Below are positions 1 through 64,000 of a DNA stretch of 64,000 nucleotides, piece by piece (position 1 is the stretch's first letter; every line of letters starts with the position of its first letter). Source of the DNA: Paramoeba atlantica (lineage: Eukaryota; Protista; Discosea). The stretch spans positions 62,001-126,000 of the forward strand of contig CDRNVI010000066.1 of assembly GCA_977017575.1 (NCBI GenBank). The letters run 5' to 3'. The translations under genes were made by a program, and so were the position numbers. The notes beneath the pieces are model-generated. The model was not told the origin of the DNA. It worked only from the letters and a program-made list of their open reading frames with translations, and did no database searches.

Positions 1-1094
1 GAATCGAACTCATCGGCATTCGTAAACAAATCAGGAATTACAAAATTCAGCAGCGTCCACAGCTCTCTTAAATTGTTTTGGAGAGGTGTCCCGGTCACAA
101 GGAGTCGATGTGACGTATTCAGTGAGCGCACTGTGCTTGTTGTCAATGACTCATCAGATTTCAGTCTGTGAGCTTCATCGACGATTAAGTAGTTCCACAT
201 GATTTTACGAAAGGAACCAAGTTCCATTCTTACCATTTCGAATGTCGATATTATGACGTCGTACCTTTTGAGCTGAGAGGGATTCAAAACCGCTTTTATC
301 ATCATATCTCGATGTTCGTGACCAGTATGAAACCTGTACACATGCAATGAAGGACACCACATCCGAAATTCGCGAGCCCAATTGCCCAGAACACTTTTAG
401 GACAGAGAACCAGATGGGGGCCTGGTATACTCCTTCCAAACTTGAGGTAAGCTAAAAATGCTATCGTTTGAAACGTTTTTCCTAACCCCATTTCATCTGC
501 TAATATACCGTTCACATCGTTGTCGTGAAGTGAAACGAGCCAGTTGACTCCGTTAAGTTGGTAGGAGCGAAGCTCCCCGGAAAGATATGGTGGAGTTACT
601 TGTAGCCTTGAACGCACAGAAGAGGGTGTCAAATTGATCTCACTCTCTGTATCCTCCTGTGAAGCACATTCGTCCTGAGAGTATACCCGCGCGGGTCCGG
701 AGCGCTGCTTTCGAACCGGAGATTGCGTTACCTCACTCTCATGAGCAGGCGTCGTACTCATCCACAACTCTGTCTGCTCCAACAATGCATCAAAGGAAGA
801 AAACCTTTTAGTTGTAGTCTTGGTAAGCAGTGCAAGTGCCCTTCTCCGTTGGGCAACGAGGTGACGCGACCTAGCTTGTTCGGTTTTTAGCTTTTCATCA
901 TACTCTTCGGGGCTTCGAAAAGGTATTATCGCATGCAAAGAGCTCTTGAAACGAGAAGTTGCCTCATCTAGTGCGTTGGGGTCCTCTCCGTGATCGAGGA
1001 AGGACTGAATTTCCTTCTTTTCTAGAGATTGGGCAAGTTGGTCATTGATTCTTCTCAGATCCTGCGAAAGATTTTGATCTTGCCGTATGCGCAT
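1..1094 (-). CDS. SNF2/ISWI-family chromatin-remodelling ATPase, 3'-partial (runs off window start)
   Basis: Manual translation from ATG at 1094 (not in ORF track): LRSYQLNGVNWL, GILADEMGLGKTFQTI (motif I), LIVDEAHRLK (motif II), LLVTGTPLQNNLRELWTLLNF (motif III). Confidence 0.9.
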   Translation of the reverse strand, partial: MRIRQDQNLSQDLRRINDQLAQSLEKKEIQSFLDHGEDPNALDEATSRFKSSLHAIIPFRSPEEYDEKLKTEQARSRHLVAQRRRALALLTKTTTKRFSSFDALLEQTELWMSTTPAHESEVTQSPVRKQRSGPARVYSQDECASQEDTESEINLTPSSVRSRLQVTPPYLSGELRSYQLNGVNWLVSLHDNDVNGILADEMGLGKTFQTIAFLAYLKFGRSIPGPHLVLCPKSVLGNWAREFRMWCPSLHVYRFHTGHEHRDMMIKAVLNPSQLKRYDVIISTFEMVRMELGSFRKIMWNYLIVDEAHRLKSDESLTTSTVRSLNTSHRLLVTGTPLQNNLRELWTLLNFVIPDLFTNADEFD

Positions 1095-1233
1095 TAAAAA
1101 GGAACACTAATAATAAATATACGGGGTTCATATTTCACAACACATACGTCCGAATTTTGTTTTACCAAAAAGGATATACGAAAGGAACATGTCAAAACCG
1201 GCTATTTTCCATTATTCCTATTTATTTTGTATG

Positions 1234-2496
1234 TTATAAGAGGTCTGACACGTTTTCAACTGCACCTTCCGGATCCTCCCTGTATAGAAAGAGAAAGCCC
1301 TGCAGATGTGCCATGCTGATCGTTGACACGCAGGAATCTTTCTTGTCCGCGTCCGATATTGAAGTATTCACTTCAGGGATTCGCTCAATAAACTTCTCAG
1401 CAAGCAGTTCCTCGTTAGGAAAGAATCGCAAGAAGAGAGACCGAATTTGGTTTTGAGTGGCATAACCAATGTACGCACGAACATCGACCCTTCCAGGACG
1501 TATGAGTGCCGGGCTAAGCTTTTCCACATGGTTGGTGGTGAGGAAAAGAATCCTCCCCTCTTGTGCGGCAACCCCGTCCAACGCATTCAACAGCCCCGAC
1601 ATCGTCACCCGGCTCTCCTTATGAAACGCCCGGTCAATATCCTCCAGCAGCAGCACACACTTTTTCGGCGACGCATTCAGTAACTGCGTCAATGACTCAT
1701 CATCCAGCGAATGATGCGACAAACACAACACACAAATCGCCATCGAAAGCTCCCCCGCGAGCGCCAACACCAACGAACTCTTCCCACACCCCGGGGGACC
1801 ATGGAGCAAATACCCCCTTCGGTACGGAATCCCCATCTCATGGTACCACTCCGCACTTTGTAGAAAATCTCTCGCATCCTTCAGCAGTGCCTCCTGTCGT
1901 TGATCATCTAAAATCACACTCGACAGGGGCCGTCTTCTCCTCGGCTCCGCGACCCGAATCCATCGGCTTCCCGCGCTATGATAAAGCACCGTCTTGTTGG
2001 ACTCACGATTCGCGGCGTACGCTTTAGCCGCGTCTAGAAGTGAGGTAACCACCGAGGGGTCACTCCCGTAGGTGGTTACCGTGAGCGTCTCGGTGATCGT
2101 ATCCATTGCGTTTCCTGAGGCCGAGGCTAAGCGATCGGAGGGCCGATGACGTTGAATCAGAAAGGGGCGAGAGCGGTACCAGAACACATGCGGGAGATTC
2201 GGCGCAGGCGTCAGCAGCGCCTCTGCGGTGACTTGATCGTTGGGGAGAATCTCCACACGTTTGGTTAACACACTCAGGTGGGAGGTGTGGTGGAAGCCCC
2301 GGACGTGGGCCATCCAGCGCATGAGCCAGTCAAAGGAGACATCGCGGGAGGTGGTCTCGAGGGAGACAAAGTAGTTGCGTTGGAGGTAGAGTTTGGCGAG
2401 CCGGGAGACCCCGCGGAGAGCGAAGGCACCCGCGGCCACGCCGTACAGGCCCATACCCGCGGTGAACATGGGATTGGAGAGGAAGGCGTCGGTCAT
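1234..2496 (-). CDS. BCS1: Mitochondrial AAA ATPase BCS1
   Basis: N-terminal TM segment, FDWLMRWM, RRRPLSSVIL, GIPYRRGYLLHGPPGCGKSS (Walker A), LLLEDID (Walker B), SGLLNALDGV, ALIRPGRVD. Confidence 0.92.
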   Translation of the reverse strand: MTDAFLSNPMFTAGMGLYGVAAGAFALRGVSRLAKLYLQRNYFVSLETTSRDVSFDWLMRWMAHVRGFHHTSHLSVLTKRVEILPNDQVTAEALLTPAPNLPHVFWYRSRPFLIQRHRPSDRLASASGNAMDTITETLTVTTYGSDPSVVTSLLDAAKAYAANRESNKTVLYHSAGSRWIRVAEPRRRRPLSSVILDDQRQEALLKDARDFLQSAEWYHEMGIPYRRGYLLHGPPGCGKSSLVLALAGELSMAICVLCLSHHSLDDESLTQLLNASPKKCVLLLEDIDRAFHKESRVTMSGLLNALDGVAAQEGRILFLTTNHVEKLSPALIRPGRVDVRAYIGYATQNQIRSLFLRFFPNEELLAEKFIERIPEVNTSISDADKKDSCVSTISMAHLQGFLFLYREDPEGAVENVSDLL

Positions 2497-2877
2497 GAGG
2501 TGGGGAGAGAGGGTAAAAAGCGTAGAACTGAAGAACTTGTATCAAAAAAGTTGAGAACGAGATAAAAAACTCGTTTCTACGTACGTTCTATAGTTTAACT
2601 CCGAAACTAACCTTGCATCATAAACAGAATCCTCAAGTAAACTCAAATACAACCCGTTGAGTATTGAACATGTAGAACTGAGTATATTTTTCTCAGACAT
2701 TCCTAAAATAGCCGGTGAATTCTAAAGCTTAAATAAGTGCCCAAGTCTGAAATTACCATCTCCTTTTCAAATACATGAAATATATAAAAATAATCCTTGA
2801 TAAAAAATCACAAACAACCTACAACCTTCCCCAACCCTTTCCGTTCCCCCAAAACGTATCTTCCACCACCACTTCCC

Positions 2878-3693
2878 TTAATAAAACCTCCCCTTCTCCT
2901 CACGCCGCTCCTCCTCCTCCTCCTCGTACCCCCCCTCCCTCCCCCCCGCGGCGGACGGCGGCTTTGCGGCGTCACAGAATTTGCAACGCAGGCGGAACGC
3001 AAAGTTCACCCGCCCGCACGGACAGTTCCAGTCCCCGAAGCGGAACGTCGGGGGGGGGCGGGGCTTGGGGTCGCCGTACCGCGGGGGGGACTCGCTCCGG
3101 GGCTCATACCCGTACGGGGCCCCGCGGCTCCCGGGGGGGTACTGCCGCGAGGGGTACCCGCGGCTGTCGTTGTACGGCGCGGCGTAGTTGTACGACCCGT
3201 AGGGGCGGGAAGTGGAGGAGGAGGAGGAAGAGGAGGGGGGAGGGTAGCTTGAGGGGGGCTCACCGCGGGGGGGATTCCCACGGGGGGCATGGCAACGGTG
3301 ACAGCTCTCACGGGAGGCGAAGTTGTGGTGGTCACAGGAGGGGCAGGTCCAGTCCCCGGGACGGAAGGGTTGTTTGAAGTCGCGAGTGGCGAATCGTGAG
3401 GTGCGACAGCGGTGACAGTCTTTGCGGTAGGCAAAGTTGTGGTTGGCACACGAGATGCAGAGCCAGTCCCCGGGTCGCATGTTCTGAATATCGGCGGGGT
3501 TGACTTGAACCTCAGAGGCCCCGGGCTTTAGAACTCCACACGCTTTGCATGTACGTCGAAAAGCAAAGTTTGGGTAGCGACACTCGGGACAATCCCAGTC
3601 TCCTTCGCGCTTCGGTGGGTCAGCACGTGTGGTGGACGTACTTTCGTCTGACGGTGTTACTTCGTCGTTGATACTCTTTGTTAATTCGGTCAT
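2878..3693 (-). CDS. RanBP2-type zinc-finger protein (four fingers), probably RNA-binding
   Basis: Four GDWxCxxC-x4-NF-x-x-R-x-x-C-x-x-C motifs with a Pro/Ser/Tyr/Gly-rich linker. Confidence 0.85.
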   Translation of the reverse strand: MTELTKSINDEVTPSDESTSTTRADPPKREGDWDCPECRYPNFAFRRTCKACGVLKPGASEVQVNPADIQNMRPGDWLCISCANHNFAYRKDCHRCRTSRFATRDFKQPFRPGDWTCPSCDHHNFASRESCHRCHAPRGNPPRGEPPSSYPPPSSSSSSSTSRPYGSYNYAAPYNDSRGYPSRQYPPGSRGAPYGYEPRSESPPRYGDPKPRPPPTFRFGDWNCPCGRVNFAFRLRCKFCDAAKPPSAAGGREGGYEEEEEERREEKGRFY

Positions 3694-4044
3694 GCAGCTA
3701 TAGGTCCAAAAGATTTGAAGTTAACCTAGATAAAATAAAATAGTTTGATCACCTTTGTTTAACGGCGAACAAAAACATCATACAGGGACTAGAACAGAGT
3801 GAGTTCTGGTAGAAATGATTGTGTATCAATCCATTTGCTCAGAACTAGCTGAAAATGTGAAATCCTATTTAATAGACGGATAATCATATTTAACATGACT
3901 TGCTGATCTCATAAGAAACCGTAGCTAACGAGTCAGTGAAGTACGACTCAGTAAGGTACGAATTGCTTTGCTAGATACTCCCGCTTTTAGTCTGAATATC
4001 CATCGTTTACATGATTGCACATATGACGAAGAAAGCAAACTAGG

Positions 4045-5532
4045 TTATGATGCTTCACAAAGATTTGGAAGTAGCAACTCAGCATTCAGGTCAATGAAAC
4101 ATAACAGGTCGTCGATGTTAGAGAGTATAGGATGCATTGCCCCAGCTTCAGTCCCACTCGCAGATATCAATGATGGGGCATGAATCAAAAAACGGACAAG
4201 ATGCTCTGCACCAAAGTATTTGGACCAGTTAACCCCGGTAGCAGTGTCGTAATGTAGGTCGCATGATGGCGTTGCGTATTGACTGTGATTTTCATGAAAA
4301 TCGGATTTTCGTTCAGTAATTCTTTGTGCTATTTCGCAGAAATAAAGTCGCTCGGAATCATACAGCAATATTTTTGGAAGTGACGCATTGAACATTTCCC
4401 GAAGAGTGTGAAGTATGGACTCACATTCCTCAATTTCATCCCTAGTAACTTGTGGCAAGCTAGATAATTTTGACAAAAAGCGCTCGAGAACGGAATGAGC
4501 AGTTATGTGCTTCAGCGCACTCTTTGCCTGAGGAACAACTTCAACTGAATCTTTCGGCTGATTTTCTTGTGAAATATTTGTGACATTCTGAGGCCCCTCA
4601 TCGCTTATCTGAGTCTTGCGACGGACAGATTCGATATCACAGTTTTTCTTTGTAAAATAGTTTTCGCGAGCGCGGAGGTAGAACAAAAGCCTAGAAGGGA
4701 CCTTAATTTGTGGTAAAACCATAGAATGGTCTTTCTCGCATACTGAAGGCACTAAATGTTTCGGTAAAAGATCTCGTATACTGATATTCTCATTTTGTAT
4801 GGACGTCTGTAGCGTGCCTCTCAGCTCAGGCGGTCTCTCAGCCACATTTATTAAATGTGGCGAAGCTGCAGAGGATGAACTCTGATGTGACAGTCGAATG
4901 CGTATTTTTGGACGTGACATTGCCTTGGAATCACGTAGAGAGGCATCTTTATCCGTTGTAGTGTGGTGCGGTGTTTCATATTTCTCATGCATCAAAGTTC
5001 GTGGAATTTCATTTTGCAAAGCAGTTTTCAACGTGTGAAGCTTGGGCACGATCACATCTTGTATTTGCAATGCAAGCTTTCCAAATACGCTATCAACCCC
5101 GTTGAATTTAAAGCAGTTCTGGAGAAGAAGTTCAAAGTCGGCTTCCCACTGCTCGAGCGATGTGTATTTTTTCTCATCGTTTTTCTCCGACATTTTATCT
5201 AGCCACATTCCTTGTGGACAGGCTTCTTGATATAATTTGGTCAATTGGGGAAAATCAACCGTTGGATTTCTTACGAAAAAGTTGCTAGTATCCATCCTAC
5301 GTATTTCAGATATCAGCGCTGCGATGTCTCCATTCACCGAATCTGCGGAAGATGACATTCGAATTGTATGTTCAAATGAATGCTTGTGAAAAAGATCACG
5401 AAACAGAAAATCGATCACACTGTGTACAAAAATTTTGACTGTCACACTCGAAGTCGGAACAGTATCCAATTTACGTAAATGTATTACTGTACCCCCCCTA
5501 CTTACATGTAGATACTTACATGTATCTGTCAC
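4045..5532 (-). CDS. Bromodomain plus C-terminal MRG-domain protein (BDF6/Eaf3-like); true start probably downstream of 5532
   Basis: KYTSLEQWEADFELLLQNCFKFNG (bromodomain); MFNASLPKILLYDSER and FGAEHLVRFL (MRG). The first codons lie inside a MITE-like element, so ATG 5532 is doubtful. Confidence 0.75.
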   Translation of the reverse strand: MTDTCKYLHVSRGGTVIHLRKLDTVPTSSVTVKIFVHSVIDFLFRDLFHKHSFEHTIRMSSSADSVNGDIAALISEIRRMDTSNFFVRNPTVDFPQLTKLYQEACPQGMWLDKMSEKNDEKKYTSLEQWEADFELLLQNCFKFNGVDSVFGKLALQIQDVIVPKLHTLKTALQNEIPRTLMHEKYETPHHTTTDKDASLRDSKAMSRPKIRIRLSHQSSSSAASPHLINVAERPPELRGTLQTSIQNENISIRDLLPKHLVPSVCEKDHSMVLPQIKVPSRLLFYLRARENYFTKKNCDIESVRRKTQISDEGPQNVTNISQENQPKDSVEVVPQAKSALKHITAHSVLERFLSKLSSLPQVTRDEIEECESILHTLREMFNASLPKILLYDSERLYFCEIAQRITERKSDFHENHSQYATPSCDLHYDTATGVNWSKYFGAEHLVRFLIHAPSLISASGTEAGAMHPILSNIDDLLCFIDLNAELLLPNLCEAS

Positions 5533-5573
5533 TACTTTTCGCGAAAAGGTGACAGATAACTAGGGGGGTACAG
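5487..5573. mobile_element. 87-bp MITE-like element, TA-flanked
   Basis: TA|CTGTACCCCCCCTA ... TAGGGGGGTACAG|TA with internal hairpin TATCTGTCAC/GTGACAGATA. Confidence 0.6.
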
Positions 5574-5949
5574 TATTAATCATTTTGGTGGAATCTCCCT
5601 TTTTTCCCCCAAATTATTTTCAAAAAAAAATACTTTAAAGTTTTTTCGAGTTCAGCGATTTTACAATCCTTCTAGATTGGTATTGACGAAAGAGAAGACT
5701 TTGACTTATTTACACCAAGCCATTCGGGGACATTCATAGAAAATAAGAGTTCTAGGGCTCAAATTATGGCACACCAGGTTGACAAACTTGTGACACACTT
5801 ATAGAGTTCGGTAGCGCATCGATACTGTATGGACAAAACATGGACGAGCGAAATGGGAAATTGAAAGCACGAATGGCCTTTATTTCAGCCTCAGAAAATG
5901 AGCTCATGAAATACAAGTAAATAATTGTTGAATCCTTTTTTTACCTCTA

Positions 5950-8097
5950 CTCTCTTTCTCCCCGGCGCAAACCCATGACGGCGACGTCGGCGTGACCACC
6001 GGGGATCCAAGGATTCCGCTACTGGGCTTAACACCCCATCATCCTCGACCTCAGGGGGACCTGCTACCACCCCTCTCAGACGAGACTCCAGCCCCCACCC
6101 CTCCCTAGGGGTCGAGGGGCTGCACCAGCTCTCCATCGAGGGGCTGAAGAAGGTGAGGCCGGACTTGGTCGTCCGAGTCAAGGAGCAGCACAAGCCATGT
6201 GCCTGCGACTTCTGTGGCCCCCCTTTCGTGCCAATCAGGCGGGACAACCGCCTGCGTGATGAGTGCGTTACTCTGCGCTCTCGGCACAGGAACGACATAA
6301 GAGTGCGTGCTTCGACGGAAGCCTCTGGGACCCCTCCATCCCGTCCCACGTCTTCCTCTCGATCCTCCCGCGCCAACTCCACGGCTAGTAAGGATCACAC
6401 GTTCTTCTTCCTCTCGGGGCCGATCCCGGAGCTTTGACCGTATAGGTACTACGGTGGCCCCTACCCCCATCCTGAGGAAAGCAGCCAACGTTTCCTTCGC
6501 TCCTCTCCCCACCTCCGACAGTCGGAGCACGTCCTACGCCCGCATCTCGGCGCCTGGCCTGGCGACCGCCCCCCGATCACGTCGGAAGCGATGGATAGCG
6601 ACGCCGCAGCCCCGATGGAGCGTCCGCTGAAACTCCCCGCGCTTGCGCAGAAGTTCAAGGCGATGGACGCTGTGCGCCTCAAACTCCTCCCCACCCTTTC
6701 TAGTTCGGGGCTCCCTCTAGCTCAAACCGGAAGATGCTCTGTCTCTCTGCGTCTCCTTTCGGCCCTACACTCAGAGCACGAGAGGATCTCCCTTGAGGAA
6801 ATGGAGACCCGGGCACGCCGTGAGCTGACCCTGGAGGCTGTCAGTGGTCTGCACGCGGCCCAGAAAGCCATCGAGGATCGCTTTCTACTGATCAATGCGG
6901 GCCATTTGGTATGCATTGAATGTGGGGTAGCCCAACCCCACCATGTAGCTTTACAGGCGCACCTAGTAAAGGTGCACGGTCCGAAGCGGCTAAGGAAAGC
7001 GTCTATTGCCCTGCTAAAGGAGCATGCCCCTGAAGTCCTCCGGATCAAAACGGAGCGGTACGCCTCCATGCTGGCGTACTATGAGGGGTTCTGCGCTGAG
7101 GAAGCCCGCTTGCGCATGGCCCAGGTCAACACAGTGGCTAAAGGACCTCCATGGCCCGTGCCCCCCCTACGCTCCTTCCCTCTCCCCATTCCCAACTCCC
7201 CTCCTCCTTCCCCCCCATCTCTACCGGCGGACAGGTCGGGCGCGTACCCGATACAGACGAGAGCACCCATTGGGGAAGTCCCGGATAAACCACACGAGCC
7301 GGTAGGGGAAGAGGTCCTCAAAATCCACCTCGACATTGGCCCCGAGCGCTTGGGTCATATAGTCATTCCCTGTCCGCCCGAACGCTCGTTTCAAGCTACA
7401 ATCAGCATTGTGGGCAACACTTTAGGGGTCCCCAGAGAGAGCCTGCTGCTGAAGGACATCTCCGGCGAAGCCACCCCCATCACCGACTGGGAAGGGCTGG
7501 ACAGAGCGCAAAGAGTCGCGGTCAGCCTCTCCCTTCCCCCCTTTCCCCCCCAGGGCCTAGCGATGGGGCCACTGTCAGGGTGTATGACGGGACACACCAC
7601 GGCATGGTCTCCGCCCCAGGGGTGAGTGCGGCGCAAGACATCCCCGCCGGTCTGAACGAGGTCTTGGGTATCGCCCGGATCATGACCGGTGCCTGGGAGC
7701 CCCGCAACTACGAAGAAGGGCTCCTTTGGTGTTTCCTTCCCACAGAAACCCTGGTAAGCGAAACGGGCTGAACCACCCCTCGGGAAGCCGGATGCAACAT
7801 GGTCCGGGGGGACTGAAACTTCTGGGGGCGTACGTAGGCGCCACGGAAGCGAGGGAAGAGGAATGGGTCCTCTCCAAGGTCCCCAAGGTCACTAATTTCT
7901 TGGGTAAACTCAAGGATTTACCGAGACAGTGTGCCCTTCCTCTCCTCCGCCTATGCGGGAGCTCCGGTGGAACTTCATAGTTCGCACGCACGAACCGGGG
8001 GTGACCAAAAAGGCGAACCTGCAGGTGGACGCGGCCATCACCGCATGCTCCGAAGCTCTTATCGGGGGGATGGGTGCAATGGGAACGACACCGTTCG
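5950..8097 (+). mobile_element. CRE-clade non-LTR retrotransposon copy 1, 5' part (internally deleted, degenerate); 5' boundary approximate
   Basis: ORF 6591-7625 has a C2H2 finger (CIECGVAQPHHVALQAHLVKVH) and aligns with copy 2 (KEHAPEVLRIK; WCFLPTETLVSETG). At about 7775 it jumps to GSRMQHGPGGLKLLGAY...LPRQCALPLLRLCG, skipping the RT core present in copy 2. Confidence 0.8.
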
Positions 8098-8234
8098 TAA
8101 ATAAAGTTTTTAGTAAAAAGTTTTTAGTAAAAGTTTTTACGTCGGACTTCCTGGGCGTTGTTTGTTCATACTATTGCATAATAGCAGAGAGTTTTCAGGG
8201 TAAGGCCCGCATACAACGGGATAACCCTTTTTAT

Positions 8235-9536
8235 TTAGCAAGCAGAGCGGTTTTCCTCGTCCGTCCATTCAGCTTCGTTCCTCCGAGCCCAGATAATATA
8301 GCTGGCCCGACCAGCCATTAAACTCATGCTTTCTCTGCATGATCTGGCTCGTTTTCGTTCCCCTTGGAACACGGCGTCAAGATAGCGACAGGATCCGCTA
8401 GGAAGTCCCCGTGCGCCGATCTCGAACGCTAGGGCGTAGCAGTTCGGGTTCTCGATTCTGCGCTCGTGGAGAAGTGAGTTATACTTCTCTGACTTCCGCC
8501 GGTGTGCGTTTTCGCAGTTCTCCTCCCACGGGACAGTTAGCTCAATGATGAACTCGGTCCCGTTCCGTAGTTTGATCCAGCCATCCGGGCGCAGTAAACT
8601 GTCGCTACTGGTGTACCACGGGGGTGGGTTCCGTTCACCCGTGAGGTCAAAGTGGCAAGCTTCGGTGGCAGGGGATTGGCGTACGTGTCGTGCGAACTCG
8701 CGGAGAACCATGTCGTGTCTTAGTGTGTACCTCCCTTGTTGTAAGGATGTGTTGCATGATGAAAGGACGTGTCTTGTTGTTTGTGGTTTGTCTCGGCATA
8801 TGGGACATTTTGTATCAGAGTGATAGTTGCGACCCCATTGTGCAAGGGATACTCGGGAGGGCAGGGGGGTTAGAGTCATGACGGAGGACATGAATCGCGA
8901 GAGTTTCTCGTTTCGGATCCCATGGATGGCAGATGCAAATTCTTGTGCCATTTCTGGGTCTGACGGAAACTGCCACCAGAGGGCAGCAACAGGAGCACGT
9001 TGTCGTAGACGTGTAATCATTTGTTCTTCGTGGGCATCACGGAGTATTTGTCGTGCGCGCTGTGGGTCGTTAAGATGATCGGTTATCTGTGCAGCTGGGC
9101 GGATTTGACCTTTCGCACGCTTCCTTTGCTCTTCCTGGATGCGGAAGCGCAATGCCTTGAGCACGTTCGGGTCTCGTGATTGATGCATTTGGGTAAGTGA
9201 CGTTCCGGTGCACTCGTACCAGAGTTGTGTCAGACTTTTGAGATTCCAGCCGCGGCAGGAGTATAGTACTTCTGTGCTACCGGCACGAGCCATGTTAATC
9301 CATCGTCGAATGTGTGCTGTGACTCGCTTCTGAAGCCGCAGAACTGAGCTGAAAGAGATGCAGGGGTGGATGGTAAACTGAAACCGAAGTCGGGAAATTA
9401 TAGCGTGTCTGTAGATCCACAGCTTAGCCGGGAGATTATGGGCGCTGGCACTCGTGTTTTCGAGCCATCCCTTCAGCTTTGAGTTTAATTTCTTGAAAAG
9501 TTCGTTTAGCTGCTGAGATCCAGGGGCGAGGGTCAT
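8235..9536 (-). CDS. Element A ORF, C-terminal part: RT thumb, zinc knuckle, restriction-like endonuclease
   Basis: GWNLKSL, CCHC knuckle, RYTLRHDMVL, PD...E...K endonuclease, FEIGARG. Confidence 0.88.
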   Translation of the reverse strand: MTLAPGSQQLNELFKKLNSKLKGWLENTSASAHNLPAKLWIYRHAIISRLRFQFTIHPCISFSSVLRLQKRVTAHIRRWINMARAGSTEVLYSCRGWNLKSLTQLWYECTGTSLTQMHQSRDPNVLKALRFRIQEEQRKRAKGQIRPAAQITDHLNDPQRARQILRDAHEEQMITRLRQRAPVAALWWQFPSDPEMAQEFASAIHGIRNEKLSRFMSSVMTLTPLPSRVSLAQWGRNYHSDTKCPICRDKPQTTRHVLSSCNTSLQQGRYTLRHDMVLREFARHVRQSPATEACHFDLTGERNPPPWYTSSDSLLRPDGWIKLRNGTEFIIELTVPWEENCENAHRRKSEKYNSLLHERRIENPNCYALAFEIGARGLPSGSCRYLDAVFQGERKRARSCRESMSLMAGRASYIIWARRNEAEWTDEENRSAC

Positions 9537-9558
9537 ACCAAGAAATGAGCTTCCGGCG

Positions 9559-12500
9559 TCACAAATATGTGGAATTTTTTTCTCCGTATGTGGTTACTGC
9601 AGGTCTTCTCGTCATGTACCCCGGGTGCTCTTCGCCTTTCCGCGTGCTCATACATTGGACTCGACTTTTTGTGACGTTGATTTTTAATCCGATTTTGGAG
9701 AGCACCGTGGTTAGTGCGTTCAGCGAAGTTTGCACGTCACGGTCACTTTCGGTCAGAATGGTTAAATCATCGGCATACGCTTTCAAGAAGTTGTTATCGC
9801 CGTTGGGAAGGCGCATGCCAAAGGTTGGACACGAGAACCGAACGTATCGTAATACGATTTCCATGACTACTAAGAATATAGTGGGGGAGAGTGTATCGCC
9901 TTGTAAGACTCCCTTCTTTACATGTATGGGACGCGTTAGACCTTCGTAACATTTAACTCGTATGTGTGCATCAGTGAGGCTGTCTTTGATGTAGTCGACA
10001 ACGTTGCAGGGTATGCCTGCCCAACCTAGGGAAGCTAGTATAATGTTATGCGGGATCGAACCAAAGGCGTTAGTGAGGTCCAATTGGGCCAGACAGTACT
10101 GTCGTTTATGTCGCTGGTAGTGCTGGAGGAGGGTGCATAGAGTTTGGGTGTGCTCCAATGTCCCATTGATTTCGGGAAGAAACCCTTTCTGTATTTCCGG
10201 GTCAATCACATTGTGTCCAATAAGATGTTGGGTCAGGCGATGCGATATGATTGTGTGGAACGCTTTACCAAGGGCGCTCGTCAGTGAAATGGGGCGCCAA
10301 TTTTTGGGGTTTTCCGGTGCTCCGCTCTTATGTATCAGCCTAGTGATTGCAGTTTTCCATGATGGAGGGCAGGTCGAGAAAGTCATCAGATTATTGAATA
10401 CCTTAGCAAATTGATCATGCATGGATGGACATTTCTTAAGAATCAGATTGGTGATCGTGTCTGCACCGGGTGAGCTGGAGTTCCGTTTCATATTGATGGC
10501 TGCTGTGACATCGTCTCGCGTGATTGGGTCCCAATGCATGGGTTGGGCGGCTCCTGGTCCGAGTACATCTGGAGGAGGCAGTTGGAAGAGTTCTTCACTG
10601 GGTTTAAAGCTGGACTCGAAGTATGTCTCTATGGTGTTCCGGTCGCAGGTCGGGTAAGTTGTATTCTGTACTTCATTAGCGTCAGGTTTGTCGATCGTTT
10701 CTGAAGCTGCTGTCCACGGATTTCTGGAAAATCGCTCGGAGGCCCAGCGCTGATCGATTTCTTCTCTTTGTTTCGTCGCTTCTTCCTCACGTATCCTGAC
10801 TAGCTTTCGACATTCTTTGATTTGTGCTCGTAATTCGTCTCGTTCCGTCCTACTTCTCGTATAGCGTAGCGAAGTTTTCAAGGTTGTGAGATGGTGTTTC
10901 AGTTCTTGTGCGACTCTCTCCGTGGCGAGTGGTCGATACCTTCGTCGGGCGTGTCCGGTGCTAGCTCTGATGAGGAAGCCCCTTGTCGGATTCGCTTCCG
11001 TCGCTATTTCGTAAGCAGATACGGCTAGGGCGGCGCTAAGAAGTTCCGCGTTACGTATAGCTGTCTTCCTGTCCGTTGTATCGCTTAGAAGTTCGTTGCA
11101 ACGTGCACTTGCTCTCGCTTCAACCTGTCGCCATTGCTCTTCGCTGAGTCGTATGGTAACCTTCCCGCCAAGTATTGCATTGTGCTTTTGCAGGAGTTCT
11201 ACTGCTTTTTGACTTTGAGAGGCGTCAGATTGCACGGTCGGCGTGGAGGGTTCAACTTGGGAATGTATGTTATTGGGTACTGTTGTTGGGGATTCACAAC
11301 TGGTTTCGTTCCCTGGTGCATAGGGTGGCCCAAATACTTTGCAACATAGGTGTGCGCACTCAAGTTTGTTTCGACACGTGTGGCGGCATGGCTGCACAGT
11401 GCGCAGTGTCGGTGCACTACGGTTCTGTTGAATGCGACTCGGTGATGCTTCTCTGCGTGAGATACGTTCGTAACTGACTTCTTCCGCTTCCTCCAGTCTT
11501 CGATGTACTGTAATGCGTAGATGTCTGAGATGTGGTATATCCATTCCGTTAAGCGCCTTCATGACTGCACGGCCTAGTGCTCCCGCTGTTGCATACTTCT
11601 CGTTGAGTTTAAGTGTATTATCTTGGAGAAGGGATGTCCAGCTGGCATGCCGACTGATGTGTTGACTATTTTGTTCTTCGATATGTATGTAGTCGCATCC
11701 GCGGTGGTCCATGAGTTCTTCAGTTGTGGAAGGCTCGACAACCAAGTCATGAGAGTTGCTTTTACCAGATAACATTTTCGAGAGTGCCGCTTGTGCTGCT
11801 TGGAGAGAGGTTATTCTAGCCCGGACGAGAGGAGATTCGCTGGCACTTCGAATATCTGGAAAGTATGTCCAGATCAGGTTTGCTACTGTTCGCACTTTCA
11901 CGGGGCGGGCTCTGCTCTGGACAAAGTGAAGGTATTGCTTTTGCCGTGGTTCATGGTTTGTGTCAGGTGGTGCGGATTCGTCCCGGTTCTGTGTCGCGCT
12001 GCTTTGAAATACCCAGCCAGGGACTTCATCGTTTTCTCCTTCCTGTTCCCTGGGACAAGGCATGATTAATTCTTGCTTTTCCGTCAGCTTTTCCACCTCG
12101 TACATCTCATTGTGGTTAAGCGTGACTGTTGGGTTTGCTGGTAAATAGGGATTGCTTTCTTTCTCGACTGCAGTCGTGAATGGCTGGGATGATGTGCATA
12201 GTTTCGTGGGGCTTGTGGTTGCGGGTTCTGGTTTTCCGTCATTTTGTGGCATAGTGTCTACTTGTATATAGAAAAGCCTGATATACCAGAGAATTATTCG
12301 TTGTGCAAGTTTCATGATGTCAAGAGCGGTCATGCTCAGTGGTTGCTTTTTCAACCGTGCGACGTTTGAACAAAATTTCTCGTGCATTATTCGTATCCGG
12401 GGCAGTAAAAGCAGAGGCGATGGGAAAATGTCATACGTTTTTGTGCAAGAAGAAGTAATGAACCTGATGGTACTACCTATGCACACATATACCATGTTCA

Positions 12501-13281
12501 TACATTGGACAATGTGTAATGGGTTTGCTGCTTCAGAAAGCCAACCAGTTAATAGGGACAATAGGGTTTGAGTGTTCCTTGTGATGACTAGTAGTACGTG
12601 ACCAAAGGGTCCATTGTTTGTTGGCACCACATTTATGACTTTCTTCTGGGAGTGTCGTATATGACGTTTGCAACAAGGGTGTTTGCAGATGACTTTGTTC
12701 AGACAGATGTGCCTACACGGTTTTGTCGTGATACTTTGTGTGCCAACATTTCGACGGAAAGGATTGAGGGCGTTGGGTGACGGGATTGCGCGGATGGGTG
12801 CTACTAGGAGGTGAACGGCGAGGCTAGATATCCATCTGAAGACGTTAGATATGATGATGCCAATATTCCGCATGTTGTAGAGAGTTCTGAATACTAGTAT
12901 AATTGATCGGGCCATGGCAAGCGGGGAGACTTCAAAATTCCTTCGTTTCTTTGACATAACGGTATGTGATGTTACGGTGTCGCTATCGGTTATACTTTGC
13001 GCAGTTAAGTGACGCTTGCAGCACAAGTGTAAGCATTCACGTTTATTCAGACACTTGTGCTTACAGGGTTCCGCTGGGGACGATGCGGTGGTATTCGCCG
13101 AATTGCCAGTCACATGCTCGGTTTGCGTGACGTTTAGCAGATTGTCGGGAGTACTTCCGTTCTCGTTGGAAGAGGCGTCAGGATGGGTGGGAGTTGCGCT
13201 TTGCTTGCGAACGCCGCGTGGTCCTCGTGTAAGGTCCTGCGGCGCATTCGAGTGGGATCGTTGCGCGCGGTGTCGCGCCAT
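9559..13281 (-). CDS. Element A ORF, N-terminal part: three CxHxC..CxHxCCK fingers, unknown domain, reverse transcriptase
   Basis: 1240-aa ORF. It ends in an A7 run; removing one A gives GEKIPHICDAGSSFLGM, which joins the next ORF and matches element B (GKAIPHICDRGSTFLGM). Confidence 0.88.
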   Translation of the reverse strand: MARHRAQRSHSNAPQDLTRGPRGVRKQSATPTHPDASSNENGSTPDNLLNVTQTEHVTGNSANTTASSPAEPCKHKCLNKRECLHLCCKRHLTAQSITDSDTVTSHTVMSKKRRNFEVSPLAMARSIILVFRTLYNMRNIGIIISNVFRWISSLAVHLLVAPIRAIPSPNALNPFRRNVGTQSITTKPCRHICLNKVICKHPCCKRHIRHSQKKVINVVPTNNGPFGHVLLVITRNTQTLLSLLTGWLSEAANPLHIVQCMNMVYVCIGSTIRFITSSCTKTYDIFPSPLLLLPRIRIMHEKFCSNVARLKKQPLSMTALDIMKLAQRIILWYIRLFYIQVDTMPQNDGKPEPATTSPTKLCTSSQPFTTAVEKESNPYLPANPTVTLNHNEMYEVEKLTEKQELIMPCPREQEGENDEVPGWVFQSSATQNRDESAPPDTNHEPRQKQYLHFVQSRARPVKVRTVANLIWTYFPDIRSASESPLVRARITSLQAAQAALSKMLSGKSNSHDLVVEPSTTEELMDHRGCDYIHIEEQNSQHISRHASWTSLLQDNTLKLNEKYATAGALGRAVMKALNGMDIPHLRHLRITVHRRLEEAEEVSYERISRREASPSRIQQNRSAPTLRTVQPCRHTCRNKLECAHLCCKVFGPPYAPGNETSCESPTTVPNNIHSQVEPSTPTVQSDASQSQKAVELLQKHNAILGGKVTIRLSEEQWRQVEARASARCNELLSDTTDRKTAIRNAELLSAALAVSAYEIATEANPTRGFLIRASTGHARRRYRPLATERVAQELKHHLTTLKTSLRYTRSRTERDELRAQIKECRKLVRIREEEATKQREEIDQRWASERFSRNPWTAASETIDKPDANEVQNTTYPTCDRNTIETYFESSFKPSEELFQLPPPDVLGPGAAQPMHWDPITRDDVTAAINMKRNSSSPGADTITNLILKKCPSMHDQFAKVFNNLMTFSTCPPSWKTAITRLIHKSGAPENPKNWRPISLTSALGKAFHTIISHRLTQHLIGHNVIDPEIQKGFLPEINGTLEHTQTLCTLLQHYQRHKRQYCLAQLDLTNAFGSIPHNIILASLGWAGIPCNVVDYIKDSLTDAHIRVKCYEGLTRPIHVKKGVLQGDTLSPTIFLVVMEIVLRYVRFSCPTFGMRLPNGDNNFLKAYADDLTILTESDRDVQTSLNALTTVLSKIGLKINVTKSRVQCMSTRKGEEHPGYMTRRPAVTTYGEKNSTYL

Positions 13282-13312
13282 GTAGATTTAAACGATAAAG
13301 AAATAAAGAAAT

Positions 13313-13344
13313 CAACAAGGTACAGAAACTGTATCTTTATCGTT
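13313..13344 (-). other. Spliced-leader-like sequence at 5' end of element A
   Basis: Minus strand AACGATAAAGATACAGTTTCTGTACCTTGTTG contains the kinetoplastid SL core ACAGTTTCTGTAC and ends in TTG, 31 nt before the ATG. Confidence 0.8.
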
Positions 13345-13382
13345 CCATCCCCTTCTCGTTTTTACCTCATCTTTATCGTCTC

Positions 13383-14300
13383 CATCCCCTTCGAAGACAA
13401 GGTGGAGGACATGCAGGCCAAAGCTGTCAAGGCCTTACAAGGTCGGCGCCCCGGCACACCCGCCAGGGAGCAGCGACGCGCTTATGGGGCGGCTGATTTG
13501 GACAAGGCACCGTTGGACAAGGCCACGCATCTGGTCTGCATGCGCCAGATCCAGAACATCCACTCGACCAAGTGGATGAATGCGTGGCTAAATAGGCCGG
13601 AGTACTACATGCGGGATCCAGAATGGGAGACCGCTGCTAGACTCCGGTACATGGTGGCCCCCACCTCCGAATCTGAAATGCAATGTGTGTGCGGCGCGGC
13701 CCTCAAAAATGAGGATTTCTGCGTCCACGCCATGGATTGTAAAAAGGTTCGGGGGAAGACACAAGCCTCTCTCCACAAGGGGGTCAATGAAACTTTCCGC
13801 AACCTACTAATCCAGTATGGTTTCACCACGGACCTGGTCGAACCTAGGTTCGGCAACGGGTGGGGACCGGACATCTGTTTCCTTTTGGGGTGGAAACTAG
13901 TCCTAGTGGACGTGACGGTGGTGAACCCACTGGCACCGTCCTACGTGGATAAGGAGGCAGTTGAGCCCTCCTTCACCGTGAGCCAGGCTGAGCGCCTCAA
14001 AAGGCGCACTCATGAGGAAATGGCGGGGGCCAGGGAGATGGGTTTCTTCCCTTTGGCCTTCACCACTTACGGTGTCCCCGGCCCCGAGACCCTCAAGTTT
14101 CTAAATCTGGTAGCTCGGAAGGCCACTGGCGAGAAGAATGGTTGCCTCAGCCATTTTATCATGGCAATCGGGGTAGCCATCCAAAAGGGGAACGCCCAGA
14201 TAGCGCATGCCGCGGTACAAAACTGGTACCGTAGGGGAGTGCGCTAATGGGTTCGGGGGAATAATTTTAGTGTTTTGAGTGCCCTTAAAAACTTTAAAAA
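13383..14300 (+). mobile_element. CRE copy 1, 3' part (zinc knuckle plus RLE, stop at 14247, A/T tail)
   Basis: CVCG...HAMDC...LH knuckle, PDI...VLVDVTVVNPLAPSY...AERLK...FFPLAFTTYG, then TAAAAACTTTAAAAAACTT. Confidence 0.85.
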
Positions 14301-14949
14301 ACTTGGAGGAAAAAAGGGAGATTTGACCATTATTTAATAATACAATATTAAAATATCAATAATGTGGGCGAAACTTCAACGGTGAAAATTATGAATAAGA
14401 CTGAATCATTTCGTCAGTGTTAAAGGGTTTCGTAATATAGTAGTTCATCATGGACTAAATGACTCCGCAGAGAAAAATTCATCATGTAGAAAAAAGAAAG
14501 TACCGCCATGCACATTGTGGTACCAGTCTACACAGCAGAATAGGAGGTTACCTCAGGTGAATGCATATCTTGCGGTCTCATTGGGACCAATTTGTTTACC
14601 AATCAATGTCTTGAGACTCAAGACATTGAAAGGTGCGTCAATTTCATTCTTCCTTCTTACGACCTTGGTACGTGGCCCCTGGTAAGCAGTTCTGAAACAA
14701 GACTTCAGACTGTGCGTGTTCACCCCGCTGCACCTCTCCTGAGGGAGCGGCGTAGCCCCTGGAGGCCCCGCTAAGCCTGACACAAAACGCACGCACAACC
14801 CACGCAAGGCAGGCAAAGCACGGGACGAGTTCACGTCGGACAGGACTCTGATCTCAGCAGGAACCATGCAGGATTACAGCAGGAACCATGCATACGGGAG
14901 CTAGCATACGCTACGATGCGAGTCCGTCATCTTCGGTGTTCTTAAGTCC

Positions 14950-15270
14950 TTCCGGGCTTCCACAACCGGTTTTGATGTTCATGCGATCGTTGGCGAAGAG
15001 ATACAGCCCTTGATGCGACGACCGATATCATCGGCGCAATCCGCAATGGCGGAAATCGCACCAAGGGGCATTTGACACGGACTTTGGCACAAAACCTGGA
15101 CAACGCCTTCAACTCCATCATCAGGTCGTCCTTCCTTGTTCCAGTAACCTGGAGTAAGAGGTTCGATGACTCTGAGGGGGGTCTCTTTCTGTTACAGTTC
15201 CCCAAGCACTATTTTTATGTGCGGGGGGACTACATCCGCAGTACCAGGGGGTGAGGCAGGAGGGGATTAC
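14950..15270 (+). pseudogene. Degenerate CRE-like RT fragment
   Basis: NLDNAFNSIIRSS (compare DLxNAFNSISR) and frameshifted IRSTRG-VRQ (compare GVRQG). Confidence 0.55.
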
Positions 15271-15670
15271 TCGCACTCATTCTATTCTCAATCGGTATCC
15301 AATATGTCTAGACAAGGTGGACGATAATTTCCCCGTGGCCCCATCTCTCCCTGCAGGATTTCCGAGTCAGCATGTGAATATAACGTCCATGAAAGGAGTG
15401 TGATGTGAATATACAGTACAGTAGTAAAAATGAAGAGATGAGCACATTACGAATAAAATATAGAGATTAAGGAAATTTTCACGCCTACAATAAGATATCA
15501 AACCAGCACCAACTCTGGCAAAGATAAAAATACTAAAAACTATGAAGAATTAGCATACTAATACAGTTCTTTACGTCTAAAAACGCAATTGTGAATTCTT
15601 TATGGGAAATATTAAAGCCGAGCAATAAATCAAGATGCGCTTTTGTGAATGGCATGGATACAACACGATT

Positions 15671-17545
15671 TTACGACCTCCTGAACCAACAACTTCTTTG
15701 CTCTTTCCCATCCATACAGAATGGAGGATTCGCGATGAAGTCCACAACATCGACGTCATGATCCGTACTTAACTTTTCTCGTAACGTCCGAATTTCCAAA
15801 TTTGGTTTAACGCTAGCATCCAATGAAGGGCACACCACGCGCGCTACCGCCAGGCGTACATTGACTACAGTATCCGAACCAAGTCCCACAAAGGCGTGTA
15901 AAAAATTCTCTAAAAATAAGTCCACGGCGTTGCTCCTTAACAGCTCAAAACAAATCTTCACAAAAAGCATCCGAGAGGCATAGTGCGGTTTCGTGGCATA
16001 TTCCAGCACATTAGAAAGCGTCTCGGTGAGATAATTAGACTGCGTGCTGTGGAGCTGTGCCATCACCTGCACAACCGCGCACACGCCCTGGGAACGCACA
16101 TCCGCGACACTGTCCTCAAGAAGCCGCATCGAGAGCTCCTCGAGGTACTGGTAACAAAACTCTGGGGTGGTAAACGCGGTCAAATGACACAAAGAACGCG
16201 CAACGGATTCTCGAACCCTCCAGTTCTCTGTGGCACCTGGGACTGCACAGATTAACAAAAGTACGCGCTCACGCAATGCCGGGGACAGGACCTTTACCAA
16301 TTCATCAGAATGTCGCAGGACGGCAATCTTAAGCTCATCCGCGTCACGAAGAAACTGTTCAAAGGCAGGAACCATTATCTCCTGTGAGATCTCTGGGCTC
16401 ACCACGCGTACAATTTCATGCAGCCCGCTGGCTGTGGCATGTCGTACTTTCGGGATACTACTCTCTAAAAATTGTCGAAAACAGTTCTCCGCTTCGCACC
16501 ACCGTGTCGGACCAATTTGCTGTAGCACAGCAGGGAAGTTGTGTGCGCAGATCCCGCAAATTTCTTTGTCGCTGTCTTCCTCCTCGGGACTCATTAATGA
16601 AGTAAACTGAGCAATCATGGATTGTGAGATGTGTTCCGGTTGTATTGTGTGAAGCAGTGGTCCAAGACACTGGGCTGCACTTAGACGTACCCACCGTGAG
16701 GAGTCTTCCGATAGTGTTTGGTAAATCTCAAAGATCTCGGTATGGCGGTGCTTCACGTCAAGAGCCTCAGAAATGTTCACCAAGGCTTCCGCGCAGGACT
16801 TGCGCACACCCCAAATCTCGTCCTTGCATAGGGAACGGAAAAGGGGGAAAAGTAAATCGTGCGACTTGTCCGGTCCCAGAAGTTGCATCATTTTATCCAA
16901 GTGGGAGGCTACACCTCTGCGTACGTTGAAGGAAGAATCCTCCGATAGCTTTCGCATTACCGGAAGAATAGTTTCCTCCGTAGTTTGAGGCCCGAAGAGC
17001 GAGGCTAAGTCGTTTAAGATTTGCGAAGCGATCACACGAGACTCTTCCCCTCTTGATGCTTCGGTCAAATTCAGAATAGGACATAACAGGTCTTTGGGTA
17101 CATCCTCGTGTACTAGCAGTGGTCCAAGATCTACGATGCAGGAAGCCGCAGCTGAGGTAACATCCGCATTCGGGTCATTTGTCAACTCGAAGGCATATAG
17201 GAGTAACGTATATATCACTTCTTGGTGTTGCACTCTTTCAACGCTACCCATCAAAAAACTAGCTAGAGGGGCAAATTGCTCCACCACTGCGTGTCGTACT
17301 GACGGCTCGCTGTCAGCAACAAAATGTGACAATATCGGTAAAATTCTATTTAAAGTTTCTTTTGCCCCAGCTTCTTGAGAAGTCTCAACCAGATCTTGAG
17401 CTAACAACATCCTTTGCAAAGCAAATTCGCTGGTGTGATATCTTTCAAGACGATCAAGGGGGTTGAGAGTGTCGTCGATGGCATACTCCTCAAATAGAAG
17501 TTCATCTGTCTCTAAGTCCTTTAACGATGCTTCAGTATCAATCAT
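15671..17545 (-). CDS. HEAT-repeat phosphatase regulatory subunit (PP4R1 / PP2A-A family)
   Basis: Repeated LSEDSSFNVRRGVA, LCKDEIWGVRKSCA, LSEDSSRWVRLSAA, NWRVRESVA, DSVADVR, DTVVNVRLAVA. Confidence 0.85.
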   Translation of the reverse strand: MIDTEASLKDLETDELLFEEYAIDDTLNPLDRLERYHTSEFALQRMLLAQDLVETSQEAGAKETLNRILPILSHFVADSEPSVRHAVVEQFAPLASFLMGSVERVQHQEVIYTLLLYAFELTNDPNADVTSAAASCIVDLGPLLVHEDVPKDLLCPILNLTEASRGEESRVIASQILNDLASLFGPQTTEETILPVMRKLSEDSSFNVRRGVASHLDKMMQLLGPDKSHDLLFPLFRSLCKDEIWGVRKSCAEALVNISEALDVKHRHTEIFEIYQTLSEDSSRWVRLSAAQCLGPLLHTIQPEHISQSMIAQFTSLMSPEEEDSDKEICGICAHNFPAVLQQIGPTRWCEAENCFRQFLESSIPKVRHATASGLHEIVRVVSPEISQEIMVPAFEQFLRDADELKIAVLRHSDELVKVLSPALRERVLLLICAVPGATENWRVRESVARSLCHLTAFTTPEFCYQYLEELSMRLLEDSVADVRSQGVCAVVQVMAQLHSTQSNYLTETLSNVLEYATKPHYASRMLFVKICFELLRSNAVDLFLENFLHAFVGLGSDTVVNVRLAVARVVCPSLDASVKPNLEIRTLREKLSTDHDVDVVDFIANPPFCMDGKEQRSCWFRRS

Positions 17546-17948
17546 TCTTGAAGTCCACTGTTTTTCTCAATGAATCGAAGTGTCCAAAAATTATTTTCCC
17601 AGAAAGGTCAAGGCCTAGAAAGGTCAAGGCCTAGCCTGCGCCATTGCAGTCATGAATAACATCAAAAGGAAAGTCAGGGCTAAGCGCAATAAAAATTACA
17701 CATTGGTACGCAAAAAAACGTGGTCAGCAATCTTATGATACTCGTTCATGTAAATTTGTGTGAACGGATATATAATTTGTGTAGAAAAATACAGGCTTGC
17801 AAGTTGTCTAGCTATTGCAGGCAAACTAATCTACGGGGTGCGACGAACACTGATTTGCCATCTTTCATGTTTCGCGTTTCATAGCACTATTATTGTCAAT
17901 AGTCCCTGGTTAGTTGAGCATTTTCACATCTATGGCACTGGGTGAAGA

Positions 17949-20900
17949 TTACCACAGTTGTGTAAGCTCGTCCACAAGATGTTGCAGCGACTCCACAGTG
18001 TGCGTTTCGATCTCTGGGTTTCGATACCCGTTCATATCCTCCACTATGTCCTCCTGCTCCGGGAAGGAGAGGTAGCGGAACGTGTTCAGAAGATCACCAT
18101 CCACAACTCCCTCGGATGGGGCAAACGAGCGCTTCAACTGGTACTGACGACGGATCATCCACGTCTCCAGAGGTGCCATTCGTTCACCAATGTGTCGAAT
18201 CATGTCGAGGCCCGTTGTGCCTCTGTGCCCTTCCAGCGGAACAAGCATCGATAAAGACCCACTGACCCCTCCGTACAGAAGGCCGTTCTTCGCATAAATA
18301 AGTGACGCTGAACTAGGCGTTGCCGAGTGAGCTCCAAAGCAGTTAAGGATAGCCCGATTAATAAAGTCTCCCACATTAAAACGAGCCAGTATCCGTAGTT
18401 TTTGGGACTTTTTGCTCTCCGTATGTTGGTTAGGTTTATTTGAGATTGTCAAATTGTTCATGCTATCAAAGGAGGTAAAATAATAAACACCGTCTTTCGT
18501 ATTTTGTGGCGTACCTGCAACAGCTGTAACCCACTGAGGTACAACGTCCTCCGCCAAATATTCCAGAAAGCCGCGCAAATCATGATATTGGCATAGCGCC
18601 AGAGAACGAGAAATGTCACCAGCCATGAGAAGACCACTATCTGACTCAGCGTGCAAACAAGTGGGCATGACATTAATGTTGAGGAAACACTCTTTATGGA
18701 GTTCACGTGTATTACCACTGGTTTCTTCCCACCGATAAATCGTAACTTTCGTACCCAACGCTGCCACGAGTCTACCCTGGATGGTCTCCAGCGCTTGCAC
18801 CCCACTGGGCTCTGTCAGCACTGTACAGGGATGCAAATGACCATCGCTTTCCACTTGAAATACCATAATTCGGCCGGTTTGTGACATCACTTCTTCTACA
18901 TCGGCATGTGCGGTTGCTACAATCACATATTCTTGTTTATCGTTCCCCACTCCCAACTGTCCCACATGTAGCGCCATAGCCATTTCGTTAGACTTCGCAT
19001 CTAGAGCGTACGAGGCTAATTCCTCCCACTCGTTTACATCCACAATACGAATCGTATCTCGGACTTCCAGGGAGGAGATCCCATCTAAATGAGGAACGCC
19101 AGGATATCGTCGGGTAAGTAAACTAATCCACCCAGGATAGTTTGAGAGAGATCGCACCTTTACTGGGGCCTCCGCGAGTGCCGCGGTTTGAGCGGTGAAA
19201 GGCTGTAGTGAGCCCAACGTGGCCCTCTGCAAAACGCCCGACTCAGTTAGGAAAAGCAAAGAACGTGGGGCATCAATTTTTTCGTTTTGAGTTCCATGTA
19301 TTGGGCATAATCCATGCAAAGAGGGAACAGTCACTTTATTCACGGCAACATCGCCATCGGCAAAATTAACCACGCGTGTGCTTGGACCAATGATACAAAA
19401 ACATGTGGCATCAAAGTCAGAGATGGAGTACTCTCCAGGGCCTAAGTGCAAATATCGCGCAGTGCCACATAAAATATCCTTCTCACCAAAGTGAATGCGC
19501 CACCATTGTAGACAGCCTGATTGAAGAACTGTGAAAAGATAGAGGGAACCCGCCCAATTGCAGAAGTGTAGATATCGAGAAGAGGTTTCGGTTTTCAAGG
19601 TGTGCTTGCGCAGTGGAGCTTTTTTCGATTGAATAAGTAAGTTTATTGCTGTTTCTCCCCAGGTACTGAGGGCACATACCGTATTCTTCGTTTCGGGGCT
19701 AAAAAAGAAACCTATGCTTGCAATGTCATCATCAGAGGAGTAAATAGCATTTTTGAAACTGTATTGCTTGGTTTCATACGGTTCATCACTGAATGAATGC
19801 AGAAAGAGGTGGCGATACGTTGCGAACAGCACCCTGTTGTGTGCAATCATGGCCAGTGTGATATTCTCTTCCTCCGGTGGGAGAATTTGAAACAATGGTC
19901 GGCCAGAATTAAAATCACAACCCACAATAGATTCTGGGGTTACCTGAATGAGTCCGAAGGATTGAGTGTTCATATCTGTCAAAGTCCTTCCTAAACATAT
20001 GGTTGGATTATCATAGTTCAAGTAGGTCAATTTTTCTCGTTTCACTTCCTCAGAATAGAAAGTGAGACCAATCGCTTCGGATATTGTGTTTATGATAACA
20101 TGACTCCACGATCCTGTCGAATCTCTTATTTCCACATGAGACATGCGGTTCGCCCCTTCTATCAGAGAAACAATTTCTCCGGGTTGCAGCGAGACACCGA
20201 AATCCACAATACGAAGGGATCCATCCTTCAATCCTCCTCCACACAGGAGCAAACTGGAAGGCTCATCCGGTTGATTGGCCATATGCGTCATATCCAAAAT
20301 TGGACCAAGATTGGGTAGGAAAGTCACTACATGACCCCGCGATTCGGGAAAAGGCGAATTCTTATTTGTATCTCTCCTCCTTGATGACTTTTGAGAAGTT
20401 CGCTCCATGTGACTTGGTAGAAAAAGAAACACACTGTCACCTAATTTACTACCGACAAGAATCATATTCGTCTCGGACGTGTTATTTAGCCGAAGCAAGG
20501 TTGTTGGAGAAGGAATCAGCTCCAGATGCTTCGTTTCAACGGGAACAGAATCTTTTGCTGAAGGATCAACCGTGACGCCAAACAGTAGGCCATTGAGGTT
20601 CCCGACCAGGTATCGGTTTTCGGAAAGTCGAGTCCAGGACGTGGGAGGGGCACTTCGGTCCAATGTGTCCTCTGGATCGATATCTTCTACGTCTTCAAAA
20701 AAGGGATGCGCAACCAGGAGTCCATCCTTTTCGACGAACGTGACCTTACTATCTCCCACCAGTAGTACTTTAGTGCGAGAGAGAGGGATAATGAGATTCG
20801 CTGTGGGATCCATATTATCCATTCCTATCCTGTATAACAACCTGGGGAAGGTATTTTTCGTAATGGCAAAATCATACATGAGAAAGTCTCGTTGATCAGA

Positions 20901-21701
20901 GTAATTCCTCGATATCGCGGAGAGCAGAATACGCTTCTCAGTGGAAAATCCGGGGTGCGCACATAGGGAAACGAACTCCCGGTCAATGGGAACCGTATCT
21001 TGCTGCAGCGGTTGAAATTCGGCTAGCCGAACTTTTCTTCCTGTGGTCTTCATCAAATCCTTAGGCTCCGCATACCATCTCGTGACACACAAGTTTCCAA
21101 TTGTGGCGAATTGTATAAGCGATGTACTTTCGGAGTGAAAAGTAGAGCACGGAGTCGTCGCTGGGGCTCCTGCCTCCCCAAGGCTATCGTAGCTATACAC
21201 TGCCCTAAAGCCTCTCTCTGTGTGGTCGTATGCCCATACTTGAGCGTACCTAGGAAATAGAATCAGAATAGCAGACAGACTACTTAAGTCGGGTATTTCC
21301 TTGCCCTTGGGCCGCTTTCCCGATTTTCCCCTCTCCCACAGAGGCTTGCTAATGTAGTCTAATACTTCATTTGTTAACATCGGGACGACTTGCATTTCCT
21401 CAACTTTACCGAAATGAAGTGCAATGGAGTATAAGGGGGAAAATGGAGTCTCGGGCTCAGGACGTGATAGCAAGGCTAAACTGGATGATTCCTTCTTTCT
21501 CGAAGGGAGTGCATCTTGTGCTTTTCTGATAATATCCTCTTTGTCCCAAATCGTCAGCCTCTCTCCATGACAGGCTACCACATGCTGTGTTTCCGCACTG
21601 ATGAAGTTCCCTTGTGCAAGATGAAGAATCCGAGTTGGCTCTATTAAGGTTTTGTGGTAAAAGACCGGGGCATCTTCCTCAGAGTTGCTTGTATCCTTCA
21701 T
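17949..21701 (-). CDS. DDB1: DDB1-like beta-propeller protein
   Basis: PNLGPILDM, GGGLKDGSLRIV, GRIMVFQV, GDISRSL, RFNVGDFINR, GVVDGDLLNTF. Related CPSF160/SF3B3 assignments are less likely but not excluded. Confidence 0.75.
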   Translation of the reverse strand: MKDTSNSEEDAPVFYHKTLIEPTRILHLAQGNFISAETQHVVACHGERLTIWDKEDIIRKAQDALPSRKKESSSLALLSRPEPETPFSPLYSIALHFGKVEEMQVVPMLTNEVLDYISKPLWERGKSGKRPKGKEIPDLSSLSAILILFPRYAQVWAYDHTERGFRAVYSYDSLGEAGAPATTPCSTFHSESTSLIQFATIGNLCVTRWYAEPKDLMKTTGRKVRLAEFQPLQQDTVPIDREFVSLCAHPGFSTEKRILLSAISRNYSDQRDFLMYDFAITKNTFPRLLYRIGMDNMDPTANLIIPLSRTKVLLVGDSKVTFVEKDGLLVAHPFFEDVEDIDPEDTLDRSAPPTSWTRLSENRYLVGNLNGLLFGVTVDPSAKDSVPVETKHLELIPSPTTLLRLNNTSETNMILVGSKLGDSVFLFLPSHMERTSQKSSRRRDTNKNSPFPESRGHVVTFLPNLGPILDMTHMANQPDEPSSLLLCGGGLKDGSLRIVDFGVSLQPGEIVSLIEGANRMSHVEIRDSTGSWSHVIINTISEAIGLTFYSEEVKREKLTYLNYDNPTICLGRTLTDMNTQSFGLIQVTPESIVGCDFNSGRPLFQILPPEEENITLAMIAHNRVLFATYRHLFLHSFSDEPYETKQYSFKNAIYSSDDDIASIGFFFSPETKNTVCALSTWGETAINLLIQSKKAPLRKHTLKTETSSRYLHFCNWAGSLYLFTVLQSGCLQWWRIHFGEKDILCGTARYLHLGPGEYSISDFDATCFCIIGPSTRVVNFADGDVAVNKVTVPSLHGLCPIHGTQNEKIDAPRSLLFLTESGVLQRATLGSLQPFTAQTAALAEAPVKVRSLSNYPGWISLLTRRYPGVPHLDGISSLEVRDTIRIVDVNEWEELASYALDAKSNEMAMALHVGQLGVGNDKQEYVIVATAHADVEEVMSQTGRIMVFQVESDGHLHPCTVLTEPSGVQALETIQGRLVAALGTKVTIYRWEETSGNTRELHKECFLNINVMPTCLHAESDSGLLMAGDISRSLALCQYHDLRGFLEYLAEDVVPQWVTAVAGTPQNTKDGVYYFTSFDSMNNLTISNKPNQHTESKKSQKLRILARFNVGDFINRAILNCFGAHSATPSSASLIYAKNGLLYGGVSGSLSMLVPLEGHRGTTGLDMIRHIGERMAPLETWMIRRQYQLKRSFAPSEGVVDGDLLNTFRYLSFPEQEDIVEDMNGYRNPEIETHTVESLQHLVDELTQLW

Positions 21702-21900
21702 AAATGGTTACAGATGTATTATATCATAAAATTGTATATTCCACAAGTAGCATATTCCATACAATACACTTTAAAACTTTAAGACTTTCTATAGCTACCT
21801 AGGATATAGAATAAAGCTACGGTTGATTAGTAGAACAACACAACTAAAGCTAGTTTTTTTCCCTAAAAGCAAGTGCATTGAGAGCATCCACATTCTTAGC

Positions 21901-23190
21901 CTAGTCTCTATTTTTGACGTAAAATCGAGTTTTTCTTTTACCACCTTTATGATTCTTCTGAGTGGACTTCGCAAGCTTTTCACTTTTTCTGGCCTCCAGC
22001 TTTTTCAAAACCTGTACACTTTGAAGAGAAAATTCAACAATAGGGCGACGTTTTGAACCCCATATATGGGGATTATTGTTCAGCTCTCTCAGCGTCTTGA
22101 GCGCTTCTTCATGCGTGGCAAATTCCACAAACGCAAACCCCTTTGAAATTTCCGAATCTGCATGTTCCATCATTAACCTTACATCGGTTGGCGTTCCATA
22201 TTTTGAAAACAAATCGCACAGGTTTTCTTGTGATTCATTCAAAGGGATGTTATGGACACAAAGTCTGGTACGAGATACGTGATAACTCAAGTTTTTGAGC
22301 TTTTTCATTCGAATCGCGATCAATTGTTCCCGCTGCCGTATATCACTTGGAGAAACACCGACAGCAGAGGAGTCTGAAGCGGTAATGTAGCCTTCCCCAA
22401 GGAGGTAAAGATTTCTGTTATCTTGCGTTGTGGCCTTTGTTTTTTGCGTAGTAGTCGTTTCACCGACTTTTTCGCTAGTTTGAGTCTTCATCTTATTTTT
22501 TGCCTCAACGGGGAGACATTCTACACGTCTTTCCCCGAATATCAAAAATGGTTTTTGAATATGGTCAGGAGCATTCTGGCCAAGTTGGGCACGTCCGAAT
22601 ATCTCCTTCTTTTCAATTCTGTGTGATTTCCATTTCGTCTTTTCAGATTGGGACTCTCCTTGTAGCTCGCTCGCTTCACTACTTGTTTTGTTTCTTGTAG
22701 CGCACGCTAGCACCTCTTGTGCTTCTTCTGCCTTACAAAAATACACAAAGGCTGATCCCCGAGATATCTGAGTACGAGAATCCAAGACCACAAAAACGCG
22801 TCGTACTTCGCCGTACGCTTTCATGAACTCTCGAATATCTTCCTCAGATAAATCGGTAGGAAGCTGTCTCAGAAATACTCCGTTTTCGGCCGGAAATTTG
22901 TTCCTCATCAATTTTACTCTTTCCTTATGAGAGACGAGTTTGCGAAGTGAAGTTTGCTCATTCTCACTGTCACCAGAGCTACTGCAGTTGGACCCCTCAA
23001 GAAGATCTGAAAAATTTCTTTTGGCCTGGAGCGAATTAGAATCGGATGTCGGTTCTTCCGTCTCCCGGGCCTTTCGAGCGAGTGCAAGAATCCACGAGGG
23101 CTTTGTTTTCTTCTTCCGGACTATGTGGCGCCGTGGACCATGAGAAGCCTTTTTCTTATGTTTGGATCCAAGGTTTGAATGTGTTTTCAT
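21901..23190 (-). CDS. NOP4: Nucleolar RRM protein Nop4/RBM28-like
   Basis: RRMs with SRGSAFVYF and SKGFAFVEF; VSRTRLCVHNIP; LNNNPHIWGSKRRPIVEF. Confidence 0.8.
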   Translation of the reverse strand: MKTHSNLGSKHKKKASHGPRRHIVRKKKTKPSWILALARKARETEEPTSDSNSLQAKRNFSDLLEGSNCSSSGDSENEQTSLRKLVSHKERVKLMRNKFPAENGVFLRQLPTDLSEEDIREFMKAYGEVRRVFVVLDSRTQISRGSAFVYFCKAEEAQEVLACATRNKTSSEASELQGESQSEKTKWKSHRIEKKEIFGRAQLGQNAPDHIQKPFLIFGERRVECLPVEAKNKMKTQTSEKVGETTTTQKTKATTQDNRNLYLLGEGYITASDSSAVGVSPSDIRQREQLIAIRMKKLKNLSYHVSRTRLCVHNIPLNESQENLCDLFSKYGTPTDVRLMMEHADSEISKGFAFVEFATHEEALKTLRELNNNPHIWGSKRRPIVEFSLQSVQVLKKLEARKSEKLAKSTQKNHKGGKRKTRFYVKNRD

Positions 23191-23557
23191 GAATCAAGTA
23201 AAAAGGTCAAAAGGGGTATGAGCCGTTTTTGGGCTAGTATCCGAATTTTTTTTCGAGTAAGTTATTGTCAAAAAACGAGTACACACACCGTCAATACACA
23301 CGATTCTGCATTAGAAAAATAGGTACCTGCTTGATTTAAATTTACCAGATAGGTCCGGGGCAGAAATACCTACCGGTTCATTTGTTCCTTAGGACCCAAA
23401 TCCAAGGCTAGGGCATAACACGCCCCTCTCGTACACTGAAACTGAAAGTCATCAAAAATACACATTTTCTAAATAACAAACACAAAATCAGCCCCCTAAA
23501 AAAGCAGCACTCCCACCCCCTGTTTTCGTTTTTTACCCTGTACGCACCCCCCCCTTT

Positions 23558-24184
<627 letters not shown>

Positions 24185-24700
24185 TTATTGTGCGAGGAGG
24201 AGGAGTAGAGGGTTATGATGATGAATCTGGGAATCATGCATCAATTTATTTTTTGCGTCAAATGTGGAAGTTTCATTTTTTTTTACGGATAACCCTTCAT
24301 TTACAACGTGACTGTGTTTGTTAAAATTGGCACTCCAGGAATATTAGTACTATAAATATTTTTTAGCGAGAATGTGAAACAAGCTTTAAATCATTGCATC
24401 GTCATAGGGAAGCTTTCTGTGAATGTGATTTCACCATTTTATGTAGTAAACGTATTTGTATCTGATGTTTTGAATTTCCAATCTCACATTCTCAAGTAGC
24501 CAATTGCTTCACTGTAGAGCAAGATTGAAATATGGAACATAAAAAAAGATGGGCAAGATAAAAAAGTATTTTTGAATGGCTCTAACTCCAGAAAAACAAA
24601 CGAGATGTCTATAGCAAGAAAAATTGTTATGATCGACACGAGGATGGACAGCGCCATTGAGAGTAGCAATTGACACACCTTTAAACTCACATCCGTAGAC

Positions 24701-27700
24701 TTATTTATTTTGCTGTCTTCCAATCTCCATAACGGCTTCGAACTGTGGGCATATTTCGGCGAACAAGCAATCATGAGATGGAAGACGCTTCGCCAGAGTA
24801 AAGGCCAACTGAAGAAAGTTGGTGGCAAAGTCGGTCATGTTTAAATGCCACAACTGTGTCCCTGCGTTCCATGCCACTACAACAAACCACTTGATTTCAT
24901 TCTCTATACAGTTATCACTAAATTCGCTTGACATACTCGAATCTGGAGAAATTGTTTCGGTAACGTCTTGAAGAGTTTGAAGTTGGTCCGTGCGCGACAA
25001 AATGCAAAATTCGAATTGTGTCCGGTAAAGAGTCAATAAGATCTTCGTCTTCTTTTCGGAATTTGCAGAATCACTGCTATTCACCGTTCTAAATATGTTT
25101 AATACTTTTCGAAGAGTCATGCGAAGGACGTCAACATACTCGGGCTTTACAGTAGATCCTCGGCAGAGAACGTCAACCAGATAGAGCCAATCTTCAGAAA
25201 AATTCACTTGATCGGGTATGTGAAAAATCGCATTTCGAACTTCTTCTGCATCAATTTCTCCCCGAATAGCCATACACGCATATAAAAACGAAAGAATAGA
25301 GCCCAATTGAGTGTCTGTTGATTCCTCTACAGACGGATCCTGAGTGGCATTTTGAAAGCTTCGTAATTCCTGACTCATAAACTTCGCTTCATCAATCTGC
25401 TTTAGAACACGTTTCAAATAATCCCCCGGCACAGATTGGGTAGCTTCTTCTATAAACTCTTCTTCCGTTTTCTCTAGGGAACGAAAAATTTCATTAGCAA
25501 ATGTTCCTTCAGTAGAGCCGTCGTATATACGAACTAGGGTGATAAGAAATCCAAGAAAAGACGACAGGTACTTTTCAGTGGCATTTTTTACTTTAGCGCA
25601 TCGTAGAATTCTTCCAAGCTGAGCAGCCATGAAGAATCCTTCAACTGCTCTCGATAAATTCTCCCCAGAAAGAAGAGCAGCTGCTGACGTGTGCGTCCTT
25701 TGATGCCACCAATCAAGCTCATCCACGCTGTTTGAATCAAAGAACGCACTTGTCGGAGCAGCCTTAGATCCAATTTCGGAGTCGTTTCGCGTCCATAACT
25801 CTCGAGAAAGAAAGATGTACTTCTTGGCAGCCCAGAGATTGTGTGAGTGAACGGACCCGCCTTCATCTGTGGAGTCCGAGCATAGAACAAAATTGCGTAG
25901 AAGAAGGCGCCTTGTCGAAACGGGAACAGAGTTAAAAGAATCTGGGTGGTCTAAAATATGCATCAATGCTTTGCAACAAACTGAAAACTGACCCTTTCCA
26001 TGGCAATAATAAGCAGCCAGAGAGAACATGGAGGAAACAAGATGATGGGGCTCTCCACGTGCTGCAATTTCGAGAAGAGCTTGTTCTGCTACGATTAAAT
26101 CGTTTTCTTCCATCGCAAGCTGCATTCGTAAATATTGTCCATGTACATTTTGCGGCTCGATAGCCAATGCTCGTGATAGCACGATGGAAGATGATTTCTC
26201 GCCTAAAGACATGTATTCACGGGTTAGCTGCCGAAGAAGCTTCGCTAAGTCATGCGGATTTCCTGCTTCACAGAAGCATTGTGCACACATGATCCATGTG
26301 ATTACATGTAGTTGTAGGGCGGAGGGCGCTTTGTTCGGTTCAATATTGTTGACGAAATCTGTAAGCTTATCTGTAGCTATCGGCGCCCGAACTTTAGATA
26401 AATCCCAAAATAAATGCGTGAAGCGACACCTTGTATTCTCGGGTAACCATGCCAAAGATGCCACTATGTTATCCCCAAAGGATGAAAGCATGTATTCATG
26501 AATTGAAGAATAGCGGGGCTTCATGTAATCTGTGGAGGAGGCATAATAATACCCATGCGAGAGATCACGAACTAGATCCACAGCTTTGCTTCTGGTCCAA
26601 TCGTATCTGCACAATAACTCTACAAGCTCGAAATAGGCGAATGCTACTTCGTGTGTGTTTTCAGGAGGAATTTCAGATATTAGCGTCTCCCGTAAAATAT
26701 GGTATGTGCTCTCAAAGATTGAAGTGAACCCTTTGTCTGTGAGTTGATCCTGAATAAGAGCTCCTAGAAAATATATACCGGCTTTAGATGCATGCTTCAA
26801 AAGGTGGTCTGGAAAATGAATCATATCAGTATAAAAGTGATGCGCTTCCTCGAAACGTTTCTCATCACAAAGAGCACGACAAAACTCTACCCCGATATCA
26901 GAGGTGAGTTTCACGTCCAGCGCTTCCCGAAGAGCCTGAGAAATAACACTTACATTTCCTGAAGTGCTGGTTTGCAACAAAACTGTCAATGTTCGATACG
27001 CTTTAAGCAAGTACTTCCGAAGACTAAGGCTTAGTGATTTGCCTAAATGTGTACGTGAATTAGGGCTCTTATTCTCAAGATCTGAATGAGTACCACCTAA
27101 TAGGGTGTGCTTATCATCGATAATTTCACGAGATTCAACAACAGAAGCACCTGGAGAACATATGCTCTCGTCTTCCACTATTGCATCCCGACATTCTGTC
27201 GGACGTTCAAGAACACATCCACGAAAAACATCTAACTCCATCGCCGAAGGTGGCAGCAACAATTTTTTTCGAAGAAGCACTATAAGGTACGCAACAAGTT
27301 CAATATGCAAGCACATAACGGCCGTGTCCGAGCTGGTACTGTTATCTCCCATGGAAAAATAATCAGGCGTAACCTTGTGCGTCTGGCTAGGAGACGATTT
27401 TGAGTCATCCAACAGATTTACATGCAACTTACTTGCTTCATCTATACAACATGCACATTGAATGCTACACTCAACTTTTTTTCGGCCTTTCAATGGAGAA
27501 TTAGAACGAGAATATTGAATCTGGTTTTCACTTTCGTCTTGATCATTTTTCTTCCATGTTATTAAAGCACTTTCTGGTAAACGTGTTCGAATTATTTCTA
27601 TCACAGCACGGGCGACCTGAGGCACACAGGAATCCGGCAAAAAGGGAACGCTACCAGACCATGACATTTGGTGAATTATATGAAACGAGCTGGTCGTAGG

Positions 27701-28547
27701 TTCTATAGCAAGGTATCCATTTTTTGTGGGAATAGCTTTTTGTGGGAATGTTCGAGCTAAAACACGCATTGGTTCGAGAACTGGAAAAATATTTGCCCGA
27801 AGAAACTAACAAGGCTTGTACAAGCTGCTTCATATACTTCACGCAGTGCCCTACTTGCCAGTTAGAATCCAATGCGCTCAGTGTACATAAATGTATTTCA
27901 CTCAAACACGATAAAATCTGATCGCGAATAAAATCAGGAAGGCGGTTTATTCCGCTATCGTCGACTACGATTTCAGAGTCGCCACAATTCAGTGACAAAA
28001 CATGACTAAGCAGTTCTCCGTATTGTGATGCACATTTTAAAGTTTTGATTGCCCACTGATGATTTCCATTTTCAGTATATGTTGTCGCCGACTTACATAA
28101 CATACGACACATTTCAGTACAGTACTTGACTGCATTATCGTGATTGTCTCGTAGGGTGTTCTGTAGGGCAAAAGCGTGTCCCAACCAATAAAAAGTGAGC
28201 GCTAAAGTGCGTGTTCGGCCTTCAAGCTGTTCGCGATTGAGTACTTCAGAATCCCTTACCATTTTGCTCAACGAACTTGTTTTAGCCACAGAATTCCAAA
28301 GCTTACAAGCCACATCTCTTAAGCGAGCTAGCTGTGCCCCACCAGAGTTATCTCCTCTGACCGCTTTCAAAGCTATCAGAATTAAATCATCAGCAGATCT
28401 TTCGAGTTTTTCTAGACAGAAGGCGTAGCCTGAGACATTTTTATGCAAATTCGGCGCGGTACAAGTATCAAAGGAACTCAAAAGGTTTTCAGCACATAGG
28501 CAAGTAATCTGTACGTGGTGTCCTACCGTTGTCCTCTCCATAAACAA
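24701..28547 (-). pseudogene. ZIP4/Spo22/TEX11-like TPR protein split by a 16-bp tandem duplication
   Basis: ORFs 27651-28547 and 24701-27769 join in frame (SSN-IPTK-NGYL) if one copy of the 16-mer at 27721-27749 is removed, giving about 1270 aa. VACKLWNS, helical TPR-like repeats and C-terminal EIKWFVVVAWNAG resemble TEX11/ZIP4. Confidence 0.55.
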
Positions 28548-29046
28548 AACTACTATTTAGCTGCTTAAGTTAATGCAGTAAAGTTGCTCTTGAACTTGAT
28601 TCTAAAGATTCGAATCTATATACTGGTATTAAGAGACGCAAGTCCATATCGATTATACATCGATCTACATACACTTGTATGTAGATGTCAAATTGTATAA
28701 GCCGTTTCTATAGAGACATGGAAAAACCGCTGCTATCTGTCATCACAAGTTTCCCATCAAGTATACAAGTGTAAGTGACACATTTATGAAAAAATCTTTT
28801 TGACTGCCAATGCTATTGTATTCCGACAACGCATCAGTTTTGCCTTTATCTAATAATGATTCTATGTTCAGGATAAGGAAAAATAACTACCAAAAAGAGA
28901 GATTGATCGGTTGAGGCTAAATAGCGTAGTACAGTCCTCTGCGACCCTAAAAACCAAGCAAGAGAAAAATGAAGTGACTTCAACCATTTTCGCTTTCCTT
29001 TCAGAAAGCAGTAAAATAAGTTCATAACGTTCAAAAGAGTATTTTT

Positions 29047-29535
<489 letters not shown>

Positions 29536-30393
29536 TTATACACAATTACATACACAATTATACACTGTATTATACACAATGTACCTGTAATAGCACTAAT
29601 GATCCAAAGAAAACGAAATAAAGATCTTACACTATACTACTATGCTGCGATGATTGCGTAACTACTGCTCTACCCTCCATTATTGAAGCCTGTCCCGTGA
29701 TTAAAAGAGGTATCCAAGAGATGAGATATTAAAAGAGGATAAAGGAGTTTCACAGTTAACAAGTGACAAAATATTTCAGTATAACAACGCTGTTTACTTA
29801 TCATAGTACACTCTTGCTGTATACTTCTGAAGGTGTCCTAAGGTTCAGTGCATGTGTCATCATCTTTGAAGAAAACTACTACTAGGTATAACAAGTGATT
29901 CGTTTAGTATGTACAAACGTTTCACTATGGTTGCACTCATTACCTGAGTACAGTGAGATGTGATCACTGAAGGATGTGACTCATCACCTGCAGCAAACTA
30001 GGACATTTGACAACATTAAAGATTTTAGGATAATGTACTTTAGTTCCCAATTTAATTTCCAAAATTTCTAAAGGAACTGTGAACGACGTGATCATACCTA
30101 GGCCCATCCTCACGATTTAAGTTACACCGAAAAAGTAGGTCAGGATTTTCAGTTCAAAACCAATTCTTGATTCGTTTTAGTCCATCAACTTATGGACTAC
30201 GTAATTATACACAGTTATACACAATTATTGCTAAATTTATCAGAAAGCGTTCGAATTATGGACGTTACGTTTCCAGACTGAAATCTACAAAAATATTTTC
30301 AGTTTTGATCAAAAATGTCATCATAGTTCATTCAGCTGAAACACGGATGTGATAATCACCAGGATGAATGTCTTCGGTTGAATACTTAAGATA

Positions 30394-30435
30394 ATTGCGG
30401 TGGTTGTATAACTACCGCCCTACCCTCGATTATTG
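30394..30435 (+). repeat. Dispersed hairpin repeat (also 36271-36312; partial at 29653-29686 and 30439-30463)
   Basis: ATTGCGGTGGTTGTATAACTACCGC(C/T)CTACCCTC(G/C)ATTATTG with 9-bp stem GCGGTGGTT/AACTACCGC. Confidence 0.8.
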
Positions 30436-32024
30436 CAGTCGTTGTAAAACTACCGCTCTACCCTTTGGAAAAAACACTCAACTTGGCGAAAGAAATGACA
30501 AAAGAAATATTTGGTTCACCGGCACTATAAACGTAGGTTGAAAACAAGTAAAATTTGTTTGAACAATCTTGCCCAAAAGGACTCAGGAAAAAGTTTTTGA
30601 TCTTTCGTTGATCTCTTTTCTTAGTTAATTTTTTTATTTTACTGTGCCCCCCCTTTAATGAAGAAACAATTTCGTCATTTGTCTCTATTAAAGGGGGGGA
30701 TGAAATGAAAATCCGAAACACGAAACAAAAATCGGTGCCGCTTCGCGGCGCCTCAGTTTCAGAAGCCTTTGCTTACAGGGGGCAAAAAAGTTTTGTCAAC
30801 AAAAGTCGAGGCGACAAATGTTGTGTCAACAAAAGTCGTGTTAATGCGAAAACGTGGTGAGGATCAAAAGTACAGTGGTTTCAAGATATCTCCCCCCCCG
30901 CGGAATTTTGAGTTTTTTTATCCGTTTAATTTTATACTTATTTTCGCAGCATTGGATAGATTCCGTTTTCCTGGTTAAGCGCTTTGCTGCCCTTTGTTTG
31001 TAGGGACCCCCTGGTACCCCCTGGGTCCAAAACACATGGTTTTAGGCTTCCTTCCAAGGTTCGTATTCATCAAGAATCTTGTTTTGGCTGTTTTTCGGGT
31101 CACTTCTGGTTCTGGTTACTTACCAGACCACACGTTTTTTCAATCAGATGTACCACCTACCTCTAATGGTAAGACTCCAAAAAACGTCCGAAATATGGAG
31201 AGAATCGGGTATTTGTACCAAAAGTTGGATTATTCTGGATTGTTTCGCAATTTTTGAGTCGGTCTCATTGGATATTGGATTTATTTTTGTATTTGGATTG
31301 GTTCCCCATGTAATCGATCGGGGTGGTTTCTCATTTTTCTTCGACGGGCACGAAAGGTTCCTGTGGGACCTCGTCCTCTCGTTAGAAATTGTTGAGGGTA
31401 ATAGATAATGCTTGACTAAATGAGGGAAACAATAGTTTTTTACAACAACAAAAATGGATTTTAACCTACATTTATAGTGCCGGTTACCTAAATATTTTTC
31501 CAAAATCGTTTGCCCTATTGTTTTATTTTGATAGCTTGGGACCTATACTAGCTTTCTCCGCAGTTGTTTTTGCCAGATATCCCTTCTTCAAGTCGTGGTA
31601 TGCCCGCGAAAATGACCCATTTTTTACTAAAACAGGTGAAAAAGTATTTTTCGGACCCCGAGGGGCCTTTTTGTGTCGAAATAATGGTGTGGTTGGAGTC
31701 GTATTCTCTACCCCATACGTTCGGTAGGTTTTCATTCATGCCTACGAGTGATTTCACACGCGTCCCAAATGTCGGATTTAGTGCTCTGACATCAAAAATA
31801 TCCAAAAATGACCCCATTTTTACCTAAAAGTCGGCTATTTTTGGCTATAATCTTTCTGTTTTCTTCAGCTTTCCAGGCCAATTTTTTTTAGGATCTTCGT
31901 TAACGCGGTGGTAGTTTTCAAAGCGAAGCGCACAGCATGCGTGACTTCTAAGTTAAAAACAACCACAGCGCTTCAAAAAGAGCCTAAATAAATTTTAAAA
32001 CATACTGTTGTAGACTTTATACTA

Positions 32025-32141
32025 CCGTAGAAACGGAAATTAAGGTGAATTAAGAATAAGAAAACTTTAATTAAGGAAATAATTTCGCGTCACAAAGAAA
32101 TCTTCCTTAATTAAAATATTCCTTAATTTCCGTTTCTACGG
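32025..32141. mobile_element. 117-bp MITE, Tc1/mariner (Tc2/pogo)-like ends
   Basis: TA|CCGTAGAAACGGAAATTAAGG ... CCTTAATTTCCGTTTCTACGG|TA: perfect 21-bp TIR. Confidence 0.8.
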
Positions 32142-32742
32142 TATGCCCCCTATATTATGTAGGGGGTACCCTACTGTCTTCTTCTTCTTCTTCTTCTGCA
32201 TAATATAGGGGGTACGATACCGTACGTAAGGTACTGTAGGTGGTACCCTACTACGTATGGGGTTGAATGAGTCAACTGAATGAATCCCAAGTTTCAAACT
32301 CTGAGTCTGATTTTTTGGGCGAAGGGGCCCTACTTGTACTGCTCAAAATAACGGAGATCTGGCCAAGATGATGCGTATCATCTTTAGATTTTGCCAAATT
32401 TAAATCTGTATTCAGTTTCTCCGAGTATTCTTAACTCAAACCGTTCGATTATCGGTGGAATTAAGCCAATATTTCACAAAAAAGTCATATGTTTTTTAAC
32501 GATTTCCTTTTCCTTGTTATTATTTTGTAAAACTACAAGTGTATTAGGCATCCTTTGTTTAGGATTTTTTGGGCCATTTTTGCTTTACGAGTGTATTTCT
32601 GTATATCTAGCGAAGGGGTTACTACGATTTGTGCATGGTGTTCAGATATTTCATGTGCTAGAGCCATGGCCATGAGCAAGGTTGGAAAGTGCAGCGGGTT
32701 TGAGGACATGCAGCACTTCTATTTTGAGATAAATTTATGCTA

Positions 32743-33039
32743 CCGTATACCCCCCAGTAACAGAGATTTGACCATTTTTGGGCTGACCCCCAGTAACAAG
32801 GATTTAGCTCGGGAGGGTGGGTGGAGGGGGGAGGGGGTGTTTGAGCGGGTGGGGTCGCTGGGCTGGGTGAGGGTGGTTGCGCGGGAACGAATGGCGTAGT
32901 TGCGGGGTTGTCTGGACAGAAATTCAACGACCCATGAATAAAAAAGGTCTTTTCCCACCAAAAAAGCATACCCCCCCAGTGACACAGATTTGGCCTTTTT
33001 GGGTCCAAAATCGATTCTATTACTAGGGGGGGTATACGG
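32743..33039. mobile_element. 297-bp MITE-like element with G-rich core
   Basis: TA|CCGTATACCCCCC ... GGGGGGTATACGG|TA; three internal CCCCCAGT(A/G)ACA subterminal repeats. Confidence 0.75.
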
Positions 33040-33539
33040 TAGTTCATTTTATGCGCTTCTGAGAAAGAAATGATTGATTTTTAATTGTGCTTTCGCAATA
33101 TTGGCTGAACCTGACCCGATTATCAACCTCTTGAAGTTACGGATGATCTGCACTATGATTGCGAGAATCGGAAGCAATGATTGATGTCATGTACATACAG
33201 TGTATCCAGTAAGGTTGAATGTATTAGTCCAATGAGTGCACCATGAAGATATCCATCCAGTAAGGTTGAAAGTAGTTGCCCAATGACTGCACCATTTAGA
33301 GGGCGTAAACGCGGAAAAAATAGTACTCAGAAAATTAATATTTTAGTTATCCTTCAATGTTCTAACTCTTCCATCTATTTACCCCCCCCCCGAACAAGTT
33401 CACAAAGCGTAACCATTTCGGAAGCGGATTAGTTGGTACATACATTAGGGAGTCTAACACATTGGATACGCATCACCGAGATTTATGGCATAAAAATGTG
33501 ATAAAAGATCTGTATAGATAAATAATTAAAAATAAATAA

Positions 33540-34227
33540 TTATTCATTTTTATCAATTCTCTCTGCAAGATACCCGTTTGCCGCCGTCGAAACGCGGCAG
33601 CCGAACTTATCCGGGCGTTGTATGGCGATGACCATTATAAGACGACGGAGAAAGCCGTAGATATCACTTACAAATATAGACCGAAAAAATAAAGGCATGA
33701 ACGGAATATACATATTGCTAATTACCGTACCGAGCAAGGTGAGAAAAATAATGCTCCACGTGACGCGTATTTTTTTCAGAGGATAATGTTTCTGTTGAAG
33801 TCTGCGGTTGCGTGCAAACTTCTTCCATTGCATCAGACCGTGGAACGTGCACTTTGGGGGCAAAGTGCGATACGATTCCCAAAACTACTGGACACAGTTG
33901 ACTGAAATTAAGCTTTTTCGACCTGTGTGGAACATCCACCTTCACACGATGATGCTTTCTTTTTTTCGTGTTAGACCAAGGATGAGCAGCACGACGGGAA
34001 GAAATCCAGCTTTCTTTGGATATACCATTGTACCTGGCAATACATTCATGTACGTTTGTGACGTCATACCCAAAAAGTAATCGACTAACAAGTGTGTGAC
34101 TACTTAGCCGTTTTTTAGCTCGAGAATTCCAATCTTTGGTAGGTATAAGTCTTCGCTTGCTTCGTAATGGCATTAAAATAAACTGGTATTGAACAAAGGA
34201 ACATGGCTTAAATGTATTCACGTTCAA
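33540..34227 (-). pseudogene. Possible frameshifted small membrane-protein gene
   Basis: Overlapping ORFs 33718-34227 and 33540-33863 meet at a C5 run; the second has hydrophobic segments. No family recognised. Confidence 0.25.
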
Positions 34228-34651
34228 TTGCGAAAATGTATACTAAGGGACACAAACGGCAACGGCTATGGGGTCTGGTGTGCGGGGCAAAAAGGTTTTA
34301 TGGGAAATGGAGTCAGAAATACACAGTGGGGGTCATCACTTTCCGGGGGGGTCTAAAATTTATGTCGTGAGTGCCTTTCACCTAATTCGTTCGGCATTCA
34401 ATAGATCACGAAATTTCGGGCTGTTTTGCGGTATAAAAACCTATTTTTAAAATTCTATATGAAAAGAATATGCAAGTATCTCAATACAAGGTGCAAGGAA
34501 TTTGTAGTGACGAGGAGATTTTTTATCCGCAGTAATGCAAGAGATCAGTTCAATAATAATAAGTTCAATAACAGTAAAGTAGGTCAAATTACGGTGCAGA
34601 TAAAAACTTTAGAAATATTCTCCTTAATACATAATATTGCAAGAGTAATTG

Positions 34652-36178
34652 TTACTTGATATCTGGGATGTCTTCACGGATTTTCCGAACTCTTGATTTC
34701 ACAAGTTCCCGTATCCATTTCATAGGTTGTGCGCTAATTGATGTGAGGACTCTCTGATGGAACAATATATGATGTACATATTGGTTTACGCAAGTGTCAT
34801 CTTTCCGCATGTGAAAAAGTAACAATTCGTACGTGTGTGCAGGAAACGTCGGTTCACAATAAGACTTACTAGCTATTTCACTGGGCTCCGTTGTTGCCGC
34901 AAATTCAATACACATCCCCTTTTCCAGAAGCATAATCTCTGGACTTCTTATTGCTGTATCGGATGTTGGCGACTCCTGGCTTGGTGTCCCTTCAGTAGAT
35001 CTGCTCATATCCAAGGGATACAGAAAACGTTTTGCTCTGGATTTATATATAAAAAGTGGTGATAGAAGCACGTCCAGCAAAACAAGAGAAGGAATACGAT
35101 CTGGGAAATTTTTCTTTTCCCTTAAGTTTCGAATAAATGTTTTTGTCACACCCTGGGAACACCATTTCTCTGGGAAATCGAAAAGCACTGGATTTAAAAT
35201 ACGGTCCAGTCCCGCATGTTGAATAGAAAAACCAATTTTCTCACACTCAAGCAACTGATTAGCATCTGTGAAACGCTTAGCTCTTAAAAATGCTGCTTCT
35301 GTGATATACGCGTACCTAGTCAGTGACCTATCTTTCATACTTGGATGTGCACCAGTTACCTTGGATAATATAATTCTAATTAATTCTTTCACGCTATAAC
35401 CTTCGCATTTCTCCCCGGAAGTATATTTTCCATTGAATAATCGAGGACAATAGGGTACTTCCAGGTACGTAGCGAGTAAGGAGTGATGCACTGCGTATAT
35501 GTTCAATTGCTCGGCAGGTTCTATTTCAATAATAATATTCCTGTTATTGTAGTGCTTGTTCGTACCGTTGATGTCTTTCTTTAACGATGTTGGAACCTTA
35601 AAAAGCAGCGTGGTAAGCGAAGATTCCAGATCCCTTCTTCTGGGAACCCACTCAGCGAGTGGCTCGTGAATATCGTATTTCATCAATTGGTCAACGTCTT
35701 TTGAAGCATCAAAGAATATTGTGATTTTCGACACGTAATTAAAGTAGCTTTTATTCAATTCATGCAGTAGTTGATCAGGAGAATTTATACCGCTTGTGGT
35801 AGTCGGGATGGCTGTTATAGCTAACTTCAGCAACATAATAGATTGATCCAAAACGTTTGGCCTATGCTCGCACACTCTAGAGAAGCGATGCGCGGCGTAT
35901 AAATCGTATGTCGCAGAGTTGAAGCATTTTAGGGACTCCCCCGTCAAGATGTTTGTGCGTTGATAAGGAACCATTTTATCAGGAGTCGAAAGCCTAGAAT
36001 CATAAAGAGAATTTTTTTCTTTATAATTTTTCTTCAAGTTTTCAAGATGAATATGAAACATTTTCCGAATGCGATGTTTGAAGGTGCGCATCTTGTCACA
36101 CGCCTCCGAGAAGGTAACGATTGTCTGTGACGAATGCAAGGATTCGTTAGAAATATTGTGCTTGTCCATCTCCTTCAT
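34652..36178 (-). CDS. Hypothetical protein, 508 aa
   Basis: Long ORF on the cluster's coding strand with normal composition; no motif recognised. Confidence 0.65.
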   Translation of the reverse strand: MKEMDKHNISNESLHSSQTIVTFSEACDKMRTFKHRIRKMFHIHLENLKKNYKEKNSLYDSRLSTPDKMVPYQRTNILTGESLKCFNSATYDLYAAHRFSRVCEHRPNVLDQSIMLLKLAITAIPTTTSGINSPDQLLHELNKSYFNYVSKITIFFDASKDVDQLMKYDIHEPLAEWVPRRRDLESSLTTLLFKVPTSLKKDINGTNKHYNNRNIIIEIEPAEQLNIYAVHHSLLATYLEVPYCPRLFNGKYTSGEKCEGYSVKELIRIILSKVTGAHPSMKDRSLTRYAYITEAAFLRAKRFTDANQLLECEKIGFSIQHAGLDRILNPVLFDFPEKWCSQGVTKTFIRNLREKKNFPDRIPSLVLLDVLLSPLFIYKSRAKRFLYPLDMSRSTEGTPSQESPTSDTAIRSPEIMLLEKGMCIEFAATTEPSEIASKSYCEPTFPAHTYELLLFHMRKDDTCVNQYVHHILFHQRVLTSISAQPMKWIRELVKSRVRKIREDIPDIK

Positions 36179-36780
36179 CTTCTAGAGTTGCTTAATTAAA
36201 ATGCAGCATTTCGTATCCAATATCATTACTGATAGGCAAAAAAGTACTACTCCCCCTGTCATTAATTATGATTGCGGTGGTTGTATAACTACCGCTCTAC
36301 CCTCCATTATTGAAAAGAAAGTGAACAAAAACAGAACCCCCCCTAGACCCCCCTAGGGGGGCATACGCCGGGAAAATAAAAAAAATAAAAAAACCGCAGA
36401 AGGGTAGCCGGGGTCTTGGCGTACATTTTCCTACCCTACCGCGTATCCGCAGGACGGGATCGCCAAATTCGGATTTTTTTGAATTCTTTTTTGGAAAAAA
36501 GTCCAATTTGGCGAAAAAAATAGCAAAAAAATATTTTTTCAAATTTGTTTCCCCTATTGTATTTTGAGTGTTTGACCAAAAATTCGTGGTCGATACTAAT
36601 AAATTACAATACTTTTTGGCGGGGGTGTATCGGCGGATTATCATATCCAGTGCACCATTTTTTTAGATTATCATATCCAGTGCACCAAAAGTCTATTTTT
36701 GGAAATTCGTTGCTAGTTCTATTCTACTATATTCCCAATATCTATACTGTATACTCTAATTGTTCTTTTCATTATTCCTC

Positions 36781-37739
36781 ATGTCAAAATATCAGAGGCC
36801 CGGGCAAAGGGACAGAGTCACCATTCAAGAGATGCTCGAGGCACACGCGACAAGGCGTGAGATCGGCACGGCCATCGGTAAATCCCAGAGCACCGTTAGC
36901 CGTGATCTGGCCCGTAACAAGAAACGGGGCCGGTGTTACGAAGCCAGCCGCGCACACAGAGTGTCAAAGCGCCGCCTGGTAAGTATGGCTGTGCTTCCCC
37001 GGCTTATCCGTGGGCCTGTGGAGCGCCACATTAAGAAGCGCTTAGGACAACTTCACAGCCCCGAACAGGTAGCCAACACCTTAGTTGTTGGCTCCCAAGC
37101 TTCACCGTCCGTGACCACTATTTATCTCCATGTGGCACGCGACAAAGACGACGGCGGGAAGCTCTACAAATCCCTTCGGATTCGTGGCAAGCGTCCTTGT
37201 AGGCGTCGCTTCAAACGAGGTCGCCCAACGATCCCAAGCAGAGTCCCCATCCGTCTTCGCCCTCAGATAGTTAACAAGAGGCGTCGGTATGGGGATTGGG
37301 AAGCGGACCTAGTGGAAGGAAAAAACCACTCAGGGTACATTCTGACCTTGTGTGAGAGAAAGAGTCGGTTCGTTGTGCTACGTGTGCTACGATCAAAGCA
37401 TGCGGAAGGAGTTGCAAATCAAATTATAAAGGGCTTAAAGAAGTATAAACTTTGTACCATTACGTACGACAACGGTACAGAATTTTCGAAACATGAGCGG
37501 GTGAATGAAAAGCTTCGTTGTAATTATCATATTTCTGCGCTCCGTACCACTCATGGAAAAAGGGGGCGGTGGAAAACATGAATCGCCTAATTCGTCAATA
37601 GCACAAGGCGACCGACTCTTTTGATTCACTCAGCCTTACGGAGGTCACCAAGACAGCAAGAAAGTTGAAGAAGCGGCCGAGAAGGGTTTTACGGTGGGAA
37701 TGTCCGAAGAAATTCGAATACCTGTTTGTTAAAGTTTGA
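36781..37739 (+). pseudogene. IS30-family transposase (frameshift and stop near C-terminus)
   Basis: HTH REIGTAIGKSQSTVSRDLARN; HSPEQVA; GDWEADLV (D); TITYDNGTEF (D); shifted frame FCAPYHSWKRGAVENMNRLIRQ (E); KRPRRVLRWECP. Confidence 0.92.
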
Positions 37740-37807
37740 AGAGTGACGTTGTGTAAGTAAGTCGAAAGTATAATAGTATAGAAGTAGAAAGGGTGAAAGT
37801 GAAGCAT

Positions 37808-40427
37808 TATTTCCACCGGGCGCTCCCGCATAGGCGAAGAAGGGGAAGGGCGCACTGCCTGGGTAAGTCCTTCAGCTTACCCAAGAAGTTTGTGACCTTG
37901 GGAACCTTCGATAGGACCCATCCCTCTTCAAATGCTCCCGTGGCGCCAATATACGCCCCCAGAAGCTTGAACCCCCCCGGAGCATGTTGCATCCTGCTCC
38001 CCGAGAAGGCCGAGTACAAGTCCGGGTGGCGGGTAGCCACCATGCACTTGGCCGTGTTGAGCTTTAAGCCCAAAAACTTGATCTCCGCTTCCATGGAGCC
38101 AAGGGCATTTACGCACACCCCGGGCTCCGCGGCTAAGGTTATATCATCCAGATATGCCCATAGCTTTAGGCAGCCAGAGTATTTTGCCGCCACGGCCGAG
38201 ATGGCGCCCTGTATCCCTAAGGCGAACAGGATGGGCGCCATCGGGTCCCCTTGTTTCACCCCCCCGGGAGCTAGGGATGGCAATCCCCTCCCCCAGGTGG
38301 AGCTTGCTAGGGGTCCCGTACCCGAAAAGGGAGATCCCTATCATAGGGGAAAGGTTCGGATACCTTTTCAAAGCTCGGAAAATGGCCGCGCGGGAAATGC
38401 TGTTAAAAGCATTTTCCAGGTCGACCGCCACGACCACCTCGTCGGGCCTGTCACGGAAGTGGTCTCTCACTTCATACACGACGTGCTCGCATCCTTGGGT
38501 GTATTGGGCTCCGAATTGGAGGCCCTGGAACACAGCAGGGAGGTGGTCTCTGACCTGTTCAAGGGCTAGAAGACCCGCGAGCTTCAGGATGACCTCCCCC
38601 ATGGCTATGGGCCTATAGGATGAGTGATGTTCCACAGGGGCCCCAGGCTTGTTAAAGAGCTTGAGGTTGGCTCCCGTGAGGAAATCCCTCATCGTGGGAG
38701 GGAGGGAGCTCGTGAGGATCCCTTGGATGATCCAAGTGACCACGTCCCTCGGGTCGTCCTCCTGCAGGATGGGGACCAGGAGTTCTTTGGTCCATCCGGA
38801 CGGGCCTGGCGCTCTAAGCGGCGCAAGACTAGTTGCCTTACGGACAACGTCTGCCGCCGACGGGAGGGGTCCATGACATTCCTTTTCATAGACGAACTTG
38901 GGGGTGTTATAAGGACCTCCCGCTGGGTGGAGGCGTTTCACCTGTTCCCCCGCTGTAGCCGGGTTTGCCGGTGGATCGAGGGGGGCTTCCAAAATTTTAG
39001 CCGCCCTCGAGAAAGCCCCCGCCCGGATCAGCTCGATAACCCCTTTGATAACAGAACGGGGGAAGCTGTTGGTGAGGAGGGGATTTGGAGCGATGGATTC
39101 GGACCCCTCTAGGTGAGCCCGTTTCCGTAACTCCCTCGCCAACTGCCTCTGGGACAGCTTGTCCTCGGGGAAAAACAGGAATCGTTTGACCCCGAGAAGA
39201 AGATCCCAGGCGATTTTGGTCTTCCCTTCCTGCGACTTCCTCAAGAAGTCGCTACAGATAGATTTGACGTAGTCTTTCCACGCGGGGCATTGGACTGCGT
39301 ACAGTTTACGTAGTGAGCCCCTATCGAGGAGCTGGGCTAGGCTGTCCGGGGAAGGCGTGACGTTACCCTGCTCAGTGCCCGCGCCTTGGGTATGAGGGGG
39401 CGTGGCGCTGGGGGCCATGTCGGGGGGGTCCAGCCCTGCGCGGTGGGAGTACGGAGGCGGAGCATGGGAGGAAGATGCATGGAGAGGAGGGTGTTGAGGT
39501 GAGGTCACAGCCGCGATACCTTCCATGATAGTTCCTTCCCTGCTGTGGGAAGGGGCGTCGGGCTCCTGGAGGAGGGCACTCGGGGTCTCGCTCGGTGCCT
39601 GCCGGGGCTGGGGGGCGGATGAGGCCAGCGACCCTCGGTTCTTGTGTCTGGGGCCAGGGTTTGCCTCGATGCATCCCCTGCGTAGATTGCATTTGACAAC
39701 CCGGGTGGTCCATCCCGTTTCGCTGACTAGGGTTTCTGTAGGGAGGAAACACCATAGCATACCCTCCTCGTATTCGCGAGGTTTCCAAGCTCCGGTCAGC
39801 ACTGGGGGAATACCGAGAATCTCACTCAGACCGGCCGGGATGTTGTGGGCCGCCTGTAGTCCGGGGGCGTTAATGAACCCGTACATGGATCCATCGTACA
39901 CCCAAATAACGGCCGCCTCGTTGTTACGGAGGTTGTACGGAGGTAGGGACAGGCTGACCACTACTCGTTGAGCGCGATCTAGGCCCTCCCGATCGGTGAT
40001 AGGGGTGGTTTCGCCAGCACTGTCTTTGAGGAGGAGATTTTCCCCAGGGACCCCTAAAGTGTTCCCCACTGTGCGGAGGAAAGCTTGGAAAGGGGAGTCC
40101 GGTGGGCAGGGGGTAGTGGCATATCCGGCACGCTCCGGCCCGAGATCGAGTAGGATCTTGAAGGGTTCTGAAACAGAGTCGACCAGGGGATTGGTTGGCG
40201 GTGCAGGTGTAGCCTGCGGGGGGATTAGCTTCGTCGCTATCCCGGGGAAAGGTGTGGGATGAGGGGGAGAACGAAAGGTGGGCTGGGGCCAGGGTGGGCC
40301 GCCAGCCATCGCACTCGCCTGTGCCCTTTGGAGGTGGGCCTCCATCGTGCAGAACTCCTCATATAGAGCCATGAAGGAGGAGAAGCGATCGGCCTTGATC
40401 CTGAGTGCTTCCGGGGCGTGTTCCTTT
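37808..40427 (-). mobile_element. CRE-clade retrotransposon copy 2, internal fragment (both ends missing)
   Basis: APGPSGW, YRPIAMGEVILKLA, QFG, DLENAFNSISR, then after a shift in a G run GVKQGDPMAPILF, AYLDDI, KLLGAY. No 3' endonuclease or tail. Confidence 0.9.
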
Positions 40428-40529
40428 TTTACATTTTTCAAATATTGGTTTGAACCAAGTATGTTTTCTTTTAGAGTGTCAGATTATTAAAAATACAAAC
40501 TTTTTTCACGGTTTTTCACTAAGAACTGC

Positions 40530-40770
40530 GCACAACAAAACAATTATTTAAGTTGTCTGCTGGAAGACGAACCGTAGCGCGCACTGATTGCTGGCGATCG
40601 AGTCGCTCGCTGGGAAACGAGTTGCGGCATGAGACAGTTAATCATCGACAATCTTTGGTGCACACCAACACTGTTGAACGCATGAATGAGATGCTCAAGA
40701 AGGCAGTACGATCCCGTGGGAATGGGACCCTTGGGTGCTTTGATGAAGAAAGAAAAAATCGACCATAGTT
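40530..40770 (+). pseudogene. Merlin/IS1595-like transposase C-terminal fragment
   Basis: TDCWRS...LRHETVNH...VHTNTVERMNEMLK matches the IS1595/Merlin xDxW...HxTVNH...HTNxIE...LK pattern. Confidence 0.7.
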
Positions 40771-41628
40771 TAGCCGAGAAGTCGTCAATGATCTGAAGAT
40801 CGGAAATAGCGGGGGAAATCCTTTATAAGGCGCTTTTTAAAATCCTTTTAAGCGCTTTTTTTAAATCCTTTAAAAAAGCGAAATCAAAAGAAATAAGTAC
40901 TAGCGACCCATAAACCTAAAAAAAAATCTTCATTTATTTTTTTCCAGAAAAGGCGCAATGATGCTTCACTTTGACCGTAGAAAGTATTATTTCTGGAAGG
41001 TCCAGACCAATGCTTTGTCTCTCACCAGTATGCTTGTTTAAGTTTCCAAGTCGTCTTTTCTGATGTCTAATGCCAGTTCCATGTAGAAAATTATACCAAT
41101 CATTTTAGTGTTCAATAAAGTCCTTTTTTTATAAATAATCTTGGTGCACTGGATATGAAAAAATGTTTGACACCTGCGAACGGGCTTCTTTTTCGGCTTT
41201 TTTGGTGCACTGGATATGCAAAAATGTTGGTGCACTGGATATGATAATCCACGATCTCCTCTAAATATAAACCCGAAACAATAAGCAATAAAATAGCAAT
41301 AAAATTAGCAATAAATAGCAATAAAATGGCCATTCGCGCAGTTCCGGACCGGGTCTTTCGACCTCACCCGAGCCTGCACTGGTAACCCTTCTCTTGTTAT
41401 ACGGGAGGGCCTTTGTTATACGGGGGGGTCTGTGCTGACAGCAGCACGGTTGCGAAACAGGATGCTGGCCGACGGAGAGGAACATAGTTCCTGACCCATG
41501 TCCTACCTCACTTGGAGTACCTCGCCCGTAAGTGCTAGGCGTGAGCAGAGACCCTGTCGGCATCGACCTACCTCACCTACCTCACATTGGAGAACCTCAC
41601 TACATTTATATTATTATATTATTATATT

Positions 41629-41650
41629 ATACAGTTTCTGTACCTTGTTG
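41629..41650 (+). other. Spliced-leader-like sequence at 5' end of element B
   Basis: ATACAGTTTCTGTACCTTGTTG, identical to the element A copy, 32 nt before ATG 41683. Confidence 0.8.
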
Positions 41651-44600
41651 AATATTTTTTTTTTCTAAACTGTATCTCCAACATGTCCGACAATCCCACT
41701 TCTCCGCGGAATGTTGACGATGCGCTGCCGGACCTCCCTCGAGCTTCCGGCGGCGTACAGACGCAAACCCTGCACTTCGTCCACAGCAGATCACGCCCCG
41801 TTAAGATACGACGCCTCACTGATCTGCATTGGACGTATTTCCCGGACATTAAGACCGCGATCCAATGGTCCATAGTCAGACAAAGAATTCCATCCCGACA
41901 AGGTGCGGAGTAGCTATCACGAAACTGCTGAGTAAGTGTGCATCAGCACACGATCTCGTAGCTGAACACACCACCTTTGAGGAGCTCGTGGAGCATAACG
42001 CGTGCGACTATATAAAGGTTACGAGGAATGAACACCCCTACACCATCTCCCTGCACCCAAACTGGGTCTCGATGCACGCCGACCCTGCCCTCAGCCTGCG
42101 AGACAAGTATTCCACCCCAAGCACGCTCAATAAGGCAGTCCTGAAGGCCTTACAGGGAAGAGAAATATCGGGACTGAAGCACATAAAAATCGAGCTCATA
42201 AGAAACCAGGAAACACCAAGCACTGAAACCGCGGAATATGAGAAGCCGCGCAGGATAGAAGAATCTCCTCATAAAATCGCTCCCCCACGAACGCCAAAGC
42301 CCCAGAAGGGTAAAACTGATCAACACAAGGGACCGTGCAAGCACCGCTGATTGAGCAAACTCTCCTGTGCTCACAAGTGCTGTAAAATCTATGGACCGCT
42401 GCCGAGTGAGGACGTTACATATTGCTCATCAGAAGGAGCACTGCCACCTGAGATCGTCCCAGAAGGAACCGCAAATAACACCAACCCAGGAGATCCAAGT
42501 AAATATACGCCGGAAAGCACCTCTTCGGAACCTGCGACACATACAAAATGCAACACACATGCGTTGAACGGTCACCGCAAACCTACCGTACATGATGAAC
42601 CTTCCGCCCCGCATCCATGTCGTCATTCCTGCAAGAACAAAGCTACGTGCGGACATCTATGTTGTAAACGAGGCATTAAATCTTCGCATCTGGACTTTCC
42701 AACTTCCGCGACTTCTACAAATGAAAATCTACAAACGAAGCTATGCAACGCAATATCACGGGAGGGCGCCCATACAACTTTAGAACGCGGGTTAAACCCG
42801 GCAACACAACCTCCACCTGATGTCCAAATGGTCCCACCTGCCGAGGGAACCCAAACAGAGGGGGCCGACGTCAACCAGAACTCCGTAACACCAAACCTCA
42901 ACGACAACGATAGTGATTTCCTACTGAAAGCTGCTAAATTGGCTGGTTGGGCCATGCGTAACGTTATAAACTTCTACCGCCTTCCCAATACTAGCATCAA
43001 CGGACCAACAAACGGGAACCAACATACTGTGCAAATAACGGATGCGACGTGCACTGACAACAAAGATAGCACTATGCACAACCCTGCGCCACTCCCTGAA
43101 GCGACGCCTAGCAGTGCAGCGCATTACCCACAGAACACCGTACACGTGGAACCATGTCGTCACCGATGCTCGGCCAAGCTACGCTGTCTGCATAAATGCT
43201 GTAAGATATATGGACCGCTTAGGTACAATGAGCCCCTCGTCCGACCTTCTCCTCTTCCTCCTCCTTCGCACACTACGGAACTTCGAGTTCCATCATGGGA
43301 TGAAACCAGCGAAAGGGAGCGCCTCCATCTGCTTGAACAACTCAAAACCATAACAGGGGGAAAAATGTGCCTAAAGCTTAACGACGATCAATGGAAGGCG
43401 GTTGAAAACAAGGCATACGATACATGCCGAAGGCTGCAATATCCAACAGTAGACACCCCGGAAATCGCAGTGAAAAACGCAGAACTCCTGGGTGCCTCTC
43501 TGGCAGTGGCGGCATACGAAATTGCACAAGAGATTAACCCCACTAAAGGTTTCCTCACGCGATCGAAACGCGGACACGCCCGATTCAAGCACCGGCCACT
43601 TTCGTCTGAAAATGCAGCCCACGAAATGACGAAACACATACGCAACCAAAAGAAATCACTACGCTACACACACGGAACGGAACGCCAAGAGCTCCGTCGC
43701 TGCATTAAGGAAAGTGAGAAGCTAGAGAAAGCATACACAGAAGAGGCCAAAGCACATAGGAAACAGCTAGAAAGACAATGGGCCCATAGCAGATTCACGC
43801 GGAACCCGTGGACAGCAGCATCCGAGGCCTTGGACCGCCCCTCGACCTCCGCCACCGCCGAATATCCTGAATGCGATTTACCTACGATAGAAAAATATTT
43901 CACAGAAAGCACAGCACCTCCCTCCGAAGAGCATCGCCTGCCGCCGAACAACGTACTTGGTCCTATACCCATCAAAGAAATGGAATGGTCTCCACTGACC
44001 GCGCAAGATGTCGAAGACGCGCTCAGCAGCAAAAGAAGCGCAAGCGCGCCAGGGCGTGATACGATTACAAACGCACTTCTAAAACAATGCAAATACCTGT
44101 ACCCCCGTATAGCGAACACGTTTAATGATCTTCTGCGCTACGGCGTCTGCCCGCCATGCTGGTCCTCCGCCGTAGTTAAACTCATTCACAAAGGAGGCGA
44201 AAAACACATCCCGAAAAACTGGAGACCTATCTCCCTGACTAGCGCTCTAGGCAAACTTTTCAATAGCATGATCGGACACCAAATTTTGACGCATACCGTG
44301 TCCTCCGGCCTCCTAGATACAAGCGTTCAAAAAGGCTTTCTTCCGAAGATGAGTGGTACACTGGAACACACGCAAGCTCTCTCCGAAATACTACAATATT
44401 ACCGCCGAAACAAAAGGCAATATTGTCTCACGCAGTTTGATCTCAGCAATGCATTCGGCTCGGTCCCCCATAGCATCATCTTCGAGGCACTGCGATGGGC
44501 AAACGTCTCGCCACAAATCGTGTCCTACGTTGAAAGCATGTATTCACATGCGGAAATGCGTATTAAGTGTGTCGAAAGTTTGTCACGTGCTATACCGATA

Positions 44601-46375
44601 CACAGAGGCGTACTACAAGGTGATACCCTGTCGCCCATAATTTTCAACTTAGTGATGGAAACTGTACTACGATACCTCAAGCAATCGTGCCCCCGGTATG
44701 GCCTTGACTACCCAGATACTCCAAGGCATTTCCTGAAAGCCTACGTTGACGACCTGACGATACTGACTAGCAGCGATACCGACTAGCAGCGATACCGACA
44801 TGCAGCACGCGACCAACACACTCGAAACTGCACTGAGACGAATAGGACTCTCAATCAACGTAGACAAGAGCCGTACACAGTGCATGTCCATGCGTGAAGG
44901 CAGTGAGCACCCGGGGTACATGACCAGGAAGCCGAGACTCAGTATCGAAGGCAAAGCGATACCACATATATGTGACCGTGGAAGCACTTTTCTTGGAATG
45001 ACCATAGCACCAGGAGCACAGCAAGCGAAAGAACTTTTCAAAAAGCTGGATGTCAGACTAAGAACATGGCTTCGGAATGTCGACGAGAGTGCACACAGTC
45101 TCCCCGAAAAACTTTGGATCTACAACAGAGCGATCGTATCCCGTCTGCGCTACGCCCTCACCGTTCACCTGTGTGTCACTTTCAACTTTGTATTGCGATT
45201 GCAGAAAAGAATTACACGTCACCTTAAGAAATGGATCAATGCAGCATCCACGACTTGCACCGAAATTCTTTATACTGAACGAGGGTGGAACCTTAAGAGT
45301 TTATCCAAGCTGTGGTCGGAATGCTCTATCCTAGCCTTAACACAGATGCACAAGTCGCGGGACCCATCGATACAGGCGGCACTACGAGCCCGAATCAAGC
45401 AAGAAGAAGAAAAACGATCCTCTGGTTATATTCGTCCAAGCGCTGACGCCATTCAACACCTTCATGACGCGCGGAAGGCGCAACAGATAGCCCGTGATCA
45501 CCATGAATCTTACGTCATAAATCAGCTTCAGAGACGGGCACCGACAGCAGCAAAATGGTGGAGCCTCCCCTCCGAGGCTGATCTCGCGAAAGAGTTCTCA
45601 GCAGCCCTGAACAACCTCAACAGTGAAAAACTTTCTCGCTTCGCAGCTTCAGTACTAACGCTTTCACCCCTACCATCCAGAACCAATCTTCGGCTTTGGG
45701 GTCTCCGGCGTGCGAGTGTAACGTCCCATATGTAAACTCGAACCTCAAACAACAAGGCACGTGCTCTCGGGGTGCAAAGAGTCCCTTCAGCAAGGGAGAT
45801 ACACCCTCCGTCATGACATGTTACTTGAAGAGCTCGGAAAACACTTGCAGCGTTCGCCGTATACCAAGAGCGTACACCTAGATATCCCCGGATTTAGGAA
45901 TGCCCCGGCATGGCTCGGCACCCGTGAGGATCTTCTTAGCCCCGACGGTTTGATTACACTTAAGGATGGAAGTGAGTTCATCATTGAGCTCACTGTGCCC
46001 TGGGAAGAGAACCAGTCTCAGGCGCACGAGGGCAAATCCCGTAAATATAATGCTCTCTTCCATGAACGACGCATTAATCACCCTAGGACGACCCTTGTTG
46101 TATTCGAAGTGGGAGCCCGCGGCTCGTTACTCACATCTTGTCGAAACCTCAATCTCCTCTTTGACAAGGACACAAAGCTTGCGGAAAAATGTCGAGAAAG
46201 TCTAATGCAGACCGCCCTTCGAGGCAGTTTCATCATCTGGCAGAACCGCGAGTCTGCCGTTTGGACAGAAGGACGGGTATAACGTCTGTAAAAGATAGGT
46301 CTGGGCAGCGTCATATGCGCCCCCCAGGCCTATCCGCATATTCTCTGCCTTATAAAGGTATGATAAATTAAAAAT
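41629..46375 (+). mobile_element. RLE-type non-LTR retrotransposon B (same family as A), inactivated; 3' boundary approximate
   Basis: Fragmented ORF 41683-46282: three Zn fingers, RT (NWRPISL, DLSNAFGSVPH, GVLQGDTLSP, AYVDDL), RYTLRHDMLL, PDG...IIELTVPWEEN, FEVGARG; premature TGA, frameshifts and a 16-bp duplication. Confidence 0.92.
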
Positions 46376-46479
46376 GAGACAAGGCGCGAGAATAGGTGCT
46401 GTCAGCGTGACGTTCATCCATTCCTCTTTGCACCGTGTTATCTCCCCATAGCGACACGGTGAGTAGGGGTTTATGCCCC

Positions 46480-46760
46480 TGCCAAAGACCCCGCTTTTTT
46501 TTGGATGGTTCGGTGTATGGAACTGGAGCCCCATGGAACGAAGGAGAAGCGGTAGTTGCAGAACGAGCTCTTTGGGCCTATCACCAACATTGGCCTTTCA
46601 TGACAACTGCCTTATTGGAAATCGACGATACGAGTGTGCACCATGCTCTCTGGAAGGAGTGGGCAGAAACACCCTGCACAGCGCAGGTTTTAGTGCGTAT
46701 ACTTGAACTACTGGCAAAACAAGGAAATACAATGATTCCCACATACGTTGTTGTTATTTT
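46480..46760 (+). pseudogene. Possible DIRS/VIPER/TATE-type RNase H relic
   Basis: FLDGSVYGTGA...AVVAERALWAY...LLEIDDTSVHHALWK...VLVRILELL resembles DIRS-type RNase H spacing (DAS..GWGA / LxAV..AL / I..DN..V). Confidence 0.4.
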
Positions 46761-47189
46761 CTACTCTAGTTTCTTCACCCCATGTTGCAGCGGAGCCGCG
46801 GCCCCAAGGTTGAGACAGGGGGCGGGGTAGGAATAGCATTGCGAGATAATCGGAAGGTAAACTACACCCCCTTTCATTAATAATGATAATTTAAAAAAGA
46901 TTTTTACCTCGGACTGTGAAAATTACTCAAAAATTATCAGAAACTTTTCATTCCATCGTTACTCCTCCATGTCAGCTCGAGGTTTTTTCCATAATCTCTT
47001 TAATGGCATACTAAATGGGTACGATTTAATCTTGTCTTTAATCTTGTCTTCCCTACGTAGACAAAGAATTGTCCTCCGTAGACAAAAAAATACTACACAG
47101 ATGTAAGTTTGTTTTTGATCACCCCTTATTGCGTTCATAAATAATGATAATGATGATAATAATGATAATCTCAGAAAAAATATTATTAT

Positions 47190-47545
47190 CATTATCATTG
47201 TTTATGAGACGGGGTGTAGTAGGGGTCGTGCAAAGCTCATCGGGAGTAAGACAAGGATTACCGCTGGCCACTCTATACTTTTGTTCCTTTTTACAACCTA
47301 TATTGGAAACAATCGCAACCGAATACCCTGAGTTGGAGGTGCATGCTTTCATTGACGACGTGGGTCTTACTTCCAAAAATTCTGAAGAAATAGGAAAAGC
47401 GTTTTATCGACTGCAAGACCTAACGCGAAGCAAAAATGTCGAACTTGCGCTCCACAAGTGCACATGGTTTTCTGGCGTCAATCAAAATCCTATACTGACG
47501 ACACTCAGCCGAAATGGAGTACAAACGGAGCACGAGGTAGTTAAA
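47190..47545 (+). pseudogene. CRE-like RT fragment
   Basis: VQSSSGVRQGLPLATLYF...VHAFIDDV...LALHKC. Confidence 0.8.
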
Positions 47546-47633
47546 ATCTTTTTTTTACAAATAATTGGGGGGAATAATACTGAGTCTAATATATACTGAG
47601 TCTACTTTTTTATCTACATTTCCAACTTTCCCA

Positions 47634-47737
47634 CTTACTAACCCTTCACCCTTACTAACCCTTCACCCTTACTAACCCTCCACCCTTACTAACCCTTCAC
47701 CCTTACTAACCCTTCACCCTTACTAACCCTTCACCCT
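47634..47737. repeat. 17-bp tandem repeat (CTTACTAACCCTTCACC) x6
   Basis: Six consecutive units, one with a T>C change. Confidence 0.95.
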
Positions 47738-47757
47738 ATTTACTCCCCTTAGCCCTC

Positions 47758-48375
47758 TCATGCTTCCCCTCCCTCACTCCCTACCCCACTGAACAACAAC
47801 TCACTACCACTCACCGATCCATACGCACTCACGCCCATATGGTCCCAGACCTCCGCTCCCACCCGATTAGCAGTATTAGAAACTTTGGGTTGCTGTACGA
47901 GGGTGGGAGACTTGGAGGTAGCAAAAGGCAATGACGCCGTTACGCTGACACGGGGCGACCGACACGAGGGCAAGAGGAGGCGACGCACGAGCCTATCTGC
48001 CAGGACCTCTGCCCCCACCCCGTGAACAAGTATTGTATACTTTTGACTGCTCGCACGGGGGTGGGGGACGCTAGAGAGAAACACAGAGGGACAAACGCAC
48101 TGCGGAGGAAGGATGGGGTGGGGGGATGCGGTGCGGAGGGATGGAGGGACGAGAGATGATGGGGGGATGTCGACCAGATGGAGAGTGTTTGAGGGGGGGG
48201 CCCTCCCATGGCAGAGAAGATCGTGTAGGGAAGAAAGGGAGAAATAATTCAACTTTTTTTTTGCGTATACCGCGTGTCTTGTCCATTCACTTGAACCCTG
48301 CATGCGGAGCATTATGAGGCTGGAGAAATTTTCTTTACCCTTTTTGCAAAGAAAGGCTATTATACCTAGGGACAC
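47758..48375 (-). CDS. Low-complexity ORF, doubtful
   Basis: 205 aa on the coding strand but spans a GC island; no domain. Confidence 0.2.
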   Translation of the reverse strand: MSLGIIAFLCKKGKENFSSLIMLRMQGSSEWTRHAVYAKKKLNYFSLSSLHDLLCHGRAPPSNTLHLVDIPPSSLVPPSLRTASPHPILPPQCVCPSVFLSSVPHPRASSQKYTILVHGVGAEVLADRLVRRLLLPSCRSPRVSVTASLPFATSKSPTLVQQPKVSNTANRVGAEVWDHMGVSAYGSVSGSELLFSGVGSEGGEA

Positions 48376-48441
48376 TTAAAGGGCTGAAACTGAGTAAAAC
48401 AAACTCAGACAAATTTTGTGACGCCTTATTGGACACTTTCG

Positions 48442-48902
48442 TCAGATTCTTCGATTTTTTCGATATTTTAGGTAGTTTCCTTATAAATATACAAAAATAA
48501 TGTATATTATAACAATGGCATTATACACACATACAATAACAAGGCTCTACACTTTTCACCGTTTACTTTTGCGTTTTCCTGCAACCGATCCTAGAGATGG
48601 TCCTAGAGATGGTCCTCAGCCTAGTAGTCTCCGACCATAAAAGGATGCGACTCTCAAGCTTCCTTTGATTTACAGGGGGTGGCGCAAAAATATGGGGGGC
48701 GTCAAAATTCTTATAAATTGTCCAATTTTGGAAAGTAGCACCGCATTCGAGAGCTCTCGCGGAGATATCCACATGTACGTGTCACCTGATACTGCGTTTC
48801 CCGTCTTTTTAATTTTTTAATTTCGGGAAAAAAAAAACGTTTTTGGAACTTGCAATTTTCTTCAGATTCTTCGATTTTTTCGATATTTTAGGTAGTTTCC
48901 TT
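48442..48902 (+). repeat. 41-bp exact direct repeat (48442-48482 and 48862-48902)
   Basis: TCAGATTCTTCGATTTTTTCGATATTTTAGGTAGTTTCCTT twice; one copy is inside the adjacent MITE. Confidence 0.9.
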
Positions 48903-49439
48903 CTATTTGTTTACCTTTCCGCCTCGCTATCTCGCAGAAACAGGATTAATCCAATAGCAAGGGTGTACAGCACCGTGATCGGAATTGTTACAGTACTCGG
49001 GGACAGCTTAAAGTCACCCACCACATACTAAGGAAGTGCGAAGAAAATATTTGTGGGATAACTGATGCCCACAAAAGCTCATTATTCCCCACAAATCGGT
49101 CAGAGTTGCGATCGGCGATCGCATATGGGATTGAATTGTTGAAAGGAGAACAGAAAAAATCATTTTTAGACACTTTAAGGACAGTTCCAACTCGTATTAA
49201 GATTTCGTTAACAAAAAAATGGAGGACATTGTGGATATTAAATGAGGTATTTTTCAAATTTTGAAACTTGCAATTGGTGTTTTCAGCCCCTTTGGCATAG
49301 GGACCTACCCTCCTGAATACGGGAAACGCATTATCAGGTGACACGTATATCAGCGAGAGCTTTCGAATGCGGTACTACTTTTCAAAATTGGACAAGTTAT
49401 AAAAATTTTGACCCCCCCATATTTTCGTGCCATCTCCTG
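48673..49439. mobile_element. 767-bp Tc1/mariner-like non-autonomous element with about 120-bp imperfect TIRs
   Basis: TA|CAGGGGGTGGCGCAAAAATATGGGGGG...TGCGTTTCCCGT versus reverse complement of ACGGGAAACGCA...CCCCCCATATTTTCGTGCCATCTCCTG|TA. Confidence 0.85.
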
Positions 49440-50010
49440 TATGTGGAGAAGGAAGCGAAGTTCCCAGGAAGCACCCTTGAGAAGGCCGAAGAGCAAAAAG
49501 TGAATCAGCACGAAGAAATGGCTTCATCTCGCAGTAGTAATTTTTTTCCTTTGGTCTCTCTAGATATTGTACTGCTCTATCAAATCGCTATAGTATTGTA
49601 GCGTCTTACAGAAGAGTACATCTTTATGTAAAATATTATTACGAAATTTAGGCACATTCCTTTCTTACGGGCACATAACTCAATGAAGAAAAACACTTTG
49701 CTTGGAAAATACTTTGCATGACACGAGATCCTTCACCTCCTTGCCTCCCTTTCACCCTCCTTCGCTTGTCACTTTCCTTCAATAACAGGTAACCTGAACT
49801 TAGAAAGCAAAGAAAAGGTCTCGAAGAAAATGGAAGTTCTACTCTACCGAATTTTTGGATTATCAGAAAAAAAACGTTTTTGAAAGTTTTATAGTAAAAA
49901 AATTCCTAAAACTTTAAAGTAACTTTCATCCCTTGAAACTCAAACTAGTCTAAAGTACAGTGTTATATTTAATTACGGTATTATTTAATTACGCTTTTAA
50001 GGTTATTTTT

Positions 50011-50335
50011 GGCTAAAATTAATCTTAATTAAATTAACCGTAATATAATCCACTCGTAAATTAATAATATTTTTTCCTTTTAAAAAAAAAGGTGTGAACC
50101 CCCTAGGAATTTTTGAACACACTTGAACAAATTTTTTTTCAACACACTTTTTGAGGAACTTTTAAGCACCCAAGCCATTGGATTCGTCTGTGATCATTTT
50201 ACAAAGGTTTGTGTTTCGTATTAAAGTGAGGTCGATGGTGATAGACATGAAAGAAAAGTATTTTTTTCGGGGCTAAAAATAATCTTAATTAAAAATAACC
50301 GTAATTAAAAATAACCGTAATATAATCCACTCGTA
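50011..50335 (+). repeat. About 48-bp direct repeat (50011-50057 and 50271-50335)
   Basis: GGCTAAAA(T/A)TAATCTTAATTAAA...AACCGTAATATAATCCACTCGTA; the second copy carries an extra 16-bp unit. Confidence 0.85.
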
Positions 50336-51035
50336 TTTGAATACTTCACTGTAACAATAATCATTCTTTTTTAAAAGTTCAAAGTTATTAATTGATGTCA
50401 GTGTTATTGTTTGTACACATTGTGACCTTTCGGCATTCTGCAGAGAGGGTAAGATCGCCCGGTCGTGGTTATCATCAGGTAAGAAAGGTGCATGCATTTC
50501 ATTATTTCCTATTGGTCATTCTTCTAACGGACCGTCCGGACTAAAAAAAATAATTTTTTGCTACTCTTTTTAATATTTCTATGTTGGCCAGTAGTGGCCA
50601 ATAGAAATGGCCTTGTTGGCCATTTCTATACCTCGTAATACTCGTATAACCTCTTAATATTCCAAATGGGAACATTAACCCGAACAGTGGTTTATATTGA
50701 CCTGAATTAAGTAAACGGGTGGACGGAGATTCACTTTACGTAACTATTTTTATGACTGATAAAATCCAGTAGCAGTTCAAGTCAAATACGGAACAAAAAC
50801 GTGCAATTTCATGAGCCTTTGCAGCATCTTATCCGTATGCAACTCACAATGTTTGGTTCCTGGCTTAATTGGAGGTAGTAGTTGCAAAAAAAATTATCTA
50901 CGTCTAATAATGTAGGAATGAGAAGGTGTTTAAGGATAGAAATGTCCGAGCTTGCGAGCGAACGTAAATAGTACGATAAGGCGTAAGAGTACATCCCAGC
51001 GAGTGTAAACAAATAAAATCTAAAATAAACATGGA

Positions 51036-51407
51036 TTACAATGGCTCAATGTAAAGAACGTTGTTACCGCGTATCAGCATACTAGGGGTGACACCCATCT
51101 CATCAAGTTTCGTCCGTTTTGTATTTTTGACCGAGCTGAGACGGTTTGCGGATTCTTGAAGGACGATTTCATTCGCGGCTCTTCTAATAACCGATTCTAC
51201 TGTGACGTGTTCTAGTGCAACATTTAAATGATCATCCACGGAACGTACCGTGCCCCGAAGAACAGGAACTGGTTCTTCCCCCGCTGAATGAGTCAATCTA
51301 CTGCAACGTTTCCTCCACTCGACTGTAAGGGGAAGTGGCAATCCGTGTACAGTGCGAACAAGCACTGTACACCCCACAAGCGAGGAGCCTAACGCGTTTG
51401 AAGACAT
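51036..51407 (-). CDS. Sm/LSm-family protein
   Basis: Sm1 LRGTVRSVDDHLNVALEHV and Sm2 MLIRGNNVLYI, with insertions. Confidence 0.8.
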   Translation of the reverse strand: MSSNALGSSLVGCTVLVRTVHGLPLPLTVEWRKRCSRLTHSAGEEPVPVLRGTVRSVDDHLNVALEHVTVESVIRRAANEIVLQESANRLSSVKNTKRTKLDEMGVTPSMLIRGNNVLYIEPL

Positions 51408-51622
51408 TCTTAATATTTAGAATAAATTGCGCCCCAAAAAATACTTTAGTATGTAACAATGAATGATCTAGATAACTTTGCATCGAATTATTATTCTTCA
51501 TTATCAACGTTATCATGAAAACAAGAGGAAATATTGCATTCTGTATATTATGTTTTATGTTTAATTTTGAAGAAGCGTGTAAAGGAACACAAGCGTCATA
51601 CTTGTCACCATAATCCTTTGTT

Positions 51623-52336
51623 CTATTCACTTCCGTGCGCTACGACCACTCCAGATGACAACAAGGGAGCTGCATCTTCATAGGTAAGTGAGAGACATTT
51701 TCCGGGATAGATTTGCAACGTACGCCCGGTGACGGCGGAGACACCCACAAATGTCTTCTTACCTGTGAGCACTACATAGCGCTGTACTCCGGGAATGTGT
51801 CCACTCGCACACATACGAAGATCCAGGTTACCGAGGGCTGTCATGTACGATACCATAAGATTTCCATAGTTACGTAGAAATTGTCCCTCTGAGGGGTTGA
51901 GCAGGTCATGGGGTATAGCTCCCCGAGCAGAGGGCTCGGAGGATGATACAGGTGAGGATGGCGCCTCTTGTGAGATTGCACCATGGGTGTGCTCGTCTTT
52001 ACCCAGCATACCCCACCACGAGGCTGTTACGTGGTCCAGACGAGACTTCAGGTAGGAGCAGAGACATCGCTTGTCATGGAGAGCCTGAGCCCGGAGTATT
52101 CGTAACCGCGTAGCATAGAATGGGTCCCTCACATTAATGTGGGGGTTGCCCAAGTCACGTTCATGCATAGACCACAATGCTTGAATTCCCTGTGCGATTG
52201 CATTTACACTCGAGTCGTCAAACACGGTAAACTCCTGACGCCCACCTCGAGCTTGCAGACCGCTCGCATGGTGTACTAAAGGCTGGGCTGCGCCATCTTC
52301 ATACATGAATAACGGATATATTGAAAAGCCATACAA
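51623..52336 (-). CDS. PSF1: GINS complex subunit Psf1-like
   Basis: HDKRCLCSYLKSRL...WW, LNPSEGQFLRNYGNLMVSYM...LDL, C-terminal B domain ending LLSSGVV. Confidence 0.75.
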   Translation of the reverse strand: MYGFSIYPLFMYEDGAAQPLVHHASGLQARGGRQEFTVFDDSSVNAIAQGIQALWSMHERDLGNPHINVRDPFYATRLRILRAQALHDKRCLCSYLKSRLDHVTASWWGMLGKDEHTHGAISQEAPSSPVSSSEPSARGAIPHDLLNPSEGQFLRNYGNLMVSYMTALGNLDLRMCASGHIPGVQRYVVLTGKKTFVGVSAVTGRTLQIYPGKCLSLTYEDAAPLLSSGVVVAHGSE

Positions 52337-52575
52337 AAACTTTGTCTTATTTTTTTATCGCGTAGCGAAACTGCCCTGCTACCGAAAATTTCTAGGTTTT
52401 CGTTGTTCGAAAGTTAATGAGAAATGTATTGAATAACATGAAAAAAGTGCACATGAGAAATATTCTAGTTAGGGTAATTTGAATACGGCATTACGTATTC
52501 ATCGAGCCTAGCCATGATCGAGCATAGTTCATGCAATGACGCTTTTAAAGCCACTTTGTTCTCCCTTATTCTTCT

Positions 52576-54579
52576 TTATTTTCCTGGCACGTGCATATAT
52601 TCGTCCAATACAGAAGGGCCATAGTCTCCATAATCAGGAAGATAGCCCCTGGCCAGTGACTCAAGAGACATCCCCCCTAGCGATCGATAAAGCGCATCGT
52701 AGCCTTCATGCGGTAGCGAAATGCCTAGACTACACGCTTCAATGAAGAGCGCGTACCCCGCGGTCCTGTCCATTCGAGCACAGTTTAGAAGAGCCACATA
52801 GTGCTGCGCGTTGACTTGCGAGGAACAGACATACTTTTGTCTTACATTAAGTGCAGTCTGGAGATCGGGAAAGGGACGCAAAGAGGAATAGAGACGAAGC
52901 ATGAGTAAACTGAGTTTGGAAACCTGTTGAGGTGAAAATAAGGTGGAACATACTACGTGCTCTTGGGGCGCAACATGACGTAAGAATAGCGCTTCAGCCT
53001 CCGTAGTTCGGCGGTGCAATACATAAACGTGAAGAAGCGAATACAGCACAGGAAAGCGTAGAAACCGGCTATGATCCTGCTTGGAATCTTTTTGACTATG
53101 ACTCTCACCCTCAGTTTTCTCCCTCAAACTTACTTTATCCAAATGCTCATTCTGAATTTTAGAATAAACTACTTGAGTTGCATCTTCGGGAGTGAGGGAA
53201 GAAAGTAGTGTAAGAATAATTGACCAAGATGAGCATAAAAACTCTCTTTGCGACATGCTAGCATTTATTTTCGATATCAAAGCGCTCCGAAATCCACCAT
53301 CTGCAGAAGTACCTACGGCGTGTAACGCGGCTGCATAGGCTGAAAGAGTGGGACGGAATTCGCACGATTGCAACTCGTGAATGCGCCCTGGGAATAGCTG
53401 AAACCAAAGCTGAACAATATTTTTATTGTCGAATAAACTATCGTGAGGTTTGCGCGCCCCACACCACAAGCAAAGTAAAGCAGAAACATCACTATGAAAT
53501 ATTTCACGTTCGCTGTGCACCGATGCCGCTTTTGAACCCGCAGAAGAAATACTCTTAATTCCTTCTGTTTTGTTGCAAGTAATGGAGCCATTACCTGTTT
53601 CATTCTTCTCTGTTCGAATTGGCTGTAACCATTCTAAATATTTCCGTACCCAAAACCAAAACGTCTCGTAATTTCGCGTATCATGCTCAATTTCGGTCCA
53701 CAGAGCAAAATAACACAACCAAACCTTATGTGTTGCGAAATCACTCTGCAGCGCGTCATGGAGAAGTTGCGTAGCTCCTCTAAGAACTCTCTTCTGGTGC
53801 GCACGCGATGTCTCCTGAATTCGCTTGTAATGTCCGGAAAGAGGTGTTTTTCGCGTCGAATCAGTTTTTGGTCCTTTAAAAGTATTTAACGATACACTTT
53901 CCGACCCTGCTAAACTACAGAGGGCTACGAACGATACTTCGATGAGTCGTGAGTAAAGATCATGGCGTACCTTTCCATCCAGGTCCTTGTCCAGAATTAC
54001 ATTGTTCAGGAATTCACCTCGTAAAAATTCTATCTTAGCGAAAATAGATTCAACGTGCTCAGCACCAAGCAGCTCAAGAAAAGAATATCGTACATTGGGT
54101 AAGGAAGATGTGAGGAAAGAAAAAAGGCTTCCGGCACGCGACCCATCTTCTCCTTTCTCAATCAATGCGTATGGCTCGCTAGTTTTGCTTTGCAAAGAAC
54201 TTATATAGTTTTGAATCAATCGACGATGTGGTTGAAAAATAGAATACCAGTGATATAGCGTGGGCGAACATTGATCTGTTCGATCGGGATTACTGTAGCG
54301 CTCTGTATCTGAAGAGAACCACGGCATTATCATATCTAAAAAAGATAACGATTTTCTATGTGATGTGATCTCAGTAGTCCGTAAATTTGTTGAATTATGT
54401 GCAGTGCAGGGCCTATATCTTTTACCAACTTCGATAGCAGAACCTTCCGATTCGTTGGACGTGTGTGCTTGGCGTCTTTGTGCAAGACATTTCCTTCCTG
54501 CATACATACACAAGCTTGTCACCCGAATCGAAGATTTATAGCGTGCTCGAAACATCAAAAGGCATGACCTTTTACTCAA
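52576..54579 (-). CDS. Hypothetical helical protein, possibly PPR-like/mitochondrial
   Basis: Arg-rich N-terminus; YSLLHVYVLHRRTTEAEALF and HYVALLNCA...YALFIEACSLGI resemble degenerate PPR motifs. Confidence 0.55.
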   Translation of the reverse strand: MSKRSCLLMFRARYKSSIRVTSLCMYAGRKCLAQRRQAHTSNESEGSAIEVGKRYRPCTAHNSTNLRTTEITSHRKSLSFLDMIMPWFSSDTERYSNPDRTDQCSPTLYHWYSIFQPHRRLIQNYISSLQSKTSEPYALIEKGEDGSRAGSLFSFLTSSLPNVRYSFLELLGAEHVESIFAKIEFLRGEFLNNVILDKDLDGKVRHDLYSRLIEVSFVALCSLAGSESVSLNTFKGPKTDSTRKTPLSGHYKRIQETSRAHQKRVLRGATQLLHDALQSDFATHKVWLCYFALWTEIEHDTRNYETFWFWVRKYLEWLQPIRTEKNETGNGSITCNKTEGIKSISSAGSKAASVHSEREIFHSDVSALLCLWCGARKPHDSLFDNKNIVQLWFQLFPGRIHELQSCEFRPTLSAYAAALHAVGTSADGGFRSALISKINASMSQREFLCSSWSIILTLLSSLTPEDATQVVYSKIQNEHLDKVSLREKTEGESHSQKDSKQDHSRFLRFPVLYSLLHVYVLHRRTTEAEALFLRHVAPQEHVVCSTLFSPQQVSKLSLLMLRLYSSLRPFPDLQTALNVRQKYVCSSQVNAQHYVALLNCARMDRTAGYALFIEACSLGISLPHEGYDALYRSLGGMSLESLARGYLPDYGDYGPSVLDEYMHVPGK

Positions 54580-54804
54580 CTAGCTCATAGGATCCTATAA
54601 AAACGTCTAACGATTTAAGAGAATGAATATTCGCGAATAAGAAGTGAAGCCTACAATCTTATACGAATAGGTTCAATTGCACACTAAATAGTTATGTAAC
54701 TATGTAAATAGTTATGTAACTATGGTAAAATCATGATGGATTACACCGCTAAATTAATTACGTCAGGCTCTGTGCTAAAAAACACATTTTTTTAGTTTTA
54801 CCCT

Positions 54805-56088
54805 TTAAGATCGGACATTCCGCTCCCATTTCTTACAAATCCGTTGGTCATTACTACGTAGTATTTCGAAAGGATGAGGCATGCATCGTAAAATGTGATC
54901 CAAACAATGGAACTCCGCCATATTGCGCCCACTGCCCATGGCATCATCGTTTCGACCTAAATGAATTCCCACCGGAACAAGTGTTGGAGGAGAAGTGCGC
55001 ATCAAAAATGCTAATCCGCCAGACGCCCCGGGCTTTGTTTCTGCACCGTCAACGTAAAATGACATGGTCTGTGTGTGAAAACCACGAAGAGTCCCGGAAG
55101 TGTAGCAAAGGACAAGTTCCTTCCCATCGAAGAGCTCTGTATCGTAACTTTCAGGAGTTGACGCTGGAAGACTTTTACCTAACCTCTGAGACTGTTTGCC
55201 ACGTTTTCTTATCGTAGTCCCAATATCCATTCCCAGGTCAACTTTCTGCGGGGCACTATGGGGCAAGCATACCTGTGCGCTTGGTTGTAGCCATAATATG
55301 AGAATCTGGTCATTATCTTCCAACGTAATGCCCTCTTGAATTCTAAGGAAGCGAAAACCACGAATCAAAGACCTGTCGTTTGTTTTATCAGCTCGGTAAT
55401 CAGAATTTGCACTATCTGTCATTGTTGACTCGTCTTTTTGTGTTCTTTCCGTTCGATGAACAGGAGTCTCATAAATGAGTGCGGCGTCAATCAACCCGTG
55501 GAATGGACGTATATTTGAATTGATTTTTGTAACATGACGTACTGGTTGATCACTCATTTCTGATCCGCTTTTTTGGCGACTGCAACTCAACTTTCGCGAC
55601 CCTTTTTCTCTAGGTAAATGCAGTTCTATTCCTCCTATTACACATTTAGAGATCACATGTCTCGGAGTAAGATAGGTGTACGGCCCTACAGCTACTGCAG
55701 TTCCACACCATTCATTTCTATACCACACACCGCGTAGTACATTATGCAGTTGTGATACATACAGACTAAGAACAAGTTGCCTTAAGTCACCTACCGGGCT
55801 TCGCCAATCTTTGCATGGTATCTCGACGAAACACAGATTTTCGCTTTTTGACCTCTTCAATTTCTCTTCGTGCGATAGCTCCCGGGTATCATCGTCGGGC
55901 GTTTCTGGAGTTGCAGGTTGCGTCTCACGAGAAGACAAAAATCTTTCAGATTTCGGCCAATTGGTTGCCTTCTGGCGCATAAGTCTATAGAAGGAACTTT
56001 CAGGTGCAATCGATAGCTCAGAACCGCGTGGTCTCGTCACCTCTTGTCTAGTCGCATGATGCGACGTAAGATATCGATCATAATTCAT
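54805..56088 (-). CDS. Trypsin-like (S1-fold) peptidase-domain protein
   Basis: GTAVAVGPYTYLTPRHVI (His), DAALI (Asp), KPGASGG (Ser), VGIHLG. Confidence 0.7.
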   Translation of the reverse strand: MNYDRYLTSHHATRQEVTRPRGSELSIAPESSFYRLMRQKATNWPKSERFLSSRETQPATPETPDDDTRELSHEEKLKRSKSENLCFVEIPCKDWRSPVGDLRQLVLSLYVSQLHNVLRGVWYRNEWCGTAVAVGPYTYLTPRHVISKCVIGGIELHLPREKGSRKLSCSRQKSGSEMSDQPVRHVTKINSNIRPFHGLIDAALIYETPVHRTERTQKDESTMTDSANSDYRADKTNDRSLIRGFRFLRIQEGITLEDNDQILILWLQPSAQVCLPHSAPQKVDLGMDIGTTIRKRGKQSQRLGKSLPASTPESYDTELFDGKELVLCYTSGTLRGFHTQTMSFYVDGAETKPGASGGLAFLMRTSPPTLVPVGIHLGRNDDAMGSGRNMAEFHCLDHILRCMPHPFEILRSNDQRICKKWERNVRS

Positions 56089-56354
56089 GCCAATAGAATT
56101 TTCACCTCATGTGCCTACCTATAGGAAGTCTTTAGATCAGATCTCTATCTATTCGATTTTATATACATGTACATGTATGATCAGTCTGTTTTTTTGCGAT
56201 TTCATTTCGATGATTTTATATAGTTCTATATTTTATAATAACTGCGGTAATTGTACCCGTGACAAAATCTTTGAGATATTCCGGTTAGCCTCCCTCCACT
56301 CGACAGTGTTAAAGCTGCAAAGCTGTGATACACACTACCGCAACACTGCAAATG

Positions 56355-57680
56355 TCAATAGTCAGGAAAGTCTTCGTCCACTTCTTCTCTCCATCTATGT
56401 AGGCCTCCTACAACGTGAACCACATTTGCAACTCCGTTGGCAGCTAAAAATGTCACAGCGTGACTTGATGCAACGCCTCGACGACATATCAAGTAAATAT
56501 TGTGTTTCTTTACACTATTGGGATGATGAGAAGCATTACTATTAGATTTATCATTTTTTAGTAGCGGAGTGTTATAAACGTCTAAAGAGCAGGGTTGTTC
56601 AGAAAGTGACCTCACCTGTGCCACAAAGGACTCATTTTTTAAAAACGGTACATTGCTAACCACAAAATTTGGCCATTTAATTGAACACATACTAAACTGC
56701 ACCTCGGGTCGGACATCGACAACCACAATCTTCGGAGTAGTATTCGCCGCACGTTCGACCAACTCCAAAGGGCGCACACAGTTATCTGGCGCAAGACACG
56801 CGGGGCGCTCACACACGTAGTCCTCACCATAATACGCAAAAACCGGAACCCCCCTCTCCCCCTTCCCTCTCCCTCTCCCCTCCCCACATCCCCCACAACC
56901 CCCCCGCCTTTCCCTCAACCTCACCGTCCGCATCGTCCCCAACCTCGCATTCCAATACACCATCCGCCCCGACAACACCTCCCCCCTCCCCCACCCCGCC
57001 GCCACCTTCACCACCTCCCCCGCCTGTACCGCCCCCATCACCCCCGGCACCACCCCCAGTACCCCCACCTCCCCACACCCCTCCACAGCCCCTCCCCCCG
57101 CCGGTGGGGGCTCCGGGAACACACACCGGTAGCACGGCCCCCCGGCGTAGTGAAACACCGTGACGTGGCCCTCCCACCGCAGCGCGGACCCACTCACCAG
57201 GGGCTTCCCCAGCCACCCGCAGGCGTCGTTGAGCAAGTACCGGCTCCCCACGTTATCCGTGCAGTCACAGATAATGTCGTAGGGCCGCAGGAGGGGTAAC
57301 ACATTGGAGGGGTCAACGGCCACGGGGTACTCGTGCAGGGGTACCGTGGGGTTGAGCCGACGACAGGCCAGGGCCGCGGATTGGACTTTGGACATTTGCA
57401 GGTTTTCTGTGCTGTGGATGACCTGACGCTGGAGGTTGGAGAGCTCAACGGTGTCGGGGTCGACGATGCCGAGGGAGGCGGCGCCCCCGGCCGCGAGGTA
57501 GAGCAGACAGGTACTGCCGAGACCTCCGGCCCCGACGACGAGGATGTGGGTGCGGAGGACGGAGGATACGCCCGAGGGCCCGAGCTCGGGGAGAAGGGCG
57601 TGACGGCTGTAGCGTTGGATCTCGGGGGCGGTGAGGTGGGGGGAGTGGAGGGAAGGGGAGATGGGGGGAGGGGTGGACAT
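56355..57680 (-). CDS. MOCS3: MOCS3/Uba4 adenylyltransferase-sulfurtransferase
   Basis: RYSRH, VVGAGGLGS, SNLQRQ, DCTDN, CYRC, second CxxC, rhodanese ICRRGVAS...VVGGLHRW. Confidence 0.93.
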   Translation of the reverse strand: MSTPPPISPSLHSPHLTAPEIQRYSRHALLPELGPSGVSSVLRTHILVVGAGGLGSTCLLYLAAGGAASLGIVDPDTVELSNLQRQVIHSTENLQMSKVQSAALACRRLNPTVPLHEYPVAVDPSNVLPLLRPYDIICDCTDNVGSRYLLNDACGWLGKPLVSGSALRWEGHVTVFHYAGGPCYRCVFPEPPPAGGGAVEGCGEVGVLGVVPGVMGAVQAGEVVKVAAGWGRGEVLSGRMVYWNARLGTMRTVRLRERRGGCGGCGEGRGRGKGERGVPVFAYYGEDYVCERPACLAPDNCVRPLELVERAANTTPKIVVVDVRPEVQFSMCSIKWPNFVVSNVPFLKNESFVAQVRSLSEQPCSLDVYNTPLLKNDKSNSNASHHPNSVKKHNIYLICRRGVASSHAVTFLAANGVANVVHVVGGLHRWREEVDEDFPDY

Positions 57681-58117
57681 TAGAGTGTGTTGTACATCAT
57701 GATGAGGGAGGGAGGGAGGGGAGAAGAGAATTGTAGATGGAAGGTAGAAAAAGATGGATTGAGTAAAAAGGATGAGGGGAGGAGCAAGATTAAAGGAAGA
57801 AAACTCCAGGGCAAATGAAGAACTGGATAAAAGGTCATTAGTTAATTACGCGTAAATTGATTCTTCTTTAAATTAATGATTTAAAATTTAAATGTCTTAA
57901 TTTCTCTATTTTTGGATTTAGGATTTTCGTACGCATGGCTAGTAGCATTCACATACGCACTGTGAAATCATTTAGTAAAAAATTAGACTCCTTCAAGTAA
58001 AACTGTATGCTAAAAATAAAGGAGAAAAATAAATCTGTTGCACTTCTTGAATATAAATCACTAGCAGAGTTTACGAGTCAATCCGATGAATACTCGACTT
58101 TCTCCAATTCCTACTTT

Positions 58118-61100
58118 TCAACTAAGGAAGCCTTCGAGAGATTGTCCAGTGGACTTTTGAACACTGCGGAGTAGTTGTCGAGCTTGTGTTACAACGAGAG
58201 GATCCGATTGCTCCATTATATTTGTAATTGGATTTAGAAGATCGCGGAGAAGAACGGCCATTTCTTCGCCGACAAATTGGTAGATATTATCAACAACACG
58301 CAGCACAGTTCGCTGAACGGCGATCCTGCACAAATCCCTCAGTGAAGGAGAAAATGTCTGATATTCTTGTACGCTATTGGAGGCTATTTTCAAAAGACTA
58401 TTCTGAAGCTCACGCCATATCTCGGCTTTGCCGTGTCCCGAACAAAGTGCCATCTGATCCAGCGCGGGAACTATGTGTTCCGATAATTCCGTGGAAAACC
58501 CATTCTCAAGCTTTCGCAGGAATCGTAATTTCACGCTGTCATGTGGCACCCCTTTCAGATACTTCAAAATAAAGCTAAGATGCCATGCAGGATTCATAAT
58601 ATGGTGAATCAACGCTGTACTAAGGTCGGAATGTAGTTCTGGGTTTGTATCTGCAAGATATTCTCCTCCGCTCTCCGTTTGCGACAAGCGACGTAGAATT
58701 TGGGCGCAAGAAATAACACACTGTAATGCAAGATATACACTTTGATAGTGGGACTGAGAAAAGAAAGCCATCTGTGAACGAATATCCTCATCTTCTGACT
58801 CGATAAGGGCCCTATTTCTTTTTTGATCGCTTGATTTCAAAGAAAAGAGATCCGAGATACATGACCATAGCCAGCTATTCTCAATCTGTGTCGACTTAAG
58901 AAATGATGAAATTGTTTGCAAGTAGGGCACCAGAAACGTTGTGGAAACATCCTGAAATTTCTGTAGAATGGCATATATGAGATCTAATCCCATTTGGACA
59001 CGTCTTAAATTCGCTACAGTAAATTCGTGTTGTTGCTCACTCATTACTGTGTCACCTACCCCAGAAGATACTGCTGCACTATTCGTATCTCTTGCACCAG
59101 GTTCTGATCGACGATCAAGCGCGAAACAGTGCATGATGAGCGTTTCGCGTAGAAAAGCCTCGTTATGCAGAGCAGTACCTTTGGCCATTGTGGCGACAAA
59201 AGCATTTATAAGACTCTGCTTGAGTTTCGAGTACATACTATTCGAAATTTTGACACACTCTTCAAACTCCAAGTCGCTTATGGGCATGTTTGCCGCGATT
59301 TGTATTACACTATGGAATAGTGGTTGAACAAGATTGGTTAACTTGAGAGATGTTACAGTTTCGGAATCCGATTTCTCAATGGTTTGCTTTAGTAGGGAAA
59401 TAAGAAATATGGCTTGATGAAGATGACAATTTTCGATAGAGACAGTATTGTCCCCTTTGGAGAATAGCGCAAGTATGATGTGCAAAGAACGAACAATACT
59501 TTTCAAAAGAATTCGACTTTCAAGCCGCTGAACTAATTTGAAAAAGTCGTGACGCTCTTTTACTATAGTTGAATCATCATGATAAGCTCCAAATGACTGA
59601 AAAACAAGAAGTGGGCATATGCTACGCTCGCTTGCTAAAATCGCTGTGTTGAATGCATATGATCCAGTAATGTTAAGAGCAAGACTACATGCCTGCGCCA
59701 GTTCGACATTAATTGCACACAGATCACAAAGCTCCACGGATGAAAATATTTTCAGATAAGCTCTAGTAAGTTTTAAGCGAAGAGGGTCCCTGGTATTAGC
59801 TAGAATAGAAGCACTTGTTAACATTAAAGATGAAAGGAGCGGAATGTAGCACTTTCGAAATTTGATTTTTGTATCCTGAGAAATCAAATCTTGAACCGCG
59901 GTTAGCATGTCAGTTGTTACATTACTTGTCCGAGTAATTTCCAATGTGGATGGCGCGACAGATGGCTCGCATTTTTCAGAAAAAGTGTAAAAGGCCTTCT
60001 CTAAAAGGGATAACACGCGCAGTGCTAACTCTGGGAAAGCGTCAACTTCGGTTTTGTCCACGGCTTTTCCGATGGATTCATTTAGTTTCGCGTGTACAAC
60101 ACTAATTAATTCCCAAAACGCATTTTCAGTGGTGGAAGTCCATATTTCTTTCTCATTTATCGCTCCGTTACTGTCCTCTCCATTAAGTTCAGATTGCTTG
60201 GGTTGCATGGCAAGAGACAAAAGATTGAATGCTGACTCATGAAGCTCAGGATCAAATCGATTCATCATAATACTCGACGCTTCAAAAATTGCGGACAATG
60301 AACATAGCGCAAGAATTGTTTGACTTAGTGTTGTAGAATGAATACCCATTAGTGGTAACGCACGTGTTGTGGAAAGATGAAGCATCTTCATGCTATTCAC
60401 GGTTAATTGATTTTGTAGTGGTAGAAGAGACCGAAGGCACGTTACTGTGAAATAAACGACTTCTTCTGATTTGCGATCAACAAGACCAATTTCTTTTTTA
60501 TGCAGCTTGGGGGTGACAGTGTACTCAGTGCTTGTTTTAGATATCCCTGAAGCAAGCACAAGCAAGTCAAGAATCGAAGAGTATATTTCGGTCTGAACAG
60601 ATGGATCGTACTTCGCGAGAAAATTCTTTAAGACAGTATCAGTCATATTGTCAGGGTATTGCAGATGTAAAATCAGTAGGTGCGAAAAGAAGTTCACAAG
60701 ATTACGACTAGAGATGCACGCAGGACTTATCCAGCCGTGCTCACTGGATAATATGTAGTTCACGTTTTCAACTGGCAGATTCCCTTGTGAACAAAGACAT
60801 AAGATGTTTTTCAAGTGAGAAATAGCGCACGAAAGATCTAGAGAGATATGATCATCATACTCATTCTCTGTGGCATCATTTTCTTGCACAGTGCGGATAA
60901 ATTCAAGACGTTTATGCGTTGCTTGAACCACTTCGCTAAACAAGCTCGAATTTATTGAAAGAAGCCCAATCTTTGATATAATTGAGAAACTATCTTTGGG
61001 CCACATACTCCCGAACGCACACCGACCGAACACACGAACTTCCAAAGTTGTCACTTGAATATCTTCAACAATTTCATGTCTTTTCGGCTCTACGAGAAAG

Positions 61101-63991
61101 CGTTGCAAATCTTTGAGAAGATGTTCCGATACCAATTGCATAAGACCGCAAACTGCGCCGCGGGCTGGACAAAGCTGATTGCTTCTCGAAGTATCAGTTA
61201 GGGCCCCATCCCAGTGGGAAGACAGCAAAGCACACAAAAAATGAAGTCCATCACAAACAGATTTACCACGATCAAGAGAGTGAAGTAGACGAATAAGCCA
61301 AGAACAAAAAAGTTTTTCCAAGATTGTGTTGTACTTGACGTAGAGCAAGAAGGATCCTCGAGTCATTTTCTGACGCAAATCATGAAGCCAATGACTTTCG
61401 TTGAATGGCGAGGCTTCAGCGGAAGCTTCACCAGACATTTTAAACAACAGTTGCAGTAATGGCTCAAGACTAGCTTCTGATGCCTCTAACACCTTTTTAT
61501 TGGTCTGGAGCTGATGCTCGAGAAAAAAATACATAAATGTTGCAACGAGGAAGTCAAAAGAAAACGTTTCGCCAGTAGTTGTGTTTGCTTCATCTGAGTC
61601 TTGCTCGTTCCATTCATTTAGCACCTGCGCAGCATCGAGCACCGTATTGGAGGTGTAATCAATTGCACACAGCATGAAGAACATCAAACAACTATTCCGA
61701 TGTTTTCGCAACCCTTTCCTGCTTACATCATACAAGAGTTTATTCGACATGTGTCCCTCTGACACAGGATTAAGAAAGGGAAGTAGATCACGTTGGCCTG
61801 AAAAGCTCGCCCTTACTGTAGCACAAATAGATTTCATTGTTTCGGCAAGATTGCTTAGCTCAGTCCTATTTGCAGCATTAGTTTTTTCAATGCGAAATAA
61901 CAAAAGCTTCATAAAACAAGAAAACCCACTGGAAAGCATAATTGAATCAACGTCATCATTCAAAATTTTGTCTCCAGCGCTAACGGTGGGATTTAAGCCA
62001 TGCGCATATTTCGTAAGAAGGATTTTCAATGCAGCAACGCTCGACTTTGAAAAAGAACTGTCTTCAACGAAAGAAAGTCGAGAAGCTTTCGAAACTACCT
62101 TATAAAACTCCGGTTGCGTTTGTAATCGATAAAGAGCTACAAAGGTTGGTACAGCGTACTCAATGTTCAAGTAAATAGGTCCTGTTTTATTCGACTCTTG
62201 GTCAAGAACATAGCTCAGACCCAACATAACAGCGTGTATTTCACGTGCTTGCGTTAGAACATCGGACAAAAAACAAGTCGCTTTCCCAGGGATGTTCAAG
62301 GGACAACTACCTTTGCCGGATATCCACATGCTTTCAGTGGAAAAATTGGAGTGCCAAACAAGAGCCAAATAATCAAAAACCATTAAATTTTCCCTTCGAG
62401 ATATATCTTTGCTTATCCCAATGTGAATCATGTGCAAGAGCAAATATACGGAGTTCTGATAAAGCCGCACAGCATAAGATTTTGCACTGTGGCTTCTTGC
62501 GCCGTAAGTTATGCATCGGAGTAGGCCAACAGATAAGTCCGGCTCCACCCGAATTTCATGTGGATTTAAACTTGTAAGTTGAGAAAATCCACGTCGTAGA
62601 AACGAAAGGAGACACTCGAACTGTTTTTGAAAATCCGGAACGTTTGTCATTAAGGCAGTCGCCAACAATATTAAGGCTAGAAGCACATTGTTTGAGCACA
62701 TTTCTTGCTCTTGATTCGAAGTAACGGCTTCTTGGACAACCTCTTGCAAATTCTTGAGGATTCCAGTGGACACCCAAGATTTTTCTATTGATAGAGCTTG
62801 TAGCAGATGTGAACTGAAATAATTCAATGAGTCAAGATCAAGCCGAGAAGCGAAAATTTCATTTTTCGTATCAGCTTTTGTTGCTAGCAAAGAATCTTTC
62901 CACTTGATTGCATTGATCCGAAGTGCGAGAAGGAGCTTCTGGGTCCTGATTCTATCGCAATTTTCTGATTCTGATTTCGAAAATGAATTCTTGCTAATCT
63001 CTGCAAGTACAGATTCCATTGTTGCTAGCAAAGAGCACCACGGTTCTTCCATCGTTGAGACCACATCGCTCTCTACTTGACTCAGACAACATGAAAGACC
63101 TTTCAATACCTTGTCAACATTCTCAACATCGGGACCATTGTTCAAAATTGCAGTCAGAATGCTTTTGATTTCAATCAAAAGCTTAGCCATGAACCCTGCG
63201 CCATCTTCGTCGTCGAAGCTCAAGTACATAAAATTAACAAGCAATGATAAAGCCACATCACGTTGCGAGTCGTTTGCAGCAGTTTTCCACTTTTGCATTA
63301 TAACGCTCACCGAAGCTAAACGCAAGTCCCAGTTTGGATGCTCTAATACCCAAATTAAAGGAATTTTAGCGGACTCTTGTGAAATACTAGCGTACCGAGG
63401 ATCATCCCCAAAAGCATGGGACAAGGCATTGGCAATTGATAGAGCTTTTTCCAATGAAATTTCTTTAAACGCTTTTGACACGAATGCGTCAAACACTGTA
63501 GTGTTCCTTGCACGCAAGGTCTTCAACAAATTGATATAGGCAGGGTTTTGAGGTGGCATGTCACAAACTGGCTCACTTGCTTCTAGCAAGCTTATGGTGT
63601 TATGTAAAAGAGTGACCGTCATTATATGTGCAGGTTCCTCACTTTCTACTGTATCTAGTCGAAGAATACCAACGCGAAGAAAATACATCAACACAGTAGA
63701 AGTTGTTGTATCCGTCAGAGATGAGTATTGTAACACCGTTTTTAGTACTCTGTAAAACTTCGCTCTCAGAGCTTCGTGCTGCATTACATTGTGAAAGAGG
63801 AACACACTAAATACTGAACCGGATGCCGGAGTGGAGGCAGACCACGGAATATCTTTCCAAAAGTTTTGCGCCCACGACGCAGCAGTCGGATTAACTCTCG
63901 CTGAAACCAAGCTGAGAAGCGTGCCGAAATATAAGCAAACACTATTTTTTTGTTCTTCCATTCTTGTGCCGTATTCGGCTATACGTTCCAT
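58118..63991 (-). CDS. UTP10: UTP10/HEATR1-like large HEAT protein, probably 5'-partial
   Basis: 1957-aa helical ORF with BP28-like C-terminus (LLRDLLNPITNIMEQSDPLVVTQARQLLRSVQKSTGQSLEGFL); the frame stays open to the window end. Confidence 0.7.
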   Translation of the reverse strand: MERIAEYGTRMEEQKNSVCLYFGTLLSLVSARVNPTAASWAQNFWKDIPWSASTPASGSVFSVFLFHNVMQHEALRAKFYRVLKTVLQYSSLTDTTTSTVLMYFLRVGILRLDTVESEEPAHIMTVTLLHNTISLLEASEPVCDMPPQNPAYINLLKTLRARNTTVFDAFVSKAFKEISLEKALSIANALSHAFGDDPRYASISQESAKIPLIWVLEHPNWDLRLASVSVIMQKWKTAANDSQRDVALSLLVNFMYLSFDDEDGAGFMAKLLIEIKSILTAILNNGPDVENVDKVLKGLSCCLSQVESDVVSTMEEPWCSLLATMESVLAEISKNSFSKSESENCDRIRTQKLLLALRINAIKWKDSLLATKADTKNEIFASRLDLDSLNYFSSHLLQALSIEKSWVSTGILKNLQEVVQEAVTSNQEQEMCSNNVLLALILLATALMTNVPDFQKQFECLLSFLRRGFSQLTSLNPHEIRVEPDLSVGLLRCITYGARSHSAKSYAVRLYQNSVYLLLHMIHIGISKDISRRENLMVFDYLALVWHSNFSTESMWISGKGSCPLNIPGKATCFLSDVLTQAREIHAVMLGLSYVLDQESNKTGPIYLNIEYAVPTFVALYRLQTQPEFYKVVSKASRLSFVEDSSFSKSSVAALKILLTKYAHGLNPTVSAGDKILNDDVDSIMLSSGFSCFMKLLLFRIEKTNAANRTELSNLAETMKSICATVRASFSGQRDLLPFLNPVSEGHMSNKLLYDVSRKGLRKHRNSCLMFFMLCAIDYTSNTVLDAAQVLNEWNEQDSDEANTTTGETFSFDFLVATFMYFFLEHQLQTNKKVLEASEASLEPLLQLLFKMSGEASAEASPFNESHWLHDLRQKMTRGSFLLYVKYNTILEKLFCSWLIRLLHSLDRGKSVCDGLHFLCALLSSHWDGALTDTSRSNQLCPARGAVCGLMQLVSEHLLKDLQRFLVEPKRHEIVEDIQVTTLEVRVFGRCAFGSMWPKDSFSIISKIGLLSINSSLFSEVVQATHKRLEFIRTVQENDATENEYDDHISLDLSCAISHLKNILCLCSQGNLPVENVNYILSSEHGWISPACISSRNLVNFFSHLLILHLQYPDNMTDTVLKNFLAKYDPSVQTEIYSSILDLLVLASGISKTSTEYTVTPKLHKKEIGLVDRKSEEVVYFTVTCLRSLLPLQNQLTVNSMKMLHLSTTRALPLMGIHSTTLSQTILALCSLSAIFEASSIMMNRFDPELHESAFNLLSLAMQPKQSELNGEDSNGAINEKEIWTSTTENAFWELISVVHAKLNESIGKAVDKTEVDAFPELALRVLSLLEKAFYTFSEKCEPSVAPSTLEITRTSNVTTDMLTAVQDLISQDTKIKFRKCYIPLLSSLMLTSASILANTRDPLRLKLTRAYLKIFSSVELCDLCAINVELAQACSLALNITGSYAFNTAILASERSICPLLVFQSFGAYHDDSTIVKERHDFFKLVQRLESRILLKSIVRSLHIILALFSKGDNTVSIENCHLHQAIFLISLLKQTIEKSDSETVTSLKLTNLVQPLFHSVIQIAANMPISDLEFEECVKISNSMYSKLKQSLINAFVATMAKGTALHNEAFLRETLIMHCFALDRRSEPGARDTNSAAVSSGVGDTVMSEQQHEFTVANLRRVQMGLDLIYAILQKFQDVSTTFLVPYLQTISSFLKSTQIENSWLWSCISDLFSLKSSDQKRNRALIESEDEDIRSQMAFFSQSHYQSVYLALQCVISCAQILRRLSQTESGGEYLADTNPELHSDLSTALIHHIMNPAWHLSFILKYLKGVPHDSVKLRFLRKLENGFSTELSEHIVPALDQMALCSGHGKAEIWRELQNSLLKIASNSVQEYQTFSPSLRDLCRIAVQRTVLRVVDNIYQFVGEEMAVLLRDLLNPITNIMEQSDPLVVTQARQLLRSVQKSTGQSLEGFLS

Positions 63992-64000
63992 TGATTCACA

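Follow-up and report, generated by a model that had tools for sequence, protein, structure and literature searches.

The window, that is, the whole 64,000-nucleotide stretch of DNA analysed here, contains two non-LTR retrotransposons of the restriction-like endonuclease (RLE) type, element A on the minus strand and element B on the plus strand, and both begin with a piece of the spliced leader (SL) of the host. The string ATACAGTTTCTGTACCTTGTTG followed by A is found on the minus strand (13344/13334..13312) and on the plus strand (41629..41651); the common leader-like start that an earlier note on this DNA had claimed for A and B thus reads as described at both sites. The window contains two copies of the 13-nt core of the kinetoplastid SL, where 0.06 would be expected, and none of 100 shuffles gave two. 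The length of the shared leader, put at 22 nt, was correct for B, whose head (41629..41650, plus strand) is 22 nt long and corresponds to host SL nt 17-38; in A, however, the leader similarity extends 10 nt further upstream (AACGATAAAG...), and the real match is 32 nt (AACGAT..., 13344-13313). The head of A (13313..13344, minus strand) is therefore host SL nt 7-38, identical to the exon of the SL RNA gene. Each head is followed by a T-rich 5' UTR, of 31 nt in A (13282-13312, minus strand, with the ATG at 13281) and 32 nt in B (41651-41682, plus strand, with the ATG at 41683), and both lengths are those proposed earlier. It was likewise borne out that no GT intron, as in an SL gene, follows either head and that the flanks of neither element are SL genes. 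On the upstream side, an (ATTAT)n microsatellite directly precedes the head of B, and a complex 5' junction is present in A (13345..13400, minus strand), in which the flank sequence GAAGGGGATGGA and the SL fragment ACGATAAAGAT (13369-13379) each occur twice; such a duplication of flank and SL fragment was seen also in L075 and L083.

Element A is full length (8158..13344, minus strand, 5187 bp), its ends being set by comparison with the copy L091, and it terminates in ...GAACAAACAA with neither poly(A) nor a target duplication. Its ORF is split by one frameshift near 9540 into a first part of 1240 aa (9559..13281, minus strand), comprising the N-terminal region and the reverse transcriptase, and a second part of 433 aa (8235..9536, minus strand), comprising a linker, a CCHC knuckle and the restriction-like endonuclease. 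The motifs in this second part are a CCHC of the form CPIC...H....C, RHD, and PDG...ELTVP.E...K..KY. The reverse transcriptases match Pfam RVT_1 (E 4.9e-30 for A and 1.2e-24 for B), the closest solved relative of the reverse transcriptase part of A is Bombyx R2 (8gh6, E 4e-26), and a profile of the C-terminal part of A aligns (E 3e-12) to residues 928-1155 of the R2 protein 9nl3, which form its RLE domain; the R2 proteins 8gh6, 9nl3 and 9dou are the best structural and sequence relatives. The earlier assignment to the RLE type is confirmed, with a reverse transcriptase, a CCHC motif and a PD-(D/E)XK nuclease of R2 type all present. Element B (41629..46376, plus strand) is degraded, with its ORF in at least five pieces and an approximate 3' end. 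A and B had been taken for members of a single family; at 49-57% protein identity, they represent two. Moreover, the two proteins align only from residue ~447 of A onward, and the leader is therefore joined at quite different points of the two proteins. The surroundings of the two insertions consist of a microsatellite and of LRR-type or other genes, and no common sequence was found on reading the flanks of 10 independent A and B copies. Three tandem copies of a ~13-nt TAAAAACTTTTAC-like string lie just past the 3' end of A (8095-8135, minus strand) and belong to the flank, not to A; in DNA contigs, a TAAAAACTTTTAC-like string also turns up as a loose end on the upstream side of A. At 38144-40441 (minus strand), the window has a third ORF for a reverse transcriptase, with a weak RVT_1 match and no leader core in its vicinity.

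The host leader itself was read from the SL RNA genes, in which a constant upstream region is followed by the 38-nt exon and then by GTATGAG and a structured intron. The full leader is AACTTTAACGATAAAGATACAGTTTCTGTACCTTGTTG, and the 22-mer shared by A and B is its 3' end. Across the genome, the exact upstream region plus exon was found at 31 sites and the exon plus GTATGAG intron at 36 sites, and ~33 SL RNA gene units match over 520 nt. The SL RNA genes form arrays of roughly 2.56 kb on small contigs and are linked to 5S rRNA genes, one of which lies on the opposite strand in every repeat unit (99 bits; L050:975-1093 and L064:975-1093, both minus strand). The SL RNA is predicted to fold (z -5.7) into three stem-loops, the first of which contains the 5' splice site. 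At G000:C11:~3794 there is a variant SL gene whose exon differs by a single change, GTCCC in place of GTACC. Among 30 randomly listed core sites, the core always lay within the conserved 38-nt AACTTTAACGATAAAGATACAGTTTCTGTACCTTGTTG, and the sequence beyond it differed by family. A relation to the host SL, which the earlier note had set as its test, accordingly holds: the sequence at the head of both elements is identical to the host's own SL exon, and CTTGTTG, which was to be compared with TTTATTG, is the normal exon end here as given by the SL RNA genes. Linkage of SL and 5S rRNA genes has been described for bodonids, according to an entry in the reference list of PMC2621209.

Comparison of the copies of each family across the genome bears directly on how the heads arose. 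Family A is represented by five full-length 5' ends, 97-100% identical, plus a truncated copy, and family B by seven copies at 98-100% identity and two old ones. The independent heads measure 32, 32, 22 and 26 nt in family A and 22, 30, 27, ~25, 32 and 27 nt in family B, and further RLE families, taken from a second assembly of this organism, have heads of 32, 29, ~28, 27 and ~23 nt. The start point lies within SL nt 7-17 in each of more than 15 independent RLE-type heads (six families), and none extends beyond nt 7. The junctions between leader and UTR vary as well: an extra 16-nt or 10-nt repeat of the leader end is present in two copies of family A, a 7-nt repeat or TTG repeats in two copies of family B, and the first UTR base differs in each A copy. 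Several 5' junctions, that of A included, repeat a piece of the flank together with a piece of the leader. The upstream flanks of the A and B copies are unrelated, except for three copy pairs in duplicated loci, which excludes 5' transduction. Because near-identical copies carry different heads and do not share their flanks, the head of each copy arose during its insertion, from an RNA template that started with the SL. These data indicate, with a high degree of confidence, that A and B are cDNAs of RNA bearing the leader and that the head was not merely inherited as DNA.

The same observations weigh on the third of the models put forward earlier, in which the head belongs to the element, either as an inherited mimic of the SL or as an internal promoter that restarts transcription at its first base. 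The SL sequence of nematodes is itself a promoter element, and, consistent with such a role, full-length heads of other families stand after unrelated DNA or A-runs with no promoter upstream, and at least 22 nt are kept in all A and B heads. The head is, however, identical to the host SL and hence no mimic, so that the proposal failed its own test, which called for a leader differing from that of the host. Furthermore, the heads of A and B lack nt 1-6 or more (nt 1-6 in A, nt 1-16 in B), and unequally so among near-identical copies, which rules out self-regeneration; inheritance would predict steady erosion and, through read-through templates, shared flanks, and the only shared flanks are those of the duplicated-locus pairs. 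In addition, SL nt 2 is misread in copies, as it would be from a modified RNA. An element-owned head is thus regarded as very improbable indeed.

The SL-headed state is not confined to A and B. In the 45.7-Mb genome, 811 occurrences of the SL core were counted compared with 2 of a reversed control, and SL nt 3-38 are intact at 341 sites. Hundreds of retroelement copies start with the leader, and they belong to many unrelated families, among them LINE-like, RLE-type, tyrosine-recombinase and SINE-like ones, and what had been presented as the distinctive trait of one family is instead a genome-wide property of many. Neither chance nor an assembly artefact explains this pattern, since the reversed control is so much rarer and the second assembly contains the same junctions. 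The other reverse-transcriptase families usually carry the leader from nt 1-3; several of them have an LsmAD-like N-terminus (weak Pfam matches, below the curated cut-off), and their heads are often immediately preceded by an A-run or by another element's poly(A) tail. Among 23 distinct near-full-length heads of these families, SL nt 2, the base before CTTTAACG, is T in 11, A in 7, C in 3 and G in 2 (L005-L028, L058, L060 and L073), and it is A in every SL gene. The kinetoplastid leader carries a modified cap 4, and the misreading at nt 2 is likely to be the footprint of this modified region on reverse transcription.

Some further arrangements of leader copies were observed. Two different leader-headed elements lie head to tail at L031:268-4421 and at L006/L007, where the second leader, together with a partial duplicate of its first 13 nt, adjoins the poly(A) of the first element. 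Two leader copies are inverted back to back (L029/L030, G000:C2:553054-553097) and may have arisen by snap-back during reverse transcription. A SINE-like non-coding family (L044-L072; for example G000:C3:18107 and C4:128703) starts with 25-28 nt of leader, after which come GTACATTTT... and a conserved hairpin, and one of its copies is inserted in a B-family element (L092:~6240). The sites at which the SL is followed by GT (177 in number) were considered as candidate SL genes and mostly rejected, since they belong for the most part to this SINE-like family.

It remains to be asked how the leader was joined to the element RNA, and the reading preferred here, which we consider somewhat probable, is that it was added to the RNAs of A and B by trans-splicing. 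Each A or B copy would have been reverse-transcribed from an element RNA with the host SL at its 5' end, where it would most likely have been placed by ordinary trans-splicing, as for every mRNA here. The R2-like enzyme would copy this RNA into the leader, never past nt 7, and the 5' end would then be joined to the target with variable loss, so that head length (22-32 nt) and junction would be particular to each insertion; in both A and B, the SL mini-exon of the host would in this way have been written into DNA. For A and B themselves, we infer rather than observe both trans-splicing and the location of its acceptor. Evidence comes from elsewhere in the genome: for four of four families with an unspliced homologue in the DNA examined, copies exist both of the form T-rich...AG|X and of the form SL|X, and the chance of four out of four junctions falling at AG is about 1.5e-5. 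Such pairs of AG|X and SL|X are a direct fossil of trans-splicing in these four other families, and they show that RNAs of this genome are indeed trans-spliced and then reverse-transcribed. Among the four is a tyrosine-recombinase element located in a 5093-bp tandem array, and two of the four display a duplicated [X]-SL-[X] arrangement, which suggests that in these two families replication restores the upstream acceptor. The heads, moreover, stop exactly at the 3' end of the exon, ...CCTTGTTG, and the sequences beyond diverge by family. In contigs of a probable RNA run under the same species label, the leader is located near contig ends and joined to other UTR and ATG sequences, which provides weak support; that run matches only the leader part, and three other runs are DNA-like, with contigs that break at the repeat.

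The genomic copies of A and B themselves do not display the acceptor that this reading calls for. No polypyrimidine-AG acceptor before the UTR was found in genomic A or B copies, every full-length copy being SL-headed, and the UTRs of A and B contain no AG. Also against precise splicing, the element-side junction shifts by 1-11 nt at non-AG positions within LINE families. The first of the earlier models, in which the RNA is trans-spliced, is nevertheless the best supported of the three: heads vary among near-identical copies and four other families keep paired acceptor-bearing and SL-joined forms, but no acceptor was found in A or B.

A clean junction between SL and UTR with no acceptor would be accounted for if the active source copies sat exactly at the exon end of SL RNA genes and were transcribed from the SL promoter, so that their RNA would begin with a capped SL and need no trans-splicing; the dispersed copies, A and B included, would then be dead-on-arrival progeny. 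RLE lineages classically inhabit highly transcribed RNA genes, as exemplified by R2, SLACS/CZAR/CRE and NeSL, and one sequence of precisely this construction was found. At G000:C41:280357-280939, 482 nt of SL-gene upstream sequence (99% identity), including most of the linked 5S gene region, is followed by the complete exon and then by the 5' UTR of an LsmAD-type LINE of the L017 family, which replaces the intron. Consistent with a source of this kind, neither AG nor GG precedes the UTR of the L017 family in any genomic copy. For A and B, in contrast, none of five A-family and none of nine B-family 5' ends lies in an SL gene, and an intron follows 30 of the 31 exact promoter-bearing exons, the sole exception being C41, which involves a different LINE family. 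A run of T acts as the terminator in trypanosomatid SL genes, and the UTR of B opens with a run of 9-11 T, which would also count against transcription from an SL gene. The C41 fusion, known from 280357-280939, could itself be a by-product of recombination through 38-nt homology. A protein-database search directed towards a copy of the C41 type returned only a 98% match, P0125, in a copy with no SL nearby. This second of the earlier models therefore finds a counterpart in the fused LINE at C41, which is of another family, and none among the A and B copies, and as the origin of the leader on A and B it is unlikely.

Tandem partial repeats of the 3' end of the leader stand between leader and UTR at 95 sites genome-wide, and each of them ends at SL nt 38. 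By an approximate hand tally of the matches listed, the 10-nt repeat TACCTTGTTG is present at ~38 sites and the 7-nt repeat CTTGTTG at ~19, neither of them after an AG; a 16-mer repeat, at ~13 sites, begins right after the leader's own AG at nt 21-22, and a 22-mer repeat, at 2 sites, begins after the AG at nt 15-16. There are a few composite repeats, and some repeats are separated by 1-3 extra bases. In family A, repeats are found at G000:C36:43292-43320 and C60:59380-59402. If a new leader were spliced onto the AG of an old head, a relict of 16 or 22 nt should result, and the rarity of these relicts (about 15 of 811 sites, ~2%, one of them in family A) counts against the trans-splicing reading. 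The 10- and 7-nt repeats look like enzyme slippage or template jumping, and the variable element-side junctions and spaced repeats look like template jumps of the enzyme rather than precise splicing.

Such jumps could in principle supply the leader by themselves. The element RNA would start within the T-rich UTR, and the reverse transcriptase would jump from it to the 3' end of the SL exon, the donor being the free exon intermediate of trans-splicing or a similar RNA, in the manner of a U6/L1 chimaera. Template jumping is a known property of the R2 and L1 enzymes, and the 95 repeat sites, with lengths that cluster at 10, 7 and 16 nt and with 1-3 extra bases in some, fit this mechanism, as do the variable SL|UTR junction base in family A and the 4- and 11-nt shifts of the junction in two other LINE families, in no case at an AG. 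Capture of this kind, however, requires an RNA that ends exactly at SL nt 38, and the free SL exon is a rare and short-lived intermediate. Backward slippage on an ordinary SL-UTR template, through G/TG microhomology, explains the 3-, 10-, 16- and 22-nt repeats equally well, and in all four families with an unspliced homologue the junction lies at AG. Capture of the leader by the enzyme is thus judged quite improbable, and trans-splicing is retained as the preferred reading for A and B.

The 5' UTRs of the RLE elements contain short stretches complementary to the leader. In A, the 11-nt TCTTTATCGTT (13291-13301, minus strand) is the reverse complement of SL nt 7-17, and in B the 11-nt AAACTGTATCT (41667-41677, plus strand) is the reverse complement of SL nt 15-25; an antisense match of this length was reached in 0 of 200 shuffles for A and 0 of 200 for B. 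The motif of A also survives in two copies of a sister family (73% identical), the UTR of which is otherwise different, so that antisense 11-mers occur in the RLE families A, A2 and B (further sites at L087:~2385 and on the minus strand of L093). Hairpins are predicted between SL and UTR, but their stability exceeds that obtained with shuffled UTRs only modestly (z -1.3 for A and -0.8 for B; -3.1 for the sister family). A general antisense-SL rule was rejected, as 38 other SL-headed UTRs did no better than shuffles. It is possible that the motifs in the RLE families are functional, either by pairing with the leader in cis or by recruiting SL RNA in trans. Taken together with the fusion at C41, they raise the tentative and rather doubtful possibility that LINE-type elements here do without a conventional acceptor and obtain the leader either through a master copy fused to an SL gene or through an antisense-SL guide in the UTRs of A, A2 and B. 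By the first route, the SL promoter at the fused master may deliver a genomic RNA that is ready-capped and already bears the leader; by the second, the 11-nt antisense guide may pair with the leader and thereby recruit SL RNA or form a 5' hairpin recognised by the protein of the element. If either is true, the host leader is an integral working part of the retrotransposon.

In kinetoplastids, polycistronic transcripts are cut and each piece is capped with the spliced leader. To our knowledge, the ways in which kinetoplastid retrotransposons solve the problem of their 5' end are known only from trypanosomatid parasites, and these are an internal promoter combined with a ribozyme, or residence in the SL genes. 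The SL-headed elements described here represent a third solution for a translatable 5' end, and one used on a large scale. In the literature searched, no description of SL-headed retrotransposons in kinetoplastids was found, and searches with the leader sequence were likewise empty for this species. The heads naturally mark full-length insertions, give a record of each enzyme's reach into the hypermodified cap, and keep splice junctions preserved in DNA. In addition, the fusion of SL gene and LINE, the antisense-SL motifs and the repeat hot spots make re-acquisition of the leader by LINEs directly testable.

In architecture, A and B are like SLACS, CZAR, CRE1-2 and NeSL-1, with a reverse transcriptase, a C-terminal CCHC motif and a restriction-like endonuclease, and with a link to the SL; the one LINE copy fused to an SL gene also recalls these elements. 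SLACS, CZAR, CRE1-2 and NeSL-1, however, occupy a fixed site inside the SL exon and have SL-gene flanks on both sides, whereas A and B lie in unrelated DNA and retain no more of the exon than its 3' 22-32 nt, exactly up to the splice point, with the intron absent. With animal R2, A and B share variable 5' junctions with small duplications and the absence of both poly(A) and a regular target duplication, but R2 is freed from the 28S co-transcript by a self-cleaving ribozyme, while the 5' end of A and B is the host SL. The L1Tc/ingi elements of trypanosomatids carry the Pr77 internal promoter and an HDV-like ribozyme (PMC1874656, PMC3185411). These too are kinetoplastid non-LTR elements that need a defined translatable 5' end under polycistronic transcription; L1Tc, however, makes unspliced transcripts from its own promoter, and the elements here have the SL instead. 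Mammalian U6/L1 chimaeras (PMC11838501) are head-to-tail joins of RNAs made by template switching and resemble the present heads in that the latter often stand right after the poly(A) tail of another element; unlike in those chimaeras, the leader here ends at the splice junction and not at the natural 3' end of an RNA, which points to splicing.

A further resemblance is to the retrogenes of dinoflagellates, for which relict SLs and 'mRNA recycling' have been described (Slamovits and Keeling 2008, as described in PMC3229502 and PMC5585692); in these relicts, according to PMC3229502, a new leader has been spliced onto the AG of the old one. In both cases, an SL acquired at the RNA level has been returned to DNA by retroposition. 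The dinoflagellate type of relict, cut at the SL's own AG and standing after a full SL, corresponds here to the 16- and 22-nt repeats at ~15 sites; unlike in dinoflagellates, these AG-type repeats are a small minority (~2%), and the commonest repeats, of 10 and 7 nt, do not begin after an AG. The carriers also differ, being mainly autonomous retrotransposons and their non-coding partners here and host genes in dinoflagellates. Altogether, the phenomenon resembles the mRNA recycling of dinoflagellates and adjoins the RLE elements specific to SL genes, and is equal to neither.
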